DNA of 64,000 nt from Pirellulales bacterium (GTDB lineage Bacteria; Planctomycetota; Planctomycetia; Pirellulales; PALSA-1355). Positions 1 through 64,000 of this stretch are shown here, piece by piece (position 1 is the first letter of the stretch; each line of letters begins with the position of its first letter). The position numbers were made by a program, and so were the translations under genes. The stretch covers positions 896,001 to 960,000 of the forward strand of contig CAVTBU010000006.1 in the NCBI GenBank assembly GCA_963733035.1. Direction: 5' to 3'. The notes below the pieces were generated by a model, which saw only the letters and a list, made by a program, of their open reading frames with translations, was not told the origin of the DNA and searched no databases.

Positions 1-1
1 G

Positions 2-658
2 TTCGTCCAGAGCGATGCACCGGCGATCGCCGGGCTGGCCCGCGAGGTGGTTGGCACCGCCAGCCACGACGTGGAGCGTGCCTGCCGGCTGTTTTATGCG
101 GTTCGCGACGGGATTCGCTACGACGCGTATAACATCGTGGTGAGCCGGCAGACGCTGACGGCTACCCATGTGCTGGAGGCCGGCCAGTCGTGGTGCGTGC
201 CAAAGAGCGTGCTTTTGGCAGCCGTTTGCCGAGCGGTCGGAATTCCCTGTCGCTTGTGCTATGCCAACGTGTGCAATCACATGGCGACCAGGAAGCTGCT
301 CGATTTTCTGGGCACCAACGTCTTCTATTACCACGGGTACAACGAGATCTTTCTGGGCGGTCGGTGGGTGAAGGCAACCGTATCGTTCAATCGCACGCTG
401 TGCGAAAAGGCGGGGCTTGCGCCGCTCGAATTCGATGGCGAGCACGACTCGATCTACCATCCGTACGACCTTGCCGGGCAGAAATACATGGAGTACCTGC
501 AAGATCACGGGCACCATGCGGACGTACCCTACGACGATATTGTGCGGACGTTCGAGGACCGTTACCCGAACGTGCAGAAGTTGGCCGCGAAAGGGACCGG
601 GCTGAAAGGCGACTTTGCGGCCGAACTTGCCGCCGAATCGGTCGAAAACGGCCGCTGA
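2..658 (+). CDS. Transglutaminase-like family protein (5' partial)
   Basis: Frame open from the window edge; catalytic-type motifs WCVPKSVLLAAVCRAVGIP and HGYNEIFLGGRWVKAT. Confidence 0.85.
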   Translation, partial: FVQSDAPAIAGLAREVVGTASHDVERACRLFYAVRDGIRYDAYNIVVSRQTLTATHVLEAGQSWCVPKSVLLAAVCRAVGIPCRLCYANVCNHMATRKLLDFLGTNVFYYHGYNEIFLGGRWVKATVSFNRTLCEKAGLAPLEFDGEHDSIYHPYDLAGQKYMEYLQDHGHHADVPYDDIVRTFEDRYPNVQKLAAKGTGLKGDFAAELAAESVENGR

Positions 659-841
659 ACGATCAAGGGGTCGCGGGCAAGCAGCGTAGCGGTGGTAACG
701 ATTGGCGCGAAGCCAGTCAGGCGGCACCAGGCCGAAATCAAATGGCCGGGTGGCAGATCGCCATCCCATCTGTCGGGCGTCATTTGACGGTCCAGCCGAG
801 TGTACTACGTTTCTGTTGAGCACCCTGAAGGAGTTCGGTGG

Positions 842-1528
842 ATGGAACAGAAAACCGTAAAGTCACGGCGTTGGATTTCGGCGCCGGGAGTCATCGGCTG
901 GCTCAGTGTTTGCCTATTAGCCGGCGCATACGGCCATACGCTCGACGCGCGTTGGCAACAACTTTGGGCTGAAATGGGCTCGCTGGGTTTGGCCGCGGCC
1001 TTGGGCCTGGGGAGCATCGACCGACTGCGTCAGGCTCGTCTAAAGCGGCTGCGCGATTTGGCCCTGCAAGCGCGATTTGAGTTTGGGCTCGACCGCTTGC
1101 ATCAACACCGGGCGACGATCGATTCGATCAATGCCGCCGTGCGACAACTGGCGCAACAAGCGAGCACCGAGGTACGTGGCAAAATCGGCACCGCGACGCG
1201 CAATCGCCGCCGCGATCAGATTGAGTTGCTCGCCGATTACCCGCTCGAAATCGTACCGGTGGACGAGCGCGACGAAACCAGCCGACTGCTGCCGCCGATT
1301 GTCGGCACGCTTCAGCAAGTTTCGTCGCGGGTGGTTTCGTTTGAGCACATCGAACCCATCCACGCGCATACGGTGATGCTCAACTTTCGCACGGGTCAGC
1401 GTCGGCTGTCATTCGTGGTCGAAGTTGCCTGGACCCAGAAAGTCGACGGGGCATATTGCAGCGGAGGCACTGTCTTGGCCGTGGGCGTGCCGAGCGAAGA
1501 AGCCGATCGCGAGACGGTGACGGGATAG
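842..1528 (+). CDS. Hypothetical membrane protein, possible PilZ-like C-terminal domain
   Basis: Two N-terminal hydrophobic segments; C-terminal RRRDQ...VVEVAWTQ pattern loosely like PilZ. Confidence 0.5.
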   Translation: MEQKTVKSRRWISAPGVIGWLSVCLLAGAYGHTLDARWQQLWAEMGSLGLAAALGLGSIDRLRQARLKRLRDLALQARFEFGLDRLHQHRATIDSINAAVRQLAQQASTEVRGKIGTATRNRRRDQIELLADYPLEIVPVDERDETSRLLPPIVGTLQQVSSRVVSFEHIEPIHAHTVMLNFRTGQRRLSFVVEVAWTQKVDGAYCSGGTVLAVGVPSEEADRETVTG

Positions 1529-1892
1529 AGTGGCGTTCGGCCGCGAATTCACCGCGGCTCCCTGGGCCGGCTGATGCGCGCGTCTGCGTGCTAGCAATTC
1601 ACGCGGTGTGACTTGCCCCGGCTCCGATCCCGTTAGCGAAGCTTTACGGGCCGTTCTTAGCGTGCTGGTTGCCCAAAAACTTCGGTTTGGGTGAGGATCG
1701 CCGGGGGCGCGATCCGAATATCGAGTATAGGCAGGTCGTCTCGCCCGTCTGACCCAAGTCGCCAAGTAACCTGCCCGGTTATCCCGTCACCGATCGTTTC
1801 CCATCATCGGGCGCACGCAGCTCGCCGCCAGAAGACCCACTTACTGGGCGGAAAGAGCCGTCGCGCTTGCGTCAACGCACAAGGAAGTAGAC

Positions 1893-2519
1893 ATGCGAGT
1901 TTTCATTGCCGCTGGCCTGACCGCGGCGACGGTCTTGTTGGCGGGCACCGGTTGCTCGACCATGAAAATGCCGTCCCTACCGAAGTTCGGAAAAAGTAAG
2001 AAGGCGGCCGATACTTCCAAGTTGGCAAACGCGCCGCCGGCTCCTCCGTTCGGCTCGACGGCCGGCACGGCGCCGAACGTCACGATGCCCGGGGCGACAT
2101 CGGCGCCCAACTACCCGGTCTATCCGGGGACGACCTATCCGCAAACGCCGTATCCCGCGGCCACGGTGGCGGCGACCGCTCCGGCGCCGACCTACACCGC
2201 GGCCGTGCCGAACTATAGCAATGCGACTGCGTATGGTTCCATGCCGCCGAGCGCCCCGACGGCGACGCCCGCTAATCCGTACGCGGCGTATCCGCCAGCC
2301 GCCGGCCCGGCAGCTTCGCCCTATGCCGCGCCTGCGGCACCGGGTTATGCCCAGCAGCCGCCGAATCCATACGCAGCACCACCGGCGAATCCTTATGGAC
2401 AACAACCGCCATCTGGCTACGCCGCGCAAGGGGCACCTTCATATGCTCCGCCGAGTAATCCCTACGCCGCGCCGGCAGCACAGAATGCCGCCAATCCGTA
2501 CGGCAACGTGACGCGTTAA
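1893..2519 (+). CDS. Pro/Ala/Tyr-rich lipoprotein
   Basis: Signal peptide with lipobox LLAGTGC; AAGGAAG RBS; low-complexity tail with repeated NPYA/NPYG. Confidence 0.75.
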   Translation: MRVFIAAGLTAATVLLAGTGCSTMKMPSLPKFGKSKKAADTSKLANAPPAPPFGSTAGTAPNVTMPGATSAPNYPVYPGTTYPQTPYPAATVAATAPAPTYTAAVPNYSNATAYGSMPPSAPTATPANPYAAYPPAAGPAASPYAAPAAPGYAQQPPNPYAAPPANPYGQQPPSGYAAQGAPSYAPPSNPYAAPAAQNAANPYGNVTR

Positions 2520-2560
2520 TCACCGCAAATAGCGCAGCAAGCGCGCTTTAGCCAATCGAC

Positions 2561-2606
2561 ACACGGCCCGGACATCTCCTCGCGAGTTCCGGGCCGTGTT
2601 CGTTTT
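2561..2606 (+). terminator. Probable intrinsic terminator
   Basis: ACACGGCCCGGA...TCCGGGCCGTGT hairpin followed by TCGTTTT, downstream of the lipoprotein gene. Confidence 0.6.
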
Positions 2607-2764
2607 GCGCGGTGGCGGGTGCCCCCTGGCGGGCTGCTTGCCGCGACAGGTAACATGAGGGGGGAATCACGCCTCGTGCCAGTTTTGCGGTCGGCGTCTC
2701 GAACATGCAGCGCAACAGTCACGTTCATTTCAGCGATCAGACGCATCATGCGGCCGAAAGTCCG

Positions 2765-3682
2765 ATGTTGCTCACGTTCGAGCACGTGACTAAGTTCTAC
2801 GGCGCCGTGATCGGCATCAACAACGTCAGCTGCCGCATCGGCCCGGGCATCACCGGACTGCTGGGAGCCAACGGCGCGGGCAAGAGCACGCTCATCAAGC
2901 TTGCCAGCGGGCAGCTGCGGCCCAGTCAGGGCAAAGTCCAAATTGGCGGACGCGACGCCTGGGGCACCGCCGCCAAACATCATTTGGGCTACAGTCCCGA
3001 CATCAACAGCTTCTACGAGGAAATGACCGGCCGAGAGTTCGTTTACGCCATGGCTCGCCTGCACGGTTATTCGCGCCGCGAAGCCCGCGAACGAACCGAG
3101 CACGTGTTGGACGAGGTGGGAATGGTCGAACGGGGGAATCGGCGATTGGCCGGCTGCAGCCATGGCATGCGGCAGCGGATCAAGCTGGCTCAGGCGCTGG
3201 TCCACGATCCCTGGCTGCTCTTGCTCGACGAACCGCTGTCGGGCATCGATCCTGGCGGACGGCGCGAAATCAACGAACTGTTGTTCCGTTTGGCCGAGCA
3301 GGGCAAAACGATTTTGGTGTCGAGTCATATCCTCTTCGAGATCGAGCAGCTGTGCGATTCGATTCTGATGATGTCTCGGGGAAGACTCATTGCCTCGGGC
3401 ACCTTGGCCGAGGTTCGGCAAATGATGCGGCACCGGCCGCAGGTGGTTGAGATTGCCGCCGAGCCGGTTCGGAGATTGGCCTCGTTGCTTGCCGAGTACC
3501 CGGATGTGCTGGCGGTCGAGGTGCGAGAAGGGTCGTTGGTGGTCAAGACGCGCAACCCGCTCGATTTCTTTGCGCGTGTGGGAGACCTGGTGTGCGGGCA
3601 GGGGATTGAAGTACGGCGGATGCAAACGCTCGATTCCGGCGCGGATGCGGTGTTCGACTACCTGGAACAGGGGCCGCGATGA
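2765..3682 (+). CDS. ABC transporter ATP-binding protein
   Basis: Walker A GANGAGKST, signature CSHGMRQR, Walker B LLLLDEP. Confidence 0.95.
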   Translation: MLLTFEHVTKFYGAVIGINNVSCRIGPGITGLLGANGAGKSTLIKLASGQLRPSQGKVQIGGRDAWGTAAKHHLGYSPDINSFYEEMTGREFVYAMARLHGYSRREARERTEHVLDEVGMVERGNRRLAGCSHGMRQRIKLAQALVHDPWLLLLDEPLSGIDPGGRREINELLFRLAEQGKTILVSSHILFEIEQLCDSILMMSRGRLIASGTLAEVRQMMRHRPQVVEIAAEPVRRLASLLAEYPDVLAVEVREGSLVVKTRNPLDFFARVGDLVCGQGIEVRRMQTLDSGADAVFDYLEQGPR

Positions 3683-4437
3683 AATTACTCAGGGCCTGGA
3701 GCACGCTGGTTGCGCTGTCGTTCACGCGGCTGTTCTGGTCGAGCAGCATGCTGATGGTACTGCTGCCGCTCGCCGGCTGCCTGCTTTTCGTATTGCGCCG
3801 GCACTACAACCATCCGCTGTTCACGCAGGACGAATTCCGTGAGTTCAGCGAATTCATGATCGTGGTGTTCGCGTCGTTCGTGGTGCCGATTTGCGCCTTG
3901 GCGTTTGGCACGGCCAGCGTGGGAGGTGATCGCGAGGACCGCACGCTGGTGTTCCTGCTTGTGCGGCCGATTCCGCGGTGGTTGATTCTGTTGGCCAAGT
4001 TCGCCGCGACGTTGCCGCTTGTGCTGGGCCTGGTCGTCGGCAGCTATTGGCTCTACTGCCGCCTGGCCGGAGCGGTCGGCCAGGTGGCGTTCGAGCTTTA
4101 CTTGCCGGCTGTCGTCTACATGACGTTGGCCTACGTTTGCCTGTTTCACTTGTTCGCCGTGGCGTTTCGTCATGCCACGATTATCGCCCTGGTGTATGCC
4201 GTCTTCATGGAGACGCTGATCGGCAACCTGCCGGGAATCGTCAAGCGCGTGGCTGTGAACTACTACGGCCGCTCGATTCTGTATGATGCGGGTAGCAGCG
4301 ACGGAGTGCGGCTGCCGAAAGGTTTCGAGGCCCTGTCGGTCGAGGTGGCCAGTTGGGCCCTGGCGGGCATTGCCGCGGGCGGACTGATCCTGGCGTGCGT
4401 CATCTTTGCACGCCGCGAGTATCGCGATTTGACGTAA
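3679..4437 (+). CDS. ABC-2 type transporter permease
   Basis: About 6 TM segments, EDRTLVFLLVRPIPR motif, ATGA overlap with the ATPase. Confidence 0.9.
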   Translation: MKLLRAWSTLVALSFTRLFWSSSMLMVLLPLAGCLLFVLRRHYNHPLFTQDEFREFSEFMIVVFASFVVPICALAFGTASVGGDREDRTLVFLLVRPIPRWLILLAKFAATLPLVLGLVVGSYWLYCRLAGAVGQVAFELYLPAVVYMTLAYVCLFHLFAVAFRHATIIALVYAVFMETLIGNLPGIVKRVAVNYYGRSILYDAGSSDGVRLPKGFEALSVEVASWALAGIAAGGLILACVIFARREYRDLT

Positions 4438-4456
4438 TGCCGCCGGATTGGTTCGG

Positions 4457-5392
4457 CTACTCGACGACGTCGACGGTGCGCACGCGGTGGACCAGCGCGG
4501 CTAGCGCCACGCCGCACACGACGGTGAGCAGCGCCAGGGCACACCAGGCCAAATCTTGCTCGGTATCGGTGCGAAACGATCCGAAGCACATTCGGCCCAC
4601 CGTGCGCATGTCCCACCAGGGGTCGAGCAAGCGCCAGGCTTCGTTGTCGGTCGCACGTCGCAAATACCCGGCCAATACGCCCAACAAGAAGAAGATCGTG
4701 GCCCAGGTGATGGTAATCGGCACGATTCGCTGCAAGTAGGCCGACAGCGTTACCAGCAGGACGCTGTTGACGATGCACAGCACCAGCCCAAACATCAGCA
4801 CGGCCACGGGGATCTGCCAATTGTCAATCCAGTATTGCGTCGATGCCGTGAACATGCCGTATTCCATGAAGAGCAGCAGTGCCGGGAGGATCGTGAGAAT
4901 GGCAACCAGCGTGCTTACGGCCAACAGCTTGCCGACGATATAGTGCCGTCGATCGATGCGCCGCGAGAGATAAAATGGCAGCGTCTTGAGGCGAAAGTCG
5001 GCACCGACCAGCAGACTGCCGGAAAACGCCAGCAAGATCATCACCACGATCTGCTGGCCTTCCATGAAGCGAATGTAACCGTTGTTCTGGTCGACGTCGC
5101 TGCTGGCGGTGAACCCGAACTCTTTGAGGAACATTTGGCTCATCTCCTCGGGCAGCGGCAGTTGCGTCACCGCCCAGATGATGCTCCAAAAGGCCAGAAA
5201 TCGAAACGTGCCTATACCCAGCACGACCCAATAGGCCTTGTTTCGTAAGACTTGCACGACCGCCACGCGGACCATCGCCAGGCAGGCGGTCCATGGAGAT
5301 CGCAAGCGATGGTCTTCCCAGCCGTGATAGCGAGCTCGATCGAGATCCATGTTGACAGGTGGGTGAAGGAGTGAATGCCCCGGTTCGGACAA
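4457..5392 (-). CDS. ABC transporter permease
   Basis: Multiple TM segments; DFRLKTLPFYLSRRIDRRHYIVGK motif. Confidence 0.85.
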   Translation of the reverse strand: MSEPGHSLLHPPVNMDLDRARYHGWEDHRLRSPWTACLAMVRVAVVQVLRNKAYWVVLGIGTFRFLAFWSIIWAVTQLPLPEEMSQMFLKEFGFTASSDVDQNNGYIRFMEGQQIVVMILLAFSGSLLVGADFRLKTLPFYLSRRIDRRHYIVGKLLAVSTLVAILTILPALLLFMEYGMFTASTQYWIDNWQIPVAVLMFGLVLCIVNSVLLVTLSAYLQRIVPITITWATIFFLLGVLAGYLRRATDNEAWRLLDPWWDMRTVGRMCFGSFRTDTEQDLAWCALALLTVVCGVALAALVHRVRTVDVVE

Positions 5393-5409
5393 CCGGGAAG
5401 GGAGTGGAA

Positions 5410-6351
5410 CTAGGCAGCAGGGACTTCAGGCTCCTCGGCCGTCACGCGGAAGAACAGACGCTCGAGGTTTTCCTCGTCGGCCTTGAGCTCGGTGACCACG
5501 GCATCGGACGAGCGGGCCAGTTCGAAGAATCGCCGCGTGCCAAAATCGTCGGGAACGAGCACCATGATTTTGTTTTGGCCAGTTTCGTCGGGGTCGGCAA
5601 AGCGGGCGCCGGCTGAAGCGAGCGCGCGACGAAAGCCTTCGTTCGAGCCGGACCAGCTTAATTCCCACCGTCCAGAGATTTGCGCCCGCATCGAATCCAT
5701 CGTTCCGGCACGGACCACCGTGCCGCGGTCGAGCACGACGATCTGCTGGCAGAGTCGCTCGACGTCGCCCAGCAAATGCGTGCAGAGGATGACACTCTTG
5801 CCGGTTTCGGCGATGAGGTCTTCCAGCAGGGCGAGCATTGCCATCCGACCGGCCGGATCGAGGCCGTTGGTTGGTTCGTCGAGCAGCAGTAGCTGCGGAT
5901 CATGCACCAGCGCCGCAGCCAATTTGAGTCGCTGCAAGTTGCCGCTGGAGTACTCCTCGAGCCGGCGATAGCGCAGCTCGCCAAGCCCGACGTAGTTGAG
6001 CACCTCGTGGGCGCGACGTTTGGCATCGCGGTGCGGCATGCCGTAGAGATCGCCGGCAAACGCCACGAACTCGACGCCCTTGAGCATTGGCACGATGGCT
6101 GCGGCCTCTGGCATGTAGCCGACGCGTCCGCGCAATTCGCGCGAGCCGCGGCGGATGTCGCATTCGAGGATGGTACCTTCGCCCTTGTCGGGTTCGAGCA
6201 GGCCGAGCAGGACTTTTAGCAGCGTGGACTTGCCGGCGCCGTTGTTGCCCACCAGGCCGACCGTGCCGGCATGCAGCGAAAGGTTCACATCGCGTAGAGC
6301 CTGGACGCTGCCAAAACTGCGGCTGACATGGTGTATATCGACGATCTGCAT
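5410..6351 (-). CDS. ABC transporter ATP-binding protein
   Basis: GNNGAGKST, YSSGNLQR, LLLLDEP; start chosen at MQIVDIHHV. Confidence 0.95.
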   Translation of the reverse strand: MQIVDIHHVSRSFGSVQALRDVNLSLHAGTVGLVGNNGAGKSTLLKVLLGLLEPDKGEGTILECDIRRGSRELRGRVGYMPEAAAIVPMLKGVEFVAFAGDLYGMPHRDAKRRAHEVLNYVGLGELRYRRLEEYSSGNLQRLKLAAALVHDPQLLLLDEPTNGLDPAGRMAMLALLEDLIAETGKSVILCTHLLGDVERLCQQIVVLDRGTVVRAGTMDSMRAQISGRWELSWSGSNEGFRRALASAGARFADPDETGQNKIMVLVPDDFGTRRFFELARSSDAVVTELKADEENLERLFFRVTAEEPEVPAA

Positions 6352-6507
6352 GCCGAAAACCGCGGTCGAATCGGGCGTCTGCGCTGGTGTACTGGGGCTC
6401 GGGTGAATGATACCATTGAAGTCTACCCTGGACCACGCCCCGCGGTTTTGCGCCGCGCCAGCCATCCGACTCACCACTCGCTTTTGTCCCAAACGTGGAG
6501 CCTTCGC

Positions 6508-7689
6508 ATGCGTCTTGCTGTCCCGGCACTGATTGGCATCCTGTTGTTTTCTTCGCCGGCTTTGGCCGGCCCCGAATACCACGAAGAACTCGTCTTTCCG
6601 CTTAACCCGCAGCACAACCACGCTCCGGGAATCGTGGAATGTCCGAATGGCGACTTGTTGGTCTCTTGGTATCGCGGATCTGGCGAACGCAGTGCCGATG
6701 ACGTAGCGGTGCTTGGCGCGCGGCTGCCAAAGGGCGCGAGTACCTGGAGCGAGCCGTTTGTCTTGGCGGACAATCCGGAGTTTCCCGACTGCAATACCTG
6801 CATGATGATCGACCACAAGGATAAGCTCTGGCTGTTCTGGCCGATCATCTTGGACAACCACTGGGAATCGGCGCTGACCAACTATCGCACGTCGACCGAC
6901 TACGAAGGCCCCGGCGCGCCGAAGTGGGATTGGCAAGGCGTCGTGTGGCTCAAGCCCGAGGACTTCAAGGACGAAGCCCTGACGCTATTTGCCGAGGGCC
7001 TCAAGAAGTTTCCCAAACCCGCGGCCGAGCGAATCAAAAAAGAGTACGGTGGCGAGTTGGAAAAACGGTTGGCCGACAAACTGTACCAGCGATTGGGCTG
7101 GCAGCCGCGCTGCAAGCCGACCATTCTGTCGACGGGCCGCATCGTGCTGCCGCTCTATAGCGATACGTATTCTTTTGGAATCATGGCGCTGAGCGACGAC
7201 GGTGGTGAGCATTGGTATGCCAGCAAACCGCTGATGGGCTTTGGCAACATTCAGCCGGCCGTGCTCGAGCGCAAAGACGGTTCGCTGGTGGCCTACATGC
7301 GCGAAAACGGCGTCACTGATAAGATCCGCGTCGCCGAGTCGACCGACGGCGGCAAGACCTGGGGGCCGGTCGGCGAGTTGGACATGCCGAACCCCGGCTC
7401 GGGACTGGATGCGGTGAAGCTGGCCAACGGCCACTGGGTGTTGATTCATAACGACACGACGCGGGGTCGCAATAGCCTGGCTGTTTCGCTGTCGGAGGAC
7501 GAGGGAAAGACCTGGAGCCATGTGCGGCACCTGGAAAAGCATCCCAAGGGGTCGTACCACTACCCGGCCATCATCCAGGGGAAGGACGGGACGATCCATG
7601 CGATTTACAGTTACTTTGTCGAGGGGGGCAAATCGATGAAGCATGCCGCCTTCAACGAAGATTGGATCAAGGCCGGCGACCCCCAGTAA
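6508..7689 (+). CDS. Sialidase/BNR-repeat family protein, secreted
   Basis: Signal peptide; Asp-box repeats SDDGGEHW, STDGGKTW, SEDEGKTW; YHYPAIIQ. Confidence 0.85.
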   Translation: MRLAVPALIGILLFSSPALAGPEYHEELVFPLNPQHNHAPGIVECPNGDLLVSWYRGSGERSADDVAVLGARLPKGASTWSEPFVLADNPEFPDCNTCMMIDHKDKLWLFWPIILDNHWESALTNYRTSTDYEGPGAPKWDWQGVVWLKPEDFKDEALTLFAEGLKKFPKPAAERIKKEYGGELEKRLADKLYQRLGWQPRCKPTILSTGRIVLPLYSDTYSFGIMALSDDGGEHWYASKPLMGFGNIQPAVLERKDGSLVAYMRENGVTDKIRVAESTDGGKTWGPVGELDMPNPGSGLDAVKLANGHWVLIHNDTTRGRNSLAVSLSEDEGKTWSHVRHLEKHPKGSYHYPAIIQGKDGTIHAIYSYFVEGGKSMKHAAFNEDWIKAGDPQ

Positions 7690-7764
7690 AGTCGATCGAA
7701 AGTAGCCTTGTCGTCCGTCTGCCATTGCTCGTTTCGCATCTTCCACCGGGAGTTTGATTTCGCC

Positions 7765-8706
7765 ATGCGCTTATCCACGGTTTGCCTCGTTGCGTTGCTG
7801 TTTGTCTTGCCTGAATCTGCCTCATTCACGTTGGCCGCCGAAACCGAAGGTAAACGTTGCGTCATTATTCATGCCGACGACGCCGGCATGTCGCACTCGG
7901 TGAACCGGGCTACCATCGCCGCGATGGAGCAGGGGATTGTCTCGTCGGCCAGCATCATGGTGCCCTGCCCGTGGTTCAAAGAGATTGCCGCGTACGCCAA
8001 GGCACATCCGGAGAAGGATTTCGGCATCCACCTGACCCTTAACAGCGAGTGGGACAACTATCGCTGGGGCCCCGTGGCCGGCAAGGACAAGGTACCTAGC
8101 CTGGTGGACGAGGAAGGCTACCTGTGGGACGGGGTGGCGCAGGTGGTGGTCAACGCCAAGGCCGCTGACGTGGAGAACGAGCTGCGCGCGCAGGTGCAGC
8201 GGGCGCTCGATTTTGGCGTGCCGGTCACGCACCTCGACACGCACATGGGCGCGGTGGTCAGCCGCCCGGACCTGATCGAGGTTTACGTCAAACTGGGAAT
8301 CGAGTTCAACGTGCCGGTATTCTTTTTACGGAACCCGCGGCGCGAAGTGGCCGATGAAAAGATTCGCGCCTGCGCGGTGCAGCTTGCGCAAACCCTGGAT
8401 GAGCACAAGCTGCCGGTGCTCGACCAGATGACGCAGCTCTACACGAACGGAAGCTTTGAGGACAAGTCGGCCCAATATCTGAAGGCGATTAACGACACCA
8501 AGCCAGGCGTCCAATACCTGATTCTGCACTGCGGCTACAATGACGACGAGCTACAGGCCATCACCACCAGCAACCAGATCCGCGACACCGACCGCCGCAT
8601 CTTCACCGACCCCGAGTTCATCGACGCGGTAAAAAAGACCGGCGTCGAGATCGTGACCTGGAAGCAGGTGCGGGAGATGAACGACCGGCCTGTGAGGGAA
8701 AAGTAA
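7765..8706 (+). CDS. ChbG/YdjC-family carbohydrate deacetylase
   Basis: IIHADDAGM, GIHLTLNSEW, THLDTHMG motifs. Confidence 0.9.
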   Translation: MRLSTVCLVALLFVLPESASFTLAAETEGKRCVIIHADDAGMSHSVNRATIAAMEQGIVSSASIMVPCPWFKEIAAYAKAHPEKDFGIHLTLNSEWDNYRWGPVAGKDKVPSLVDEEGYLWDGVAQVVVNAKAADVENELRAQVQRALDFGVPVTHLDTHMGAVVSRPDLIEVYVKLGIEFNVPVFFLRNPRREVADEKIRACAVQLAQTLDEHKLPVLDQMTQLYTNGSFEDKSAQYLKAINDTKPGVQYLILHCGYNDDELQAITTSNQIRDTDRRIFTDPEFIDAVKKTGVEIVTWKQVREMNDRPVREK

Positions 8707-8734
8707 GCGGCATTCGCTATCCGACATGCACAAT

Positions 8735-8762
8735 CCCAGGGAACGCATTCCCGGGGCATTTT
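8735..8762. repeat. Hairpin/REP-like element, related to the copy at 10113-10144
   Basis: CCCAGGGAACGCATTCCCGGGGCATTTT between convergent genes. Confidence 0.5.
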
Positions 8763-8786
8763 CTTGCGACCTGATGCTCGTCGTTT

Positions 8787-9983
8787 CTACAACTTTAGAT
8801 AGATGCCGCTCTTTTCCAAGTGGCGAATGAACAGGTAGGTGATGCCGAAGTAGAGGAGGAAACCGCAGGTGACGTACCAGCCGGGGGAATCCTTGGGGAC
8901 GAAGGGACTCACGGCGCCGTCGACCATGCCGTGCAGGATGTAGCCGACCAGGGCGTTGGTGCCGAGGGTGCGGAACAGGCCGAGTTGCCAGCCCCATAAG
9001 TCGCAGACGATATAGAACACCGCGTACAGCGCAAGTGATAGCCCGCCGGCGAAGGTGTGGTACGAAAGCGTTGCCGCGCGCTGGCTCATCATCCAGTAGT
9101 TGTGTTTGCGGTGCAGCGGATCGGGCGGGGCCACGAACGGCGGCTCGGGCCAGGTGAGCCGCGCACTGTCGAGCCGCTCGCCGCTGGGCAGCACGGGGTC
9201 GGGCGCATATTTCTGTTCGGCCAGCGAAGCGACCTGGTCTTCCGGCACATCGTATAGCGTCGTCAGGCTCGACATGGCCCAACCACCGGCCATTAGTAGC
9301 ACGCCCCAGACGAGGACGGCGGCCAGTCGCGGCCGGCCTGCGCCGGTGACCGCGTCGCAGGCGAGCGTGCCGAGGATGGTGGGAATCGTCCAACCGAGAA
9401 AGCCGAGGATCCCACCGTCGACGCCCGTGATGCCGTCGCTGACGCCGTTGACCCAGTGGAAATAGAACCAATGCGAAAGCACGACCTGCAACACGGCCGA
9501 GAAGATCATGTAGGCGATGCGGACGCCGGCGCTGGCGCGAATCACCGGCGTGATCCACAGCGAGGTAACGGCGATATGCATCAGCGTCTGAAACCACGTG
9601 CCGCGGAGCGAGTGCCAAAGTGCCTGGGCCGGTCCCTTGTCCAGGAAATCCTGCCAGGTGCGGGCCACGGTCGGAGCGTTGTAGACGACCAATGCCACCA
9701 GCGCCAGGCCCAGCAAGCGGCGCACCACGTGGCCGTAGGCCCGTCCGAGCCCCTCGGTTTGCGCTCGGCGCCCGAACGTCAGCCGAAAGGCGAATCCGAC
9801 CGCGAAGAAGAACTGCGGCATGATCGTGTCGGCATAGCTGCAGAATGCGTTGGTGTGCGTCAGCACGATGGGTGTGGCCACATAACCGCCCAGGAAGTTC
9901 ACCAGAAACATGCCGGCCACGGTGTAGCCGCGAAACTGGTCGAGCGAGGCGATGCGATTGGAAGCGGGACGAACGGACGACAT
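8787..9983 (-). CDS. Heparan-alpha-glucosaminide N-acetyltransferase-like membrane acyltransferase
   Basis: RIASLDQFRGYTVAGMFLVN and ADTIMPQFFFAVG motifs; many TM segments. Confidence 0.8.
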   Translation of the reverse strand: MSSVRPASNRIASLDQFRGYTVAGMFLVNFLGGYVATPIVLTHTNAFCSYADTIMPQFFFAVGFAFRLTFGRRAQTEGLGRAYGHVVRRLLGLALVALVVYNAPTVARTWQDFLDKGPAQALWHSLRGTWFQTLMHIAVTSLWITPVIRASAGVRIAYMIFSAVLQVVLSHWFYFHWVNGVSDGITGVDGGILGFLGWTIPTILGTLACDAVTGAGRPRLAAVLVWGVLLMAGGWAMSSLTTLYDVPEDQVASLAEQKYAPDPVLPSGERLDSARLTWPEPPFVAPPDPLHRKHNYWMMSQRAATLSYHTFAGGLSLALYAVFYIVCDLWGWQLGLFRTLGTNALVGYILHGMVDGAVSPFVPKDSPGWYVTCGFLLYFGITYLFIRHLEKSGIYLKL

Positions 9984-10112
9984 GCCAAATTTCGTGCGGT
10001 GGGAGAAGGAGCCGGGGGGAGAAACGTGCCAAGCCTGATCGTATCCGCCGGGACTACGTGTCCGCAAGCAGAGGACCAAACACAGGAGATTTCGTTGGCG
10101 GGGCCGCAAAAA

Positions 10113-10144
10113 GAAAACCCAGGGAAGGCATTCCCTGGGCTTTC
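10113..10144. repeat. Hairpin/REP-like element or terminator
   Basis: GAAAACCCAGGGAA-GGCA-TTCCCTGGGCTTTC near-perfect palindrome. Confidence 0.55.
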
Positions 10145-10176
10145 AACGGAATGTGCCAGTGATTGAGCGGCCGCGA

Positions 10177-11053
10177 CTACTTGCCGGCCAATTGTTTGTC
10201 GAACCAGTCGGCGATGACCGCGACTTCTTCGTGGATGGTGGGCCAGGGGTGGCCGCCTCCCGGCTTGACGATCAGGTTGCAGTAGACGCCGCAGTCTTCG
10301 AGGGACTTTTTGAGCATCTCGGATTGCTCGAGCGGCACCAGCGGGTCTTTGTCGCCGTGAATGATCAGGAACGGCGGGGCCTTTTCGGTGGCCAGCAGCG
10401 CGGGGCTGATTGCCTTGAGCGCATCGATCAACTTGGCCGACTCGGATGGCGCGTTACCGTTGGGATAGACCAAGGACTTGACCAGTGCGAAACGTTCCGG
10501 CGGCGATTCTTCGTCGATTTCCATGCCGCGGTAGTTGAGGAAGTTCGTCGGCGGAAAAAACACGCCCACCGCCGCGACCTTCGACTTGTCGTCGGCCGTC
10601 ACCGCAACCAGCGAGGCCAAATGGCCGCCAGCCGACTGCGCCGGCCAGCCCGAGCTTGTTCGGATCGATCTTGTATTCGTCGGCATGGTCCTTGACCCAG
10701 GCGATGCCCTGTTTGACGTGGTCGGCCATTTCAGACAGGGAGAATTTGGTTCGGGAACCCGGGCGCACGCCGAACACCGTGTAGCCTCGGCCGCAGAAGA
10801 TGTCATACATCTGTGCCCGGCGGTGATCCTCGATCTTGCCACGGTCCGAATACCAGGCACCGCTGATGACATCCACAATTGCCAGCCCGTTGGACGGCCC
10901 GGTCGGCGTAAAGATGTCCATCACCAGGCCCACGCCGTCGGTCTCGGCGTAAACGACGTTCATGGTTTGCTTGTAGGGCCGATCGTCGGCCAGGGTCCAT
11001 TGGCTGGTGGCCACGCAGCACAACAGGGCCAGGCAGAAAGTTCGTCGAAGCAT
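10177..11053 (-). CDS. Secreted alpha/beta hydrolase (esterase/lipase); apparent extra base near 10637
   Basis: N-part in ORF 10454-11134 and C-part in ORF 10177-10878 join at LGLAGA/SAGGHL; IHGDKD and GGGH motifs; paralog at 21103-22074. Confidence 0.8.
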
Positions 11054-11084
11054 AGCGGCAGGTTTCCTTGAGTTGGTTGGAAAG

Positions 11085-13223
11085 TTATTGGTCGTTGCGA
11101 TAGATGACGGCCTTCGATTCAGCGTGTTCGACAAGTTCCGGCTTGTTGAGGAAGTAAGTCGGTTTCATCGTCCCTTTGCTGAACAAGCGCCGAGCCTGGT
11201 CGTCGTAGTGCGTGCTGCCCGCGTGATCGCTTTCACCCAGCGGCAGCACGGTCCACGATTGCGGCGGGTTGGTGAGCAGCACAATTTGCGTTGACGTTTG
11301 TCCGCCGCGGCCGAGGAACTGCTTCGTACCCTCGATCGGGTCGAAGCTGATAGCCCGCGGCGTGGCGATGTGGTCGACCGATCCGCCGCTGACCGGCCAG
11401 GTCTTGTCGGTTCCGCGGCGTCCGGCGCGATACACCTCACCGTAGGCGACGTCGAAGCGGCCGAAGTCTTCCTGCAACTTTTTGGCTGCCTCGCGAAGTT
11501 TTTCGATCACGATTTCATCGGTGATCGTGGCCGGCGGGGCCATTCCGAGGCGATCGGCCAGACGGATTTCGCTGCCGAAGGCCTGCTTCCAGTATTTGTA
11601 GGCGATGGCGCCGGTGTTTTCGGCCTCGCAGCGGCGGCTCCAGTTGACGATTAGCTCGTACAGTTTGGTGAGCTGCGCGTCTTGTTTCACGTCGGCGCTG
11701 GCGGTCGACCAGGCGCTGCGTAGCCGAACTTGCCACGAATCGGCGCCGAACACCGAAGGGCTGAAAGCAATGTCGATCGCTTCGTCGATCGTCATGTCCT
11801 TTTCGCCATGCAACAGGTCGACGCACATCGCGGCTCGCTGGTGCAAGGGATTGTCATACGCTTGCTCGAGGCTCGTAAACCCGTTGAACAGGTACGGCGC
11901 CTCGGGCGACGGTCTCAGCGGCGACTCCTTCATCAGAAACTGCGGGCTGACGTTGCAGTTTTGCATGTAGCCTTGCGGCGGATTGGTGATCTGCACCAGA
12001 TCTTCAAACGGATGGATCCCCTGCCATTCGGCTTTCGACGTGTTGCCGGGCATGGCCCGTTTGTAGTCGAAGCCCTCGGGGCGAACGGGCACACGGCCGA
12101 CGCGGACGTAGTAGATGTCTCCGTCGACGGTGCCGACCATCACGTTTTGCATCATCAGCTGCTGCATGGCCAGCGCCTGCTTCATTTCGTCCAGGTTTTT
12201 GGCGATGCACATCTTGTAGGTCTGATCCATCAGTCCCACCTGGTCGGCGTAGGGAATTCGAAACACGTAGGCCTTGCCGTCCTTATGCGCGACGACCGGT
12301 CCGTGCTGCGTGCGCTCGATCTCGACTTTCTTTTCCTCGAAGCCATCGGCGGTTTTGACGCGAATCACTTCGGTGTCGATGTCCATGTCGAGCCACTTGT
12401 CGTCATAGCGATATTGATGCGGATTCTCGGGGTTCAATTCTTCTTCGTAGACGTCGGACGTATCCGGCCCGCCGGTGGTCATGGCGATCGAGCAATAGCG
12501 GCTATGACCGAGCGCCGGCAGCGGCTGCCCCAGAATGCACATGCCCGAGAAGGCGATTTCTCCACCGTACAGGCGGACTTCGTAAAACCGAAACGCGCCG
12601 TACCAACTCAAGTGTGGGTCGATGAGCGCGATGGGAGCGTTGTAAGCGGTTCGCTTGGGAGCTACGAGCCATTCGTTCGAACCGTGATAGTCGACCGGAT
12701 CTGGCTTGATGCCGATCCGCTGGAGGTCGTCGGCCGCCTCGCCCTCGGGCCAACCCCAGATGATGTAGCGACCCAGGGCCACGCACATCCAAGGTTCGAG
12801 TTCCGGAGCCCAATCGGGCACTTCGGAGGGATGTTCTTGCATGTAGAGTTTGACGCCGTTCTGGTAGGCCTCGATGAGCGAACGGCTCTTGGGATCGATC
12901 GAGTTGTACTTTTCCTTTGCGATCTTGGCGTGTTGCCAGAGACGCTGCCGGTAGTCATCGTGCACGAAGTCGGGACCAAAGGCTTCGCTCATGCGGCCGG
13001 TGCAACGCAGGTACTGCTTGAGCAGTTCTTCGAGCCGGTCGGCGGCTTGGGCATAGCCGTTGCCGAAGCAGGCCCCTTCGGCGGTGGTGGCAAAGACGTG
13101 CGGTGTGCCGAAGTCATCGCGGTAAATCGTGACTTCCTCGCGCGCTGCGGCGACCGTTGCAAAAACTGTAAGTAGGCAAACGACCGCCAAGAGCGGACGA
13201 CAAACACTCGATCGATGGAGCAT
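11085..13223 (-). CDS. Penicillin acylase family protein (peptidase S45, Ntn hydrolase)
   Basis: IYRDDFGTPHV, autoprocessing site GSNEW, DPHL motif; signal peptide. Confidence 0.92.
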   Translation of the reverse strand: MLHRSSVCRPLLAVVCLLTVFATVAAAREEVTIYRDDFGTPHVFATTAEGACFGNGYAQAADRLEELLKQYLRCTGRMSEAFGPDFVHDDYRQRLWQHAKIAKEKYNSIDPKSRSLIEAYQNGVKLYMQEHPSEVPDWAPELEPWMCVALGRYIIWGWPEGEAADDLQRIGIKPDPVDYHGSNEWLVAPKRTAYNAPIALIDPHLSWYGAFRFYEVRLYGGEIAFSGMCILGQPLPALGHSRYCSIAMTTGGPDTSDVYEEELNPENPHQYRYDDKWLDMDIDTEVIRVKTADGFEEKKVEIERTQHGPVVAHKDGKAYVFRIPYADQVGLMDQTYKMCIAKNLDEMKQALAMQQLMMQNVMVGTVDGDIYYVRVGRVPVRPEGFDYKRAMPGNTSKAEWQGIHPFEDLVQITNPPQGYMQNCNVSPQFLMKESPLRPSPEAPYLFNGFTSLEQAYDNPLHQRAAMCVDLLHGEKDMTIDEAIDIAFSPSVFGADSWQVRLRSAWSTASADVKQDAQLTKLYELIVNWSRRCEAENTGAIAYKYWKQAFGSEIRLADRLGMAPPATITDEIVIEKLREAAKKLQEDFGRFDVAYGEVYRAGRRGTDKTWPVSGGSVDHIATPRAISFDPIEGTKQFLGRGGQTSTQIVLLTNPPQSWTVLPLGESDHAGSTHYDDQARRLFSKGTMKPTYFLNKPELVEHAESKAVIYRNDQ

Positions 13224-13884
13224 GACGACGACTCCCCCTGGAAAAATAGAAAGCAAGCGCCCCCGCGTGCCGCCAGCGGCACAACGTCCCCGCAGAAAGC
13301 AAAGCATGGCAGGTTAGGGGACTTGAGCGATTGTAATCGCGCGCCGCGAGGATGTAAAAGCAGCGCAGCCGCGGCCAGAAGATGAGGCCCCATGGACAAC
13401 ACGGGGCGAGAAGTTAGCCGCAAAACCGAAGGGAGCGACCCGGCAAGGGCCCTTATTCCTTCAGATTGGCCGGAGGAGCGGGAGCCGGCTTGGGGGCCGT
13501 CCACAGGTCGAGGGCCAACAGGAGACCGGAAAACACAAAAACGCCCAGCAGGAGGTCCATGATCGTCAAGGCAACTATTAGGGTTCTGTTCCGAATGCGG
13601 CTTTAACATACCGTTCGGCGGAATTCTCGCAAGGTTAGTTGCCGGGGCAAGGTAGGCGGGTCACAAGGTTTCGACGTGAATTATGCTGGCAGACCTTCGG
13701 ATTCGGGCACAGACGGTGAGTTTTGCCCCGTTCTGGCAGCCAAATGATGGTGGATTCCGGGCCAACGGCTGCGATATAACTTTTTAGTGGGCCTTTCCGC
13801 GTATCCGCGGGAACATCCCGCGCGGAGCGAACGTCGCGCGCGGGCCACTGCCACGTCGCCAATAGCAAAACAGGTGACGATTCG

Positions 13885-15309
13885 ATGCTGTCAATCTTCG
13901 CCAGTGAAGCCGAATCTCGACCGCAGCGCTGCTCGCGGCGAGAGCTACTACGAGCCGGGGGCTTGAGCCTGCTTGGGCTTTCGAGCCTCGACCTGGCGGC
14001 GCTCCGTGCCGCGGCTTCGAGTGGCGACCCTGGGCGACGGGCTAATTCCTGCATTTTCATCTTTCTGTTTGGCGGGCCCAGCCATATCGACTTGTGGGAC
14101 ATGAAGCCCGACGCTCCGGCCGAAATTCGGGGCGAATTCCGGCCGATCGAAACCAAGGTGCCGGGCATTCGGATCTGCGAGCACTTGCCGCTGTTGGCCG
14201 GTCAAATGGACAAGTTGTGCCTGCTGCGTTCAATGGAACATCGGATGCCCGTGCACGGCCCGGCGTGTAGCGAGATGTTCTCGGGCCGGCCGTATTTTGG
14301 TCCGCCGGTAACGGATCAAGCGCGGTCGGAGGACTGGCCGTCGCTGTCGTCGCTTGCGATGCGATTTGTCGAGCAGCAGGCCGGACTGCCGCCGGCCGTA
14401 GTGTTGCCATGGTATCTGCAGTTTGCCGGACAGGATAAACGTATTGCCGGACAAACGGGCGGGCGAATGGGCGACCGGCACAACCCGTTCCTGGTGCAGG
14501 GCGACCCCAGCGCTAAGAACTTCGAGGTGCAAGGAATTCAACTGGCGGACGACGTACCTGCCGATCGCATCGCCGCCCGCCGGGATTTGTTGCTCCAATT
14601 GGGAAGGTCGATGTCGCCGGGGTGGGTTGCCGAGCCGAGCGTGGAGCGTTTCAGTCAGCACGTCGACACGGCGTTTTCTCTGCTGGGCGACATGCGTGCC
14701 AGCAACGCGTTTGCAGTCGATCGGGAGCGGCCTGCCTTGCGCGAGCGATACGGCGATACCAAGTTTGGTCAAAGTTTGTTGCTGGCGCGGCGGTTGGTGG
14801 AGGCCGGAGTTTCGCTGGTGACTGTCAATTGGGACGACGAAACGCGAACCGACAAGGTTTCGCCGTTTTGGGATACCCACAATCATAACTTTGCTTCGCT
14901 CAAAGGGCGATTGGCGCCAAGTTTCGATCAAAGTTTTTCGGCCCTGCTGGCGGATCTGGCAGAGCGGGGCCTGTTGGAATCAACGCTGGTGGTTGTGACG
15001 GGGGAATTTGGCCGCACTCCCAAGATTGGTCAAATCGTGCAAAACGGCATGACCGAGAAGACGGGTCGCGATCATTGGCCCCATGCCTTTACCGTCTTGC
15101 TGGCCGGGGGCGGCGTCCGCGGCGGTGTGGCGTACGGTGCCACTAATAAAATAGGGGCATTTGTGCAGGATCGTCCCGTCTCGCCGGCCGATCTGTCGGC
15201 CACGATCCTTCATCATTTGGGGGTCGATTTTAAGGCAAATTATCACGACGAGTTCCAGCAGGTGCCGCAGCGCCTGAGTATCGGCCAGGTAATCCCCGAT
15301 CTCGGCTGA
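13885..15309 (+). CDS. DUF1501 domain protein
   Basis: GGPSHIDLWDMKPDAP, WDTH, GEFGRTPKI, GRDHWP motifs. Confidence 0.92.
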   Translation: MLSIFASEAESRPQRCSRRELLRAGGLSLLGLSSLDLAALRAAASSGDPGRRANSCIFIFLFGGPSHIDLWDMKPDAPAEIRGEFRPIETKVPGIRICEHLPLLAGQMDKLCLLRSMEHRMPVHGPACSEMFSGRPYFGPPVTDQARSEDWPSLSSLAMRFVEQQAGLPPAVVLPWYLQFAGQDKRIAGQTGGRMGDRHNPFLVQGDPSAKNFEVQGIQLADDVPADRIAARRDLLLQLGRSMSPGWVAEPSVERFSQHVDTAFSLLGDMRASNAFAVDRERPALRERYGDTKFGQSLLLARRLVEAGVSLVTVNWDDETRTDKVSPFWDTHNHNFASLKGRLAPSFDQSFSALLADLAERGLLESTLVVVTGEFGRTPKIGQIVQNGMTEKTGRDHWPHAFTVLLAGGGVRGGVAYGATNKIGAFVQDRPVSPADLSATILHHLGVDFKANYHDEFQQVPQRLSIGQVIPDLG

Positions 15310-15606
15310 TCCGTCTACGGGCCCACCCATCTTTCGCGGGTCAAGATTTGCCCGGCCCCGACGAAATAGATGTGCGGAACATTCGGCACGCGATGTCTCG
15401 AATACGTTGATGGCCCCCTAATCGGTGCGCAGGTGACGTGGCCGCGCGCGAGGGGGGGAATCTGGGAAGCAACGAAGAGAAGTCGATTGACACGCTCGGA
15501 TAGCAATGAGAAAGTGATCTTTAGGGGGCCGTTGGTGCCATCCTTGGTGTCGAGTAGCCCATCTTACCCCCGCCATCCGGTTAGCCGCCGCGAGAGGGCC
15601 ATTGTC

Positions 15607-17286
15607 ATGGCGACCCTCGAAGTCTGCACCGGTACCGGCGGACGCGAGTTCCATGAACTGACGTCCGACGAGATGCTGGTCGGACGCGACCAATTCTGCG
15701 ACATCGTCTTGCGCAACCACACGGTTTCGCGGCAACATGCCCGAATCGTGCGGGCGGCTGACGGTGTTTACATCGAGGACCTTTCGAGTCTCAACGGCAC
15801 CTATCTCAATGGCCGCCGGCTGGAGGGCCGCACGCAGTTGCAGGATCAGGATCGTGTTCACTTCTATGAAGTCGTTACGATCTTTCACTCGGGCGATCCT
15901 CCGCCCCGCGACGAACAAGATGAATTGAACGAGACGCTGGCCGATGTGCCATTGGCCGAGGAAGACCAGCGCACGCTGACGGCAAGCGAGCATTTGCTCG
16001 CGCCGGCCGCGGCCCAAACGGCGTCAAACGACGCCGGTGTGCAGGCGCGATTTCGTGCCGCGCTCAAGATCTCCACCGATCTGCAGGGGGAACTCGATCT
16101 CGAACGCGTGCTACCCAAGATTTTGGACAGCTTGTTCGACATCTTTCCACAGGCAGCGCGCGGGTACATCTTGCTGGAGGAAGGGACTGACGGACACCTG
16201 GTTCCGCGCACGATCAAGCATCGCAAGAGCGAAAGCGGCCACAGCATGACCTTCGGTCCGATTAGCCGCAAAATGGCGTTGCATGTGATGAGCACTGCGC
16301 AGCCGATCCTGATGGACGACGCCGCGGCCGATCCGGCGGAAATGAATCAGTCGGTATTCGACGTCCAAAGTTTGTCGATGATTTGTGCGCCGCTGATGGG
16401 ACCCTCGCATCGGCCGCTCGGCATTGTGTATCTCGACACGACCGATGCACGGCGCCGATTCACGCAGGCCGATCTGGACGTGCTGGGCAGCGTCGCCACG
16501 ATTGCCGCTCAAGGGGTTGAAGCCGCCGGCGCACACCAAACGGCGTTCGACACCAGCACCTATCAGCGGCAACTCGGCACCGCCAAGCAGGTCCAGTTGC
16601 AGTTTCTTCCGCAGAGCCGTCCCGAATTGCCGGGCTACCGGTTCTACGACTATTACCAGTCGGCCGACGAGGTGGGAGGCGATTACTTCGGGTACATTCC
16701 GCTGGCCGATGGTCGGTTGGCCTTGGCAATTGGCGACGTGGCCGGCAAGGGCGTTTCGGCCGCTTTGCTGATGGCCCATTTTTGCTCCGAGGTTCGTTAT
16801 TGCCTGGCCACCTGCGCGACACCGGCCGCCGCTGTCGAGCAACTCAACCAGGACCTCTCGTCCGAGATGCTCAACTACCACTTTGTCACGTTCGCGCTCT
16901 GTGTGCTCGATCCGACGGCCCACAAGCTGACGGTTGTGAACGCCGGTCACTTGCCACCGCTATTGCGCCGCAATGGTACGCTGGAAACCATTGGCGGCAC
17001 GGAAAGTGGTCTTCCGCTCGGATGCGATCCGGAGCGAACGTATGCGCAGGTTGAGATGACTCTCGACCCGGGCGATGCGATCTTGCTCTATACGGATGGG
17101 ATTCCCGACGCCATGGACTCGAGCGGCGAAGTATACGGCAGCCAACGCATGCGCCAGGCGCTGCTCGACGCCCCGGTCGACGTGGAGCAACTCGGCAACT
17201 CGCTGTTGGACGACGTGCGCCAATTCATCCGCGGTCGTTTGCAGAGCGACGACATCTGTATGGTGTGCTTCGCCCGTGAGGCCTAA
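15607..17286 (+). CDS. FHA-GAF-SpoIIE (PP2C-type) phosphatase
   Basis: FHA VGR...VSRQHA...SLNGT; GAF SMICAPL; PP2C VGGDYF, GDVAGKG, LYTDG, DDI. Confidence 0.9.
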   Translation: MATLEVCTGTGGREFHELTSDEMLVGRDQFCDIVLRNHTVSRQHARIVRAADGVYIEDLSSLNGTYLNGRRLEGRTQLQDQDRVHFYEVVTIFHSGDPPPRDEQDELNETLADVPLAEEDQRTLTASEHLLAPAAAQTASNDAGVQARFRAALKISTDLQGELDLERVLPKILDSLFDIFPQAARGYILLEEGTDGHLVPRTIKHRKSESGHSMTFGPISRKMALHVMSTAQPILMDDAAADPAEMNQSVFDVQSLSMICAPLMGPSHRPLGIVYLDTTDARRRFTQADLDVLGSVATIAAQGVEAAGAHQTAFDTSTYQRQLGTAKQVQLQFLPQSRPELPGYRFYDYYQSADEVGGDYFGYIPLADGRLALAIGDVAGKGVSAALLMAHFCSEVRYCLATCATPAAAVEQLNQDLSSEMLNYHFVTFALCVLDPTAHKLTVVNAGHLPPLLRRNGTLETIGGTESGLPLGCDPERTYAQVEMTLDPGDAILLYTDGIPDAMDSSGEVYGSQRMRQALLDAPVDVEQLGNSLLDDVRQFIRGRLQSDDICMVCFAREA

Positions 17287-17391
17287 ATTGGCCCGTCGCG
17301 TGGCTGGAGCCGGTCTTTTCGGTAGATCCGGAAATGAGGACATAAGTTATTTATTTGTAATAGCTTGCGTGTAATTTCTCGGGCCAAAAAT

Positions 17392-17421
17392 TTGACAAGG
17401 CGTGGTCCGCGAGGCTAGATT
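17392..17421 (+). promoter_or_regulatory. Sigma70-like promoter upstream of the hemerythrin-like gene
   Basis: TTGACA-18 nt-TAGATT with an AT-rich upstream tract. Confidence 0.55.
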
Positions 17422-17637
17422 TACCCTGCAATCATTTCTGTGATGGTTTCCATTCTCAAGTTTCGCACCTTTTGATCGTTTGACAGTCTCTTGCGTGTCG
17501 GTGCTGCGCTTCGAATGAACTCAGCGCCTGACAGTTGCCGTGTGGTTGCGCATGGAGGTTGGCGCCGCGGTGAACGCGAAAGTCAGCTGATAGGTTGTTT
17601 CGGGGGCATTGGCCGCCAGTTTCCGCAGGAGGGCGAT

Positions 17638-18114
17638 ATGGCAATTGCACTACGCACGGTCTCGATCAATCCAGCGTTCCTTCGGGAAATCAAGGAAGAC
17701 CATCATGAGCTGCGGCAGTTGATGCATCACAGCTCGGCGATGCTCGACCGGTCTGGTCCAGAAGAGATCGAGTACGCGCGACTTGTTGAAATGTTCAGTA
17801 AGCTGCGCGACCAACTGGCCATGCACTTCTCGCTTGAAGAGGCCTACGGCTACTTCGAAGACGCGATTTCGGTTGCCCCTCACTTGAGCCGTCGGGCCGA
17901 CAACTTGCGCGGCCAGCATTTCGACCTGTTCGCCGATCTTTGCCGACTGGTGGAGGGAGCGGAACAGCTCTTGTATCACGAGCAGCCCAAGACGCTGCTG
18001 GCACGGCTGGCCGGAGACTATCGTCGTTTTCTGGTCCGCTTCCGCGAGCATGAGTCGCAGGAATGCGATCTGATCTTGGAAGCCTTTAACGACGACATTG
18101 GGACCGGCGACTAA
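17638..18114 (+). CDS. Hemerythrin-like domain protein
   Basis: EDHHEL, HFSLEE, GQH, HESQE metal-ligand pattern; AGGAGG RBS. Confidence 0.75.
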   Translation: MAIALRTVSINPAFLREIKEDHHELRQLMHHSSAMLDRSGPEEIEYARLVEMFSKLRDQLAMHFSLEEAYGYFEDAISVAPHLSRRADNLRGQHFDLFADLCRLVEGAEQLLYHEQPKTLLARLAGDYRRFLVRFREHESQECDLILEAFNDDIGTGD

Positions 18115-18357
18115 TCGCCTGCCAGGTCATCGTGTTCAGCGCTGCGTTTTAACGAATCGTTGTACACATTCTGACCGGCGTCGAGTTTGGCGGAGGATTC
18201 GTCGGTGGGCTCTTGTCGCGGCAAGGTGGCCCAGACCTAGGGAAAATGTTGCCCAGGATTTTGGCTCGGCGTCGCTACTGGGCGATTTGCAGTTCCTTCG
18301 TGGCGCGACTATCCTGGCGGTGCCAACCTGCCGCATTGCCCACCCGGGAACCACGCC

Positions 18358-19644
18358 ATGCCTGCCCAGTTCGTTTCGCGTCGACAGTTTGTACGTTCGG
18401 CCGCCGCGGCAAGTGCCTTCGGCCCGACCATCTTAACTTCACTCGCGCATGGCAGGGCCGCTGCCAACGAGCGACTGACGCTCGGCATCATCGGTGTGGG
18501 AACCATGGGGCGCGGCCACGTCGGGCGCTTTCTGGGGTATGGCGACGTGCAGATCATCGCCGTGTCGGACGTTGTCGCCGAGCGCCGCGACCATAGTCAG
18601 CAACGCGTCGAGCGGCACTATGGCGAGCAGTCAGGCAAGGGCAGCTACCGCGGATGCAGTGCCCACAATGACTTTCGCGAATTGCTCGCGCTCGATGGCC
18701 TCGACGCCGTGTTGATCGCCACGCCCGACCATTGGCACGTCATTCCGGCGATCCTGGCAGCCCGGGCCAAAAAGGATATCTACTGTGAGAAGCCGCTGAC
18801 GCTCACGATCGGCGAAGGGCGGCGATTGGTCGATGAAGTGCGCGCGGCCAACGTTGTCTTTCAGACCGGCAGCCAACAACGGAGCGAATTTGGCGGCCGC
18901 TTCGAAACGGCAGTCAACCTGGTCCGCAACGGACGGATCGGCAAAGTCAAAACAGTGCGCGTTGGCGTGGGTGGTCCGCCAGTTCCGTGCGACCTGCCGG
19001 AAGAAGAGGTGCCCGAGGGAACGGATTGGAACATGTGGCTGGGGCAGGCCCCGTGGCGCGGCTACAACGAACTCTTGTGTCCCAAGGGGGTCCACAAGCA
19101 CTTTCCGGCATTCCGTAACTATCGCGAATATGCGGGCGGCGGACTGGCGGACATGGGAGCCCATCATTTCGACATCGCTCAATGGGCACTCGGCATGGAT
19201 GCGAGCGGCCCGGTAAAAGTCGAGCCACCCGACGGCGAGGAAACGACGGGTTTGAAGTTCACATACGCCGATGGTGTTGAAATGTTCCACGGCGGGCCAA
19301 GCGGTTGTACGTTCGAGGGGGAGTTGGGAACGCTCTACGTCGATCGCAGCAAACTCGAAAGCACGCCGGAGGCGATTGTCTCGACACCGCTGGAGGAAAA
19401 TGCGCCGCGGATCGAACATTCGACCGATCATGGCCGCAACTGGCTGGAGGCCATCAAGAGCCGCCAGAAGCCGATTTGCGACGTCGAGATTGGCCACCGT
19501 TCGGCGACCGTCTGTCACCTGGCGAATCTCGGCTACCAGTTGCGCCGTCCGCTCACTTGGGACCCCGTGGCGGAACGCTTTGCCGACGATGATGAGGCGA
19601 ACGGACTGCTGAATCGCGAACCGCGCGATCCTTGGAAGATTTAG
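18358..19644 (+). CDS. Gfo/Idh/MocA family oxidoreductase (Tat signal)
   Basis: SRRQFV Tat motif, IIGVGTMG, ATPDHWH, YCEKPL. Confidence 0.93.
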   Translation: MPAQFVSRRQFVRSAAAASAFGPTILTSLAHGRAAANERLTLGIIGVGTMGRGHVGRFLGYGDVQIIAVSDVVAERRDHSQQRVERHYGEQSGKGSYRGCSAHNDFRELLALDGLDAVLIATPDHWHVIPAILAARAKKDIYCEKPLTLTIGEGRRLVDEVRAANVVFQTGSQQRSEFGGRFETAVNLVRNGRIGKVKTVRVGVGGPPVPCDLPEEEVPEGTDWNMWLGQAPWRGYNELLCPKGVHKHFPAFRNYREYAGGGLADMGAHHFDIAQWALGMDASGPVKVEPPDGEETTGLKFTYADGVEMFHGGPSGCTFEGELGTLYVDRSKLESTPEAIVSTPLEENAPRIEHSTDHGRNWLEAIKSRQKPICDVEIGHRSATVCHLANLGYQLRRPLTWDPVAERFADDDEANGLLNREPRDPWKI

Positions 19645-19691
19645 AGTTTTCGCCGTACACGCCATCCGCAACCCACCGGGAGCTACCCACC

Positions 19692-20441
19692 ATGCGTTAC
19701 GTTCCGACCTTCCTGATTTTGGCATCACTGGCCACGTTTTGCCGTGCTGAGGATTTCAAACGCGAGAAGTTTGATGACGCTGGCTTCGTTTCGATCTTCA
19801 ACGGCAAAAACCTCGACGGTTGGCACGTGAGCCCACAAACTGGTCATAGTCGAGCGAGCGGCAATAAGTCGGGCGGTCGCTGGGTGGTCGAAGACGGCGC
19901 GATTATCGGCAGCCAGGACATTCCCAACAACGGCGGGATCGTGCTGACCGACAAGCAATATGGCAACTTCGAAGTCGTGTTGGAGATGAACAACGACTTC
20001 GTGCCCGACAGCGGGTTGTTCCTGCGGAGTACCGAAAAGGGACAGGCCTATCAGTACATGATCGACTATCACCCGTTCGGCAATCTGGCCGGCGTCTACG
20101 GCGAGGGACTTTCCGGCGGGATCAATCGTCTCAACTTCAAGTTCCTCAACAAGGTAACGGATATTCGCGAAGTGCCTGACAAGTTTCCGCTACCCGTGAA
20201 GCCGGCGGTTTGGCCCGACTTCTGGAAACATGGCCAGTGGAACGAACTGCGGGCTCGCATCGAAGGGAATCCGCCGAAGATTACCACCTGGATCAACGGC
20301 GTGCGGTTCATGGAATTCGAGGATACCGAAAAACGGCATCCCGACACCGGCGGCATTGCCCTGCAAGTGCACGGCGGCGGCGGCGACTTGACGGACAAGT
20401 TCGTTCGCTACCGCAACATTCGCGTCAAAGAGCTCAAGTAG
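19692..20441 (+). CDS. DUF1080 (3-keto-disaccharide hydrolase-like) protein
   Basis: IFNGKNLDGW, DSGLFLR, GQWN, GIALQVH, VRYRNIRVKEL. Confidence 0.9.
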   Translation: MRYVPTFLILASLATFCRAEDFKREKFDDAGFVSIFNGKNLDGWHVSPQTGHSRASGNKSGGRWVVEDGAIIGSQDIPNNGGIVLTDKQYGNFEVVLEMNNDFVPDSGLFLRSTEKGQAYQYMIDYHPFGNLAGVYGEGLSGGINRLNFKFLNKVTDIREVPDKFPLPVKPAVWPDFWKHGQWNELRARIEGNPPKITTWINGVRFMEFEDTEKRHPDTGGIALQVHGGGGDLTDKFVRYRNIRVKELK

Positions 20442-20698
20442 CGGCGCGCCGACTTTCGCAACTGGCAGTCAACACGATCACCTTGTTGCGCAAGTGATAC
20501 GCTCTGTCGTCAAACCGAGAGCGCCGACAAAACGTCCTTCGCTTGCCGTCTTCGTTAAAGTGCTGGAAATCAAGTGGTTTTTTTGAATTTCGGCATTTGG
20601 CACACCCCGTGCGTTGGTTCGTGTCAAAAGGGGGACTGACCCAGCGGGCTGCCGATGAGGGCGGCCCGGACACAACGAATGCGAAGGGAGTGGACGTC

Positions 20699-21004
20699 AT
20701 GCGACGCGCGATTGCAGTAGTGGCATGTTTGACGGTTTTGATATTTGCCGGCGCGAGTACGGCGCTGGCGAGAGGACCCCACCACGGCGGTTCAGGATTT
20801 GGCCCTGGCCACCATCACCACCAAGGCCAGCGATGGAACAATTATTACCGCCGTGGGGTGGGGCCCGTCTACTGGCCGCGTTATCCGATAACGACGTACC
20901 CGGTGTACCCGTATCAGACGTACCAGTATCCGTATGTGCCGACGTACCCGCAGCTGGGCTTCGGTTTGGGGGGCCGGAACTTCTCGTTGTGGTTCCAGCA
21001 ATAG
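20699..21004 (+). CDS. Small secreted His/Tyr/Pro-rich protein
   Basis: GGGAG RBS, signal peptide, C-terminal GFGLGGRNFSLWF. Confidence 0.65.
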   Translation: MRRAIAVVACLTVLIFAGASTALARGPHHGGSGFGPGHHHHQGQRWNNYYRRGVGPVYWPRYPITTYPVYPYQTYQYPYVPTYPQLGFGLGGRNFSLWFQQ

Positions 21005-21041
21005 GCTGGCCAGGACGAGCAACTTTGGAAGAGGCAAAAAC

Positions 21042-21075
21042 AAACGCCGGATCGCCTGTCACGATCCGGCGTTTT
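21042..21075. terminator. Bidirectional intrinsic terminator
   Basis: AAACGCCGGATCG-loop-CGATCCGGCGTTTT between convergent genes. Confidence 0.75.
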
Positions 21076-21102
21076 GGTTGTTTGCGCGGCTGATCGTCGG
21101 TC

Positions 21103-22074
21103 TCACTTCGCCGCCTGTTTGGCGGGCTCACTATCGTCTGCGGCCTGAGCGGGCTCGCCTTTCAGATGTTCGTCGAACCAATCGGCGATGGTACCGAAGT
21201 CTTGCACCAGCATCGATGGCCAAACGCCGTGGCCGGCACCTTTTTTGACGATCAGTTCTACGGGCACTCCAGCCTCCTTGAACTTCTCGACAATGATCTC
21301 CGACTGTTGCAGCGGCACGAGCTCATCGGAGTCGCCATGCAGGATGAGGGTTGGCGCGTCTCCGGAGTTGACGTGATAGATGGGCGACATTTCCTTGCAG
21401 ATCGCTTCGCGCGTGGCCAGGTCGACCGGCATGAAGAGCTTAGTCTTTGGGTCCTGTACGCGGAAATCGAACGGTGGCTTGAATTGGTGATTGGGTTCGA
21501 TACCCAGCGACTTCACGCCCGGCTCGCCGTAATTCAGGAAGTCGGTCGGCGGAAAGAAGCACGCGACCGCCTGTACGCAGCTACTGGCCCGGTCAACCGG
21601 GTCCTTGGCGTTGGGGTCACCTTCGCAACCGGCGCAGCCCAGCATGAGCGAGAGGTGGCCGCCGGCCGACGCGCCCGTGATGCCGATGCGATCGGCATCG
21701 ACGTTGAAATCTTTGGCGTGGGTGCGGATGTAGCGTACGGCACGGTTGATGTCCGCGACGCATTCGGGAATGGTGAACTTGGGCTGACTGCCGTGCACGA
21801 CGGCAAACACCGTGTAGCCCCGGTTGAGCAGCGTCATGGCAAAGACTGGCTGAATCTGATCGTGATTTGACACCCAGCCACCGCTGATGCAGACGACGAC
21901 CGCGGCGCCGTTCTGTTTCTTCGGCGTAAAGACATCCATCGTCAATGCGGTGCCGTACTTGCGACCGTAAATGACGTCTTGCTGCCGAGTATAGGCCTCG
22001 GCAGCCAAGGTGGCGCTGGCAATTAAAAGCCAAGCGGTCAGCACCCAGGCAGTCGAACGAAACCAACGCTTCAT
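21103..22074 (-). CDS. Secreted alpha/beta hydrolase (esterase/lipase)
   Basis: ISGGW, GASAGGHL, LHGDSD, GAGHG motifs. Confidence 0.9.
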   Translation of the reverse strand: MKRWFRSTAWVLTAWLLIASATLAAEAYTRQQDVIYGRKYGTALTMDVFTPKKQNGAAVVVCISGGWVSNHDQIQPVFAMTLLNRGYTVFAVVHGSQPKFTIPECVADINRAVRYIRTHAKDFNVDADRIGITGASAGGHLSLMLGCAGCEGDPNAKDPVDRASSCVQAVACFFPPTDFLNYGEPGVKSLGIEPNHQFKPPFDFRVQDPKTKLFMPVDLATREAICKEMSPIYHVNSGDAPTLILHGDSDELVPLQQSEIIVEKFKEAGVPVELIVKKGAGHGVWPSMLVQDFGTIADWFDEHLKGEPAQAADDSEPAKQAAK

Positions 22075-22232
22075 GGCGTGACTTCCTTTGGAGGGAAAGC
22101 GGAGAAGGAGAGCGAGCCCCGGGGCCGCGGAACGCCAGGAAGCGCCCCGCCAGCTGTGTCATTTAGTTTACCCCGGCGCGGCGCGCCAAAAAAGCATGGG
22201 CGACAGCGCCAGGGCGATTGGACCAGCGCCGG

Positions 22233-23011
22233 TCAAGCCCCGAGAAAGTCGCTTCGCATGTCCGCCAGGGCCGGAAACTTCTGACGATATGTCAGGAGCG
22301 AGTCTCGCTCCACAGTGCCGGAGATGACCTCCGCTTCGGATCCGGCGAGCGCCAATGGCTCCCCTTTGGGGTCAAGGATCACGCTGTGCCCTGCGTACTC
22401 GACGTGAGGGTCGGACCCCACGCGGTTGACACCCACGAGATAGCACTGGTTCTCGATGGCACGGGCGGGGAGTAGGGCTCGCCAATGCGAATCGCGGGCT
22501 TGCGGCCAATTGGCGACCACCACCAGCAATTCGGCTCCCTGGCGCGTTGCATGGCGAAAGACTTCGGGGAACCGCAGATCGTAGCACACGAACGGGGCCA
22601 CCAGAAAACCTTGCCAGGCGAACGTCACGACTTCGCTGCCGCCAGCATAGTGTTTCGTCTCACGAGCGAATGAAAAGGGATGGATCTTCGCATATCGCGC
22701 TAGCACGTTTCCTTCCGCATCGAAAGCGACGGCCTCGTTCAAGCCCCGCCCGTCGGGCGCTCGGGTGACAACACCTCCGACGACGGTCGCACGGTGCCGC
22801 CGAGCTGTTTCGGCCAGAAATTGGTGCGTCGGGCCGTCGTGGGCTTCGGCGATTCCGGCGACATTCATGCTGAAGCCGGTAGCGAACATTTCCGGCAGCA
22901 CAATCAGCGCACGGGTTCGACCGCCGCGCCCGCGAGCAACGTTCGCACGCGCTCGAAATTGGCGGGCTTGTCCTCCCAAACGATGTCGGGCTGAACGGCA
23001 ACGACTTGCAT
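22233..23011 (-). CDS. Carbon-nitrogen hydrolase (omega-amidase-like); apparent missing base near 22912
   Basis: MQVVAVQPDIVWEDK start in one frame; LPEMFATG, YAKIHPF, VCYDLRFPE, ARAIENQ in the other. Confidence 0.85.
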
Positions 23012-23015
23012 GGAG

Positions 23016-24182
23016 TTATCCTTTTACGATTGTTTGCAGACCGCGAGCCAGTCGCCCGACGCCGGTGGCGATGGTGTCGCGCTCGAGCGCGCCATAGGCC
23101 ACGCGCAAATAGCAGCCGTTGTCGATGCCAAACGTCGTGCCGGGAATGACGGCCACGCCGAACTCGCGCACGAGCCGTTCCACAACATCCATCGCGTCTA
23201 GTGGGATGTTGACTCGCAACAAGAAATAAAAAGCCCCGAGGGCTGGCGGAATCGTGCAGAACGAACGTACCGCATCGAGTTCCTCCAAAACCAAATGCCT
23301 GACTTCAGCGACCCGCGCCAGGTTCGCGCGGCGATATTCGGGCGGTGCGGCGAGAGCTCCCAGCGCCGCATATTGCGAGACGACGGGTGGACAGATCAGA
23401 ATCGTGTCTTGTGCCTTGCGCACCGCCACGGCCAGTGATTCGGGAATCACCATGTAGCCGATCCGCCAGCTGGCAAAACCGTAAGCTTTTGAGAACGAAT
23501 AGAGCGAGATGGTGTGTTGTACCGCATCGGTAAGTGAAGCCGGTGAGAAGTGCTGGGCGCCTTCGTAAATGAAGTACTCGTAGGCCTCATCGCTGATGTG
23601 ATAGATACCAAGCTTGCGGCACAATTCGTTGACTGCTTCGAGCGTCTGCCGAGGATAGACGGCTCCTGACGGATTGTTCGGTGAAATCGTGACGATGGCC
23701 CGCGTTCGCGGCGTAATTGCCGATTGCAGGGCATCGAAATCGATCTGAAATTCCGCATCGAGCGGCACCACGACGGCCCGGCAATTGAGCATCGCCACGG
23801 CCATTTCGTGATTGAAGTAGTAGGGCGAGAACAGGATGATCTCGTCTCCCGGATCGGCGATTGCCAGCAGAGCGTTGAAAAACGCCATATTGCCGCCGGC
23901 GGTTACCACGACGCGATTGCCCTGGCCGATTGGAATGCCGTTCTCGGTGGTCAGCTTCTGGCCGAGTGCTTGCACCAGCGGCGCGATGCCCTCGACGCCG
24001 TGGTACTTATGGTTCTGGGGATCGGCCAGCATCGTCTCAATCGCGTCGATCGCCTGCCGTGGAGGCCCGTAGTGGACCACTCCTTGTCCGAGCGAGATCG
24101 TGCCCGGATGCCGTCGGATCAATTCGGCCACGACCGGAATGATCGGCGTCTGGACGGCCTGCATGCGGTTCGAAAGGTACAT
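23016..24182 (-). CDS. Class I/II PLP-dependent aminotransferase
   Basis: SLGQG, SPNNPSG, SDEAY, SFSKAYGFASWRIGY. Confidence 0.93.
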   Translation of the reverse strand: MYLSNRMQAVQTPIIPVVAELIRRHPGTISLGQGVVHYGPPRQAIDAIETMLADPQNHKYHGVEGIAPLVQALGQKLTTENGIPIGQGNRVVVTAGGNMAFFNALLAIADPGDEIILFSPYYFNHEMAVAMLNCRAVVVPLDAEFQIDFDALQSAITPRTRAIVTISPNNPSGAVYPRQTLEAVNELCRKLGIYHISDEAYEYFIYEGAQHFSPASLTDAVQHTISLYSFSKAYGFASWRIGYMVIPESLAVAVRKAQDTILICPPVVSQYAALGALAAPPEYRRANLARVAEVRHLVLEELDAVRSFCTIPPALGAFYFLLRVNIPLDAMDVVERLVREFGVAVIPGTTFGIDNGCYLRVAYGALERDTIATGVGRLARGLQTIVKG

Positions 24183-24359
24183 CGGGGCAGGGGTTCCGCT
24201 AGAAGGGATCGAGGGGAAGGTCGGCTTGCGTGCAGCCCCGATGATAGCGTCTGGAGCCGGGTCGTTAAATCGGCGTTCACAATTGACGATTCGCCTTTCG
24301 CAAGGTGCGAGGATTCGGTAAATACAGCCAGCTTTCACCCCCTGCCGGGAGGCACCTCC

Positions 24360-25622
24360 ATGCCCTGCTGTTTGTCGCGAGTCTCTCCAAACGTCGTCTT
24401 GTTGGCTTGCGTCGTCTCGGTATTCGCGAGCACGGTGTGTCGTGCTCAGACACCTCGCCAATGGGCGTCTGCTCGCGACTGGCTGGTCGAGACGGAATTG
24501 GCGGCCGCGGGCATCAAGGAGCCCACCGTGCTGGCCGCGATGCGTGAGGTTCCTCGGCACGAGTTTGTTCCCGCCGACTTGAGGCCTTACGCCTACTTGG
24601 ACACGACTTTGCCGATTGGCGAGGGTCAGACGATTTCTCCCCCGTTCATCGTGGCTTGGATGACCGAGCAACTCGAGCCGCAGCCGACCGACCGCGTGCT
24701 CGAAATTGGCACCGGCAGCGGCTATCAGGCCGCGGTGTTGAGCCGACTGGTGAAGGACGTCTATACGATCGAGATTCACGAGCCGCTCGCCAAGAGGGCC
24801 GAGCAAGCCTTGAGACGCGTCGGCTATGGGAACGTTCACACTCGATGCGGCGACGGTTTTCGCGGCTGGCCTGAAGCGGCGCCGTTCGACAAGATCATCG
24901 TTACTTGTTCACCCGAAAAAGTGCCCGCCCCGCTGGCCGAGCAATTGCGAGAGGGGGGGCGGATGCTAATCCCTGTCGGTGAAAGCTTTCAGCAGAATCT
25001 CTGCGTGCTGATCAAGCAACATGGCAAGTTGACATTGGCCGCCAAGAAACCCACGTACTTCGTACCGATGACCGGCAAGGCCGAGTCCTTCCGTAGCGAC
25101 GGCGAACTCGGACCCTTGACGCCGCTCGCCAACGGCGACTTTGACCAGGTGGTTGAGCCCGGGGTTCCGGCGGCCTGGTACTACGTCCGACAAGCAACGC
25201 TTGAGCCGGGCGGAGCCAGCGGCGGCCAAGGTCAATTCATTCGCTTCGACAACCGAGTGCCGGGCCGCCGGTCGCATGTGCTGCAATCGATCGGTGTCGA
25301 TGGCCGAAGCGTGTCGCAATTGACGGTCCGCACGTGGGTCAAAGCACGTGACATTGAGCCGACAAACAAGTCCGACCCGCGCGACGGCGGAAAGCTGTAT
25401 GTGTCGTTTTTTGACGCCGACCGGCAGACCGTGGGAGAGCAGATCGTCGGCCTGTGGCGGGGGAGTTTCGATTGGCGTCGCCAAAGCGGCGTGGTCAAAG
25501 TGCCTCCGACGGCGATGGGCGCCACGATCGCGGTGGGGCTGTTTGGCGCCACCGGTGAATTGTGCTGCGACGACATCGAAGTTCGCTCGGACCAGGTCCA
25601 GACGGCCGCGCGCCCTCGCTAG
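24360..25622 (+). CDS. pcm: Protein-L-isoaspartate O-methyltransferase with signal-like N-terminus and extra C-terminal domain
   Basis: VPRHEF, GQTISPP, VLEIGTGSGYQAAVL, APFDKIIVT, FVPMTG. Confidence 0.88.
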   Translation: MPCCLSRVSPNVVLLACVVSVFASTVCRAQTPRQWASARDWLVETELAAAGIKEPTVLAAMREVPRHEFVPADLRPYAYLDTTLPIGEGQTISPPFIVAWMTEQLEPQPTDRVLEIGTGSGYQAAVLSRLVKDVYTIEIHEPLAKRAEQALRRVGYGNVHTRCGDGFRGWPEAAPFDKIIVTCSPEKVPAPLAEQLREGGRMLIPVGESFQQNLCVLIKQHGKLTLAAKKPTYFVPMTGKAESFRSDGELGPLTPLANGDFDQVVEPGVPAAWYYVRQATLEPGGASGGQGQFIRFDNRVPGRRSHVLQSIGVDGRSVSQLTVRTWVKARDIEPTNKSDPRDGGKLYVSFFDADRQTVGEQIVGLWRGSFDWRRQSGVVKVPPTAMGATIAVGLFGATGELCCDDIEVRSDQVQTAARPR

Positions 25623-25771
25623 CAGACCGTCGACGAATTCGACGGGCTGCGTCATCGCATGGATGCGATGCCAAAATAGCGACGTAGGTCGTTATTTTGC
25701 GGGCCGGGCGGAGCTTTGCTTCGCACTTGGCGAGGTTGAAAAATGCCACGACGGCATTTTTCAACTGGCTG
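25623..25771. mobile_element. 149 bp MITE-like element, copy 1 (inverted relative to copies 2 and 3)
   Basis: Near-identical to 41869-42017 and 54854-55003; imperfect terminal inverted repeats; CTAG on both sides (25619-22, 25772-75). Confidence 0.8.
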
Positions 25772-26635
25772 CTAGCGCAAGGGCGAATGATCGGACGACC
25801 AGCTCTTAACCGCGAGCGTGGGGTGCCCTTCGCGGATCTTGACCGAGAAGTCGGGGCTGTCGCGATAGACATAGGCGACGTCGTTAATTCTGGCACCCTG
25901 CCTGGTGCGCTGGAAGTTCTCGTCGACCTTGATCAGTTTCAGTTGGTATGCGAGTTGATCTGAATACGCCGGGAACAACACCTGGTAGGTGTACGGTACT
26001 TTGCTCGGGGCAATCTCGTTGATGTGCCGCACGATATTGGTCGTGCAATTGTTCGTGATCAGGTTGTAGTCTTCGGGCTCGCGGCTGAGTTTGTTGGCCC
26101 GCCGCATCATGCTGGTGAAGAGTTGCTGCATTTGAGCCCGCGAGGCCTGGGCTCGATACATGTAGACGTCGGACTTCCAGTAGATGGAGCGGAGCTCGAT
26201 CAGATCGCGTTCGTCGCCAACGACGTACATCAGTTCGGTAGGCTTCATCAGACTTTTGGCGAGGGCAAAATCTTCACCGGCCCTGCGGCGTACTTCGACG
26301 CTGACCGCCACGTAGTCTCGGCCATCAAAGCCGAAGCTGAGGAACGTGTGAGCTCCGCCCGGCACATCGTCGAACGGCACGACAATGAAGTCGACCGAGT
26401 CGAGCTTCTCCAGGTCGAAGGTTTTGTCATAGTGGCGCACCGTGTAATCGTCGGCTGAACGGTACTTGGTATTGCGAATGTTGTGGATGGTGACTTGATT
26501 GCCGGAGAAGTCGGCAGTCGGCAGCACGGCCTGGTTGGGAGACCACTGGCTTTGCGCGCCTTTGCAGCCCAGCGCGCAAATCGACAGCATTGCGCAGACG
26601 AAGACGGCTCGCGTTTGGAAACGCTGTAGTTGCAT
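25772..26635 (-). CDS. DUF4105 / Lnb N-terminal-like domain lipoprotein
   Basis: AHTFLSFGF, SVEVRR, YNLITNNCTTN motifs; LGC lipobox. Confidence 0.8.
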   Translation of the reverse strand: MQLQRFQTRAVFVCAMLSICALGCKGAQSQWSPNQAVLPTADFSGNQVTIHNIRNTKYRSADDYTVRHYDKTFDLEKLDSVDFIVVPFDDVPGGAHTFLSFGFDGRDYVAVSVEVRRRAGEDFALAKSLMKPTELMYVVGDERDLIELRSIYWKSDVYMYRAQASRAQMQQLFTSMMRRANKLSREPEDYNLITNNCTTNIVRHINEIAPSKVPYTYQVLFPAYSDQLAYQLKLIKVDENFQRTRQGARINDVAYVYRDSPDFSVKIREGHPTLAVKSWSSDHSPLR

Positions 26636-26829
26636 GGGTTCGCGCCCCATCCAGGGGCGTGCTTCCGCGCCGAGTTGGCCGAACGACGTGCCGGGCGCGT
26701 ACGCGCCCAGCACGTGATTACTGGATTTCCCCGGAGCGGGCAAGGCGAATGGTGAAAACTCAAACAACTGGGCAAGATGCCCACGCCCCGCGCGTTTGCC
26801 GGGCGCGTTCCGACGGTGCTAGCAATTTT

Positions 26830-27828
26830 TTACGTCGGACGACCTTCGATGACGCTCACATCGGCCGGGGTTGAAACGATGCGTTCCAGGCGGAACCCGG
26901 AGTTGGCAAACAGTTCGCGATACTCTGACTCGGTGCGTTCTTTTCCGCCGGGCCCGACCATCATCATCAAGTCGAGCAATTTGGTGAAACTCGGTTCATT
27001 GCCGGGTGGAATGACGTTCTCGATGACCAGCAGTCGACCCTCCATGCCGATCACCTTACGAATGTTCCCGAGGATGGTGAGTGCCGGCTGGTCGGCCCAG
27101 TCATGGATGATGTGTCGCATTACGTAGGCGTCGGCGCCGGGCGGCACGGCCTCGAAAAAGTTCACGGGAATCGCCTGGATCCGACCGGCCAGACCGTCGG
27201 CCGCGATGAGCGGAGCGGCTCGTTCGATGACGCCGGGCAGATCGCAAAGCATGCCACGTACCTTGGGGTACTTCTGCAAAATGCCGCGGAGCAGGCTGCC
27301 GTTACCTCCGCCGATGTCGGCCACCGTGCCCAGAGGAGAAAAGTCGTAGGCGTCGACCATGGCCGCCGTTTCGCGGCCGTGCACGCTAACCATCGCGGTA
27401 TCAAACACGGCGGCCTGCGCGGGATGCTTCGACAGGTAGTCGAACACGGGCTCGCCGAACAGATGGTCAAAGGCGATCTTGCCGGTTTGCACGCTGTAGA
27501 GCAATTCGCCCCAGGACTTGTATTGCTCTTCGCCCGACATGATTGCAAATGCGCGTTGTGAATTGGGCACGTCGCTTCGCAGTCCTTCGGCCAAAGGCGT
27601 CATGGCAAAACGCCCGTCGGCCTGTTGTTGGTAGATTCCCAAACTTGCCAATGCCCGCAACACGCGGTAGAGCGGTCCGGCTTGGACGTTCAGTTGGGCG
27701 GCTAGTTGTTCGGGAGTTTGCGGCTCCGTGTGGAGCAGGTCGGACAAGCCAAGCTTGGCGGCGACGTAGACTGCCTGCGTAGTCCAGTAGCCGGTAATCA
27801 TGCTTCCTAATTGCGGTGCGGTACTCAT
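26830..27828 (-). CDS. O-methyltransferase (dimerisation + Methyltransf_2)
   Basis: AAKLGLSDLL, ADIGGGNG, MRHIIHDW, GGKERT. Confidence 0.9.
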   Translation of the reverse strand: MSTAPQLGSMITGYWTTQAVYVAAKLGLSDLLHTEPQTPEQLAAQLNVQAGPLYRVLRALASLGIYQQQADGRFAMTPLAEGLRSDVPNSQRAFAIMSGEEQYKSWGELLYSVQTGKIAFDHLFGEPVFDYLSKHPAQAAVFDTAMVSVHGRETAAMVDAYDFSPLGTVADIGGGNGSLLRGILQKYPKVRGMLCDLPGVIERAAPLIAADGLAGRIQAIPVNFFEAVPPGADAYVMRHIIHDWADQPALTILGNIRKVIGMEGRLLVIENVIPPGNEPSFTKLLDLMMMVGPGGKERTESEYRELFANSGFRLERIVSTPADVSVIEGRPT

Positions 27829-27887
27829 GGCAAGTAGCTCCAGATTTTCGATCCGTGAACGAGAAGTGAATCTGCCGGGACGCGTGG

Positions 27888-28352
27888 TCAGGCAGGTTCC
27901 GGGACGATCTCGGAAGTGCAGTTTGGACATCTCTGGGCCTTCTTGGAGATCATGGTGTGGCACATCGGGCATTCGCGATTTTGCGGTGGCGGCGCGGGGG
28001 GCGAGAGACGGTTTACCTGCTTGACCACGAGAAAGACGCAGAACGCCACGATCAGGAACGTGATCACGTTGTTGATGAAGCGTCCATAGTTGATCGTGGC
28101 AATGCCACTCGCCTTGGCTGCTGTGGCCGACGTGGCCTTGGCAAAGTCGTCGGCATTCTTGGCGTTGAGCGGCAAAGCGAAGTCCTGAAAGTCACCGACA
28201 TGGCTGGCCGACAGCAGTACGCCTATCGGAGGCATCATCACGTCGTCGACCATCGAAGTGACGACTTTCCCGAACGCCGCGCCGATGATGACACCGATGG
28301 CCAGATCGATGACACTGCCCCGCAGGGCAAACTTCTTGAATTCCTGCAACAT
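27888..28352 (-). CDS. mscL: Large-conductance mechanosensitive channel with C-terminal CxxC-CxxC
   Basis: EFKKFALRGSVIDLAIGVIIGAAFGKVV; GGAGG RBS. Confidence 0.95.
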   Translation of the reverse strand: MLQEFKKFALRGSVIDLAIGVIIGAAFGKVVTSMVDDVMMPPIGVLLSASHVGDFQDFALPLNAKNADDFAKATSATAAKASGIATINYGRFINNVITFLIVAFCVFLVVKQVNRLSPPAPPPQNRECPMCHTMISKKAQRCPNCTSEIVPEPA

Positions 28353-28474
28353 TGTCCACACCTCCCACGGCTCAGGACGGCCGCCCGACGGCGCGACGGA
28401 AGTTCGTTGCGCAATGGCTGCCAGCGTCCTTTTATAGCGCCCCGGAAGGGCAAGAATCCAGAGCAGTCGCCCGC

Positions 28475-29353
28475 TCAGGCCACCTTGGCATGGCGTTGGG
28501 GCAGATAGGTCGTCAGTTGATCGACGCCCCAGCCGTTTTCTTCGGTGAGCAGGTCGGCAACGCGTGCGGATGTTTCGCCTCGCTTGCCGACGAACAATCG
28601 CAGTGAGGTGCCGCCGTCGGTCGTCCGCTCCACGTCGTGAATCACCAGCCCGTGGCGTGACAGCAAACGCTGCAGTGAAGTCAGCGAGAAATATGACAGA
28701 TCGGTGTGATGTGGCGACCAGAGGTTTCCTCGGTCGATGAGATGTCGCACATAGGGCACTTCCATGACGGCCACGCCCGAATCCTTGAGCACTGTTGGCA
28801 GACCGGAAATCGGCACGTTTGGATCCTCCACGGCCGAAAGCAAATCGCTCAGATGAACGACGTCGGCCTGTTGGCCGCAACCCAGTAAGAAGCCCGCCAA
28901 CTCCCGATCAAAACGTCGGCACAACGTCGGCACGCCATGTTCCAAGCGTGCTAACTCGGCAAGGCGAACGGCCGGCTCGATTCCCAGCACGGGGATGCCA
29001 GCCCTCTGATACTCGGTCAACAGGCGTCCTTCACGGCTGCCAACTTGCATCACGAGACTGGTCGGACGCAGCTTTTGAGAGGCAATCACCTGGCTGGTCA
29101 ACTGTCGGATAGGCCAACAGTTTAGCTCGGACCTGGATCGCACTTCGGCGCTGCGCGACGAAGTATCACGGACCTCCGAGCTGACGCGTTGCACCAGTGC
29201 GCACTTGCCGCAGAACGCCAATTGCTCGCGAACGTTTGCACCCGCGGCCGATGCAGAGTTGGTCGGCGCAGGAACAACCGCGGGTAGTTCCCATTCTAGA
29301 ATCAATTCAAGCGACGATTCCGAACAACTGCGACAATGCGTGGCCTGGAACAT
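28475..29353 (-). CDS. Divergent NDP-sugar C-methyltransferase-like protein lacking the C-terminal domain
   Basis: CRSC / CGKCALVQ zinc motif, GIPVLGIEPA, SYFSL, GTSLRLFV. Confidence 0.65.
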   Translation of the reverse strand: MFQATHCRSCSESSLELILEWELPAVVPAPTNSASAAGANVREQLAFCGKCALVQRVSSEVRDTSSRSAEVRSRSELNCWPIRQLTSQVIASQKLRPTSLVMQVGSREGRLLTEYQRAGIPVLGIEPAVRLAELARLEHGVPTLCRRFDRELAGFLLGCGQQADVVHLSDLLSAVEDPNVPISGLPTVLKDSGVAVMEVPYVRHLIDRGNLWSPHHTDLSYFSLTSLQRLLSRHGLVIHDVERTTDGGTSLRLFVGKRGETSARVADLLTEENGWGVDQLTTYLPQRHAKVA

Positions 29354-29648
29354 GAATCCGTGCCTTTGACGAGAGGATAGGTAACCCCCAAGGTACTGCT
29401 GACCCGGCGAGCGGCGGATAGTACTGGAACTGCCCGGGTGGGGTCAACGCGGGCCTAGGACAAACACGCGTCACTTTTTACTACGTGGAACGCGACGGCA
29501 TAGTTCTCGTGAGAAAGTACAGCGTTTGGGAAACCTCCCGTAGGCCGTGGAGCGAGACTATAATGGCCAAAATGCCGGCCCGGCTGGGAATTTGCCGCTC
29601 GGGAGGGCGAATTGTGAATGACGCAATACTTGGCGAGGATGGTCGGCG

Positions 29649-32600
29649 ATGCGCGTGCTGGTAAGTTTGGGCGCCTTGTTGTTGCTGCTAGCAATTGAAA
29701 CTCCCCTCGCAGCCGCGGCTGACGGCAATCGTCTGGCCTACCTGGACGAAAGCGATCCGTTCCACGTTTCGCGGACTTTTCCCAAGCTAGTGACGCCTCA
29801 GTGGGTCGGCGAGGAGGGCGTCGAGGCAGTCGTGATCCTATCGATCGACGACATGCGCGGTCACGAGCGGTGGGAAGCTTTTCTGCGGCCGATTTTGGAG
29901 CGGCTTAAGAGAATTGACGGTCGGGCGCCGGTCAGCATCATGACCTGCCAGATTGATCCGCGGCATCCACACTTACAAAGATGGCTGGCCGAGGGTTTGA
30001 GCCTGGAAACGCATACGCTCGACCATCCATGTCCGCTACTACAAAAGGGTGACTTTGCCGCGGCCAAGCAAACCTACGACCGCTGCATCGATCAGATGGA
30101 CGCGGTGCCAGGGAGCCGCGCGGTGGCGTTCCGCATGCCGTGTTGCGATTCGCAGAATACGCCCAGCCCTCGTTTCTATGCCGAGATATTCAGCCGAACG
30201 ACGCCGGTGGGCAACTTTCTCGAGATCGACAGTTCGGTCTTCAACATCATTACGGCCAATGATCCCGAACTGCCGCGCGAGCTCGCGGTTGATGGCAAGG
30301 GGCAGGAAATCTTTCGCCGTTACCTGCCCTTTAAATCATACGTCGTCACGGTGGAGGACTATCCCTACCCGTACGTCATTGGCCACAACTGCTGGGAATT
30401 TCCTTGCGTGGTTCCAAGCGATTGGAGCGCCCAGCATGTGCAGCAACCGGACAATCCGCGCACGGTCGAGGACCTCAAGCGGGCGCTCGACGCCGCGGTC
30501 GTGAAGCAGGGCGTGTTCACGTTGGTCTTTCACCCGCACAAGTGGATCAAGGCCGAACAGATCATTGAGCTGATTGACTATGCCGTGGCCACGCACGGCC
30601 CGAAGGTGAAGTTCCTCAATTTCCGTGAAGCGGCGCGGCGGTTGAACAAGAACCTGCTGGCCGAGCATCCACTGCGAGCAGCCGACGGGAGCGATAGCGG
30701 TGTGCGCGTGATGGACGTAAATCAAGACGGCTATGTCGACGTTGTTTCCGGTGGCAAGCGGGGAAGGAAAACGCGCATTTGGTCTCCAGACACTGGTCGG
30801 TGGACGGACAGCGCGTTTCCGCTGGAGATTCAAGCTGCTGAGCAGGTTCGTTTTGGAATCATTCACAACGACCAATTGCCGACCGTTTTTGACGGCCTGC
30901 GTCAAGCGTGGCACTTCGACGGCGGCGCCTGGGTGCGAAGCCCCCAGCTTGTCAAGGGACTTGATGCCGCCGCGGAATTGCAGTACCTGCGGCTGCTCGA
31001 TATTGATGGCGATGGTATCTGCGAACTGCTGTCGATGACCGCGGCAGGACAGGCGATTTACCAATACAGACAATCCATGTGGCAGAAGCTTCCCTATCAG
31101 CTTCCAGAAGGAATGGAACTGGTTGACGCCGCGGGGAGGGACTCGGGGTTGCGGTTTGTCGACATCGATCAGAACGGCTCGCTTGATGTCATTTTTTCGA
31201 ACGAGACTGAGTACTCGGCGTATTTGTTCGTTTCATCGGAGAAAGGCTGGGCCCAGCAGCTGGTGGCCGGGAAACGGGACGACCCCAAGGCAATTCCGAT
31301 GATTGCCCGCAACGGGACCAACAACGGCGCCTGGATCAACGCGCGCACCCTTTGGGTCCAGAACGAAGACACGGCGAAGATGCCGGATCTGGTCGACCGC
31401 ATGCCGCTCGACAGTCTGCTGGAAGGAGTCCTGTTCCCCGGTCCGAAGTCGCCGGAAATGGCGCTTAAAACCATGCACGCGCGGCCTGGCTTTCAGATCG
31501 ACCTGGCCGTGCACGAGCCGCTGGTGATGGATCCCGTGTCGATCGCTTTCGGCCCCGACGGAAAACTTTGGGTTACCGAGATGGGGGACTACCCTCGCGG
31601 CACGGACGGTAAGGGTGCCAAAGGGGGCCGCGTGCGCTTTCTGGAAGACACCGATGGCGACGGCCGCTACGACAAGTCGACGCTGTTTCTCGATGACCTG
31701 GGCTATCCGAACGGCGTTACGCCCTGGCGCGGCGGCGTGATCGTCACCTGCGCACCTGAAGTGCTGTATGCCGAGGACACCGACGGCGACGGTCGCGCAG
31801 ACACACGCGAGGTGCTCTACAGCGGGTTTGTCGAAGGCAACCCGCAGCACCGCGTCAACGGGTTCAAGTGGGGCATGGACGGTTGGCTCTACGGCGCTCA
31901 CGCCGACGCCGTAGGTGGCGAGATCAAGCTGCACAAGCGCAACGAAGTTGTAGACGCCAATGGCCGAGATTTCCGCATCCGACCCGACGAGGGATTGCTC
32001 GATCCACAGTCGGGCGTTTCGCAGTACGGTCGTAGCCGCGACGATTGGGGCAACTGGTTCGGTAATTCGAACAGCAACCCGATGTACCACTACGTGCTCG
32101 CCGACCACTATCTGCGCCGCAATGCGCGCGTGCCCGCGATCGATGGCAAATTGGACGTCTCGGAGCAGCCTGGGGTGTCGGAAGTTTTCCCCGCCAGCCG
32201 CACGATTGCCCGGTACAACGATCTGTACGCCGCGAACCGCTTTACGTCGGCCAACAGCACGATCGTCTATCGCGACGACTTGTTCGGACCGGCGTTCGCC
32301 GGCAATGCCTTCGTCAGCGAGCCGGTGCACAATCTCGTGCATCGCGAAATCATGCGGCCCGAGGGGATCACCTTTCGCAGCCGGCGTGCCGACGATGAGC
32401 GCGACCGCGAATTTCTGGCCTCGGCCGACAACTGGTTCCGTCCCGCCACGCTTGTTGCCGGACCCGACGGCGCCCTGTGGGTGGCCGACATGTACCGGCA
32501 GACGATCGAACATCCGCAGTGGATCCCGCTCTCGATTCAAAAGCAGATCGATTTGCGGGCGGGCAGCGACAAGGGACGAATCTACCGTGTTTATCCAGTC

Positions 32601-34712
32601 GGAACGACGCCGCGCAAGATTCCACGCCTCGACAAGCTCTCGACCGAGCAGCTGGTGGCCTCGCTCGACAGCCCCAGTGGTTGGCAGCGCGACACCGTAC
32701 AGCAAATGCTCCTCTGGAAGAAAGACCCGGCTGCGTTGGCACCGTTGCACAAGCTCGTGGCCGAATCTCAGCGACCGATTACCCGCACGCAAGCGTTGTG
32801 GACGTTGGAACTGCTGGGCGACGCCCAGCCGCGGGAAATCGCCGCTGCAATGAAGGATGCGCATCCCGGCGTGCGACGTCATGCCGTGCGGATTGCCGAG
32901 ATGCATCTGGCCGATTCGCCGGAACTGGGCGAGGGGATTCTTGCCTTGGCCGGCGACGAGGACTTGCAGGTTCAGCTCCAGCGCGCCTACACGCTCGGCG
33001 AGTGGAACGACCCGCGGGCGGGCGAAGCGTTGGGCCGGATCGCCCTTGAATATCAAGACAATCCGTACCTCACGGCCGCTGTGCTCAGCTCTGTTAAGCC
33101 GGAGAACCTGGCGGGCGTGATGCGAAAAGTGCTTGCCGTGCAAGCTCCCGAGCAACCACCGGCAGAACTGCTCGAGCAACTCGTCGGTCTGGCAAGTGCC
33201 TACGAAGACGAACAGACGCTGGCCGCCGCCTTGCAGCGGATCGGCAAGCCGCACGAAGGCAAGTATGCCGCCTGGCAATTGACCGCGCTGGCTGGCCTGC
33301 TCGATGCCCTCGAGCGGAGCGGCGCGGACTGGCGGAAATACGATCCCAAGCAGGCGCTCTCCAAGATGTTCGAGTTCGCGCGGGCGGCGGTCGCCGACGA
33401 TGCGGCTGACGAAGACGAGCGGCTGCGGGCGATTCGCCTGCTTGGCTGGAGCGAAGCGACGCGGAGCGACGACATCGCGTCGCTGGTGGCGTTGCTCGTG
33501 CCGCAGTCGAGTGGAAAGCTGCAGGCGGCCGCGGTCGAATCGCTCGCTCGGATCGACTCCGACGAAGTGCCACCGGCGCTGTTGGCAGGTTGGAGAAGCC
33601 ACGGGCCGGAACTCCGTTCGCAAGTGCTCGATGTCTTGTTGAGCCGGCCGAGCGGTACGAAGGCCCTGCTCGCGGCAATCGAGCGGGGTGAGATCCCGGC
33701 GGCCGACATCGATGCCTCGCGCCGGCAGCGGCTGCAGAAGTCGGACGACGCCGAGATCAAGGCGCTGGCCGAGAAGCTGCTCGCCGGAGCGATCGCGACC
33801 AACCGGGCCGAGGTCGTCGCTCAGAACCAATCGGTGCTCGAAATGCCGGGCGACGTTACGGCCGGAGCGGCGGTCTTTACCAAACGCTGCGCCGTCTGCC
33901 ATCGGCTGCGGGGCGTGGGCGTCGACGTCGGACCCGATCTGGCCTCGCTGACCGACTACTCGCCGCCGGCGCTGCTCACGGCTATCCTCGATCCGAACAA
34001 GGCGGTCGAAGCCAAGTTTCTCGATTACCTGGCCGTCACCACCGCGGGTCTCAGCCACACCGGGCTGCTGGCCAACGAAACCGGCAACAGCGTTACGCTC
34101 AAGGGACAGGAGGGCAAGCAGCAGACGATCCTCCGCAGCGAGCTCGAAGCCCTGCAAGCGACCGGCAAATCGCTGATGCCCGAAGGCTTGGAGAAGGACC
34201 TTAGCCAACAGGACCTCGCCAACGTCATCGCCTACCTGCGTGGATCGGGTGCGCCGCGGAAGGTGTTCGAGGCGAACCATCCACAGCTTGTTACGCCTAC
34301 GACCGACGGCACGTTGCAGCTCTATCCCACGAACTGCGAGATCTACGGCCCCACGATCGTGATGGAACAGCTCTACAAGAACCTGGGCAAGTGGCAAAGC
34401 GAGAACGACAAGGCCGTTTGGAACGTCGAACTGCCGAAGGCGGGCCGCTACCAGATGCTGCTCAACTATGCTTGCCTCGACGGCGACGCCGGCAACTCCT
34501 GGCTGCTCGAAGCCGGCGACGGCAAGACCGGCGGCTCATCGCTCACTCGCAAGGTTGCCGCCACCGGCAGCATCGACCGCTACCAGGAAGTCAGCGGCGG
34601 CACGATCGACCTGCCCGCCGGCACGCAGCAAATCACGCTCCGCTCAAGCGGGCCCGTGAAAGGCCAGCTGCTGCAGCTGGGTGGCGTGCTGCTCAAACCG
34701 GTGCCGGACTAG
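29649..34712 (+). CDS. PVC-type heme-binding CxxCH multidomain protein (deacetylase-like + FG-GAP + sugar-dehydrogenase propeller + HEAT + cytochrome c + CBM-like)
   Basis: LSIDD and LVFHPH; DVNQDGYVD/DIDGDG repeats; EDTDGDG; GPDGALWVADMYR; CAVCH; SLMPEGLE. Confidence 0.88.
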   Translation: MRVLVSLGALLLLLAIETPLAAAADGNRLAYLDESDPFHVSRTFPKLVTPQWVGEEGVEAVVILSIDDMRGHERWEAFLRPILERLKRIDGRAPVSIMTCQIDPRHPHLQRWLAEGLSLETHTLDHPCPLLQKGDFAAAKQTYDRCIDQMDAVPGSRAVAFRMPCCDSQNTPSPRFYAEIFSRTTPVGNFLEIDSSVFNIITANDPELPRELAVDGKGQEIFRRYLPFKSYVVTVEDYPYPYVIGHNCWEFPCVVPSDWSAQHVQQPDNPRTVEDLKRALDAAVVKQGVFTLVFHPHKWIKAEQIIELIDYAVATHGPKVKFLNFREAARRLNKNLLAEHPLRAADGSDSGVRVMDVNQDGYVDVVSGGKRGRKTRIWSPDTGRWTDSAFPLEIQAAEQVRFGIIHNDQLPTVFDGLRQAWHFDGGAWVRSPQLVKGLDAAAELQYLRLLDIDGDGICELLSMTAAGQAIYQYRQSMWQKLPYQLPEGMELVDAAGRDSGLRFVDIDQNGSLDVIFSNETEYSAYLFVSSEKGWAQQLVAGKRDDPKAIPMIARNGTNNGAWINARTLWVQNEDTAKMPDLVDRMPLDSLLEGVLFPGPKSPEMALKTMHARPGFQIDLAVHEPLVMDPVSIAFGPDGKLWVTEMGDYPRGTDGKGAKGGRVRFLEDTDGDGRYDKSTLFLDDLGYPNGVTPWRGGVIVTCAPEVLYAEDTDGDGRADTREVLYSGFVEGNPQHRVNGFKWGMDGWLYGAHADAVGGEIKLHKRNEVVDANGRDFRIRPDEGLLDPQSGVSQYGRSRDDWGNWFGNSNSNPMYHYVLADHYLRRNARVPAIDGKLDVSEQPGVSEVFPASRTIARYNDLYAANRFTSANSTIVYRDDLFGPAFAGNAFVSEPVHNLVHREIMRPEGITFRSRRADDERDREFLASADNWFRPATLVAGPDGALWVADMYRQTIEHPQWIPLSIQKQIDLRAGSDKGRIYRVYPVGTTPRKIPRLDKLSTEQLVASLDSPSGWQRDTVQQMLLWKKDPAALAPLHKLVAESQRPITRTQALWTLELLGDAQPREIAAAMKDAHPGVRRHAVRIAEMHLADSPELGEGILALAGDEDLQVQLQRAYTLGEWNDPRAGEALGRIALEYQDNPYLTAAVLSSVKPENLAGVMRKVLAVQAPEQPPAELLEQLVGLASAYEDEQTLAAALQRIGKPHEGKYAAWQLTALAGLLDALERSGADWRKYDPKQALSKMFEFARAAVADDAADEDERLRAIRLLGWSEATRSDDIASLVALLVPQSSGKLQAAAVESLARIDSDEVPPALLAGWRSHGPELRSQVLDVLLSRPSGTKALLAAIERGEIPAADIDASRRQRLQKSDDAEIKALAEKLLAGAIATNRAEVVAQNQSVLEMPGDVTAGAAVFTKRCAVCHRLRGVGVDVGPDLASLTDYSPPALLTAILDPNKAVEAKFLDYLAVTTAGLSHTGLLANETGNSVTLKGQEGKQQTILRSELEALQATGKSLMPEGLEKDLSQQDLANVIAYLRGSGAPRKVFEANHPQLVTPTTDGTLQLYPTNCEIYGPTIVMEQLYKNLGKWQSENDKAVWNVELPKAGRYQMLLNYACLDGDAGNSWLLEAGDGKTGGSSLTRKVAATGSIDRYQEVSGGTIDLPAGTQQITLRSSGPVKGQLLQLGGVLLKPVPD

Positions 34713-35298
34713 CATCAGATGCTTCTGCACGTTCCTTTTCGTCGGCTAACCAATGCTCGGCAAAGACTGATCGTTGTTTCCAGTAGTCTTCTACGAGCCC
34801 ATTTTGTAAACGTTTCCCAAACATAAACCACTTAAGCACTTCGTCCGGCGCGCCTTCGTGTTCGGGGAATTGATCAACATTCTCTGGCGCGAATTGTACG
34901 GCCTTGTACAATCCATCTAACCAACTGTGTGACAATTCGAAGCACGATTCCGTAATTGAAATGACCAGTGATGCTGGGTTGTCTTGTTTCGTGAATCGAA
35001 CGTCGTTCGGCAATTTGCCTTCATGCACTAGTTCGCATCGAAGAAATTGATAGAAGAACTCCTGCAAAGGCATGTCGCTCGCCCGAAACCGAACGTTATA
35101 GTTTTTGATCCCGCTCGTGATAACTAGCATCTCTTCGCCAACGAACTGCGTAAACGAAGAGTGATCATTGGCGGTCTTGCAATTTCGACGTTTCCGCGCG
35201 GTCGCTGCGACCGCAACAAGCATATTCAACAATGCTCCGTCGTGACGGTCCGAGCGATAGAGCAAAATCGCATCTTCTGTCCGTTGTCTCACGCTCAT
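34693..35298 (-). CDS. Hypothetical protein, AT-richer, with RxxxxH (RCELVH) motif
   Basis: Last 201 aa of the 683-aa ORF from MSVRQRTED; composition differs from neighbours. Confidence 0.6.
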   Translation of the reverse strand: MSVRQRTEDAILLYRSDRHDGALLNMLVAVAATARKRRNCKTANDHSSFTQFVGEEMLVITSGIKNYNVRFRASDMPLQEFFYQFLRCELVHEGKLPNDVRFTKQDNPASLVISITESCFELSHSWLDGLYKAVQFAPENVDQFPEHEGAPDEVLKWFMFGKRLQNGLVEDYWKQRSVFAEHWLADEKERAEASDASPAPV

Positions 35299-35357
35299 GA
35301 TTTCATCCGAGGCAACATTTGAACGGCGTGTACGACAGGTCTGTGACCGCTTTGGTC

Positions 35358-36410
35358 CTACGCGCTCTGCTCGGCCGGTTCGAGCAGCCTTGCAAACCGC
35401 TTGGGCTGGCGGTTCTTCCAGGCGCCCTTGTGGTAGGCATATCCGGCGACGAGCGGCACGGCCAGCGTGGCTTCGCTGTAGACCATCTGCTCGTAGGCCG
35501 TGTCGACCTTGCCCCAGCTGCTGGCTTCTTTCAGCGTGCTGCTCGACAGGGCTCCGTCGCGCACGTCGGCCACGGTCACTTGCACGGCATATTTGTGCAT
35601 CGGCGGGTCTTCGCCGAGAATCTCGGCCGCCACGACGATATCCTGCGTGAAGTTCTTCGGCACGCCGCCGCCGATCATCAGAATGCCCGTCGTCGGATTG
35701 GCAATCTTGATTTGCGTCAGCTCGTAGAAGTCCTTCACGCTGTCGATCGACACCTTTGGCTGATCGCCCCGGGCGTGCTGGTGGGCCACCAGGCCGAAGC
35801 CGGCCGAACAGTCGGAGAACGCCGGGCAGAAGATCGGCACCTCTTCTTCGTAGGCGGCCAGCACAATCGAGTCTTTCGTCTTGCCGTGCTCGGTCAAATA
35901 GGCGCCCATCTCGCGGATGAACTCGCGGGAGGAATAGGGCCGCGGCGGCAGGCTGTCGGCGATGATCTTGGTCGTGTCGTCGCACAAGCGCAGCTCGTCT
36001 TCGTCGATCAGCGTGTCGTAGATGCGGTCGATGTGCAGGTCGCGCAGCTGGTCGTCGTCGAGGCCGGCCTTCAAGCGGTCGCTGGCGATGTAATGGCTGA
36101 AGCCGAGCCCTTCGAAGAAGTCCTGGTCGACGATGTTGGCGCCCGTGCTCACGATGCAATCGACCAGCCGGTTGCGCACCAGGTCGACGAACACCTGCTT
36201 CAGGCCCGCGCTGACCAGGCTGCCGGCCAGGCAAAGGATGATGCCGCAATCGGTGTCGCGGAGCATGCGGTCGTAGATGTCGGCCGCCCGGGCCAGATCG
36301 CGTGCCGAGAAGGCCATGCGGTGCATCGCCTCGACCAGCGGCACGACGTTGTGCGCTTTGATGTCGACGTGCTGGATCTTTTGGGCGAGCAACTCTTGCT
36401 TGGTAAGCAT
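35358..36410 (-). CDS. Deoxyhypusine synthase-like protein (homospermidine/polyamine synthesis)
   Basis: STGANIVDQD, DRIYDT, GGGVPKNF, DGALSSSTLKEASSWGKV. Confidence 0.92.
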   Translation of the reverse strand: MLTKQELLAQKIQHVDIKAHNVVPLVEAMHRMAFSARDLARAADIYDRMLRDTDCGIILCLAGSLVSAGLKQVFVDLVRNRLVDCIVSTGANIVDQDFFEGLGFSHYIASDRLKAGLDDDQLRDLHIDRIYDTLIDEDELRLCDDTTKIIADSLPPRPYSSREFIREMGAYLTEHGKTKDSIVLAAYEEEVPIFCPAFSDCSAGFGLVAHQHARGDQPKVSIDSVKDFYELTQIKIANPTTGILMIGGGVPKNFTQDIVVAAEILGEDPPMHKYAVQVTVADVRDGALSSSTLKEASSWGKVDTAYEQMVYSEATLAVPLVAGYAYHKGAWKNRQPKRFARLLEPAEQSA

Positions 36411-37127
36411 GGCCTGGTTCCTGCCGGAAAAAGCGAAAGCGGAAGTTGAGTGAAACGGAGAATTGTAGGCAAAACGCCCGGTGTAAGAAAGTACCATCCC
36501 GTCGTCGGCTCGGCCGGCGGGCTGGCATCCGCTTGTGACCGGCACGGAACAAATCGACTGGCTTTTGGCTCGGTTCGGAATTCTGAAAGTTTTCGAGTGG
36601 CCCGATTTTGGAGCATTGTGAAGCGCGCAAACTTTCATTTCCAAGGGAGGCCGAAAAACCGAACAATTCGCCTCCCCAAAACTCGCATTTGTCCTTGTTT
36701 GACCGCCAAAAAATCGTCCGTCGTTCAAGTTCAGAATCCTCCACCCGTACCCTAGCCGACCTGCCGGCTTGATTTCAACGAGGGTCTTTTCGCACGCGGT
36801 TTTGTCGGCGAGTTTTGCAGCGAGGTGCGAGGACGCTGGGTGCCCGCAGTCGAAACCTGCCGCGAGCCGGGCGAAGCGGCGTTGGTCGCCGCGCCGGCGG
36901 GTTTGCGCGGGGCAAGGGAACCACCAAGTCGCAAAGGGACGAAGAAAGTCCGTTGAGTGTTCGCAAGGTAAGAACTGAAACCGATCCCAATCGGGTCTCT
37001 TTGCCTCTGAAGTCTCGTTCGCTGGCGCTTGTTACGTCGCAACACCGAAAACCTTTTCGGTGCCACCCGAAAGCGTTTTCAATTTGGATTTTGAACGACC
37101 TGATCCCATAAGCCATTATGCGGTTTT

Positions 37128-40088
37128 CTAGAATTGTTTTGCCTTATGAAGCCAAACACGGTATTTGTGCTCGATCTGTGCGTCGTCTGCCTCGGACAAT
37201 CGATCGACCCTATCGGCAAGCCGCGTAGAGGCATCAAGGGCATCGGACGCTCGAAATGGAGAAGTGTTTCTCCATTTCGCGACCGCCCGTCGAAAGCAAA
37301 TGTACGCGGCTGTCGGTTCCTGCTTTCGCTCTAGCAGCTCACCAAGCCAATATGAAATCCACCCAAGGTTCATACAAACCGCTTGGCTTTCATACTCAAG
37401 CAGCCAAGCTGACTTCAAGAGGCAATGCAGAGCATCGTCGTCCTTGCTCATAAAAAACAAGGTTCGACCAATATTGCCATAAAAGTGACCGTGCCGAGAG
37501 GTGTCGATCAGCGACGGGTTGACCACATCATTTAAGTCGGCTCCATGAAGGAAGTACTTCAATGCGCGTTCGGTCTCGCCTGAATCACGCTGGGCGAGAG
37601 CCAAATCGTGTGCGCAGTCATGCCGGGTATCAATATTGCCGGACGATTTCAAGTCGACGCCGCGCTGGCCCCATTCCTTCGCGAGCTCCATCTCCTGCCT
37701 GCTCCAATAGAAGTAGGCTCGTAAACGACAGATGCATACGTATCGGGCTGTGGCGCCACCTGCAGTTTTCGAAAACTGAATTAGCTGCGCCTCTGCGTCG
37801 TCAAATCTGCCGAGTTGAGACAACACTTCTATAAGGCGTGCATACGTGTTCTCGAAGGTTGGCGATTCTATTGTCGCAGAATCATTCCAGTCACAGATTG
37901 CGAGAACTCCACATGCGACTCGGACAAAGTCCTCCGAAAAGCCGCTCGATAGGAGAGCCTCACTGGCTTCATCCAGCACGACGAGCCCTCGACGATAGTC
38001 CCTACTGTTGATTAGTAATTCTACTTTATCTGTCCATTTGTGAAGTGTGTCGAAAGTAGCTGTGCGCTGCAGACTCGGGCGAAGCTTTACTATGATGCGA
38101 TCTAGCCAGACCATGATTGCTGTGATATAGCGATCGCGTTCGTTATTCGAGAACCGCTGTCGAATAAACTCCCGCACCAATGGATGCAGCTCAATTGTGT
38201 CTGAGCCAGTATGCGGAGTTTTTACTACAACCAAATCGAGCGTCTTGAGGCGTCCGAGTGTACTGCGAAACTGGTTGCGAGAGAATTCGCAGTCTACGAC
38301 CTCCTGGATATGCTTTTCAGTTTCCGGCCGCACAAGTTCCGCCAAATACCGCAACAGTTTCTGTTGTTTCGGCACCAGCGTCCTCCATACTTCTTGTAGC
38401 ATCGCAGTCGGTAGGCCCTCCGCTTTGCCGTCTTTGATCCGAGCGATCAACACAGGAACTTTGACGCGCTTGGAAAGGATCTGATTTGCGATCAATCCAA
38501 TCCATAGAGGGTGGCCTTGCAGTAGCGCATGCAGCTCTTCCAGATCGCCATCGCTTACCGTGACTCCTCGCGCCCTTAGAAGTTCACGCGCTTCGGCGAG
38601 TGAGAGCCCTTTCAACTCGATTTGCAAAAATGTGGGCCTATCGTATCTAAGCTTCGGACGGCAGGTGAATATGCAGCGCGATGAGCCCGGTGTCTTAAGC
38701 GCACCCTGAATCAGATCGTGCATGCCCCTAGCCGCTTGAGAAGTGTTTATATCCACATATTGGTCGATATTGTCGAATACAAATAGCCCTCGCACTGATT
38801 GCGACAAATTCAAGAACAGTCGAACGACAGACTCGATGCGCTCACCACTCAGGTCAGAGGCCCTGCTTCGGCCACCAGTTAGTCGCTCGATGATACGCAC
38901 AAGATGTGTGTGAAGCGTATTATCCTGTTCTTTACAGTCGCGCCAGTCAACTATGTCGACTTGAGCAGTTGTAGCTTCAAGGTACTTAGCAACTAATGTC
39001 GATTTGCCCTGGCCACCGATCCCTGTTATCGCAATGACTTTGGCGTTTGGATCACTCAGGAGTATCAGCTCGTCAGTGCGGCCCACCCACGTTCCGGTCG
39101 GAGGAGGGGTGTCACAAGTGTCGTCAAATGGTTCGTCAATAGATTTCGGCGCCGGAACAATCGGTGAGCGATCAAGCGCCGCTACTACCGTCATTGGACC
39201 TAGTACCGTTGGTTCCGACGAGGCAACGATTTGACTGAGTTCGTCAATGACTTTGAGAAGTGGTTGTCCATAGTCTGCGAATGGAATGAGCTCAACGTTG
39301 AGTAGGCGAGCTTCACGCGCTACATCGAGGTGGTCCTTATGAATTAGGGCATAATGTGGCCCATTGGCTCCGGCAAAAACGTCGTGTACAGCCCTAAGGG
39401 TCATACCGAATTTAGGATCTGCGAAACCGAAGCCCACAAACAAAAGAGAATGGCTGGTCAAAAGAGAACGCAGAGAATGGAGGGCGGCACCATAGACGGC
39501 TTTCGTCGCGTCGGAAGGGTACAATTGATTGTAGCCATCTGGCGTCAAAATAAGCTTGGCGGAGTCGCTAATCATTCCATGCAGGTGCCAGACAACTGGC
39601 CGTGATAATCCGGACCTCATCATTGCCGCTTGTTCGGCCGGGGACTCGATGTTCCAAGCATGTAAGTCATCCTGCTGGTCGCTTGCCCAGGCGAGGACTC
39701 GATCGTAGTTGGTTGTAACTACTAGGTTGCTCCCGAGTGTCCAAAGTCGTCGAGCAAGGGCAAGGCTATCGTCCGCTGCGGCCGAACGCGGGTGGTCAAG
39801 TTGATCGCTCAGAAGCGTGTACCAGTGTGGCCCGAGCGCTTCTTTCGCGTGCCTTGCCGCCTGCAGGAAATCGGGCTTATCAATTGTTATTAGGCTGCGA
39901 ACGAGCGTCCCATAAATTGGTTTGTTTTCCTGATCTAGCCGTTGTGCGGCAAGCGTGAGCAATTCAATCCAACTAGGAAACAGGGGAGTGGCGGTATCTC
40001 GCTTCGTGACGGCTCTTGATACGCCCGCGCCAACGAAAGGCACGATCTTTCGAGATTGCAAGAGCTTTATCAGTGTAGCGGGATACAT
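37128..40088 (-). CDS. SIR2-like + STAND/NB-ARC NTPase + TPR-like protein (Avs/NLR-like)
   Basis: FVGAGVS, TTNYD, HLHG, FVGFGFADP (SIR2); GIGGQGKST, FVFDNID, GHPL, LHPLVREF (STAND); helical C-terminus. Confidence 0.85.
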   Translation of the reverse strand: MYPATLIKLLQSRKIVPFVGAGVSRAVTKRDTATPLFPSWIELLTLAAQRLDQENKPIYGTLVRSLITIDKPDFLQAARHAKEALGPHWYTLLSDQLDHPRSAAADDSLALARRLWTLGSNLVVTTNYDRVLAWASDQQDDLHAWNIESPAEQAAMMRSGLSRPVVWHLHGMISDSAKLILTPDGYNQLYPSDATKAVYGAALHSLRSLLTSHSLLFVGFGFADPKFGMTLRAVHDVFAGANGPHYALIHKDHLDVAREARLLNVELIPFADYGQPLLKVIDELSQIVASSEPTVLGPMTVVAALDRSPIVPAPKSIDEPFDDTCDTPPPTGTWVGRTDELILLSDPNAKVIAITGIGGQGKSTLVAKYLEATTAQVDIVDWRDCKEQDNTLHTHLVRIIERLTGGRSRASDLSGERIESVVRLFLNLSQSVRGLFVFDNIDQYVDINTSQAARGMHDLIQGALKTPGSSRCIFTCRPKLRYDRPTFLQIELKGLSLAEARELLRARGVTVSDGDLEELHALLQGHPLWIGLIANQILSKRVKVPVLIARIKDGKAEGLPTAMLQEVWRTLVPKQQKLLRYLAELVRPETEKHIQEVVDCEFSRNQFRSTLGRLKTLDLVVVKTPHTGSDTIELHPLVREFIRQRFSNNERDRYITAIMVWLDRIIVKLRPSLQRTATFDTLHKWTDKVELLINSRDYRRGLVVLDEASEALLSSGFSEDFVRVACGVLAICDWNDSATIESPTFENTYARLIEVLSQLGRFDDAEAQLIQFSKTAGGATARYVCICRLRAYFYWSRQEMELAKEWGQRGVDLKSSGNIDTRHDCAHDLALAQRDSGETERALKYFLHGADLNDVVNPSLIDTSRHGHFYGNIGRTLFFMSKDDDALHCLLKSAWLLEYESQAVCMNLGWISYWLGELLERKQEPTAAYICFRRAVAKWRNTSPFRASDALDASTRLADRVDRLSEADDAQIEHKYRVWLHKAKQF

Positions 40089-40341
40089 CGCGATGCGGGT
40101 GCGAAAGTCGGAGGTGGGACTACGTCAGCGAATTGTCGCAAATACCATGTGGTAATACCAGTCGAGCGACGGGGTGTTGGCCCAGGAGGCCTCGCAGGTG
40201 GCGCCGATAGATTTGTCGGGATTGCGCGGCAACAAGAGTACCGCCAGCTTGGCCCGACGCTCTAGACGCCTTGTTCCGTTCAGACAAATGGTGCAGTACC
40301 TGACGCCGGGTTGGCGCTTTGGGCAATAACGCGTGTGCGAG

Positions 40342-40387
40342 CCACCGAGCAGTGCCGCTTAACGGCTCACGGCGTGAAGAGTGCTAC
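40342..40387. repeat. REP-like element, direct repeat of 42431-42475
   Basis: CCACCGAGCAGTGCCGCTTAACGGCTCACGGCGTGAAGAGTGCTAC. Confidence 0.7.
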
Positions 40388-40793
40388 ATTGCCGGCGGCC
40401 TCAAGACGCAGGTCTCAAGCCTCGGCACTCAACTCCGCGTTGCAATACCCATCCCGCACATCATCGTCGTTTCACATCGCGACGAACTTCTCGAAACGTC
40501 GGCCGGTCGTCGGCGCTCACGGCCCGTAATGGTTTGCGTCAAGATACGCAGCACGAACAACTTCCTGGCCAACAACTTACGCGGGGTGGCGACGCAGTTT
40601 TCCCAGCTTGTTGCGGGGTTCTGCAAAGCGGCGGGCGGGGGCGAATTTGCGATTTCGGGGGGCGAAAAACGCATATAGTGAGGAGAGGCACCGGTTGGTT
40701 CCGTGTGCCTGCGAGGGGAAACACGTCGAGCCTCGCGCTCGATCTCTCGGAGCTGAGTTTGGCATTGCGTCGCCTTTTTTTTGGAGACCTCTC

Positions 40794-41868
40794 ATGCCTA
40801 CGACCATTTACCGTCCTGCATCGCAACCGCGCGGCGTGCGCCGCGTAACTCCCTCGGTGGTCGATCCGGCCACCGCCGAGCCGTTTACGCTCGAGCAAGA
40901 GCTCAAGCCGTTTGGGGCCTGGGTGGGAGATCCGATTTGGGTGCCCCCCAAGGACGTGAGCAAAGACCTGGCCCAGACCATGCTGCACGAGACGCGGCCG
41001 TTTGCCGCGCCGGAGAAGCGCTGGCAGGCGGTCGTCAAGAAACATCGCGGCGAGTTCACCCAGGTGCGCGAGCTCGATCTGTTTCAGGCATCGATTCGAC
41101 TGCCGAAAGGCAGGTTCTTTGTCACCGTGACCGAGCAAAAGAACTTCGACAAGATTACCGATCCGATACCCGACTGCGTGCAAACCCGGCTGGACGAGTT
41201 TTTGAGCGGGCCGGGCCAGGAGCGGGGCGTGAAGGTGTATTACCTCAAGCCGCTGTGCGTGGAGATGGGGGACGAGCTGATTTTGACCTCGCGCGAGGAC
41301 CTGACCGCCGCGATCACCAAGATCCAGGACGAAGTGTTTGCCGAGTATCGCCGGCGAGCCCCCTGGCACCGGACGCTGCAAGCCGTGGCGGGGACGGCGA
41401 ACCTGGCTTTGACGCTTCCTCGCGCGGTGATGCGGATTGCGATCGATCGCAAACAGCGAGCCCTCGACGCGATGCAGGCGCGGCTCGAATTCGAACGCCG
41501 CAAGCTGGCCTTGCGCAGCGCCCACGCCTATTGCAAGCATCGCACATCGGGCTGCACGTTCGACGAGATGCTGGAGCTGACCAACCCGCTCAAGCGCACC
41601 GACGTGATCGATCAATACTGCACCGAGCAGGAGCTTTCGCGGGCGCAGTGCGCAGTTGCTGCATATCGCGGCCGGAACGCTGCCGTGGTTCGTCGGGATG
41701 TCGATTACGTTCGGGGGCTATATATCGACGCTGGCGGCAATTTGTCTGTCGCCGCCCGTGCTGGTTTGCGACCCGGCCTTCGTCGCCGAAATGCCAGGCG
41801 CGCGGGGCATGCTGCTGAAGATCGGCCACTTCGACGAAGTGGGTGGCGTGACGCACGTCGAGATTTAA
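40794..41868 (+). CDS. Hypothetical protein; apparent frameshift near 41650
   Basis: GGAGA RBS, GC3-rich codons; C-terminal part continues in ORF 41656-41868, ending at the TAA next to the MITE. Confidence 0.6.
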
Positions 41869-42017
41869 CAGCCAGTTGAAAAATGCCGTCGTGGCATTTT
41901 TCAACCTCGCCAAGTGCGAAGCAAAGCTCCGCACGGCTCGCAAAATAACGACTTACGTCGCTATTTTGGCATCGCATCCATGCGATGACGCAGCCCGCCG
42001 AATTCTTCAACGGCCTG
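41869..42017. mobile_element. 149 bp MITE-like element, copy 2
   Basis: CAGCCAGTTGAAAAA...TTCTTCAACGGCCTG; flanks TTAA / CTGG. Confidence 0.8.
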
Positions 42018-42127
42018 CTGGCGCAGCCATTGGAAGCTATTGGAAGGGGAGGGCGACGCGTGCGCGGTTGACGCGATGCGCTTCGCCGACGGTTGGCGAC
42101 GCTGTTGGTGCGCCGCGGCGAAGGGAC

Positions 42128-42240
42128 GTGTCGCCCCTGGCGGGGCTTGGGGACAGGCGGAACAACTTCGCGGGACATGCACCGGGTCCCGGGGGTTCCC
42201 ACCAGAGCGGCTATTGACTGAGCGCCCCTGCCGGGGCTGA
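42128..42240. repeat. REP-like composite with two CGCCCCTG(G/C)CGGGGCT hairpins
   Basis: Direct-repeat hairpins at about 42132 and 42223. Confidence 0.55.
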
Positions 42241-42246
42241 AGGATC

Positions 42247-42475
42247 GTAGCAGGCTCACGCCGTGAGCGGATAAGTTCCTCCGCCGCGGCTCGCGGCGTG
42301 AAGCGTGCGCGGCAGCACGTGCGCGATAACATTCGGTTTGGTTGATGGAACCGCGTTGGTGTCCGTTCAAGTGCGTGGCGGGCAGGCGCAGATACCGAGT
42401 TGGTTTGATGGGGCGCGTCACGTCGGCAATCCACCGAGCCGTGCCGCTTAACGGCTCACGGCGTGAGCCTGCTAC
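42247..42475. repeat. Inverted pair of GTAG-type REPs (REPIN-like)
   Basis: GTAGCAGGCTCACGCCGTGAGC at 42247-42268 and its reverse complement ending at 42475. Confidence 0.7.
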
Positions 42476-42667
42476 CTTTGCAGGACGGCATGCCGCGCTT
42501 CGGCGACGCGGTTGGTGCTCGTGGGCGATAGCACGCGGTCTGCTCGCGGATTGATATTGCTCGATTTGGCGCGAGCGGATTGAATGGGCCGCTGGATGGG
42601 CACAAGCCGAGGTGCTGGCGCTCGAATCGGCGAAATCGCTCCCGCATACTTGAAAGGTGAACTGGCA

Positions 42668-43177
42668 ATGAGCATTCGACTATCACGCCTGGCGACGGGT
42701 ATGTTGGCTCTCGCGGCAATCGTACTGATGGCGGACCGCTGCTGGGCGATACGCCAGGGGCTGGGTCCCTCGCGAGACGAATGGCAGTTGAAGTACGACG
42801 TGACGGTGGAAGACGCCGACAGCGAAACGCTGACCGTCGTGTTTACGCTGGCCGATGAAGGGAGACTGAAACCCATCTACTCGATCGACGCGGTTGCCTT
42901 CAGCAAGCAGACCGACCGCCAGGGCGGCCGCTCGTATGACTTGAACGAGCCGATCAAGTTGCAGCCGACCAAAGACGGCGAGCGCACCGGACGGGTGCAG
43001 ATTCCCAAGCGACTGATCGACCGCGCCAAGATCCGAATCATCACCCTGACGCTCGACGGGAAGCGGCAACCGTCTGGCGGCGTGTTCTACGACATTCCGA
43101 TCGCCAAGTACCTGCACAAAACGCCGGGGGCAGGTTCTCCGCTGGCCTCGCCGCCGCGAGCGAAGATCACCAAGTAG
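42668..43177 (+). CDS. Secreted hypothetical protein (paralog of 59680-60192)
   Basis: Signal peptide; shared LGPSxDEWxLKYxVxVEDA and FTLxDEGRLKPI. Confidence 0.75.
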   Translation: MSIRLSRLATGMLALAAIVLMADRCWAIRQGLGPSRDEWQLKYDVTVEDADSETLTVVFTLADEGRLKPIYSIDAVAFSKQTDRQGGRSYDLNEPIKLQPTKDGERTGRVQIPKRLIDRAKIRIITLTLDGKRQPSGGVFYDIPIAKYLHKTPGAGSPLASPPRAKITK

Positions 43178-43245
43178 GCCGCAGCGCGTGCTCGACGCGT
43201 CTCGAAGCTCCGTCTCGTATACACTAGCGGGAGGAGGTTTCGACG

Positions 43246-44051
43246 ATGCGCAACTGGATTCTGGCGGCGGGGGTGTTGGCGGGCGCGATCGCGGCCGGTG
43301 CGCTGGCCGACGACGCTCGCAAGACCGTGACGCTCGAAGTCTATCTGCCCGAGGGCGCGCGGCTGTTGATCGAGGGTTACCAGACGAAGTCGACCGGCAC
43401 GATGCGGCGCTTTGTCTCGGGGCCGCTGCCGCCGGGCAAGTACACCTACACCGTGACGGCGATCGTGGCCGGCCCCGGCGGGCCGCAGGCGGTCACGCGG
43501 CGGATCGACGTGCGGCCGGGGGATTTTGAATCGATCGACCTCCGCCCGCCGGGGGAGCGGCCGATCGCCGACGTCGAGTATGAGCCAACGCCGCAAAAGG
43601 TGGTCGACGCGCTGCTGCGGCTGGCGAAGGTCAACAGCCAGGACGTGTTGTGGGACCTCGGCAGCGGCGACGGGCGGATTCCGGTGACGGCGGCCGAGCA
43701 GTATGGCTGCCAGGCGCGCGGATTCGATATCGACCCGGAGCTGGTTGAAGCGTCGCGCGCAGCGCGCGAGAGCACGGCGTGGAGCGGCTGGCGACGTTCG
43801 AAAAGCGCGACATTTTCACGCTCGACCTGCGCCGGGGGCCGAGCGTCGTGGTGCTCTACCTGCTGCCGCACCTCAACGCCCGGCTGCTCCCGCAGCTTCG
43901 CCAGTTGCCGGCGGGCGCGCGCGTCGTTTCGGTGGCGCATCGGATGGCCGACATCTCGCCCGACGAGCAGATGGTGGTCGAAACGGAGCAGGGGGAGTTC
44001 GACGTGTACTTGTGGAAGGCCGAGACGCTGCGCGGCGGTTGCCGGGATTAG
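43246..44051 (+). CDS. TIGR03000-like domain fused to SAM-dependent methyltransferase; apparent frameshift near 43760
   Basis: Signal peptide; RRFVSGPLPPGKYTYTV; PTPQKVV, DLGSGDGRI; second frame VVVLYLLP..GARVVS. Confidence 0.75.
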
Positions 44052-44140
44052 CAGCCGCGGCGATAGCCCCTTGTGTCGCTCGGCAAGTTTGTCGCGGGCT
44101 GACGGCGCGAAGCGTGCCACTTTGCGACGGGCCTCAGGAG

Positions 44141-44713
44141 TCAGGCCTCGCGCCTCACCTCGTAGCACAGCTCGACCATGCCGTTCTGGTAGGCTTTGAC
44201 TTCTGCCAGGTGCAGGGGGATGTCTCGGGCGAGCTTGTCGAAGAAGGGGATGCCCTGGCCGATGAGGATCGGCACGATCGAATAGCGGATCTCGTCGGCC
44301 AGCCCGAGCCGCAGGCAAGCGGCGCAGACGGCGCCGCCTCCGACGAACCAGATGCTGCGGAACGCGGGGCGCAGCTGCCGCCCGACGAACCCGGCAAGAT
44401 CGCCGGAGTGGAACTGAACGGTATCGCGCACTCGCGGCAGCTGACGGGTGGTGAGGACGAAGACCGGCTTGTCGCCGTAGGCCCAGCCGTGCCCCTGGGC
44501 CTCGAAACCGAGCGCGGTTTCGTAGGTGCGCGAGCCCATCACGTAGCAGTCGATCGACTGGAGGAACGCTTCGACGAATCCTGGATCCATGGTGTCGCCG
44601 GCGGGGAATTCGTCGGCGGTCTCGAGCCAGTCGACGCCGCCGCCGGGGCGAGCGACGTAGCCGTCGAGGCTGGCCACCATGTGGATGGTTACGCGCGAAT
44701 CGTCGATGGCCAT
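44141..44713 (-). CDS. Dihydrofolate reductase/RibD C-terminal family protein
   Basis: ASLDGYVA, MGSRTYE, WFVGG, PILIGQG. Confidence 0.9.
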   Translation of the reverse strand: MAIDDSRVTIHMVASLDGYVARPGGGVDWLETADEFPAGDTMDPGFVEAFLQSIDCYVMGSRTYETALGFEAQGHGWAYGDKPVFVLTTRQLPRVRDTVQFHSGDLAGFVGRQLRPAFRSIWFVGGGAVCAACLRLGLADEIRYSIVPILIGQGIPFFDKLARDIPLHLAEVKAYQNGMVELCYEVRREA

Positions 44714-44884
44714 GGAGTTGCCTTTACGTCATGCATCGATGCCAGCGGCGTTGGGTCGAGAAAGGGGTTGGAGGATCTCGGCGATTGGCAGGGGGTCGGG
44801 AAGCACCAGCGCGATCGGCGCCAGTCGAGCTTCGCGCCGATCGGCATCGCGGCCAGCTTTCGGACCGAAGAATTGTCGCACGTC

Positions 44885-45613
44885 TCACGCCTCAACCGGG
44901 AGGTCGGCGTTGTGGTAGACGTCTTGCACGTCGTCGCAGTCGTTCAGCATGGTGATGAACTTCTGGAACATCGGGAGGTCTTCCTGGCTGACGGCTTTGG
45001 TGGTTTGCGGGAGGAAGGTGATTTCCTGGACCTCGAGCTCCACGGTCGGAAACGCTTCGAGCAGGGCGGTTTTGGCTTTGTAGAACTCGGCCGGGGGGGC
45101 GAAGACGGTGAGCTGGCCGTTCTTGTGCTCGATCTCCTCGATGTCGACGTCGGCATCGAGCAGCGCTTCGAGCACCTGCTCCTCGTTGTCGCCCTTGAAC
45201 GACAGGACCGCCACCTGGTCGAACATGTGGGCGACCGAACCGGTGGCCCCCAGCTTGGAGCCGGTCTTGGTGAAGCAGGTGCGGACGTCGGTGATGGTGC
45301 GCTGGGCGTTGTCGGTCAGGCAATCGACGATGACCAGCGAGCCGCCGGGACCAAAACCCTCGTAGCGGGCCGGCACGTAGTCCGCGCCGCCGGCCCCTTT
45401 GGCTTTTTCGATTGCCTTTTCGATGACATGGGCCGGCACCTGCTCGCTCTTGGCCTTGTCGATGAGGGCCTTGAGCACGGGATTGGCCTCGGGGTCGGGC
45501 ACGCCGCTTTTGGCGGCCACGTACAGCTTGGTGCCGTACTTGGAATAGAGCTTCGATTTTTGAGCGGCCGTCTTGAAGATCGCGTGTTTGCGATTCTCGA
45601 AACTTCGTCCCAT
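44885..45613 (-). CDS. yebC: YebC/PmpR family protein
   Basis: [22 protein letters not shown]. Confidence 0.93.
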
Positions 45614-45789
45614 GGCAGTCGATTCTTGGTCTGGAAAGCTGGTGGCGTGAAGCCCTGCAAGGTAGCACGGCGGGGGCGATTTTTCCAGGCGGGGGTGGGA
45701 GGGGGTGGTGTCCCAACAGTGCGTTGCTGGCCGGTGGGAACCCGAAAAGCCGCCCCTCGGGTTGGGAGGGGTGAGTCATGAATAGGGAG

Positions 45790-46635
45790 TCAGGGAAACT
45801 CAGGCGCGAAACTCTCAACAATATTGCGAACGTGTGCGGCAATCTTTCCAAGTGTCGAGATGACTGGGAGTCGTTCTACTGCGCTGCACCCATGTCCGAA
45901 TTGCACCTCCGGCAGCACGTGAATTTGCACCTGCACGTCCTCTGGAGAAGCGGCGTCAATCTCGGCGACCTGAGTGCCATTATCAAGGGGGCGACCGCTG
46001 AAAAGTTTGGTGGTAGGCGCAGACATGACCCGAAATCGTCTGCCGCCGATTACATGGGTTCCTACTGGGCCCTTCAAGATGGCAGTATTTGCACGGACAG
46101 CAATGGCAAAGAGGACGAGGAGTCTGTGCTTGTCGGTGTTGTTGAGCGAATGAAGAAGCCACAGCAGGTTTTGCCGGTTTCCGTTTCCGCGCTTATATGG
46201 CTGCAATCTCTCAATAGGTGCTACAAATCGACCAAGCGGCTTGATCCTCGCGGTGTTTCTGTCAAATCTGTTTTTTCGTTTTGTACTGTGAGGGCCACGA
46301 AGAAAGATCGGGAACATGACTTGACCACAAATACCTTCGATGTCTCCGTGCCCAGCATTGAGGCAAGCCAGTTGGCAGGCTAAGCCGTCGAGGGTGGATC
46401 GCAGATTATGGGCGATCATCCCGGCGAGAATTGCGAAATCGGGCGGGATGGATGGAACATCTCGAAGTATAGCGTCGCACTTTCCTGTCTGGATATTCTG
46501 CTCGATGGAGACTCTGTGAGGGCGTTCCTTGAAGAATCGCTTGACGCCACTTTCGAGCGTTTGGATGTAGTCTTCTGTGACGCGAATTCTAGCCAAGGGG
46601 CCGTCCAATGAGGGTGTCACGGGTGTTGGTGTCAT
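45790..46635 (-). CDS. Hypothetical protein, AT-richer, possibly HEPN-like
   Basis: HNLRSTLD and LNNTDKHR motifs. Confidence 0.65.
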   Translation of the reverse strand: MTPTPVTPSLDGPLARIRVTEDYIQTLESGVKRFFKERPHRVSIEQNIQTGKCDAILRDVPSIPPDFAILAGMIAHNLRSTLDGLACQLACLNAGHGDIEGICGQVMFPIFLRGPHSTKRKNRFDRNTARIKPLGRFVAPIERLQPYKRGNGNRQNLLWLLHSLNNTDKHRLLVLFAIAVRANTAILKGPVGTHVIGGRRFRVMSAPTTKLFSGRPLDNGTQVAEIDAASPEDVQVQIHVLPEVQFGHGCSAVERLPVISTLGKIAAHVRNIVESFAPEFP

Positions 46636-46706
46636 TTACTTCGCCCCGCGCACGCAGTTGGCACAGGAGTTTCGGGTCTCACCTGATGGGAGCTCGACGA
46701 CAGCAG

Positions 46707-47246
46707 CTATATGGACGGGGTTAGCTTCGCAATAGCCTTCCCAACGTCAATGTCCCATTTCGGTCGCTCGTTGAGGATGAGATCATGAACCACGCGGATC
46801 AGAAGACTAATGCCGTGGTTTATTCCACGCTTTACTCGCCATTTTTTCTTCAGATGGCCCTCGTAGCTATAGCGTGCATCAACAAACAGGTCCTCCGCTC
46901 GTTTAAGGATCGTTTTAATATCAAGCCTATAGCCCAGGCGCTGCGTCACGCGGTACAAGTCGTCATTAAGGACCTTCTCAGCGAGCATTCCTTTAATCTG
47001 CTTCTTGTCAGCCTTATCCATGCCCTTCCAGGAGAGTTGTATTTGGTGTCCGTACGCCGATCCCTTTCGCCCTCGAAGCTCGTGCAGGCACTTAAAGTGA
47101 AGCTCCAAGGCAAAGGCCTCTAGTGAGTATGCAAGTGACTTATAGCCGTTTCTGCCAAGTAGCGCAGCGGTCTTCCAGCTAAATGTGGCGTCAACAAAGA
47201 CGTCGAATGGTTTTGGTTGCTTCTTTTTAGCCTTTTTCTTTGCCAT
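46707..47246 (-). CDS. HEPN-like hypothetical protein
   Basis: AFALELHFK...GHQI...DARY pattern typical of HEPN domains. Confidence 0.55.
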   Translation of the reverse strand: MAKKKAKKKQPKPFDVFVDATFSWKTAALLGRNGYKSLAYSLEAFALELHFKCLHELRGRKGSAYGHQIQLSWKGMDKADKKQIKGMLAEKVLNDDLYRVTQRLGYRLDIKTILKRAEDLFVDARYSYEGHLKKKWRVKRGINHGISLLIRVVHDLILNERPKWDIDVGKAIAKLTPSI

Positions 47247-47334
47247 TCGAACCGATCCTCTGATTGCTTTGTCAAAACCTTGCGCGGACCAAACCTGCAA
47301 GTGTCCCGACAGTTTGTCGTCGTGAAAAGCCGGG

Positions 47335-47577
47335 CTATGCCTGAGGTGGTTGACCGTCCAGCTCGGCCGGGCGTCGGTAGAGCGCCGCGAAGTCCGGCGT
47401 TCTGGTGCCCTGCCGATTCACCAACACGCTCATCCACTGAAACTGCTCACGCGCCTTTCGGCGTTTCAGGAAAGCCTCGCGGTTCCGTTTCAATTCCTCT
47501 GGCGTAGCGCGGCGACCAGCGCGCAGCTCGTGGGCTCGCACTAGGGACTCCCATGCTTTTCGATCACCCTCGTTCAT
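47335..47577 (-). CDS. Cassette ORF G, 80 aa basic hypothetical protein
   Basis: ATG 8 nt after TAGAAT of repeat R6. Confidence 0.5.
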   Translation of the reverse strand: MNEGDRKAWESLVRAHELRAGRRATPEELKRNREAFLKRRKAREQFQWMSVLVNRQGTRTPDFAALYRRPAELDGQPPQA

Positions 47578-47624
47578 GCCAGCCGATTCTACCGCGGGTT
47601 GTGGCCTAGGAGCGAGTTGGTCGG
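47578..47624 (-). repeat. Cassette module R6 (lacks hairpin)
   Basis: minus strand CCGACCAACTCGCTCCTAGGCCACAACCCGCGGTAGAATCGGCTGGC-ATG. Confidence 0.75.
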
Positions 47625-47633
47625 CTGGATAGG

Positions 47634-47945
47634 TCAACGCCACCAAACATTCAAGACCCAAAGCGAAAGGCCGTTCAAAATAATCGCGAAGAATATCACG
47701 GCCAGTGACTGCTGGCGTTTAAGCCGAATGCCAGCTGCGATAAAGGGAACTTGGACGAGGATGAATACTGCCCCTCCCCAGAGACCAACCCCCAGCGGCC
47801 GCCTGGTCAGATTTGCCGCGACCAAGTACCACATGAGTCCTATGCAGGCTGCAAGCACGACACTGCCCAGCAATAGGTTCCTTGGCGAGAGCGACCACGG
47901 TGTCTCATCGCCTGGGGCCGGTGACCGATATGGATTGTCGCTCAT
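47634..47945 (-). CDS. Cassette ORF F, 103 aa membrane protein (about 3 TM)
   Basis: MSDNPYRSP start; hydrophobic helices; ATG follows repeat R5. Confidence 0.75.
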   Translation of the reverse strand: MSDNPYRSPAPGDETPWSLSPRNLLLGSVVLAACIGLMWYLVAANLTRRPLGVGLWGGAVFILVQVPFIAAGIRLKRQQSLAVIFFAIILNGLSLWVLNVWWR

Positions 47946-47971
47946 GCCCCCATTCTACTGCGTGCCCTAGG
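47946..47971 (-). repeat. Cassette module R5 (short)
   Basis: minus strand CCTAGGGCACGCAGTAGAATGGGGGC-ATG. Confidence 0.7.
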
Positions 47972-48188
47972 ACTGTGGTGGTCGTGTGAATTGATCCGCG
48001 TTGAGGCGAGCCCAAATACCAAAGCCCAAGACCGCACCCGCCACAAAGCAACTGCCCAATAAGAGCAAGCCGCCGAGAAACCGCAGCTCGAACGCTGCCC
48101 AGACAGCCGCGAGCATCGCGAGACCGATTGCAATTGCTCGGCGGGCCGCCCGCCTAACTCGATCTTCGCTCAAGTCGCTGGTTCTCAT
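47967..48188 (-). CDS. Cassette ORF E, 73 aa membrane protein (2 TM)
   Basis: ATG follows repeat R4; hydrophobic hairpin. Confidence 0.65.
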   Translation of the reverse strand: MRTSDLSEDRVRRAARRAIAIGLAMLAAVWAAFELRFLGGLLLLGSCFVAGAVLGFGIWARLNADQFTRPPQS

Positions 48189-48265
48189 GCCCCCATTCTA
48201 CCGCGCATGAAAAAGCCCCGGCAGGGACGGGGCGGTTGTGGGTATCCTAGGAGTGAGTTGGTCGG
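48189..48265 (-). repeat. Cassette module R4 (full: CCGACCAACTC box + terminator + leaderless promoter)
   Basis: minus strand CCGACCAACTCACTCCTAGGATACCCACAACCGCCCCGTCCCTGCCGGGGCTTTTTCATGCGCGGTAGAATGGGGGC-ATG. Confidence 0.85.
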
Positions 48266-48280
48266 GGGGCGGGCGCCGTC

Positions 48281-48400
48281 TCACGGTCGTCGGCCGCGAG
48301 TGGAGACGGCAACTAGGAGCACGATCCCGATAACCGCTGCCACGAGTAGGGCTATCGCGCCTCCGCCGATATTGCCCGATGCTGATCCAAATTCGTACAT
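48281..48400 (-). CDS. Cassette ORF D, 39 aa single-TM microprotein (not in the ORF track)
   Basis: Translated by hand: MYEFGSASGNIGGGAIALLVAAVIGIVLLVAVSTRGRRP*; ATG follows repeat R3. Confidence 0.7.
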   Translation of the reverse strand: MYEFGSASGNIGGGAIALLVAAVIGIVLLVAVSTRGRRP

Positions 48401-48443
48401 GCCCCCATTCTACCGCGCATGAAAAAGCCCCGGCACGGGGCCG
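48401..48443 (-). repeat. Cassette module R3 (terminator + leaderless promoter)
   Basis: minus strand GGCCCCGTGCCGGGGCTTTTTCATGCGCGGTAGAATGGGGGC-ATG. Confidence 0.85.
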
Positions 48444-48455
48444 GTGGACAGTGGC

Positions 48456-48758
48456 TTAAGAGGATGGTGGTCGGGGGCGGGAATGGGGAAAGTCGGCCTG
48501 CGACCGCAATCGACTGGCAAGGCGGATGAACCCCCATGCTCCTCCGCCGAAGATTGCCGACAAAAGCAGGCCGATAAAGAGGTGCTGGATACCGCTGAGA
48601 ATCGACCAGCGAATCGCAGCGACGATAAAAATGGCACTGGCCAATCCGAATGGGATCGCGACCAGGTAAAGCAGCAAGGCAATTGCCCACCTCCACGCGG
48701 GTACGGGCTGCCGTTCAACCGTGCTCGGTGGGCGGTATGGGTTTTCGGGGTCACTCAT
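48456..48758 (-). CDS. Cassette ORF C, 100 aa membrane protein (2 TM)
   Basis: MSDPENPYRPP start; ATG follows repeat R2. Confidence 0.75.
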   Translation of the reverse strand: MSDPENPYRPPSTVERQPVPAWRWAIALLLYLVAIPFGLASAIFIVAAIRWSILSGIQHLFIGLLLSAIFGGGAWGFIRLASRLRSQADFPHSRPRPPSS

Positions 48759-48836
48759 GCTGCCATTCTACCGCGCATGAAAACGCCCCGTTAGCGACGG
48801 GGCAGTTATGGGTGTCCTAAGGAATGAGTTGGTCGG
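48759..48836 (-). repeat. Cassette module R2 (full, diverged)
   Basis: minus strand CCGACCAACTCATTCCTTAGGACACCCATAACTGCCCCGTCGCTAACGGGGCGTTTTCATGCGCGGTAGAATGGCAGC-ATG. Confidence 0.85.
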
Positions 48837-48841
48837 ACTCG

Positions 48842-49180
48842 TCAATAGTCGGCGACCCAATTCTGATAGGTTCCAAGGCCAGTTCCCGCACTGCGAATTA
48901 GCTTACAGGAACGTGGGGCATCATGGCGGTGGACCGCGACGTAATAGACCACCGAGCCTTCGTATCCGCATTCAATCCCGTGGGCCTCTAGCAATTCCCT
49001 CATTGCCTTTGCCGTACCGGGATCGCCGACCGCGGCGATATCCACCCACTCCATGGCAGCTGAGTATCTCAACCACCCCCCGATGCAAATGGCTGAGATC
49101 GTGACGACCACGAACAGCGCCGATAGCGACCAGCGGTACCGGAAGCGCTTCGGGGTGGGAGTGGGGTCTGCTTCGTTCAC
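48842..49180 (-). CDS. Cassette ORF B, 112 aa membrane-anchored protein
   Basis: RYRWSLSALFVVVT N-terminal motif; GTGA overlap with ORF A. Confidence 0.7.
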   Translation of the reverse strand: MNEADPTPTPKRFRYRWSLSALFVVVTISAICIGGWLRYSAAMEWVDIAAVGDPGTAKAMRELLEAHGIECGYEGSVVYYVAVHRHDAPRSCKLIRSAGTGLGTYQNWVADY

Positions 49181-49461
49181 TTATCTGTCCTCTGGCGAGT
49201 TCCAACAAACCAAGCAAAGATGGCGATTACAAGTCCGCTTCTCCAGATGACGCCGATAATCGCGCCGCTGGCGGCTGTCCATCTCTTGCGTGCAATCTCG
49301 GCTTCAAATCCAACGTAGCCAAACCAGCAGTTGAGCGCAAGGACAACAAGGACCAGGGCAAAGACTCCCAATCCAAAGCGAGGCGAGCGCGATTTCTCGG
49401 CCAGCCTCCGGCACATTAGGCCCGCGGCTACGAACGGGAGCATGACTAGTATTTCGGTCAT
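49177..49461 (-). CDS. Cassette ORF A, 94 aa membrane protein (about 3 TM)
   Basis: ATG follows repeat R1; hydrophobic helices. Confidence 0.7.
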   Translation of the reverse strand: MTEILVMLPFVAAGLMCRRLAEKSRSPRFGLGVFALVLVVLALNCWFGYVGFEAEIARKRWTAASGAIIGVIWRSGLVIAIFAWFVGTRQRTDK

Positions 49462-49509
49462 GCCCCCATTCTACCGCGCATGAAAAAGCCCCGGCAGAGG
49501 ACACGGGCT
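49462..49509 (-). repeat. Cassette module R1 (terminator + leaderless promoter)
   Basis: minus strand AGCCCGTGTCCTCTGCCGGGGCTTTTTCATGCGCGGTAGAATGGGGGC-ATG. Confidence 0.85.
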
Positions 49510-49633
49510 CGCCGGACTGACCCGCGCGGATTCTCGCGTACCGCCCAACACATCGTGGTCGCGCGGGGCGGGGCCCGTGCGCGGAGCTCGCGGCGGACGA
49601 TTCGCTCGCGTTCCGGAAAAAAATCGGCGAATA

Positions 49634-49670
49634 TATATTGACGAACATCAATATAGATGATAATCTATAT
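49634..49670 (+). promoter_or_regulatory. Leaderless promoter and probable operator of the ArsR gene
   Basis: TTGACG-17 nt-TAATCT-6 nt-ATG; overlapping inverted repeats TATATTGA-6-TCAATATA and ATATAGAT-4-ATCTATAT. Confidence 0.7.
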
Positions 49671-49672
49671 AC

Positions 49673-50014
49673 ATGCTTCAACTGGACGATGCTTTTGCCG
49701 CGCTGGCCGATCCGACTCGTCGGGGGATTGTGCTGCATCTGGCCCGCGGGGAGGCGACGGTTTCGGAGCTGGTCGATCAGTTTGATTTGACGCAGCCGAC
49801 GATTTCGTCGCACTTGAAGGTGCTCGAATCGGCGGGGCTGATTTCGCGGGGGCGAGTGGCCCAGACGCGGCCTTGCAAGCTGGTGCCCGAGCGGTTGAAG
49901 ACGGTGACCGACTGGCTGGAGCAGGTGCAGAAGATTTGGGAAGGCAATTACAAGCGGCTCGACGCCTTGCTGCTGGAACTCAAGCGCGCACAGAAAAAGG
50001 AACGAAAGAAATGA
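49673..50014 (+). CDS. ArsR/SmtB family transcriptional regulator
   Basis: FAALADPTRRGI, ISSHLKVLESAGLI. Confidence 0.93.
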   Translation: MLQLDDAFAALADPTRRGIVLHLARGEATVSELVDQFDLTQPTISSHLKVLESAGLISRGRVAQTRPCKLVPERLKTVTDWLEQVQKIWEGNYKRLDALLLELKRAQKKERKK

Positions 50015-50499
50015 AGCCCGCGGAAGTGACCACCCCGAGCGACACCGAAGTGCTGGTTCGCCGCAGCTTCGACGCGGCGGCCGAACTCGTGTGGCGAACG
50101 TACACCGAACCGGACTTGCTGCGGCGGTGGATGCTGGGGCCGCCGGGCTGGACGATGCCGGTGTGCGAAATGGACGTGCGCGTGGGGGGCAAGTATCGCT
50201 GGCGGTGGCGCAGCGACGAAGACGGCCAGGAGTTTGGTTTTTACGGCGAGTTTCAGGAGGTCGCTTTGCACCAGCGGCTGACGCAGACGCAATCGTTCGA
50301 CCCGGGCGACATCGGCGGCTCGATGGGCGAGGGAGCAACCGTGGTCACGGCCACATTTGAAGAGCGCGACGGGGTGACCCTGGTAAGCACGTCGATCCGG
50401 TACGCCTCGAAAGCCGACCGCGACGCGGCGCTTGCCACCGGCATGACCGAGGGCATGGAAATGAGCTACCAGCAGCTCGACGCGGTTCTGGCGAGCTAG
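50011..50499 (+). CDS. SRPBCC/AHSA1 family protein
   Basis: RSFDA..LVWRTYTEP, MDVRVGGKYR; ATGA overlap with ArsR. Confidence 0.9.
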   Translation: MKPAEVTTPSDTEVLVRRSFDAAAELVWRTYTEPDLLRRWMLGPPGWTMPVCEMDVRVGGKYRWRWRSDEDGQEFGFYGEFQEVALHQRLTQTQSFDPGDIGGSMGEGATVVTATFEERDGVTLVSTSIRYASKADRDAALATGMTEGMEMSYQQLDAVLAS

Positions 50500-50502
50500 G
50501 AA

Positions 50503-51256
50503 CTATTTGCCGAGTTCGGCCAGCGCGTTGTCGAGCGATCGGCTGGAGACTTGAATCACGCCCTCGAAGGGTTGATTCAAGTCGACGATCAAAAAGATCG
50601 CGCTGGCCACCGACAGCGAGCACATCAGCAGCACCACGACGACGGTCACATTCCGCGCCCAGAAGGCGCTCAGGCTGGCGAACAAGACGAAGAACCAGAA
50701 CAACAGCACGATCAAGAACGCCATCGGCAGCGAATCGTCGTTGGGCTGCGCCAATTGCCAGCGGGCCCGGGCCAGGGCGCTGGTTACTTCGAGCGCGTGG
50801 GTCTGCGAGCCGCGATGGCGCTCGTCGGCCGGCGCGAGTTTTTCGATCGCATCGAGCAGCGCGCCGCCTTGCGCGGTGATGTCGGCGTCTGCCATTCCAG
50901 ACTCGCCGCTCGTATCGCGGAAACGCTCGACCATCACGGTGACCATCTCGCGGAGTCGCGCGGGCCGGTTTCGTCTCGGGGCCGTAGTGCGCGAGCGTGC
51001 GGTCGAGCAACACGATGTTGGTTGCCAGCTCTTGCAGTCCGGTGCGCTCGGTGTCGAACGACGACTTGGCTCCGCCGATCAGCAGCCCAAGCACGAGCGC
51101 GGCCATCGTGGCAATCAGCCCGGTGCCAAGTTCAATGCCGTCCTTGGAGTCTCGGTGCAGGTGCGCGGCGGGAACGAGGCGGCCCAGGACCAGGCCGAGG
51201 AGCACGCCCCCGAAACAGAACGCGAGCACCGTCGCGGCGATGTGGATGGAATTCAT
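50503..51256 (-). CDS. DUF4239/bestrophin-like membrane protein; apparent frameshift near 50955
   Basis: ATMAALVLGLLI..AKSSFD in one frame; IVDLNQPFEGVIQVSS in the other. Confidence 0.7.
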
Positions 51257-51516
51257 GAACCGCCGCCAGTTTCCAGATGATGGTTCGAAGCGACAAGGTC
51301 ACCTAGCTGATTGGTCTTGAATATAGCGACGCGCCCGTTTGCAAAATAGCAGGCCGCAATCGGCAAGCCGATTTGCAAAGGCATGCCGACCGCCGCGGAG
51401 AGGGGCCGCGTCCTCGTCATCGTGAGTCCTCCTCGACCGCCTGGCGTTCTGCTAGACTTGGTCGCCGCCTGAATCAAGCGTTTGGGGAGCCGGCCGGCTG
51501 GTCGGGAACGAATACC

Positions 51517-52578
51517 ATGCGACTGGGAGTGATTGGTGAGAACCTGATCGAACGCATCATCGCGCGGACGAATCTGGCGCCGGCCCCGCTCGTCGAAACG
51601 CAGATCGCCTTCAGTATGGCACGTTCGATCATGGCCGGCGTGCGTCTGGGCATTTTCGACGCGATTGGCGCGGGAGCGAAGACGGCTGCCGAAGTGGCCG
51701 CGGCTTGCAAGACGGATCGGGAGGCGACGACGAAGCTCCTGAATACGCTCGTCGGCTGCCGCTATCTCCGGCATCGCGGCGGCCGCTATACGTTGACGTC
51801 GAAGGCGCGCAAGTGGTTGCTGCGGAGCTCCGCCAGCTCGATCGTCGACAAGCTTCTATTTCAATACGACGAATGGGACATCGTGGCGAAGTACGAAAGC
51901 TACATCGAGACGGGGGAACCGCTCGAGTTGCACGGGTCGCTTGAGGATGAGGGGGTGTGGAATCGGTACCAGCGCGGCATGCGTGCCTTGGCGTCGATCT
52001 CGGCCGAGGAAGTGGCCAGCCGCTTGCCGGTTCCCCCGGGCTCGACGTCGATGCTCGATATCGGCGGATCCCACGGCTACTACTCCGTGTGTGTTTGCCG
52101 GCGGCACGATGGCTTGCGGTCGACGATTCTCGATCTTCCCCGGGCCGTCGAACAGGCCGCGCCGATATTGGCTCAAGAGGGGATGGGCGAGCGGGTTTCG
52201 CACCGGGCCGGAGATGCGCTCTCCGATGAGCTTGGCAGCGAAGCCTGGGATGTGGTCTTCGTGTCGCAGTTGGTGCATCACTTTTCTGACGAGCAAAACC
52301 GCGAGCTGATGGGCAGGATTTTCCGGGCGCTCAGGCCGGGCGGCGTCTGTGTTTTGCTCGACGTGCTGCGCCCCTCATCGCCGGAAAGCGCCGGGGGAAT
52401 CGGCGCGGTGCTTGATCTCTACTTCGCCGCGACGAGCCGCGCTGGCACCTGGCCGCTCGAGACGATGCAGGCATGGCAGCGCGACGCTGGATTGGCCGTT
52501 GAAAAGCCGATCCACCTGCGCACGTTGCCCGGCGGCGCAATGGTCGTCGGCAGCAAGCCACCTGCTCGCAGAACTTAA
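51517..52578 (+). CDS. O-methyltransferase family protein
   Basis: GVRLGIFDAI, LDIGGSHG, VHHF motifs. Confidence 0.85.
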   Translation: MRLGVIGENLIERIIARTNLAPAPLVETQIAFSMARSIMAGVRLGIFDAIGAGAKTAAEVAAACKTDREATTKLLNTLVGCRYLRHRGGRYTLTSKARKWLLRSSASSIVDKLLFQYDEWDIVAKYESYIETGEPLELHGSLEDEGVWNRYQRGMRALASISAEEVASRLPVPPGSTSMLDIGGSHGYYSVCVCRRHDGLRSTILDLPRAVEQAAPILAQEGMGERVSHRAGDALSDELGSEAWDVVFVSQLVHHFSDEQNRELMGRIFRALRPGGVCVLLDVLRPSSPESAGGIGAVLDLYFAATSRAGTWPLETMQAWQRDAGLAVEKPIHLRTLPGGAMVVGSKPPARRT

Positions 52579-52656
52579 GCAACGAGTTCGGCGAGCTGGT
52601 GGCGAGCGTTTGGGTTGATGATCATTGCGCAGCGCTCGACGACGTTTGGGCGATGC

Positions 52657-54849
<2,193 letters not shown>

Positions 54850-54853
54850 CTAG

Positions 54854-55003
54854 CAGTTTTTTGAAAGATGCCGTCGTGGCATTTTTCAACCTCGCGAAGT
54901 GCGGAGCCAAGCTCCGCACCGCCCGCGAAATATCGACTTACGTCGGCTATTTCGTCATCGCATCCATGCGATGACGCCGCCCGTTGAATGCTTCAACCGG
55001 CCG
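54854..55003. mobile_element. 150 bp MITE-like element, copy 3, abutting the katG RBS
   Basis: Homologous to copies 1 and 2; CTAG at 54850-53 and 55004-07. Confidence 0.8.
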
Positions 55004-55336
55004 CTAGCGGCGTAATCTGTTGTGCAGCACGATGTTTATGAGTAATCGTATTTTAGCGGCCATTTAGGTTCGGTCGAGGTGGCCCAGAGGCCGACCCGAC
55101 ACGGGCGAGTTGATCGCTGTTGGGTTCGAGTTTCACGAAGTCCGATGGTTCGAATCGTACCGCCCGTCACGCGCGGCGACAACCTAGGCAGATGGGATCG
55201 CGGAGATGGGAGCGAGGCCCGAGGGACCAACTCGGTGCAGCATTTGGTTCGACGTCCGGCGGAGGTCGCCCTGGTCTGTTCGGAGAACCGTGACGTCGAA
55301 GTGACCGACGCAGCGGCGGAAAGCTTGGTAAGCGAC

Positions 55337-55365
55337 GGTCCTCGGTTCAAATCCGCTTGCCCCGA
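55337..55365 (+). other. Possible degenerate tRNA-Pro 3' fragment (att-like remnant)
   Basis: GGTCCTCGGTTCAAATCCGCTTGCCCCGA; T-loop present, T-stem imperfect, no full cloverleaf. Confidence 0.35.
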
Positions 55366-55368
55366 TAA

Positions 55369-55411
55369 GGGGACATTCTACGGAAAAGTAGAATGTCATG
55401 TCCCCCTTTTT
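55369..55411 (+). repeat. Hairpin / REP-like palindrome with T-tract
   Basis: GGGGACATTCTAC-GGAAAA-GTAGAATGTC(ATGT)CCCCCTTTTT. Confidence 0.5.
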
Positions 55412-55612
55412 CTTTCCACGGGGTCCGGCATCCGAGGGATTGTTCCACGACGGATAACCGTGCCGCGGGTTGAGCTTCTACAAGAAGGCACGTGGCCGCG
55501 GCCGCGCAGTTCGAGACTATCCCTTCGCGCCAGGCGTTTCGACTGCTCAGACTCCCCCGCCGGGCGCTGCACATTTCAACCGCCGTTCACACGCGCTTTA
55601 GCGCGAGGCGGA

Positions 55613-56038
55613 TCATGCGCCCTTTGAAAGTTTGTCGAGTTTCTCGGAGAGCCGTTCGACCTGGAGCGACAGTTCTGTAAGCGCCGCCTCTTGAAAATCG
55701 TGACGGGCCCACACAAAACCAAAGCCGCGAAAAACAAGGAGACCAATGCACCCCACAATCACGACAACGGCACCGGCGATCAGTGTGCCAAAGCCGAGCC
55801 TCGTCAAATGGGTCATATCATGCTGACCATTGGCTGCAATTACAACGGCAATGAACCCGAGCAGCATCAGGACGCCGCCCGCCAGGCAGACGTAAAGCGC
55901 GTAGCGACCACGGCGAGTCATGTGAGTCACCTTCTGCTTAAGCCGCTTGCGCAGCTCGGCCATCTCCTCCTCGCTCGGTTGCTCATCGGAAGCAATGAGC
56001 TGGTCGATCATTTGGTCGATATTGTCATTTCCGCGCAT
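55613..56038 (-). CDS. 2-TM hypothetical protein, putative anti-sigma partner
   Basis: Overlaps the 3' end of the ECF sigma gene; two hydrophobic helices. Confidence 0.65.
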   Translation of the reverse strand: MRGNDNIDQMIDQLIASDEQPSEEEMAELRKRLKQKVTHMTRRGRYALYVCLAGGVLMLLGFIAVVIAANGQHDMTHLTRLGFGTLIAGAVVVIVGCIGLLVFRGFGFVWARHDFQEAALTELSLQVERLSEKLDKLSKGA

Positions 56039-56582
56039 GTTGTTGTTCCTCGATTACGGAGCGGATCTCTTGGTTCGCATAGTGAAGTCGTGATTTAACA
56101 GTCCCTTCTGGACAACCAATCACCTCGGCGATCTCCCGGATGCTCATCTGCTCGATGAAGCGTAACGTCAACACTTCACGGTGGTCGGGCGAAACGCATG
56201 ACAGGGCATAGTGAACTAGCTCGGCGGATTCCATCGCTTCGCTTGCATGGTGCACCACACCAGGTGCGTCGGCTTGTTTGTGCTGTTCGGTACGACGGCG
56301 GCGCGTCTCGACGCGAATCGCTTCGACCGTCTTTCCATGGGCGATCCGGTACACCCAGGCTCGAAAGCCATCCGGCGAGCGGAGCGACTCGCGCGTTCTC
56401 CACGCCGTTAGCCACACTTCTTGCAGCGCGTCGAGCGAACGCTCCGGATCGCGCTCGAATCGGCGCAGGAAGTACAACAATCGTCTTTCGACGAGTTGAA
56501 CGAGTTTCATGAAAGCCTCGGCATTTCCCCGCTGGAACTGCTGGACGAGAAACCGCTCGCGCACCCGATCGGCAAGTTTCAC
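56025..56582 (-). CDS. ECF RNA polymerase sigma factor
   Basis: DALQEVWL, FRAWVYRIA, EIAEVIGCPEGTVKSRL; start uncertain. Confidence 0.9.
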   Translation of the reverse strand: MKLADRVRERFLVQQFQRGNAEAFMKLVQLVERRLLYFLRRFERDPERSLDALQEVWLTAWRTRESLRSPDGFRAWVYRIAHGKTVEAIRVETRRRRTEQHKQADAPGVVHHASEAMESAELVHYALSCVSPDHREVLTLRFIEQMSIREIAEVIGCPEGTVKSRLHYANQEIRSVIEEQQHARK

Positions 56583-57123
56583 GTCGGACCTCTTTTCTCG
56601 GTTCCGTGCAAGTGTTGCACCGGAAGCTGAACAGCGGCGGCAGTTGTTACTCGGATGCCCTACCAAACAGTCGCTGGCCACGAGCCGATTGTTCAACAGA
56701 GGCTCATACAATTACATTTATTCCTGTCGTTGCGCGGACTTGCATCCCGAAATGGACCCTTACGCGTTTTGCCGGACGTGCTGCGAGAATTGCCGTAAGT
56801 GCCAGGGCCGACTTGACTAACGAGTTTGGCCAGGAATCGACAGCAGCCAGAAAAAGTTCTAACCGTGTCCAGCCGCCCCGATCTTCGATCTGCGAAAGCT
56901 CGTTGCCATGAATCACGGCGTGCCGTTTCCGGCTTGGCACGAACGATTTGAGGTTGATTTGTCGAGCCATTAACCTGGTTCAAACGTCCAACCGGACCCG
57001 AATCGCTGGCAACGTGATTCGCCGCAACGCATTGCCGACCAGAGAATTACAGAGTTCAAATCCCGTCGCCAGTCTCCGACCGGTGCCAAGGATCAGTGGT
57101 CTTGCGCTCCGCACGCGTCACCC

Positions 57124-58653
57124 TTACGGCTTCGATTCCTCTGTCTGGGGCGGCAGGATTTTGGGCTCGTCGGTTTCCAGCCCACGCGGTTGTCTGGAAA
57201 GCCCTTGCAGTTGTCTGTAAAGCTTGTGCAAATCCTCGGCATAGGCAGTGTCCGAAATGTCATCGATTCGTATGGGATGCAAGGTGTTGTTGTCCATCGA
57301 GCCAAACACCAGCGGCGATTCCCCTTCGCCCCATAAGGTTTTGACCACTCCGGCGTCGCGCCGCAAAGCGCGTACTGCATCAATCCACTCGACGAACGTC
57401 GCCGGCACATCGACCTCCAACTGAGTCGCAACCCTGCGCAGCACGCCTCGCGCGTCTCGCAAGTCGGGGTGGTAACAATTGGCTACCAGCGGAATGCTGA
57501 GTTTGCCGTTTGTCACAAGTGCATCGCGTGAGCCTTTATACGGTGCCAAAATCCACCACGAGTATTCCACGCCGTACCACTCGACGTGGAACAGTCGCAT
57601 CGTGTAATGGTTGGAACTCGTGCCCGTCGGTACATTATGCGATGCGACATCGAGCGCCGTGTAGTTGAAGCCCAGCCTGCGTCGGAGTGGCGGGTACTTC
57701 TTGAGAAACTCTGGCGTGCCACGCGCCGAAGACACAATGTAGTACAACCCGCCTTTGAGTGGGATGACTCTGTGGACCGCGAACAATAGTCCTTCCACTT
57801 CGCGCTGGGCCAATGCCCTATGGAGCGGATACAACTCGTCCAGGCCCTGATCAACGTCGATCACGCGCGACGATCGCGGAAACGATGCGATGAACCGATC
57901 CGAATCGACCTTCGCATCGAAGTCGATCGTAATGCGCCGATCTGCGCTCCATTTGCCGTCAAGGCGGCGTTGGTTAATCACTTGCCGCGGTTGTTCATCC
58001 CCATCGATCAGCAGGATTGCTCGCCGCTCGATGCCTTCTGGACTGGAAGGACCTTTCGTCGATTCTGTTGGGCTCGGCTCTTCGATCAAATAGGCTTTGC
58101 AGGGAAACTCGCCCACCTCTTGATCATATGCCGGAGAACGATTCTTGCGCCAATCGGGCGGGGCTCGGGAAAGGTCCAGCATCGAGCCGACTATCGTCAA
58201 CGCGTCGGAACTGGGTCGCCGCAAGACAACGCCATCCGAATGGGCATCATCGGTATTCCACATCCAGTTCGATTTGCCATCATCCACGACGATCGTGTTG
58301 CCATGCTCGGTGCGAACGCCGAGCGCTTTATCAAACCAGATTTCAGTAAACTGCCTGGCGCCTTTGTCGAACGACTCGATCAACACGTGGGCTCGCCCGG
58401 CCTTTCTCAACGTTCGCTGCACCGCAGCATACAACGTGACCGGAGTCGAGAGTTGTGCGGCAATCACGATCAGGATTGTCGCCGCCGTGGCTAACCCGCC
58501 AGTGACAAGTATCATGGCCCAACGACGCTTTGGAACGGATGACCGCAACTGCGGCGTAATCACAACTTTCTCCGAAACGAATTCCCGGACTGTCGGAATC
58601 GGCCATTCTTGTCCCAGTAGTCGCAGTTTGTCTTCAATGTGATGCTCAATCAC
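57124..58653 (-). CDS. Single-TM protein with large extracytoplasmic domain, putative anti-sigma
   Basis: Directly downstream of ECF sigma; TM helix near residues 46-66. Confidence 0.65.
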   Translation of the reverse strand: MIEHHIEDKLRLLGQEWPIPTVREFVSEKVVITPQLRSSVPKRRWAMILVTGGLATAATILIVIAAQLSTPVTLYAAVQRTLRKAGRAHVLIESFDKGARQFTEIWFDKALGVRTEHGNTIVVDDGKSNWMWNTDDAHSDGVVLRRPSSDALTIVGSMLDLSRAPPDWRKNRSPAYDQEVGEFPCKAYLIEEPSPTESTKGPSSPEGIERRAILLIDGDEQPRQVINQRRLDGKWSADRRITIDFDAKVDSDRFIASFPRSSRVIDVDQGLDELYPLHRALAQREVEGLLFAVHRVIPLKGGLYYIVSSARGTPEFLKKYPPLRRRLGFNYTALDVASHNVPTGTSSNHYTMRLFHVEWYGVEYSWWILAPYKGSRDALVTNGKLSIPLVANCYHPDLRDARGVLRRVATQLEVDVPATFVEWIDAVRALRRDAGVVKTLWGEGESPLVFGSMDNNTLHPIRIDDISDTAYAEDLHKLYRQLQGLSRQPRGLETDEPKILPPQTEESKP

Positions 58654-58670
58654 GGCGACCTCTCAGTCTT

Positions 58671-59195
58671 TCAATCGCGAATGAGATTCTCGAATCGAGT
58701 TTTGAGGCGACTGACGGCGCGCGACAATTGTTTGGTCACGGTGCCAACGGGCCGGCCAGTAAGCTTTGCCACTTCGGCGACGGAGTGGCCGTTCAAGTAG
58801 TACAGTACGGTCACCAGCCGTTCGTGTTCGGGCAATTCCCCAAGGGCACCGATGAGTTCAGCTTGCTCGTTCGTCAGCTCGCTCCTCACGCTCGGAGCCG
58901 CGACATCGATCTCCGAAATGGGTATGTCTGCGCGCTTTGCCTTCGCCACTCGCAGAGCCAGCCGCCGGGCAATCCGCAACAACCAAGGGCCAACCGCATT
59001 CGGCGTGCGCAGCTCACTCAAATGTTGATAAGCCTGCAGAAACGTTTGTTGCGTGACGTCTTGGCTGGCGTGGAAATCTCGTAAGACGTGCCAAGCGGTA
59101 GCCCACACGGCCCGCTCGTATCGCGTAAGCACTTCGCCGAACGCCTGCCGGTCACCGAGCTTCGCCGCGTCAATCAACTCGGCGTTGCTCTTCAT
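58671..59195 (-). CDS. ECF RNA polymerase sigma factor
   Basis: DVTQQTFL, WLLRIA, EVAKLTGRPVGTVTKQLSRA. Confidence 0.9.
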   Translation of the reverse strand: MKSNAELIDAAKLGDRQAFGEVLTRYERAVWATAWHVLRDFHASQDVTQQTFLQAYQHLSELRTPNAVGPWLLRIARRLALRVAKAKRADIPISEIDVAAPSVRSELTNEQAELIGALGELPEHERLVTVLYYLNGHSVAEVAKLTGRPVGTVTKQLSRAVSRLKTRFENLIRD

Positions 59196-59679
59196 GACGC
59201 GGCCTGTGTCCGGTGACGATTCACGCGTAGTTCGCGGCTCTACAGCAATAGAGACGCTTTGCATTGCATTTGCGGCACGAACGACTAAATAGTACCGCCC
59301 TAGCGACTTGAATTTGCGCGGACGGTGCGTGCACCAGTGCCAGATAGAGCCGTAAGTCGTTGACTGACAAGAAGAAGCGACACTGGCCAGCCTCTGATCC
59401 CCTTGATGAAGAGTTCTACCCGTGTTCTGTTGCCCCGACTTTCTACACGGTTAGTCCATTCGCGGCCCAGCGTGGGGCGGCGTTGCTCGTTACCCCACCT
59501 ACACGCTTCCCCTGCCAGCTCTTACTTGGGTTGGACGGTTTTCGAGCCCCGCATTCTTCGAGATTGATCTTGTCCAAATTGGCGTGCTTCGCTTGAATAG
59601 CCCGCCCCTTGTTTGGACACCGGCCGGGTCACCGGCGATCGGTTCGGACGATCTGTATCTCGCTTACCAGGAGTGTGCT

Positions 59680-60192
59680 ATGAGCGTTCAACGGTTTCGA
59701 TTGGTAACCGGTCTGTTGGCCATCGCGGCCGTCGCGCTGATAGCCGAACAGGCTTGGGCGATCTACTTTGCACTTGGCCCCTCGAAAGACGAGTGGGGGC
59801 TGAAGTACCAAGTAGAGGTCGAAGACGCCGGCTCGGACATGGTTACCGTCAAATTCACGCTCGAAGACGAAGGACGCCTGAAACCGATTCACTCGGTCAG
59901 CCTGTCGGTGCTCGACAAGCAAAAGTCAAGCAAAACGTCTCGGATCTCCCATGTGAAGGGACGTCTCGAGTTTAAGCCGACCGCCGACGGCAAGCGCGTG
60001 GGAACCATTCAAATCCGCAAGGATCAGGTCGACCTGGCCAGTCTTCAGGTCCTCACGCAACGGGTCGACGGAAAGTTCCAATCGGCAGGCGCCGCGTACT
60101 ACGACATTCCGCTCGAAAAACACCTCCAGGACGACGCCGCGCCGGCCGTGGCCTCACCGCTGCCGCCCGCGTCGGGCCGAGTCAAAAAGTAA
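59680..60192 (+). CDS. Secreted hypothetical protein (paralog of 42668-43177)
   Basis: AGGAG RBS, signal peptide, shared motifs. Confidence 0.75.
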   Translation: MSVQRFRLVTGLLAIAAVALIAEQAWAIYFALGPSKDEWGLKYQVEVEDAGSDMVTVKFTLEDEGRLKPIHSVSLSVLDKQKSSKTSRISHVKGRLEFKPTADGKRVGTIQIRKDQVDLASLQVLTQRVDGKFQSAGAAYYDIPLEKHLQDDAAPAVASPLPPASGRVKK

Positions 60193-60369
60193 TTCAGCGG
60201 CTATCTGCTCTCGACCGAGCAAACCGCCGCCACGAGTCAGGCAGTTGTCCGCTGGTTCCGTCCGATGTCCCCCCGGCGAGGCCTTGCTCCGGCGGCTCGT
60301 CACAGCCATCCTCCAGGAAACCGAGCGGCCCGTTGCGTGGCAACGGTGATTTGCTGTTTCCTCACGGGG

Positions 60370-61155
60370 CTAGAACAGTAACTCCAGGCCCGCTAGGACG
60401 ACCACCGTCCAGATGAATGTCTCAAAGATTCTCTGCGGGACAAAGGAAACCAGCAACCGCGCGGCGACCACGCCGACGATGGAAAACAGCCCTAAACCGA
60501 AGCTGAGGGGCAAATCGTCCAGGGCCACGGTTCCAATCAGGTAGTGCAGCGGCAGGCAAACCACGTTGCTGACTAGAATCAGCGTGGCGAAGGTGCCCAA
60601 GAAGACGAGTCTGGGCAGGCTCAGTCGTATAAGGTAAATCACCAGCAGTACGCTGCCCGCGTTCGCCAACATACTGAAGAGCCCGGAGAATACGCTCACG
60701 GTCCGCTTTACGAATGCATCTCGCCGCGCGGGTTGTTCATCTGACCGCTCCGGGCGCAACCGCTTGGACCAAAGGTGCCGCTTGGACCAAAAGTGAAAGA
60801 ACACCAGCAGCAGCAGGAGGGCGCCGATGAAGTGCTGGTAAAAGGCGCCGGGCAACAGCTTGAAGACGAGTGTACCGATCAGCGTGCCGCCAATCAGGAA
60901 GGGCAACATCCCTTTCACGAACTTTAGATCCGTGTGGCGGCGGTAGATAACAACGGCGTAGATATCCGCACAAATCAGCACGGACACGAGCATGCCAACG
61001 GATTCTTTGGCGCCGAATACCTTCACGTACATCCAAACCGCAATGCCGCTGATGCCAGGCAGGCCTCCCTTGCTCATCCCCACAAACACAGCACCGACAA
61101 CAACCAGCACCCAGTCGAGGGTTGAAAGGTGAAAGCTGTGAAGATAATCGAGCAT
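60370..61155 (-). CDS. Sulfite exporter TauE/SafE family membrane protein
   Basis: GMSKGGLPG, SMLANAG motifs; about 8 TM. Confidence 0.85.
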   Translation of the reverse strand: MLDYLHSFHLSTLDWVLVVVGAVFVGMSKGGLPGISGIAVWMYVKVFGAKESVGMLVSVLICADIYAVVIYRRHTDLKFVKGMLPFLIGGTLIGTLVFKLLPGAFYQHFIGALLLLLVFFHFWSKRHLWSKRLRPERSDEQPARRDAFVKRTVSVFSGLFSMLANAGSVLLVIYLIRLSLPRLVFLGTFATLILVSNVVCLPLHYLIGTVALDDLPLSFGLGLFSIVGVVAARLLVSFVPQRIFETFIWTVVVLAGLELLF

Positions 61156-61225
61156 GATCGCGTTTGGCCGAGTTTTTGCCCTTTATGCGCCGGTCCACAA
61201 GCAGGCAGAGGCATTTCGGGTGTCT

Positions 61226-63952
61226 TCATCCATGATGGTTAGCGCCGCCGTAGAGCGCCTCGTAAACCCGATCCGCACTGAAGGGGAGACTCGACAGCCT
61301 GACACCGATAGCGTCCTTGACGGCATTCCCCAGCGCCGCGCTGACTGGGACAATGGAAGACTCGCCCATCGGTTTGGCTCCCAGCGGACCCATCGTATCG
61401 TAGGTGTCCGCGTAAAAGATCTCGGTGCGCGGAATATCCGCGAATGCCGGGATTCGATAATTCCTTAGCGTTGCATTCAGGACCTCACCTTCACCGTCGA
61501 TCACCACCCGTTCGAACAACGTGCTTCCAATCCCTTGGGCAATCCCGCCCTCGATCTGACCGGCTAGCTGCATGGGATTCACCACAGTGCCGGCGTCAAC
61601 GGCTTGCACACTCTGTAGAATCCGGATCTCGCAGGTATCTTTATTCACCGCGACACGAAAGCCCTGGACCAGGAATCCCAGGGTCACCGGCGTGGCATAC
61701 GCCTTGCGCGCGACGCTGAATCTTAGGTCGGCCTGCGGAGTTTTCCGATAAAGCTCCGAAAAGCCAATCGATTGGTCTTTGAAAACCGGCGCCCGTCGAT
61801 CAGCGTCCCGTCTGCAATGGGGCGATCGAAGAGCCGCGCGGCGGCAGCAAGCAGGCGTTCTTTCAGGGCGTTGGCCGCGAGCTCAACCGATTTGGCGCAC
61901 ACGCTGCTGCCAGCACTGGCGAACGTGCCGCCGTCATAAGGAGTCCTATCCGTATCGGCGACAATCGTCTCAACCTCCGCGGCACGGACGCCAAGAATTT
62001 GCGCGGCAATTTGGCGGATCATATTCATCGAACCATTGCCGAATTCCGCCAGGCCATTCGCCAACAGGAACCTGCCGTCCGGCCCGAGGGACAGGTTGGC
62101 TTGCGACCGGTGCTCTTTGGGGGGCGCGCCTTCCTGAACATGCAACGCGATCCCTTTGCCTTCAAACCACTCGTGGCTTGCAGGTTTTGGTTCGCCGCGA
62201 CCGCTCGCAAGGGCCGCTTCGACGAAATCGACGCATTGGTCCAGCCCATAGCTTCCCATGTCGAATTCATCGGGGCCCGGCCGAACGCCCCGAACGGCAC
62301 TATCCGCGCGGATCATGTTGATCCGCCGCATTTGGAAGGGATCGATGCCCAACTTCTCGGCCAATTCATCGATTGCACATTCGATGGCAAACGTCGTCTG
62401 TGTTCTTCCGAATCCGCGGAAGGCGCCCGCCGGAATTGCGTTGGTGTGAACCGCGTAGCCCGTCCCTTTCTTGTTCGGACAGTCATAGGTCAGAACGGGG
62501 GACGTGAGAGCCGCAGACAGAACTTCCCCGGCGTGATTTCGATACGCGCCGGTATTCGAAACCGCGCGAAGCTCGATGGCCGTGAGGGTTCCATCGCGCC
62601 GCGCTCCTGAGTTTGACGCGCATCTGATACGGATGCCGTCCCGGACCGGCGATGAACTCCTCGCCTCGCGTCCATTCCCACTGCGTAGGCCGACCGGTCT
62701 TCAGGACCCCCAAGACGCAAAGATCCTCGGTCAGCATCTCCTGCTTGGCCCCAAACCCACCTCCAACTCGCTCGGAAAAAACATGCAGCGACTGCGGATC
62801 GAGAGAGAATACGTAGGCGAGTTTTTCCTGGATCAGGTGGGGAGTTTGGGTGTCGGTTCGAACGTGGATTCGCCCGTCGTCGGATTTCCAAGCGATGCTC
62901 CCATGCGTCTCCAAATGCACGTGTTGAACCCGCTGGGTGATAAACTCCCCCTCATAGATTTCATCCGCCTCTGCAAACCCCTTGGCGACGTCGCCAACTT
63001 CACTCTCCATGCGTTTGAAGATATTCTTCTCGGGATCGTCGATTCGCGCCTCGGCTCCTTCCGGGAAGAGCTGCGGCGCGCCCGGCTGCATGGCTTCTGC
63101 GGGATCGAAAACCGCCGGCAACACCTCGTAGTCGACGTCGATCAGCCGGCAGGCCTCCTCCGCGATCGCCTCGGTGTCGGCATAGACGGCGACCACACGC
63201 TGCCCCCTGAACCGGACCACGTTATCCAAAACGTAAGTATCATCGGGGTCGCAGTGATAGTCGTCGTGCGCTGCCGTGGTGTAGGGCTTGCGCGGCACCT
63301 CCTCCCAAGTCAGGATCAATTGCACTCCCGGCAGGGCTTGGGCGGCGTCCTGACGAATCCTCAGCACCTTGGCATGGGCATGCGGTGAGCGGACCACCTT
63401 AACATGGAGCAGGTTTTCGATGGCGCAATCCATCGTGTAGTGCGCTCGCCCTCGGACGAGTCCCTCAGCGAACGAGTTGCCGATATTCGAGCCGCACGTG
63501 CGACCGGCGACATCTTCGTCCACGACCGAATGGCCGCGAACAGCGTCCTCAATGGCATGATAGCCGGTACAGCGGCAAAGGTTCCCTTTGAGCCGAAAGG
63601 GCAGGTCTTGCTTGTCTTCCTCACCCAGGCTCGCGCACGTCATGATCATGCCCGACGTGCAGAATCCACATTGAAAGGCCTGAGCCTGCAGGAATGCCTC
63701 CTGCATGGGATGCAACTGGCCCTCGGAAGCGAGACCTTCCAAGGTCGTGACGTCCCGATTCTCGGCGCGAAAGGCAGGCACCAGACAGCTATGGACGGGT
63801 CGCCCGTCAAACCAGACCGTGCATGCTCCACAATCCCCGGCGTCACATCCTTTCCTGACTGACAACCACCCCAGATCGCGAAGGTAGGTGCGCAGGCACT
63901 GTCCTGGCGCGGGCTGCTGATCAAACTCCTGTCCATTCACCCGAAGTTTCAT
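61226..63952 (-). CDS. Xanthine dehydrogenase family molybdopterin oxidoreductase with fused 2Fe-2S domain; apparent frameshifts near 62609 and 61790
   Basis: GCDAGDCGAC, QCGFC, GNLCRC, VGGGFGAKQ, AFRGFG, GQIEGG, GAKPMGE spread over three consecutive ORF segments. Confidence 0.88.
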
Positions 63953-63958
63953 AAGCTG

Positions 63959-64000
63959 CTAGGCGATCAGTTCCGCGCGGATCTGCTCCGCGAAAAGGTA
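63959..64000 (-). CDS. 3' end of probable FAD-binding subunit of the same oxidoreductase (partial)
   Basis: YLFAEQIRAELIA* ends 6 nt before the large subunit start. Confidence 0.5.
   Translation of the reverse strand, partial: YLFAEQIRAELIA

Follow-up and report, generated by a model that had tools for sequence, protein, structure and literature searches.

A repeated terminator-promoter junction between small ORFs in a Pirellulales genome: a probable fossil stack of transposon-end cassettes

A compact array of seven small open reading frames (ORFs) on the minus strand of a Pirellulales chromosome is probably a fossil pile-up of right-end passenger cassettes of a transposon, comprising six units that each have their own putative terminator and leaderless promoter. 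The array occupies positions 47335-49509 of the window, by which we mean the whole 64,000-nucleotide stretch analysed here (contig CAVTBU010000006.1 of assembly GCA_963733035.1, positions 896,001 to 960,000), and its ORFs, of 39-112 aa, are parted by one repeated junction. The junction opens with a short box whose sequence identifies it as an inverted repeat belonging to a family of IS1-like transposons.

Each full junction has the order box, GC hairpin with T-tract, CATGCGCGG-TAGAAT, 6-8 nt and ATG. The 20-nt core CGCGGTAGAATGGGGGCATG, allowing up to three mismatches, occurs five times in the window, always on the minus strand and between 47943 and 49478; 0.02 copies are expected in the shuffled window, and none of 100 shuffles reached five. 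A further copy, R6, has TAGAAT at 47591-47586 and an 8-nt spacer to the ATG. These counts bear out an earlier note on this DNA, which had described a repeated minus-strand module before the ATGs of small ORFs, and the 38 nt that it found to be identical among R1, R3 and R4 are indeed so. Each of the six copies runs up to and includes the ATG of a small ORF; these ORFs are 94, 100, 39, 73, 103 and 80 aa long, and the seventh ORF is translationally coupled to one of them, as had also been noted. The features of the array are:

49459..49502, minus strand: module R1; weak hairpin 49502-49488, T-tract, CATGCGCGG, TAGAAT 49473-49468, 6 nt, ATG 49461-49459; nhmmer E 1.2e-14
49177..49461, minus strand: ORF A; 94 aa, two membrane-like windows; homologue search empty
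48842..49180, minus strand: ORF B; 112 aa; GTG overlaps the stop codon of ORF A (GTGA)
48756..48837, minus strand: junction 2; box 48837-48812 (E 0.03), hairpin 48804-48784, T-tract, TAGAAT 48770-48765, ATG 48758-48756
48456..48758, minus strand: ORF C; 100 aa, N-terminal NPYRPP motif, two membrane-like windows; ..RPRPPSS-TAA end inside the box
48398..48475, minus strand: junction 3; box variant 48475-48448 of CTTAAG form (E 4.9, weak), hairpin 48442-48426, TAGAAT 48412-48407, ATG 48400-48398
48281..48400, minus strand: ORF D; 39 aa, one membrane-like window, basic tail RGRRP
48186..48267, minus strand: junction 4, the best preserved; box 48267-48242 (E 0.001), hairpin 48233-48215, TAGAAT 48200-48195, ATG 48188-48186; module E 3.6e-15
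47967..48188, minus strand: ORF E; 73 aa, two membrane-like windows; ..TRPPQS-TAG end inside the box
47943..47988, minus strand: junction 5, truncated; box 47988-47962 (E 0.005) fused to TAGAAT 47957-47952, 6 nt, ATG 47945-47943; no hairpin
47634..47945, minus strand: ORF F; 103 aa, N-terminal NPYRSP motif, three membrane-like windows
47575..47626, minus strand: junction 6, truncated; box 47626-47598 (E 0.04), CCGCGG-TAGAAT 47591-47586, 8 nt, ATG 47577-47575; no hairpin
47335..47577, minus strand: ORF G; 80 aa, soluble, basic; ..QPPQA-TAG end in a weak box, then the remnant CCCGGCTTTTCACG (47334-47321)

It can be seen that the box, CCGACCA(A/C)C..CCT(T)AGG, follows or overlaps the stop codons of ORFs B, C, D, E and F, with a weak copy at the end of ORF G, and that in ORFs C, E and G it forms the coding 3' end (..RPP(S/Q)(S/A)-stop). 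The full module layout given in the earlier note holds for R2, R3 and R4, where hairpin and T-tract are strong, but not for R1, which lacks a good 5' hairpin arm and forms a weak stem of 5 pairs, nor for R5 and R6, truncated modules in which the box is fused to the -10 box and the hairpin is absent.

Since pairwise Smith-Waterman z-scores among the seven ORFs are at most 4.6, there is no convincing homology between them, in agreement with their earlier description as mutually unrelated. Six of the seven contain one to three hydrophobic, membrane-like windows of 19 aa. ORF B has an N-terminal anchor motif, RF..SL..LF..V, in common with 18 other module-linked ORFs and has one outside homologue (61% identity), and homologues of ORF G (46-48% identity) occur in two relatives, also among small ORFs with box elements. 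No true homologue of ORF F was present among 1.84 billion representative proteins and none was found for ORF A in the protein search, so conservation does not confirm their coding status; neither ORF found even itself in the protein collection. Pfam, PADLOC and PHROGs returned nothing above cut-off for the seven ORFs (zero matches for each of the last two), leaving the anti-phage or envelope role once suggested for these proteins unsupported, and Rfam gave no match on the array at E up to 1. Antisense ORFs (MKKPR...MPPFYRA) were considered and rejected, the antisense frame being open across the whole cassette in only one unit. A search of public reads returned no RNA run for the stretch; contigs from a soil DNA run (7% of sampled words) covered only 48025-48427 of the array and showed no joints there.

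The GC hairpin and T-tract would terminate transcription arriving from upstream, and 14 nt past this putative terminator lies the -10 box TAGAAT, with no -35 box. In all six units TAGAAT is followed by 6 nt (8 in R6) and ATG, placing the -10 box at leaderless distance. With the ATG 6-8 nt after the -10 box, transcription is therefore expected to start at or beside its A, which would give a leaderless mRNA without a Shine-Dalgarno sequence. A scan for sigma-70 -35/-10 pairs found none, a Shine-Dalgarno sequence would not fit ahead of the ATGs, and terminator-like sites numbered 10 in the scan as against 3.2 +/- 1.7 in shuffles. Across the genome TAGAAT-N6-ATG occurs 32 times, compared with 5-14 times at spacers of 2-5 and 8-13 nt, and some of these sites stand in front of long ORFs (338-742 aa). 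Pooling all sources gives 149 distinct module copies, and in 100 of them an ATG or GTG lies 6-8 nt past the -10 box (about 8% expected by chance); around one third of the copies elsewhere are not ATG-phased, and at least 19 copies precede genes with leaders of 25-45 nt. RNAalifold gave zero consensus pairs for 128 module copies because their loop lengths differ, and hairpins were scored instead by per-sequence stem counting. A stem of at least 5 bp ending at the T-tract was present in 86 of the 128, as against 14% of shuffles, with 54 different pairs of hairpin arms. Attenuator-like co-variation of the G-rich spacer with the hairpin arm was rejected, the spacer consensus being constant while the arms differ. 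From these features we infer promoter and terminator activity and leaderless translation of the units, which, as the earlier note proposed, look like self-expressing cassettes.

This genome contains nine strong copies of the module and two truncated ones. Pirellulales genomes and soil metagenomes together yielded approximately 150 distinct copies, of which two thirds keep an ATG or GTG 6-8 nt after TAGAAT. Within the bacterial family, 8 of the 33 genomes contain modules, representing 4 of the 15 genera. These counts exclude 16 gut-metagenome loci and one Burkholderiales-type MAG, look-alikes that have the same 19-mer after a terminator but represent one unrelated conserved locus. The junction is not a generic repeat. 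We consider it very improbable that it is a selfish hairpin repeat of the REP/MITE kind, mobilised by a Y1 transposase (RAYT-type) and only incidentally active as a promoter. Such a repeat would be in keeping with the GC-rich palindromes of the module and with nine Y1_Tnp matches in the genome; however, there are only about 11 copies, all of them point to a downstream ORF with phased ATG, and no copy has a Y1 gene as its neighbour, the closest such gene being 99 kb from the array. BLASTP groups the 83 distinct module-linked ORFs, among which are unrelated soluble proteins, into 59 clusters, in line with the previously reported linkage to diverse small ORFs.

Tandem small unrelated ORFs of unknown function, adjoined by a low-GC patch and lying 7 kb from a SIR2-STAND defence-type gene, might be taken for an integron array or a cluster of prophage morons. 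We find this hardly credible, given that the best match to the integron integrase model TIGR02249 in the whole genome scores 81 bits against a cut-off of 265, that PHROGs gave no match for 13 local proteins, and that 2.9 million viral contigs contained the module pattern once, in a copy without the hairpin and probably by chance. The array is thus integron-independent, as had been claimed. A check for a linked recombinase found none near the array, the nearest tyrosine recombinase (PF00589) on the contig being approximately 666 kb away.

Evidence that the box derives from a transposon comes from elsewhere in the genome, where three pairs of inverted tips (TAGGACACTACC) are flanked by 8-mers that match at 8/8 positions, that is, by perfect 8-bp target duplications. 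Each of these three elements ends in one module-driven small ORF adjoining the tip. They are listed here with a mini-element in the window:

C5:1179095/1184417: 5.3-kb element; flanking duplication GAATCTCG; absent between orthologous flanks in genomes G001, G002 and G003
C5:1768206/1768878: 0.67-kb element; 8/8 flanking duplication; absent between orthologous flanks in G001-G003
C8:74032/77760: 3.7-kb element; flanking duplication CGAATTGC; absent in G001, with 73 nt between the flanks versus 3835 nt
45704-45762 (45696..45770 with flanks), minus strand: 59-nt mini-element; one good inverted repeat, tip at 45704

The absence of the three elements from matching sites of same-genus genomes agrees with the earlier expectation that cassettes differ between relatives. 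The mini-element is separate from the array and, unlike the array boxes, has a flanking 8-bp repeat (TGGGAGGG, at 45696-45703 and 45763-45770), and an element of 34 bp, tip to tip, has flanks identical at 7/8 positions. A box model built solely from seven repeats on other contigs matched four of the array boxes (E 0.001-0.04) and the repeat at 45704, all on the minus strand and at ORF 3' ends. The model made from this genome's boxes matched 3 of 65 ORF tails of other lineages, in which k-mer inspection revealed a diverged form of the box. No inverted-tip pairs with duplications were found in the loci from other genomes, because these loci, with only about 1.5 kb on each side, were too short.

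The 5.3-kb and 3.7-kb elements encode a 341-aa transposase that matches Pfam DDE_Tnp_IS1 (PF03400; 27.5 bits, cut-off 24.1) and the NCBIfam IS1/IS1595 N-terminal zinc domain (NF050000; 32.3, cut-off 28), and scores 78.7 with the NCBIfam IS1 family model (NF033558), below the cut-off of 100. A divergent ribbon-helix-helix-like gene adjoins it in the elements. Of the 33 genomes of the bacterial family, 27 contain a transposase homologue, but none of three same-genus relatives does; two of the latter, G003 and G002, have three modules and one module, respectively. Of 27 module places, seven have a transposase homologue 0.7-1.6 kb upstream on their own strand and 20 are not beside one. In a compact copy in another genus (G016) the TAG stop of the transposase ORF lies inside the inverted repeat, and hence the transposon was the source of the box rather than its recipient. 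The earlier statement that the window has no integrase or transposase stands for the transposase as far as the window goes (none among 42 ORFs scanned), but transposase is encoded twice elsewhere in the genome.

Because the box corresponds to the terminal repeat of IS1-like transposons that duplicate 8 bp of target, transposition rather than recombination alone would explain the spread of cassettes, and the proposal that they move by recombination at the module is only partly upheld. A PeSL-like system, in which the junctions are active, cassettes are shuffled by homologous recombination and transposons merely picked one up, is to our minds rather unlikely, although several observations speak for it. 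The array junctions are identical over 38 nt, lineage-specific hairpin arms suggest copying or conversion within genomes, the module-linked ORFs are highly diverse, and the architecture parallels that described in the available text on PeSLs (PMC2839356). Moreover, in both of the two informative pairs of related metagenome contigs, the edge of the module marks the onset of 96-98% identity, with unrelated sequences upstream of it. These breakpoint cases number only two, however, and the target duplications and the inverted pairs around transposase are hallmarks of a transposon end; the transposase stop codon inside the box in compact copies also speaks against this reading. The constant spacing of 0-4 nt between box and hairpin fits PeSL-like shuffling but could equally mean that the whole junction was copied as one piece.

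Certain shared sequences could instead point to an old family of small membrane proteins that duplicated and diverged as a regulon, its common promoter/operator and 3' end being kept by selection with no mobility, while rapid evolution of the coding parts erased their similarity. ORFs C and F have an N-terminal NPYR.P motif in common, ORFs C, E and G share a ..RPPQS-stop ending with two ORFs on other contigs, and CATGCGCGG beside the -10 box is kept across genera and is foreign to ordinary TAGAAT promoters of this genome. We judge this quite improbable, since comparison with three same-genus genomes shows the segments that carry cassettes to be insertions, with target duplications, the same module and ORF (78% nt identity) occupy different loci in G000 and G001, and soluble proteins unrelated to one another are among the module-linked ORFs.

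We therefore return to the fossil pile-up of transposon ends. In intact elements the module, small ORF and inverted repeat together form the cargo cassette at one end. The route by which the stack formed would have begun with the insertion of elements next to earlier ones, after which transposase parts would have been lost through recombination between repeated boxes or modules. Each box in the array is a decayed copy of the IS1-like inverted repeat, 28-34 nt long, closing its unit and sometimes supplying the last codons and the stop. The units would stay individually expressed, and the identical junctions of 38-60 nt would be possible sites of further gain, loss or exchange. The array now looks immobile: its boxes are all oriented alike, on the minus strand, and have decayed tips (such as ..GGATACCCAC instead of ..GGACACTACC), and neither an inverted partner tip nor a target duplication was found around the units.

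We tentatively raise the possibility that IS1-like transposons of soil Pirellulales carry a ready-made 'expression socket' at one end, in which a terminator is followed by a leaderless promoter and its ATG, while the inverted repeat provides the stop codon. Any sequence landing in the socket would be transcribed and translated as a small protein, and thus the elements and their fossil stacks would act as nursery and shuttle for orphan small membrane proteins. If this is true, arrays such as 47335-49509 are an archive of past captures. Transposon-end cassettes suggest how new small genes might be founded and disseminated by such elements in soil planctomycetes, and ends that provide terminator, leaderless promoter, start and stop offer a testable route to orphan small membrane-protein genes that would be expressed at once. 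Planctomycetes are a poorly studied phylum with few genetic tools, and the terminator-promoter unit of about 55 nt, being compact and portable, is a candidate tool. Gene callers easily miss such leaderless ORFs, as the absence of ORFs A and F from the protein collection illustrates. A note of caution is that the lack of a nearby recombinase does not prevent a repeated junction from being the relic of a transposon.

The array resembles integron cassettes in its tandem, small and mostly orphan ORFs with a repeated junction, but it has no intI, each unit has its own putative promoter, and the junction stems from the repeat of a DDE transposon; inspected by eye for attC traits, it is a 6-8-bp hairpin with a T-tract and has no GTTRRRY core. 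The PeSLs of T4-type phages are, in the available text of two reports, a stem-loop terminator and promoter before small ORFs of variable regions, thought to shuffle modules (PMC2839356, PMC4122927). Here too a composite motif of stem-loop and promoter repeats before small ORFs of unknown function. In contrast to PeSLs, the array lies on a bacterial chromosome among YebC, KatG, ECF sigma factors and ArsR, with no PHROGs match, its stem-loop is always upstream of the -10 box, and each unit also bears a transposon-end box. PeSLs have sigma-70-like -35/-10 boxes and a Shine-Dalgarno sequence, whereas in the units, which have a stem-loop and a -10 box, the scan found no -35/-10 pair; they are predicted to be leaderless, with no space for a Shine-Dalgarno sequence.

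Putative mobile promoters of prokaryotes are described, in the part of the source available, as near-identical promoters before non-homologous genes within and between genomes (PMC3575422). The homologous promoter here is similarly found upstream of non-homologous genes (59 clusters, 8 of 33 genomes), but its carrier would be a transposon end cassette and it travels with a terminator and an ATG. IS1 elements reportedly end in GGnnnTG and generate duplications of 8-9 bp, and the repeats described here begin with GGTAGTG and are flanked by 8-bp target duplications (three pairs, 8/8). The N-terminal zinc-binding domain and the match to the IS1 DDE model are further points of likeness, as are short forms without transposase (0.67 kb, 59 nt and 34 nt), which recall IS1 derivatives and MITEs. 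We know of no description for IS1 of a one-orientation stack of transposase-free ends, such as the six in the window. The elements also differ from IS1 in the sub-threshold NCBIfam score of their transposase, in the divergent ribbon-helix-helix-like gene adjoining it and in carrying a fixed putative terminator and leaderless promoter with a small ORF cargo that reads into the repeat.

The array is a row of seven small ORFs with a repeated junction between them, made up of a box of 28–34 nt that closes each unit and a module (R1–R6) of GC hairpin, T-tract, TAGAAT −10 box, 6–8 nt and ATG:

49509 to 47335, minus strand: ORFs A (94 aa), B (112 aa), C (100 aa), D (39 aa), E (73 aa), F (103 aa) and G (80 aa).

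A 20-nt core (CGCGGTAGAATGGGGGCATG, ≤3 mismatches) has five copies in the window, all of them within the array, compared with 0.02 expected. The tandem small-ORF units with a repeated junction described in the earlier note are confirmed, with small corrections. The same note counted six copies of the module; the 5′ arm is poor in R1, and R5 and R6 are truncated forms. A consensus scan scored the hairpin and T-tract as strong at R2, R3 and R4, weak at R1 and absent at R5 and R6, with 10 terminator-like sites in total (3.2 ± 1.7 in shuffled sequence), and found no sigma-70 type −35/−10 pair; R1, R3 and R4 share 38 identical nt. TAGAAT is followed by 6 nt and an ATG start in six of the seven ORFs, with a spacer of 8 nt for ORF G, and the GTG start of ORF B overlaps the stop of ORF A. 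The box, CCGACCA(A/C)C..CCT(T)AGG.., sits 3′ of the stops of ORFs B, D and F, and in ORFs C, E and G the final codons and stop fall inside it (..RPPQS-TAG and variants). One to three hydrophobic windows are present in each of 6/7 ORFs, pairwise comparison of the seven gave no convincing relatedness (z ≤ 4.6), and the antisense frames of the array are inconsistently open.

The 83 distinct module-linked ORFs fell into 59 BLASTP clusters, the largest of which (19 members, including ORF B) has only a membrane-anchor motif, RFSLR.LL..T..A..LG, in common. No homologue of ORF A or ORF F was found in 5.8 billion protein clusters, and ORF F, when searched exhaustively against 1.84 billion representatives, returned just two long repetitive proteins. 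ORF B has a single metagenome relative, at 61% identity. Relatives of ORF G (46–48% identity) are encoded in two family genomes, where they sit among small ORFs and the box is either fused to a TTAGAAT-N6-ATG start or placed after the ORF. Pfam, PADLOC and PHROGs were uninformative for all seven array proteins.

Against the 6.6-Mb genome, the module profile found nine strong copies (E ≤ 1.4e-6), with R5 and R6 as additional truncated ones. The array accounts for four of the nine; contigs C8, C4 and C3 carry one each and C5 carries two. The terminal ATG of the C8, C4 and one of the C5 copies opens a small membrane-type ORF of 42–92 aa; the second C5 copy is followed by a 45-nt leader and an NPY-type ORF, and in the C3 copy, a variant, the spacer is longer. 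TAGAAT-N6-ATG occurs 32 times genome-wide, compared with 5–14 times at spacers of 2–5 and 8–13 nt, and also precedes ordinary long ORFs. This excess, together with the presence of the motif at long ORFs, suggests that leaderless starts from a TAGAAT −10 box are normal for this organism. The distance from a −10 box to the transcript start is usually around 7 nt, in agreement with the 6-nt spacer.

The 19-mer TTTTCATGCGCGGTAGAAT (≤2 mismatches) is present in 8/33 family genomes, representing 4/15 genera, and the reversed 19-mer control matched none of the 33. In wider scans, which used the exact 19-mer with two degenerate positions, it was found at 26 loci in species-representative genomes, on one viral contig and, among the matches listed, in more than 127 metagenome stretches. 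Seventeen of the 26 loci are in MAGs labelled Planctomycetota, Planctomycetia or Pirellulales, and the remaining nine are in unrelated taxa, a number that chance predicts. Metagenome loci with a profile match hold two or three copies in 10/72 cases among the matches listed. The module is neither a generic repeat nor a chance pattern: it has nine strong genome copies and, among the matches listed from all sources, 100 of 149 distinct copies have an ATG or GTG 6–8 nt past the hexamer, where about 8% would be expected. In at least 19 planctomycete-type copies the gene that follows has a leader of 25–45 nt instead. A stem of at least 5 bp ending at the T-tract was seen in 86/128 copies (14% in shuffles), with 54 different arm pairs, indicating that the structure is kept while its sequence changes.

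Two other kinds of locus were seen in these scans. In gut metagenomes and a Burkholderiales-type MAG the 19-mer lies directly 3′ of a terminator hairpin, before a gene with a leader; these look-alike loci in another phylum (L045, L067, L071, L094, L108, L110, L114, L117, L120, L137 and others) represent an unrelated conserved locus. A 4.8-kb soil contig (L065) and other soil loci carry rows of at least 10 small ORFs with recurring N-terminal (M.FRKLRIAWSV.CGIACVLL) and C-terminal (RFSLRTLLIATTLVAV.LGLIV) ends, often joined by box-only junctions in which a GAGGGG ribosome-binding site replaces the promoter module.

Judged from sequence geometry and comparative counts, each unit would act as an insulated unit of transcription, in which the hairpin and T-tract would halt transcription from upstream and the TAGAAT box with its G-rich 6-nt stretch would start a leaderless mRNA at the ATG. 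The predicted product is a small, usually membrane-bound protein, for which the box would either supply the stop or be placed after it.

When the array DNA was compared with 40 relatives, nothing larger than module-sized matches was found. YebC, which adjoins the array, has 76–78% identity in three same-genus genomes (G001–G003), and synteny stops there. Only two related, non-duplicate pairs were present among the module-bearing loci, both with 96–98% identity from the module 5′ edge onward and unrelated upstream sequence; 19 pairs alike on both sides were 100% identical duplicate records and uninformative. The same module and ORF, at 78% nt identity, occupy differing loci in this genome and G001. 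Comparison with G001–G003 places the remaining cassette loci of this genome within genome-specific insertions:

C5: 5.3-kb segment, missing in G001, G002 and G003, where the flanks are 117–141 nt apart.
C5: 0.67-kb segment, missing in G001, G002 and G003.
C8: 3.7-kb segment, missing in G001 (73 nt between the flanks there, versus 3835 nt).
C4:91228–92451 (L195:5729–6952): 1.1-kb group of three cassettes, present in neither G003 nor G001.

The C4 cassettes, two convergent and one further on, lie between a conserved gene and a tRNA gene that has a canonical TTGAAC-17-TATAAA promoter, and their facing box tips form perfect hairpins (CACTACCC..GGGTAGTG).

The 5.3-, 0.67- and 3.7-kb segments are each bounded by two inverted boxes with tips ..TAGGACACTACC, and perfect 8-bp direct repeats flank all three (GAATCTCG; CGGATGCC, read along the cassette; CGAATTGC). 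Both larger elements encode a 341-aa protein (89% identity) with matches to the IS1 DDE model and to the IS1/IS1595 zinc domain, and both also hold a small divergent gene whose product looks like a ribbon-helix-helix protein, with zero family matches. Related features are:

C8:75252–76268 (L194:3750–4784): second transposase copy, with one in-frame TGA.
C10:211887–211920: 34-bp element of two inverted transposon tips 10 nt apart; flanking 8-mers 7/8 identical.
45704–45762 (with flanks 45696–45770): 59-nt element; a single good IS1-like inverted repeat, and on either side the 8-bp direct repeat TGGGAGGG.

The copy with the TGA may be a pseudogene or recoded, and the C10 element is either a minimal derivative or a footprint. 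The 59-nt element has an internal 7-bp stem-loop and is located between yebC and a 281-aa ORF. Transposase homologues are present in 27/33 family genomes, with 73–82% identity in other genera, and in none of the three same-genus relatives, a patchy distribution consistent with mobility. All three elements with flanking duplications have, as their final gene before one tip, a small ORF driven by the module. In other genomes a same-strand transposase homologue lies 0.7–1.6 kb upstream of five more module places, so that 7/27 module places in total are near one. In a compact copy from another genus (G016) the transposase ORF enters the repeat and stops at the TAG of ..AAATAGGACACTACC, which explains the in-frame stop of the box and the similar C-terminal residues of several ORFs.

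A model made from only seven repeats on other contigs matched four array boxes (E 0.001–0.04), the repeat at 45704 (E 0.057) and, weakly, the ends of ORFs G and C. All of these matches are on the minus strand at ORF 3′ ends, and the background was a single unrelated weak match in 64 kb. These matches show that the array boxes are homologous to the transposon inverted repeat. Unlike working ends, the array boxes share one orientation and are altered in their last 5–7 nt, and no inverted partner or target duplication was found for them. The earlier note had reported no integrase or transposase in the window; among 42 ORFs scanned there, there was indeed no transposase, integrase or phage gene, but the 341-aa transposase is encoded elsewhere in the genome. 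No integron integrase was found in the whole genome, the nearest tyrosine recombinase on the contig is ~666 kb off, and the Y1 transposases are unrelated to module copies. The proposal of self-expressing, integron-independent cassettes is partly right: it agrees with the junction, the diverse ORFs and the lack of an integron integrase, but has to be amended for a box that originated as a transposon end. Given the box homology and the decayed, one-way ends without a transposase, we interpret the array as a fossil stack formed by right-end cargo cassettes.

One intact element includes a two-unit stack (202-aa ORF, decayed box, hairpin and module, 44-aa ORF, working repeat), and longer rows are present on soil contigs, so stacking at the cargo end seems to be a habit of the element family. 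Such a stack could arise if an element inserted beside the hairpin of an earlier cassette and its inner transposase part were then lost by box–box or module–module recombination, or if an outer repeat were taken as the new end. The box–hairpin spacing is constant at 0–4 nt across lineages, which would also allow the whole junction to have been copied as a single piece.

Several further features were observed in the window:

25617–25774, 41866–42025 and 54861–55009: dispersed ~150-nt repeat with MITE-like behaviour.
37128–40088, minus strand: 986-aa SIR2, STAND NTPase and TPR protein, in a low-GC patch (0.49–0.54).
45790–47246, minus strand: 281-aa and 179-aa ORFs (low GC, ~0.52), immediately 3′ of the array and on its strand.
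49625–49672: AT-rich stretch containing the inverted repeats TATATAGAT..ATCTATAT, immediately 5′ of an arsR-type gene.

The ~150-nt repeat has ~16–20 copies in this genome (75–98% identity) and more than 40 in G001. PADLOC matched the 986-aa protein to LmuA/ThsA-type SIR2 models, and it is likely to be a defence gene, 7 kb from the array. The 281-aa and 179-aa ORFs had zero matches in Pfam, PADLOC and PHROGs, and the latter is preceded by an ordinary leader that carries an AGGA ribosome-binding site. The stretch at 49625–49672 is probably the operator of the arsR-type gene.

A limited full-text literature search on planctomycetes with leaderless starts, intergenic repeats with promoters, PeSLs (promoter-early stem-loops) in bacterial chromosomes and IS1 with passenger genes brought up no account of cassettes of this kind from planctomycetes, and none of PeSL-like stacks from bacterial chromosomes. 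The element is of interest mainly as a concrete route for the birth and spread of orphan small genes. The closest known systems for the origin of the box and for mobility are passenger-carrying IS1-family elements, together with their miniature derivatives. For the architecture and a possible shuffling role they are the PeSLs of T4-type phages (PMC2839356; PMC4122927), and the ‘mobile promoters’ (PMC3575422) are also among the closest families. The element is best classed among known kinds, as a variant in which transposon cargo cassettes have a PeSL-like terminator/leaderless-promoter junction.
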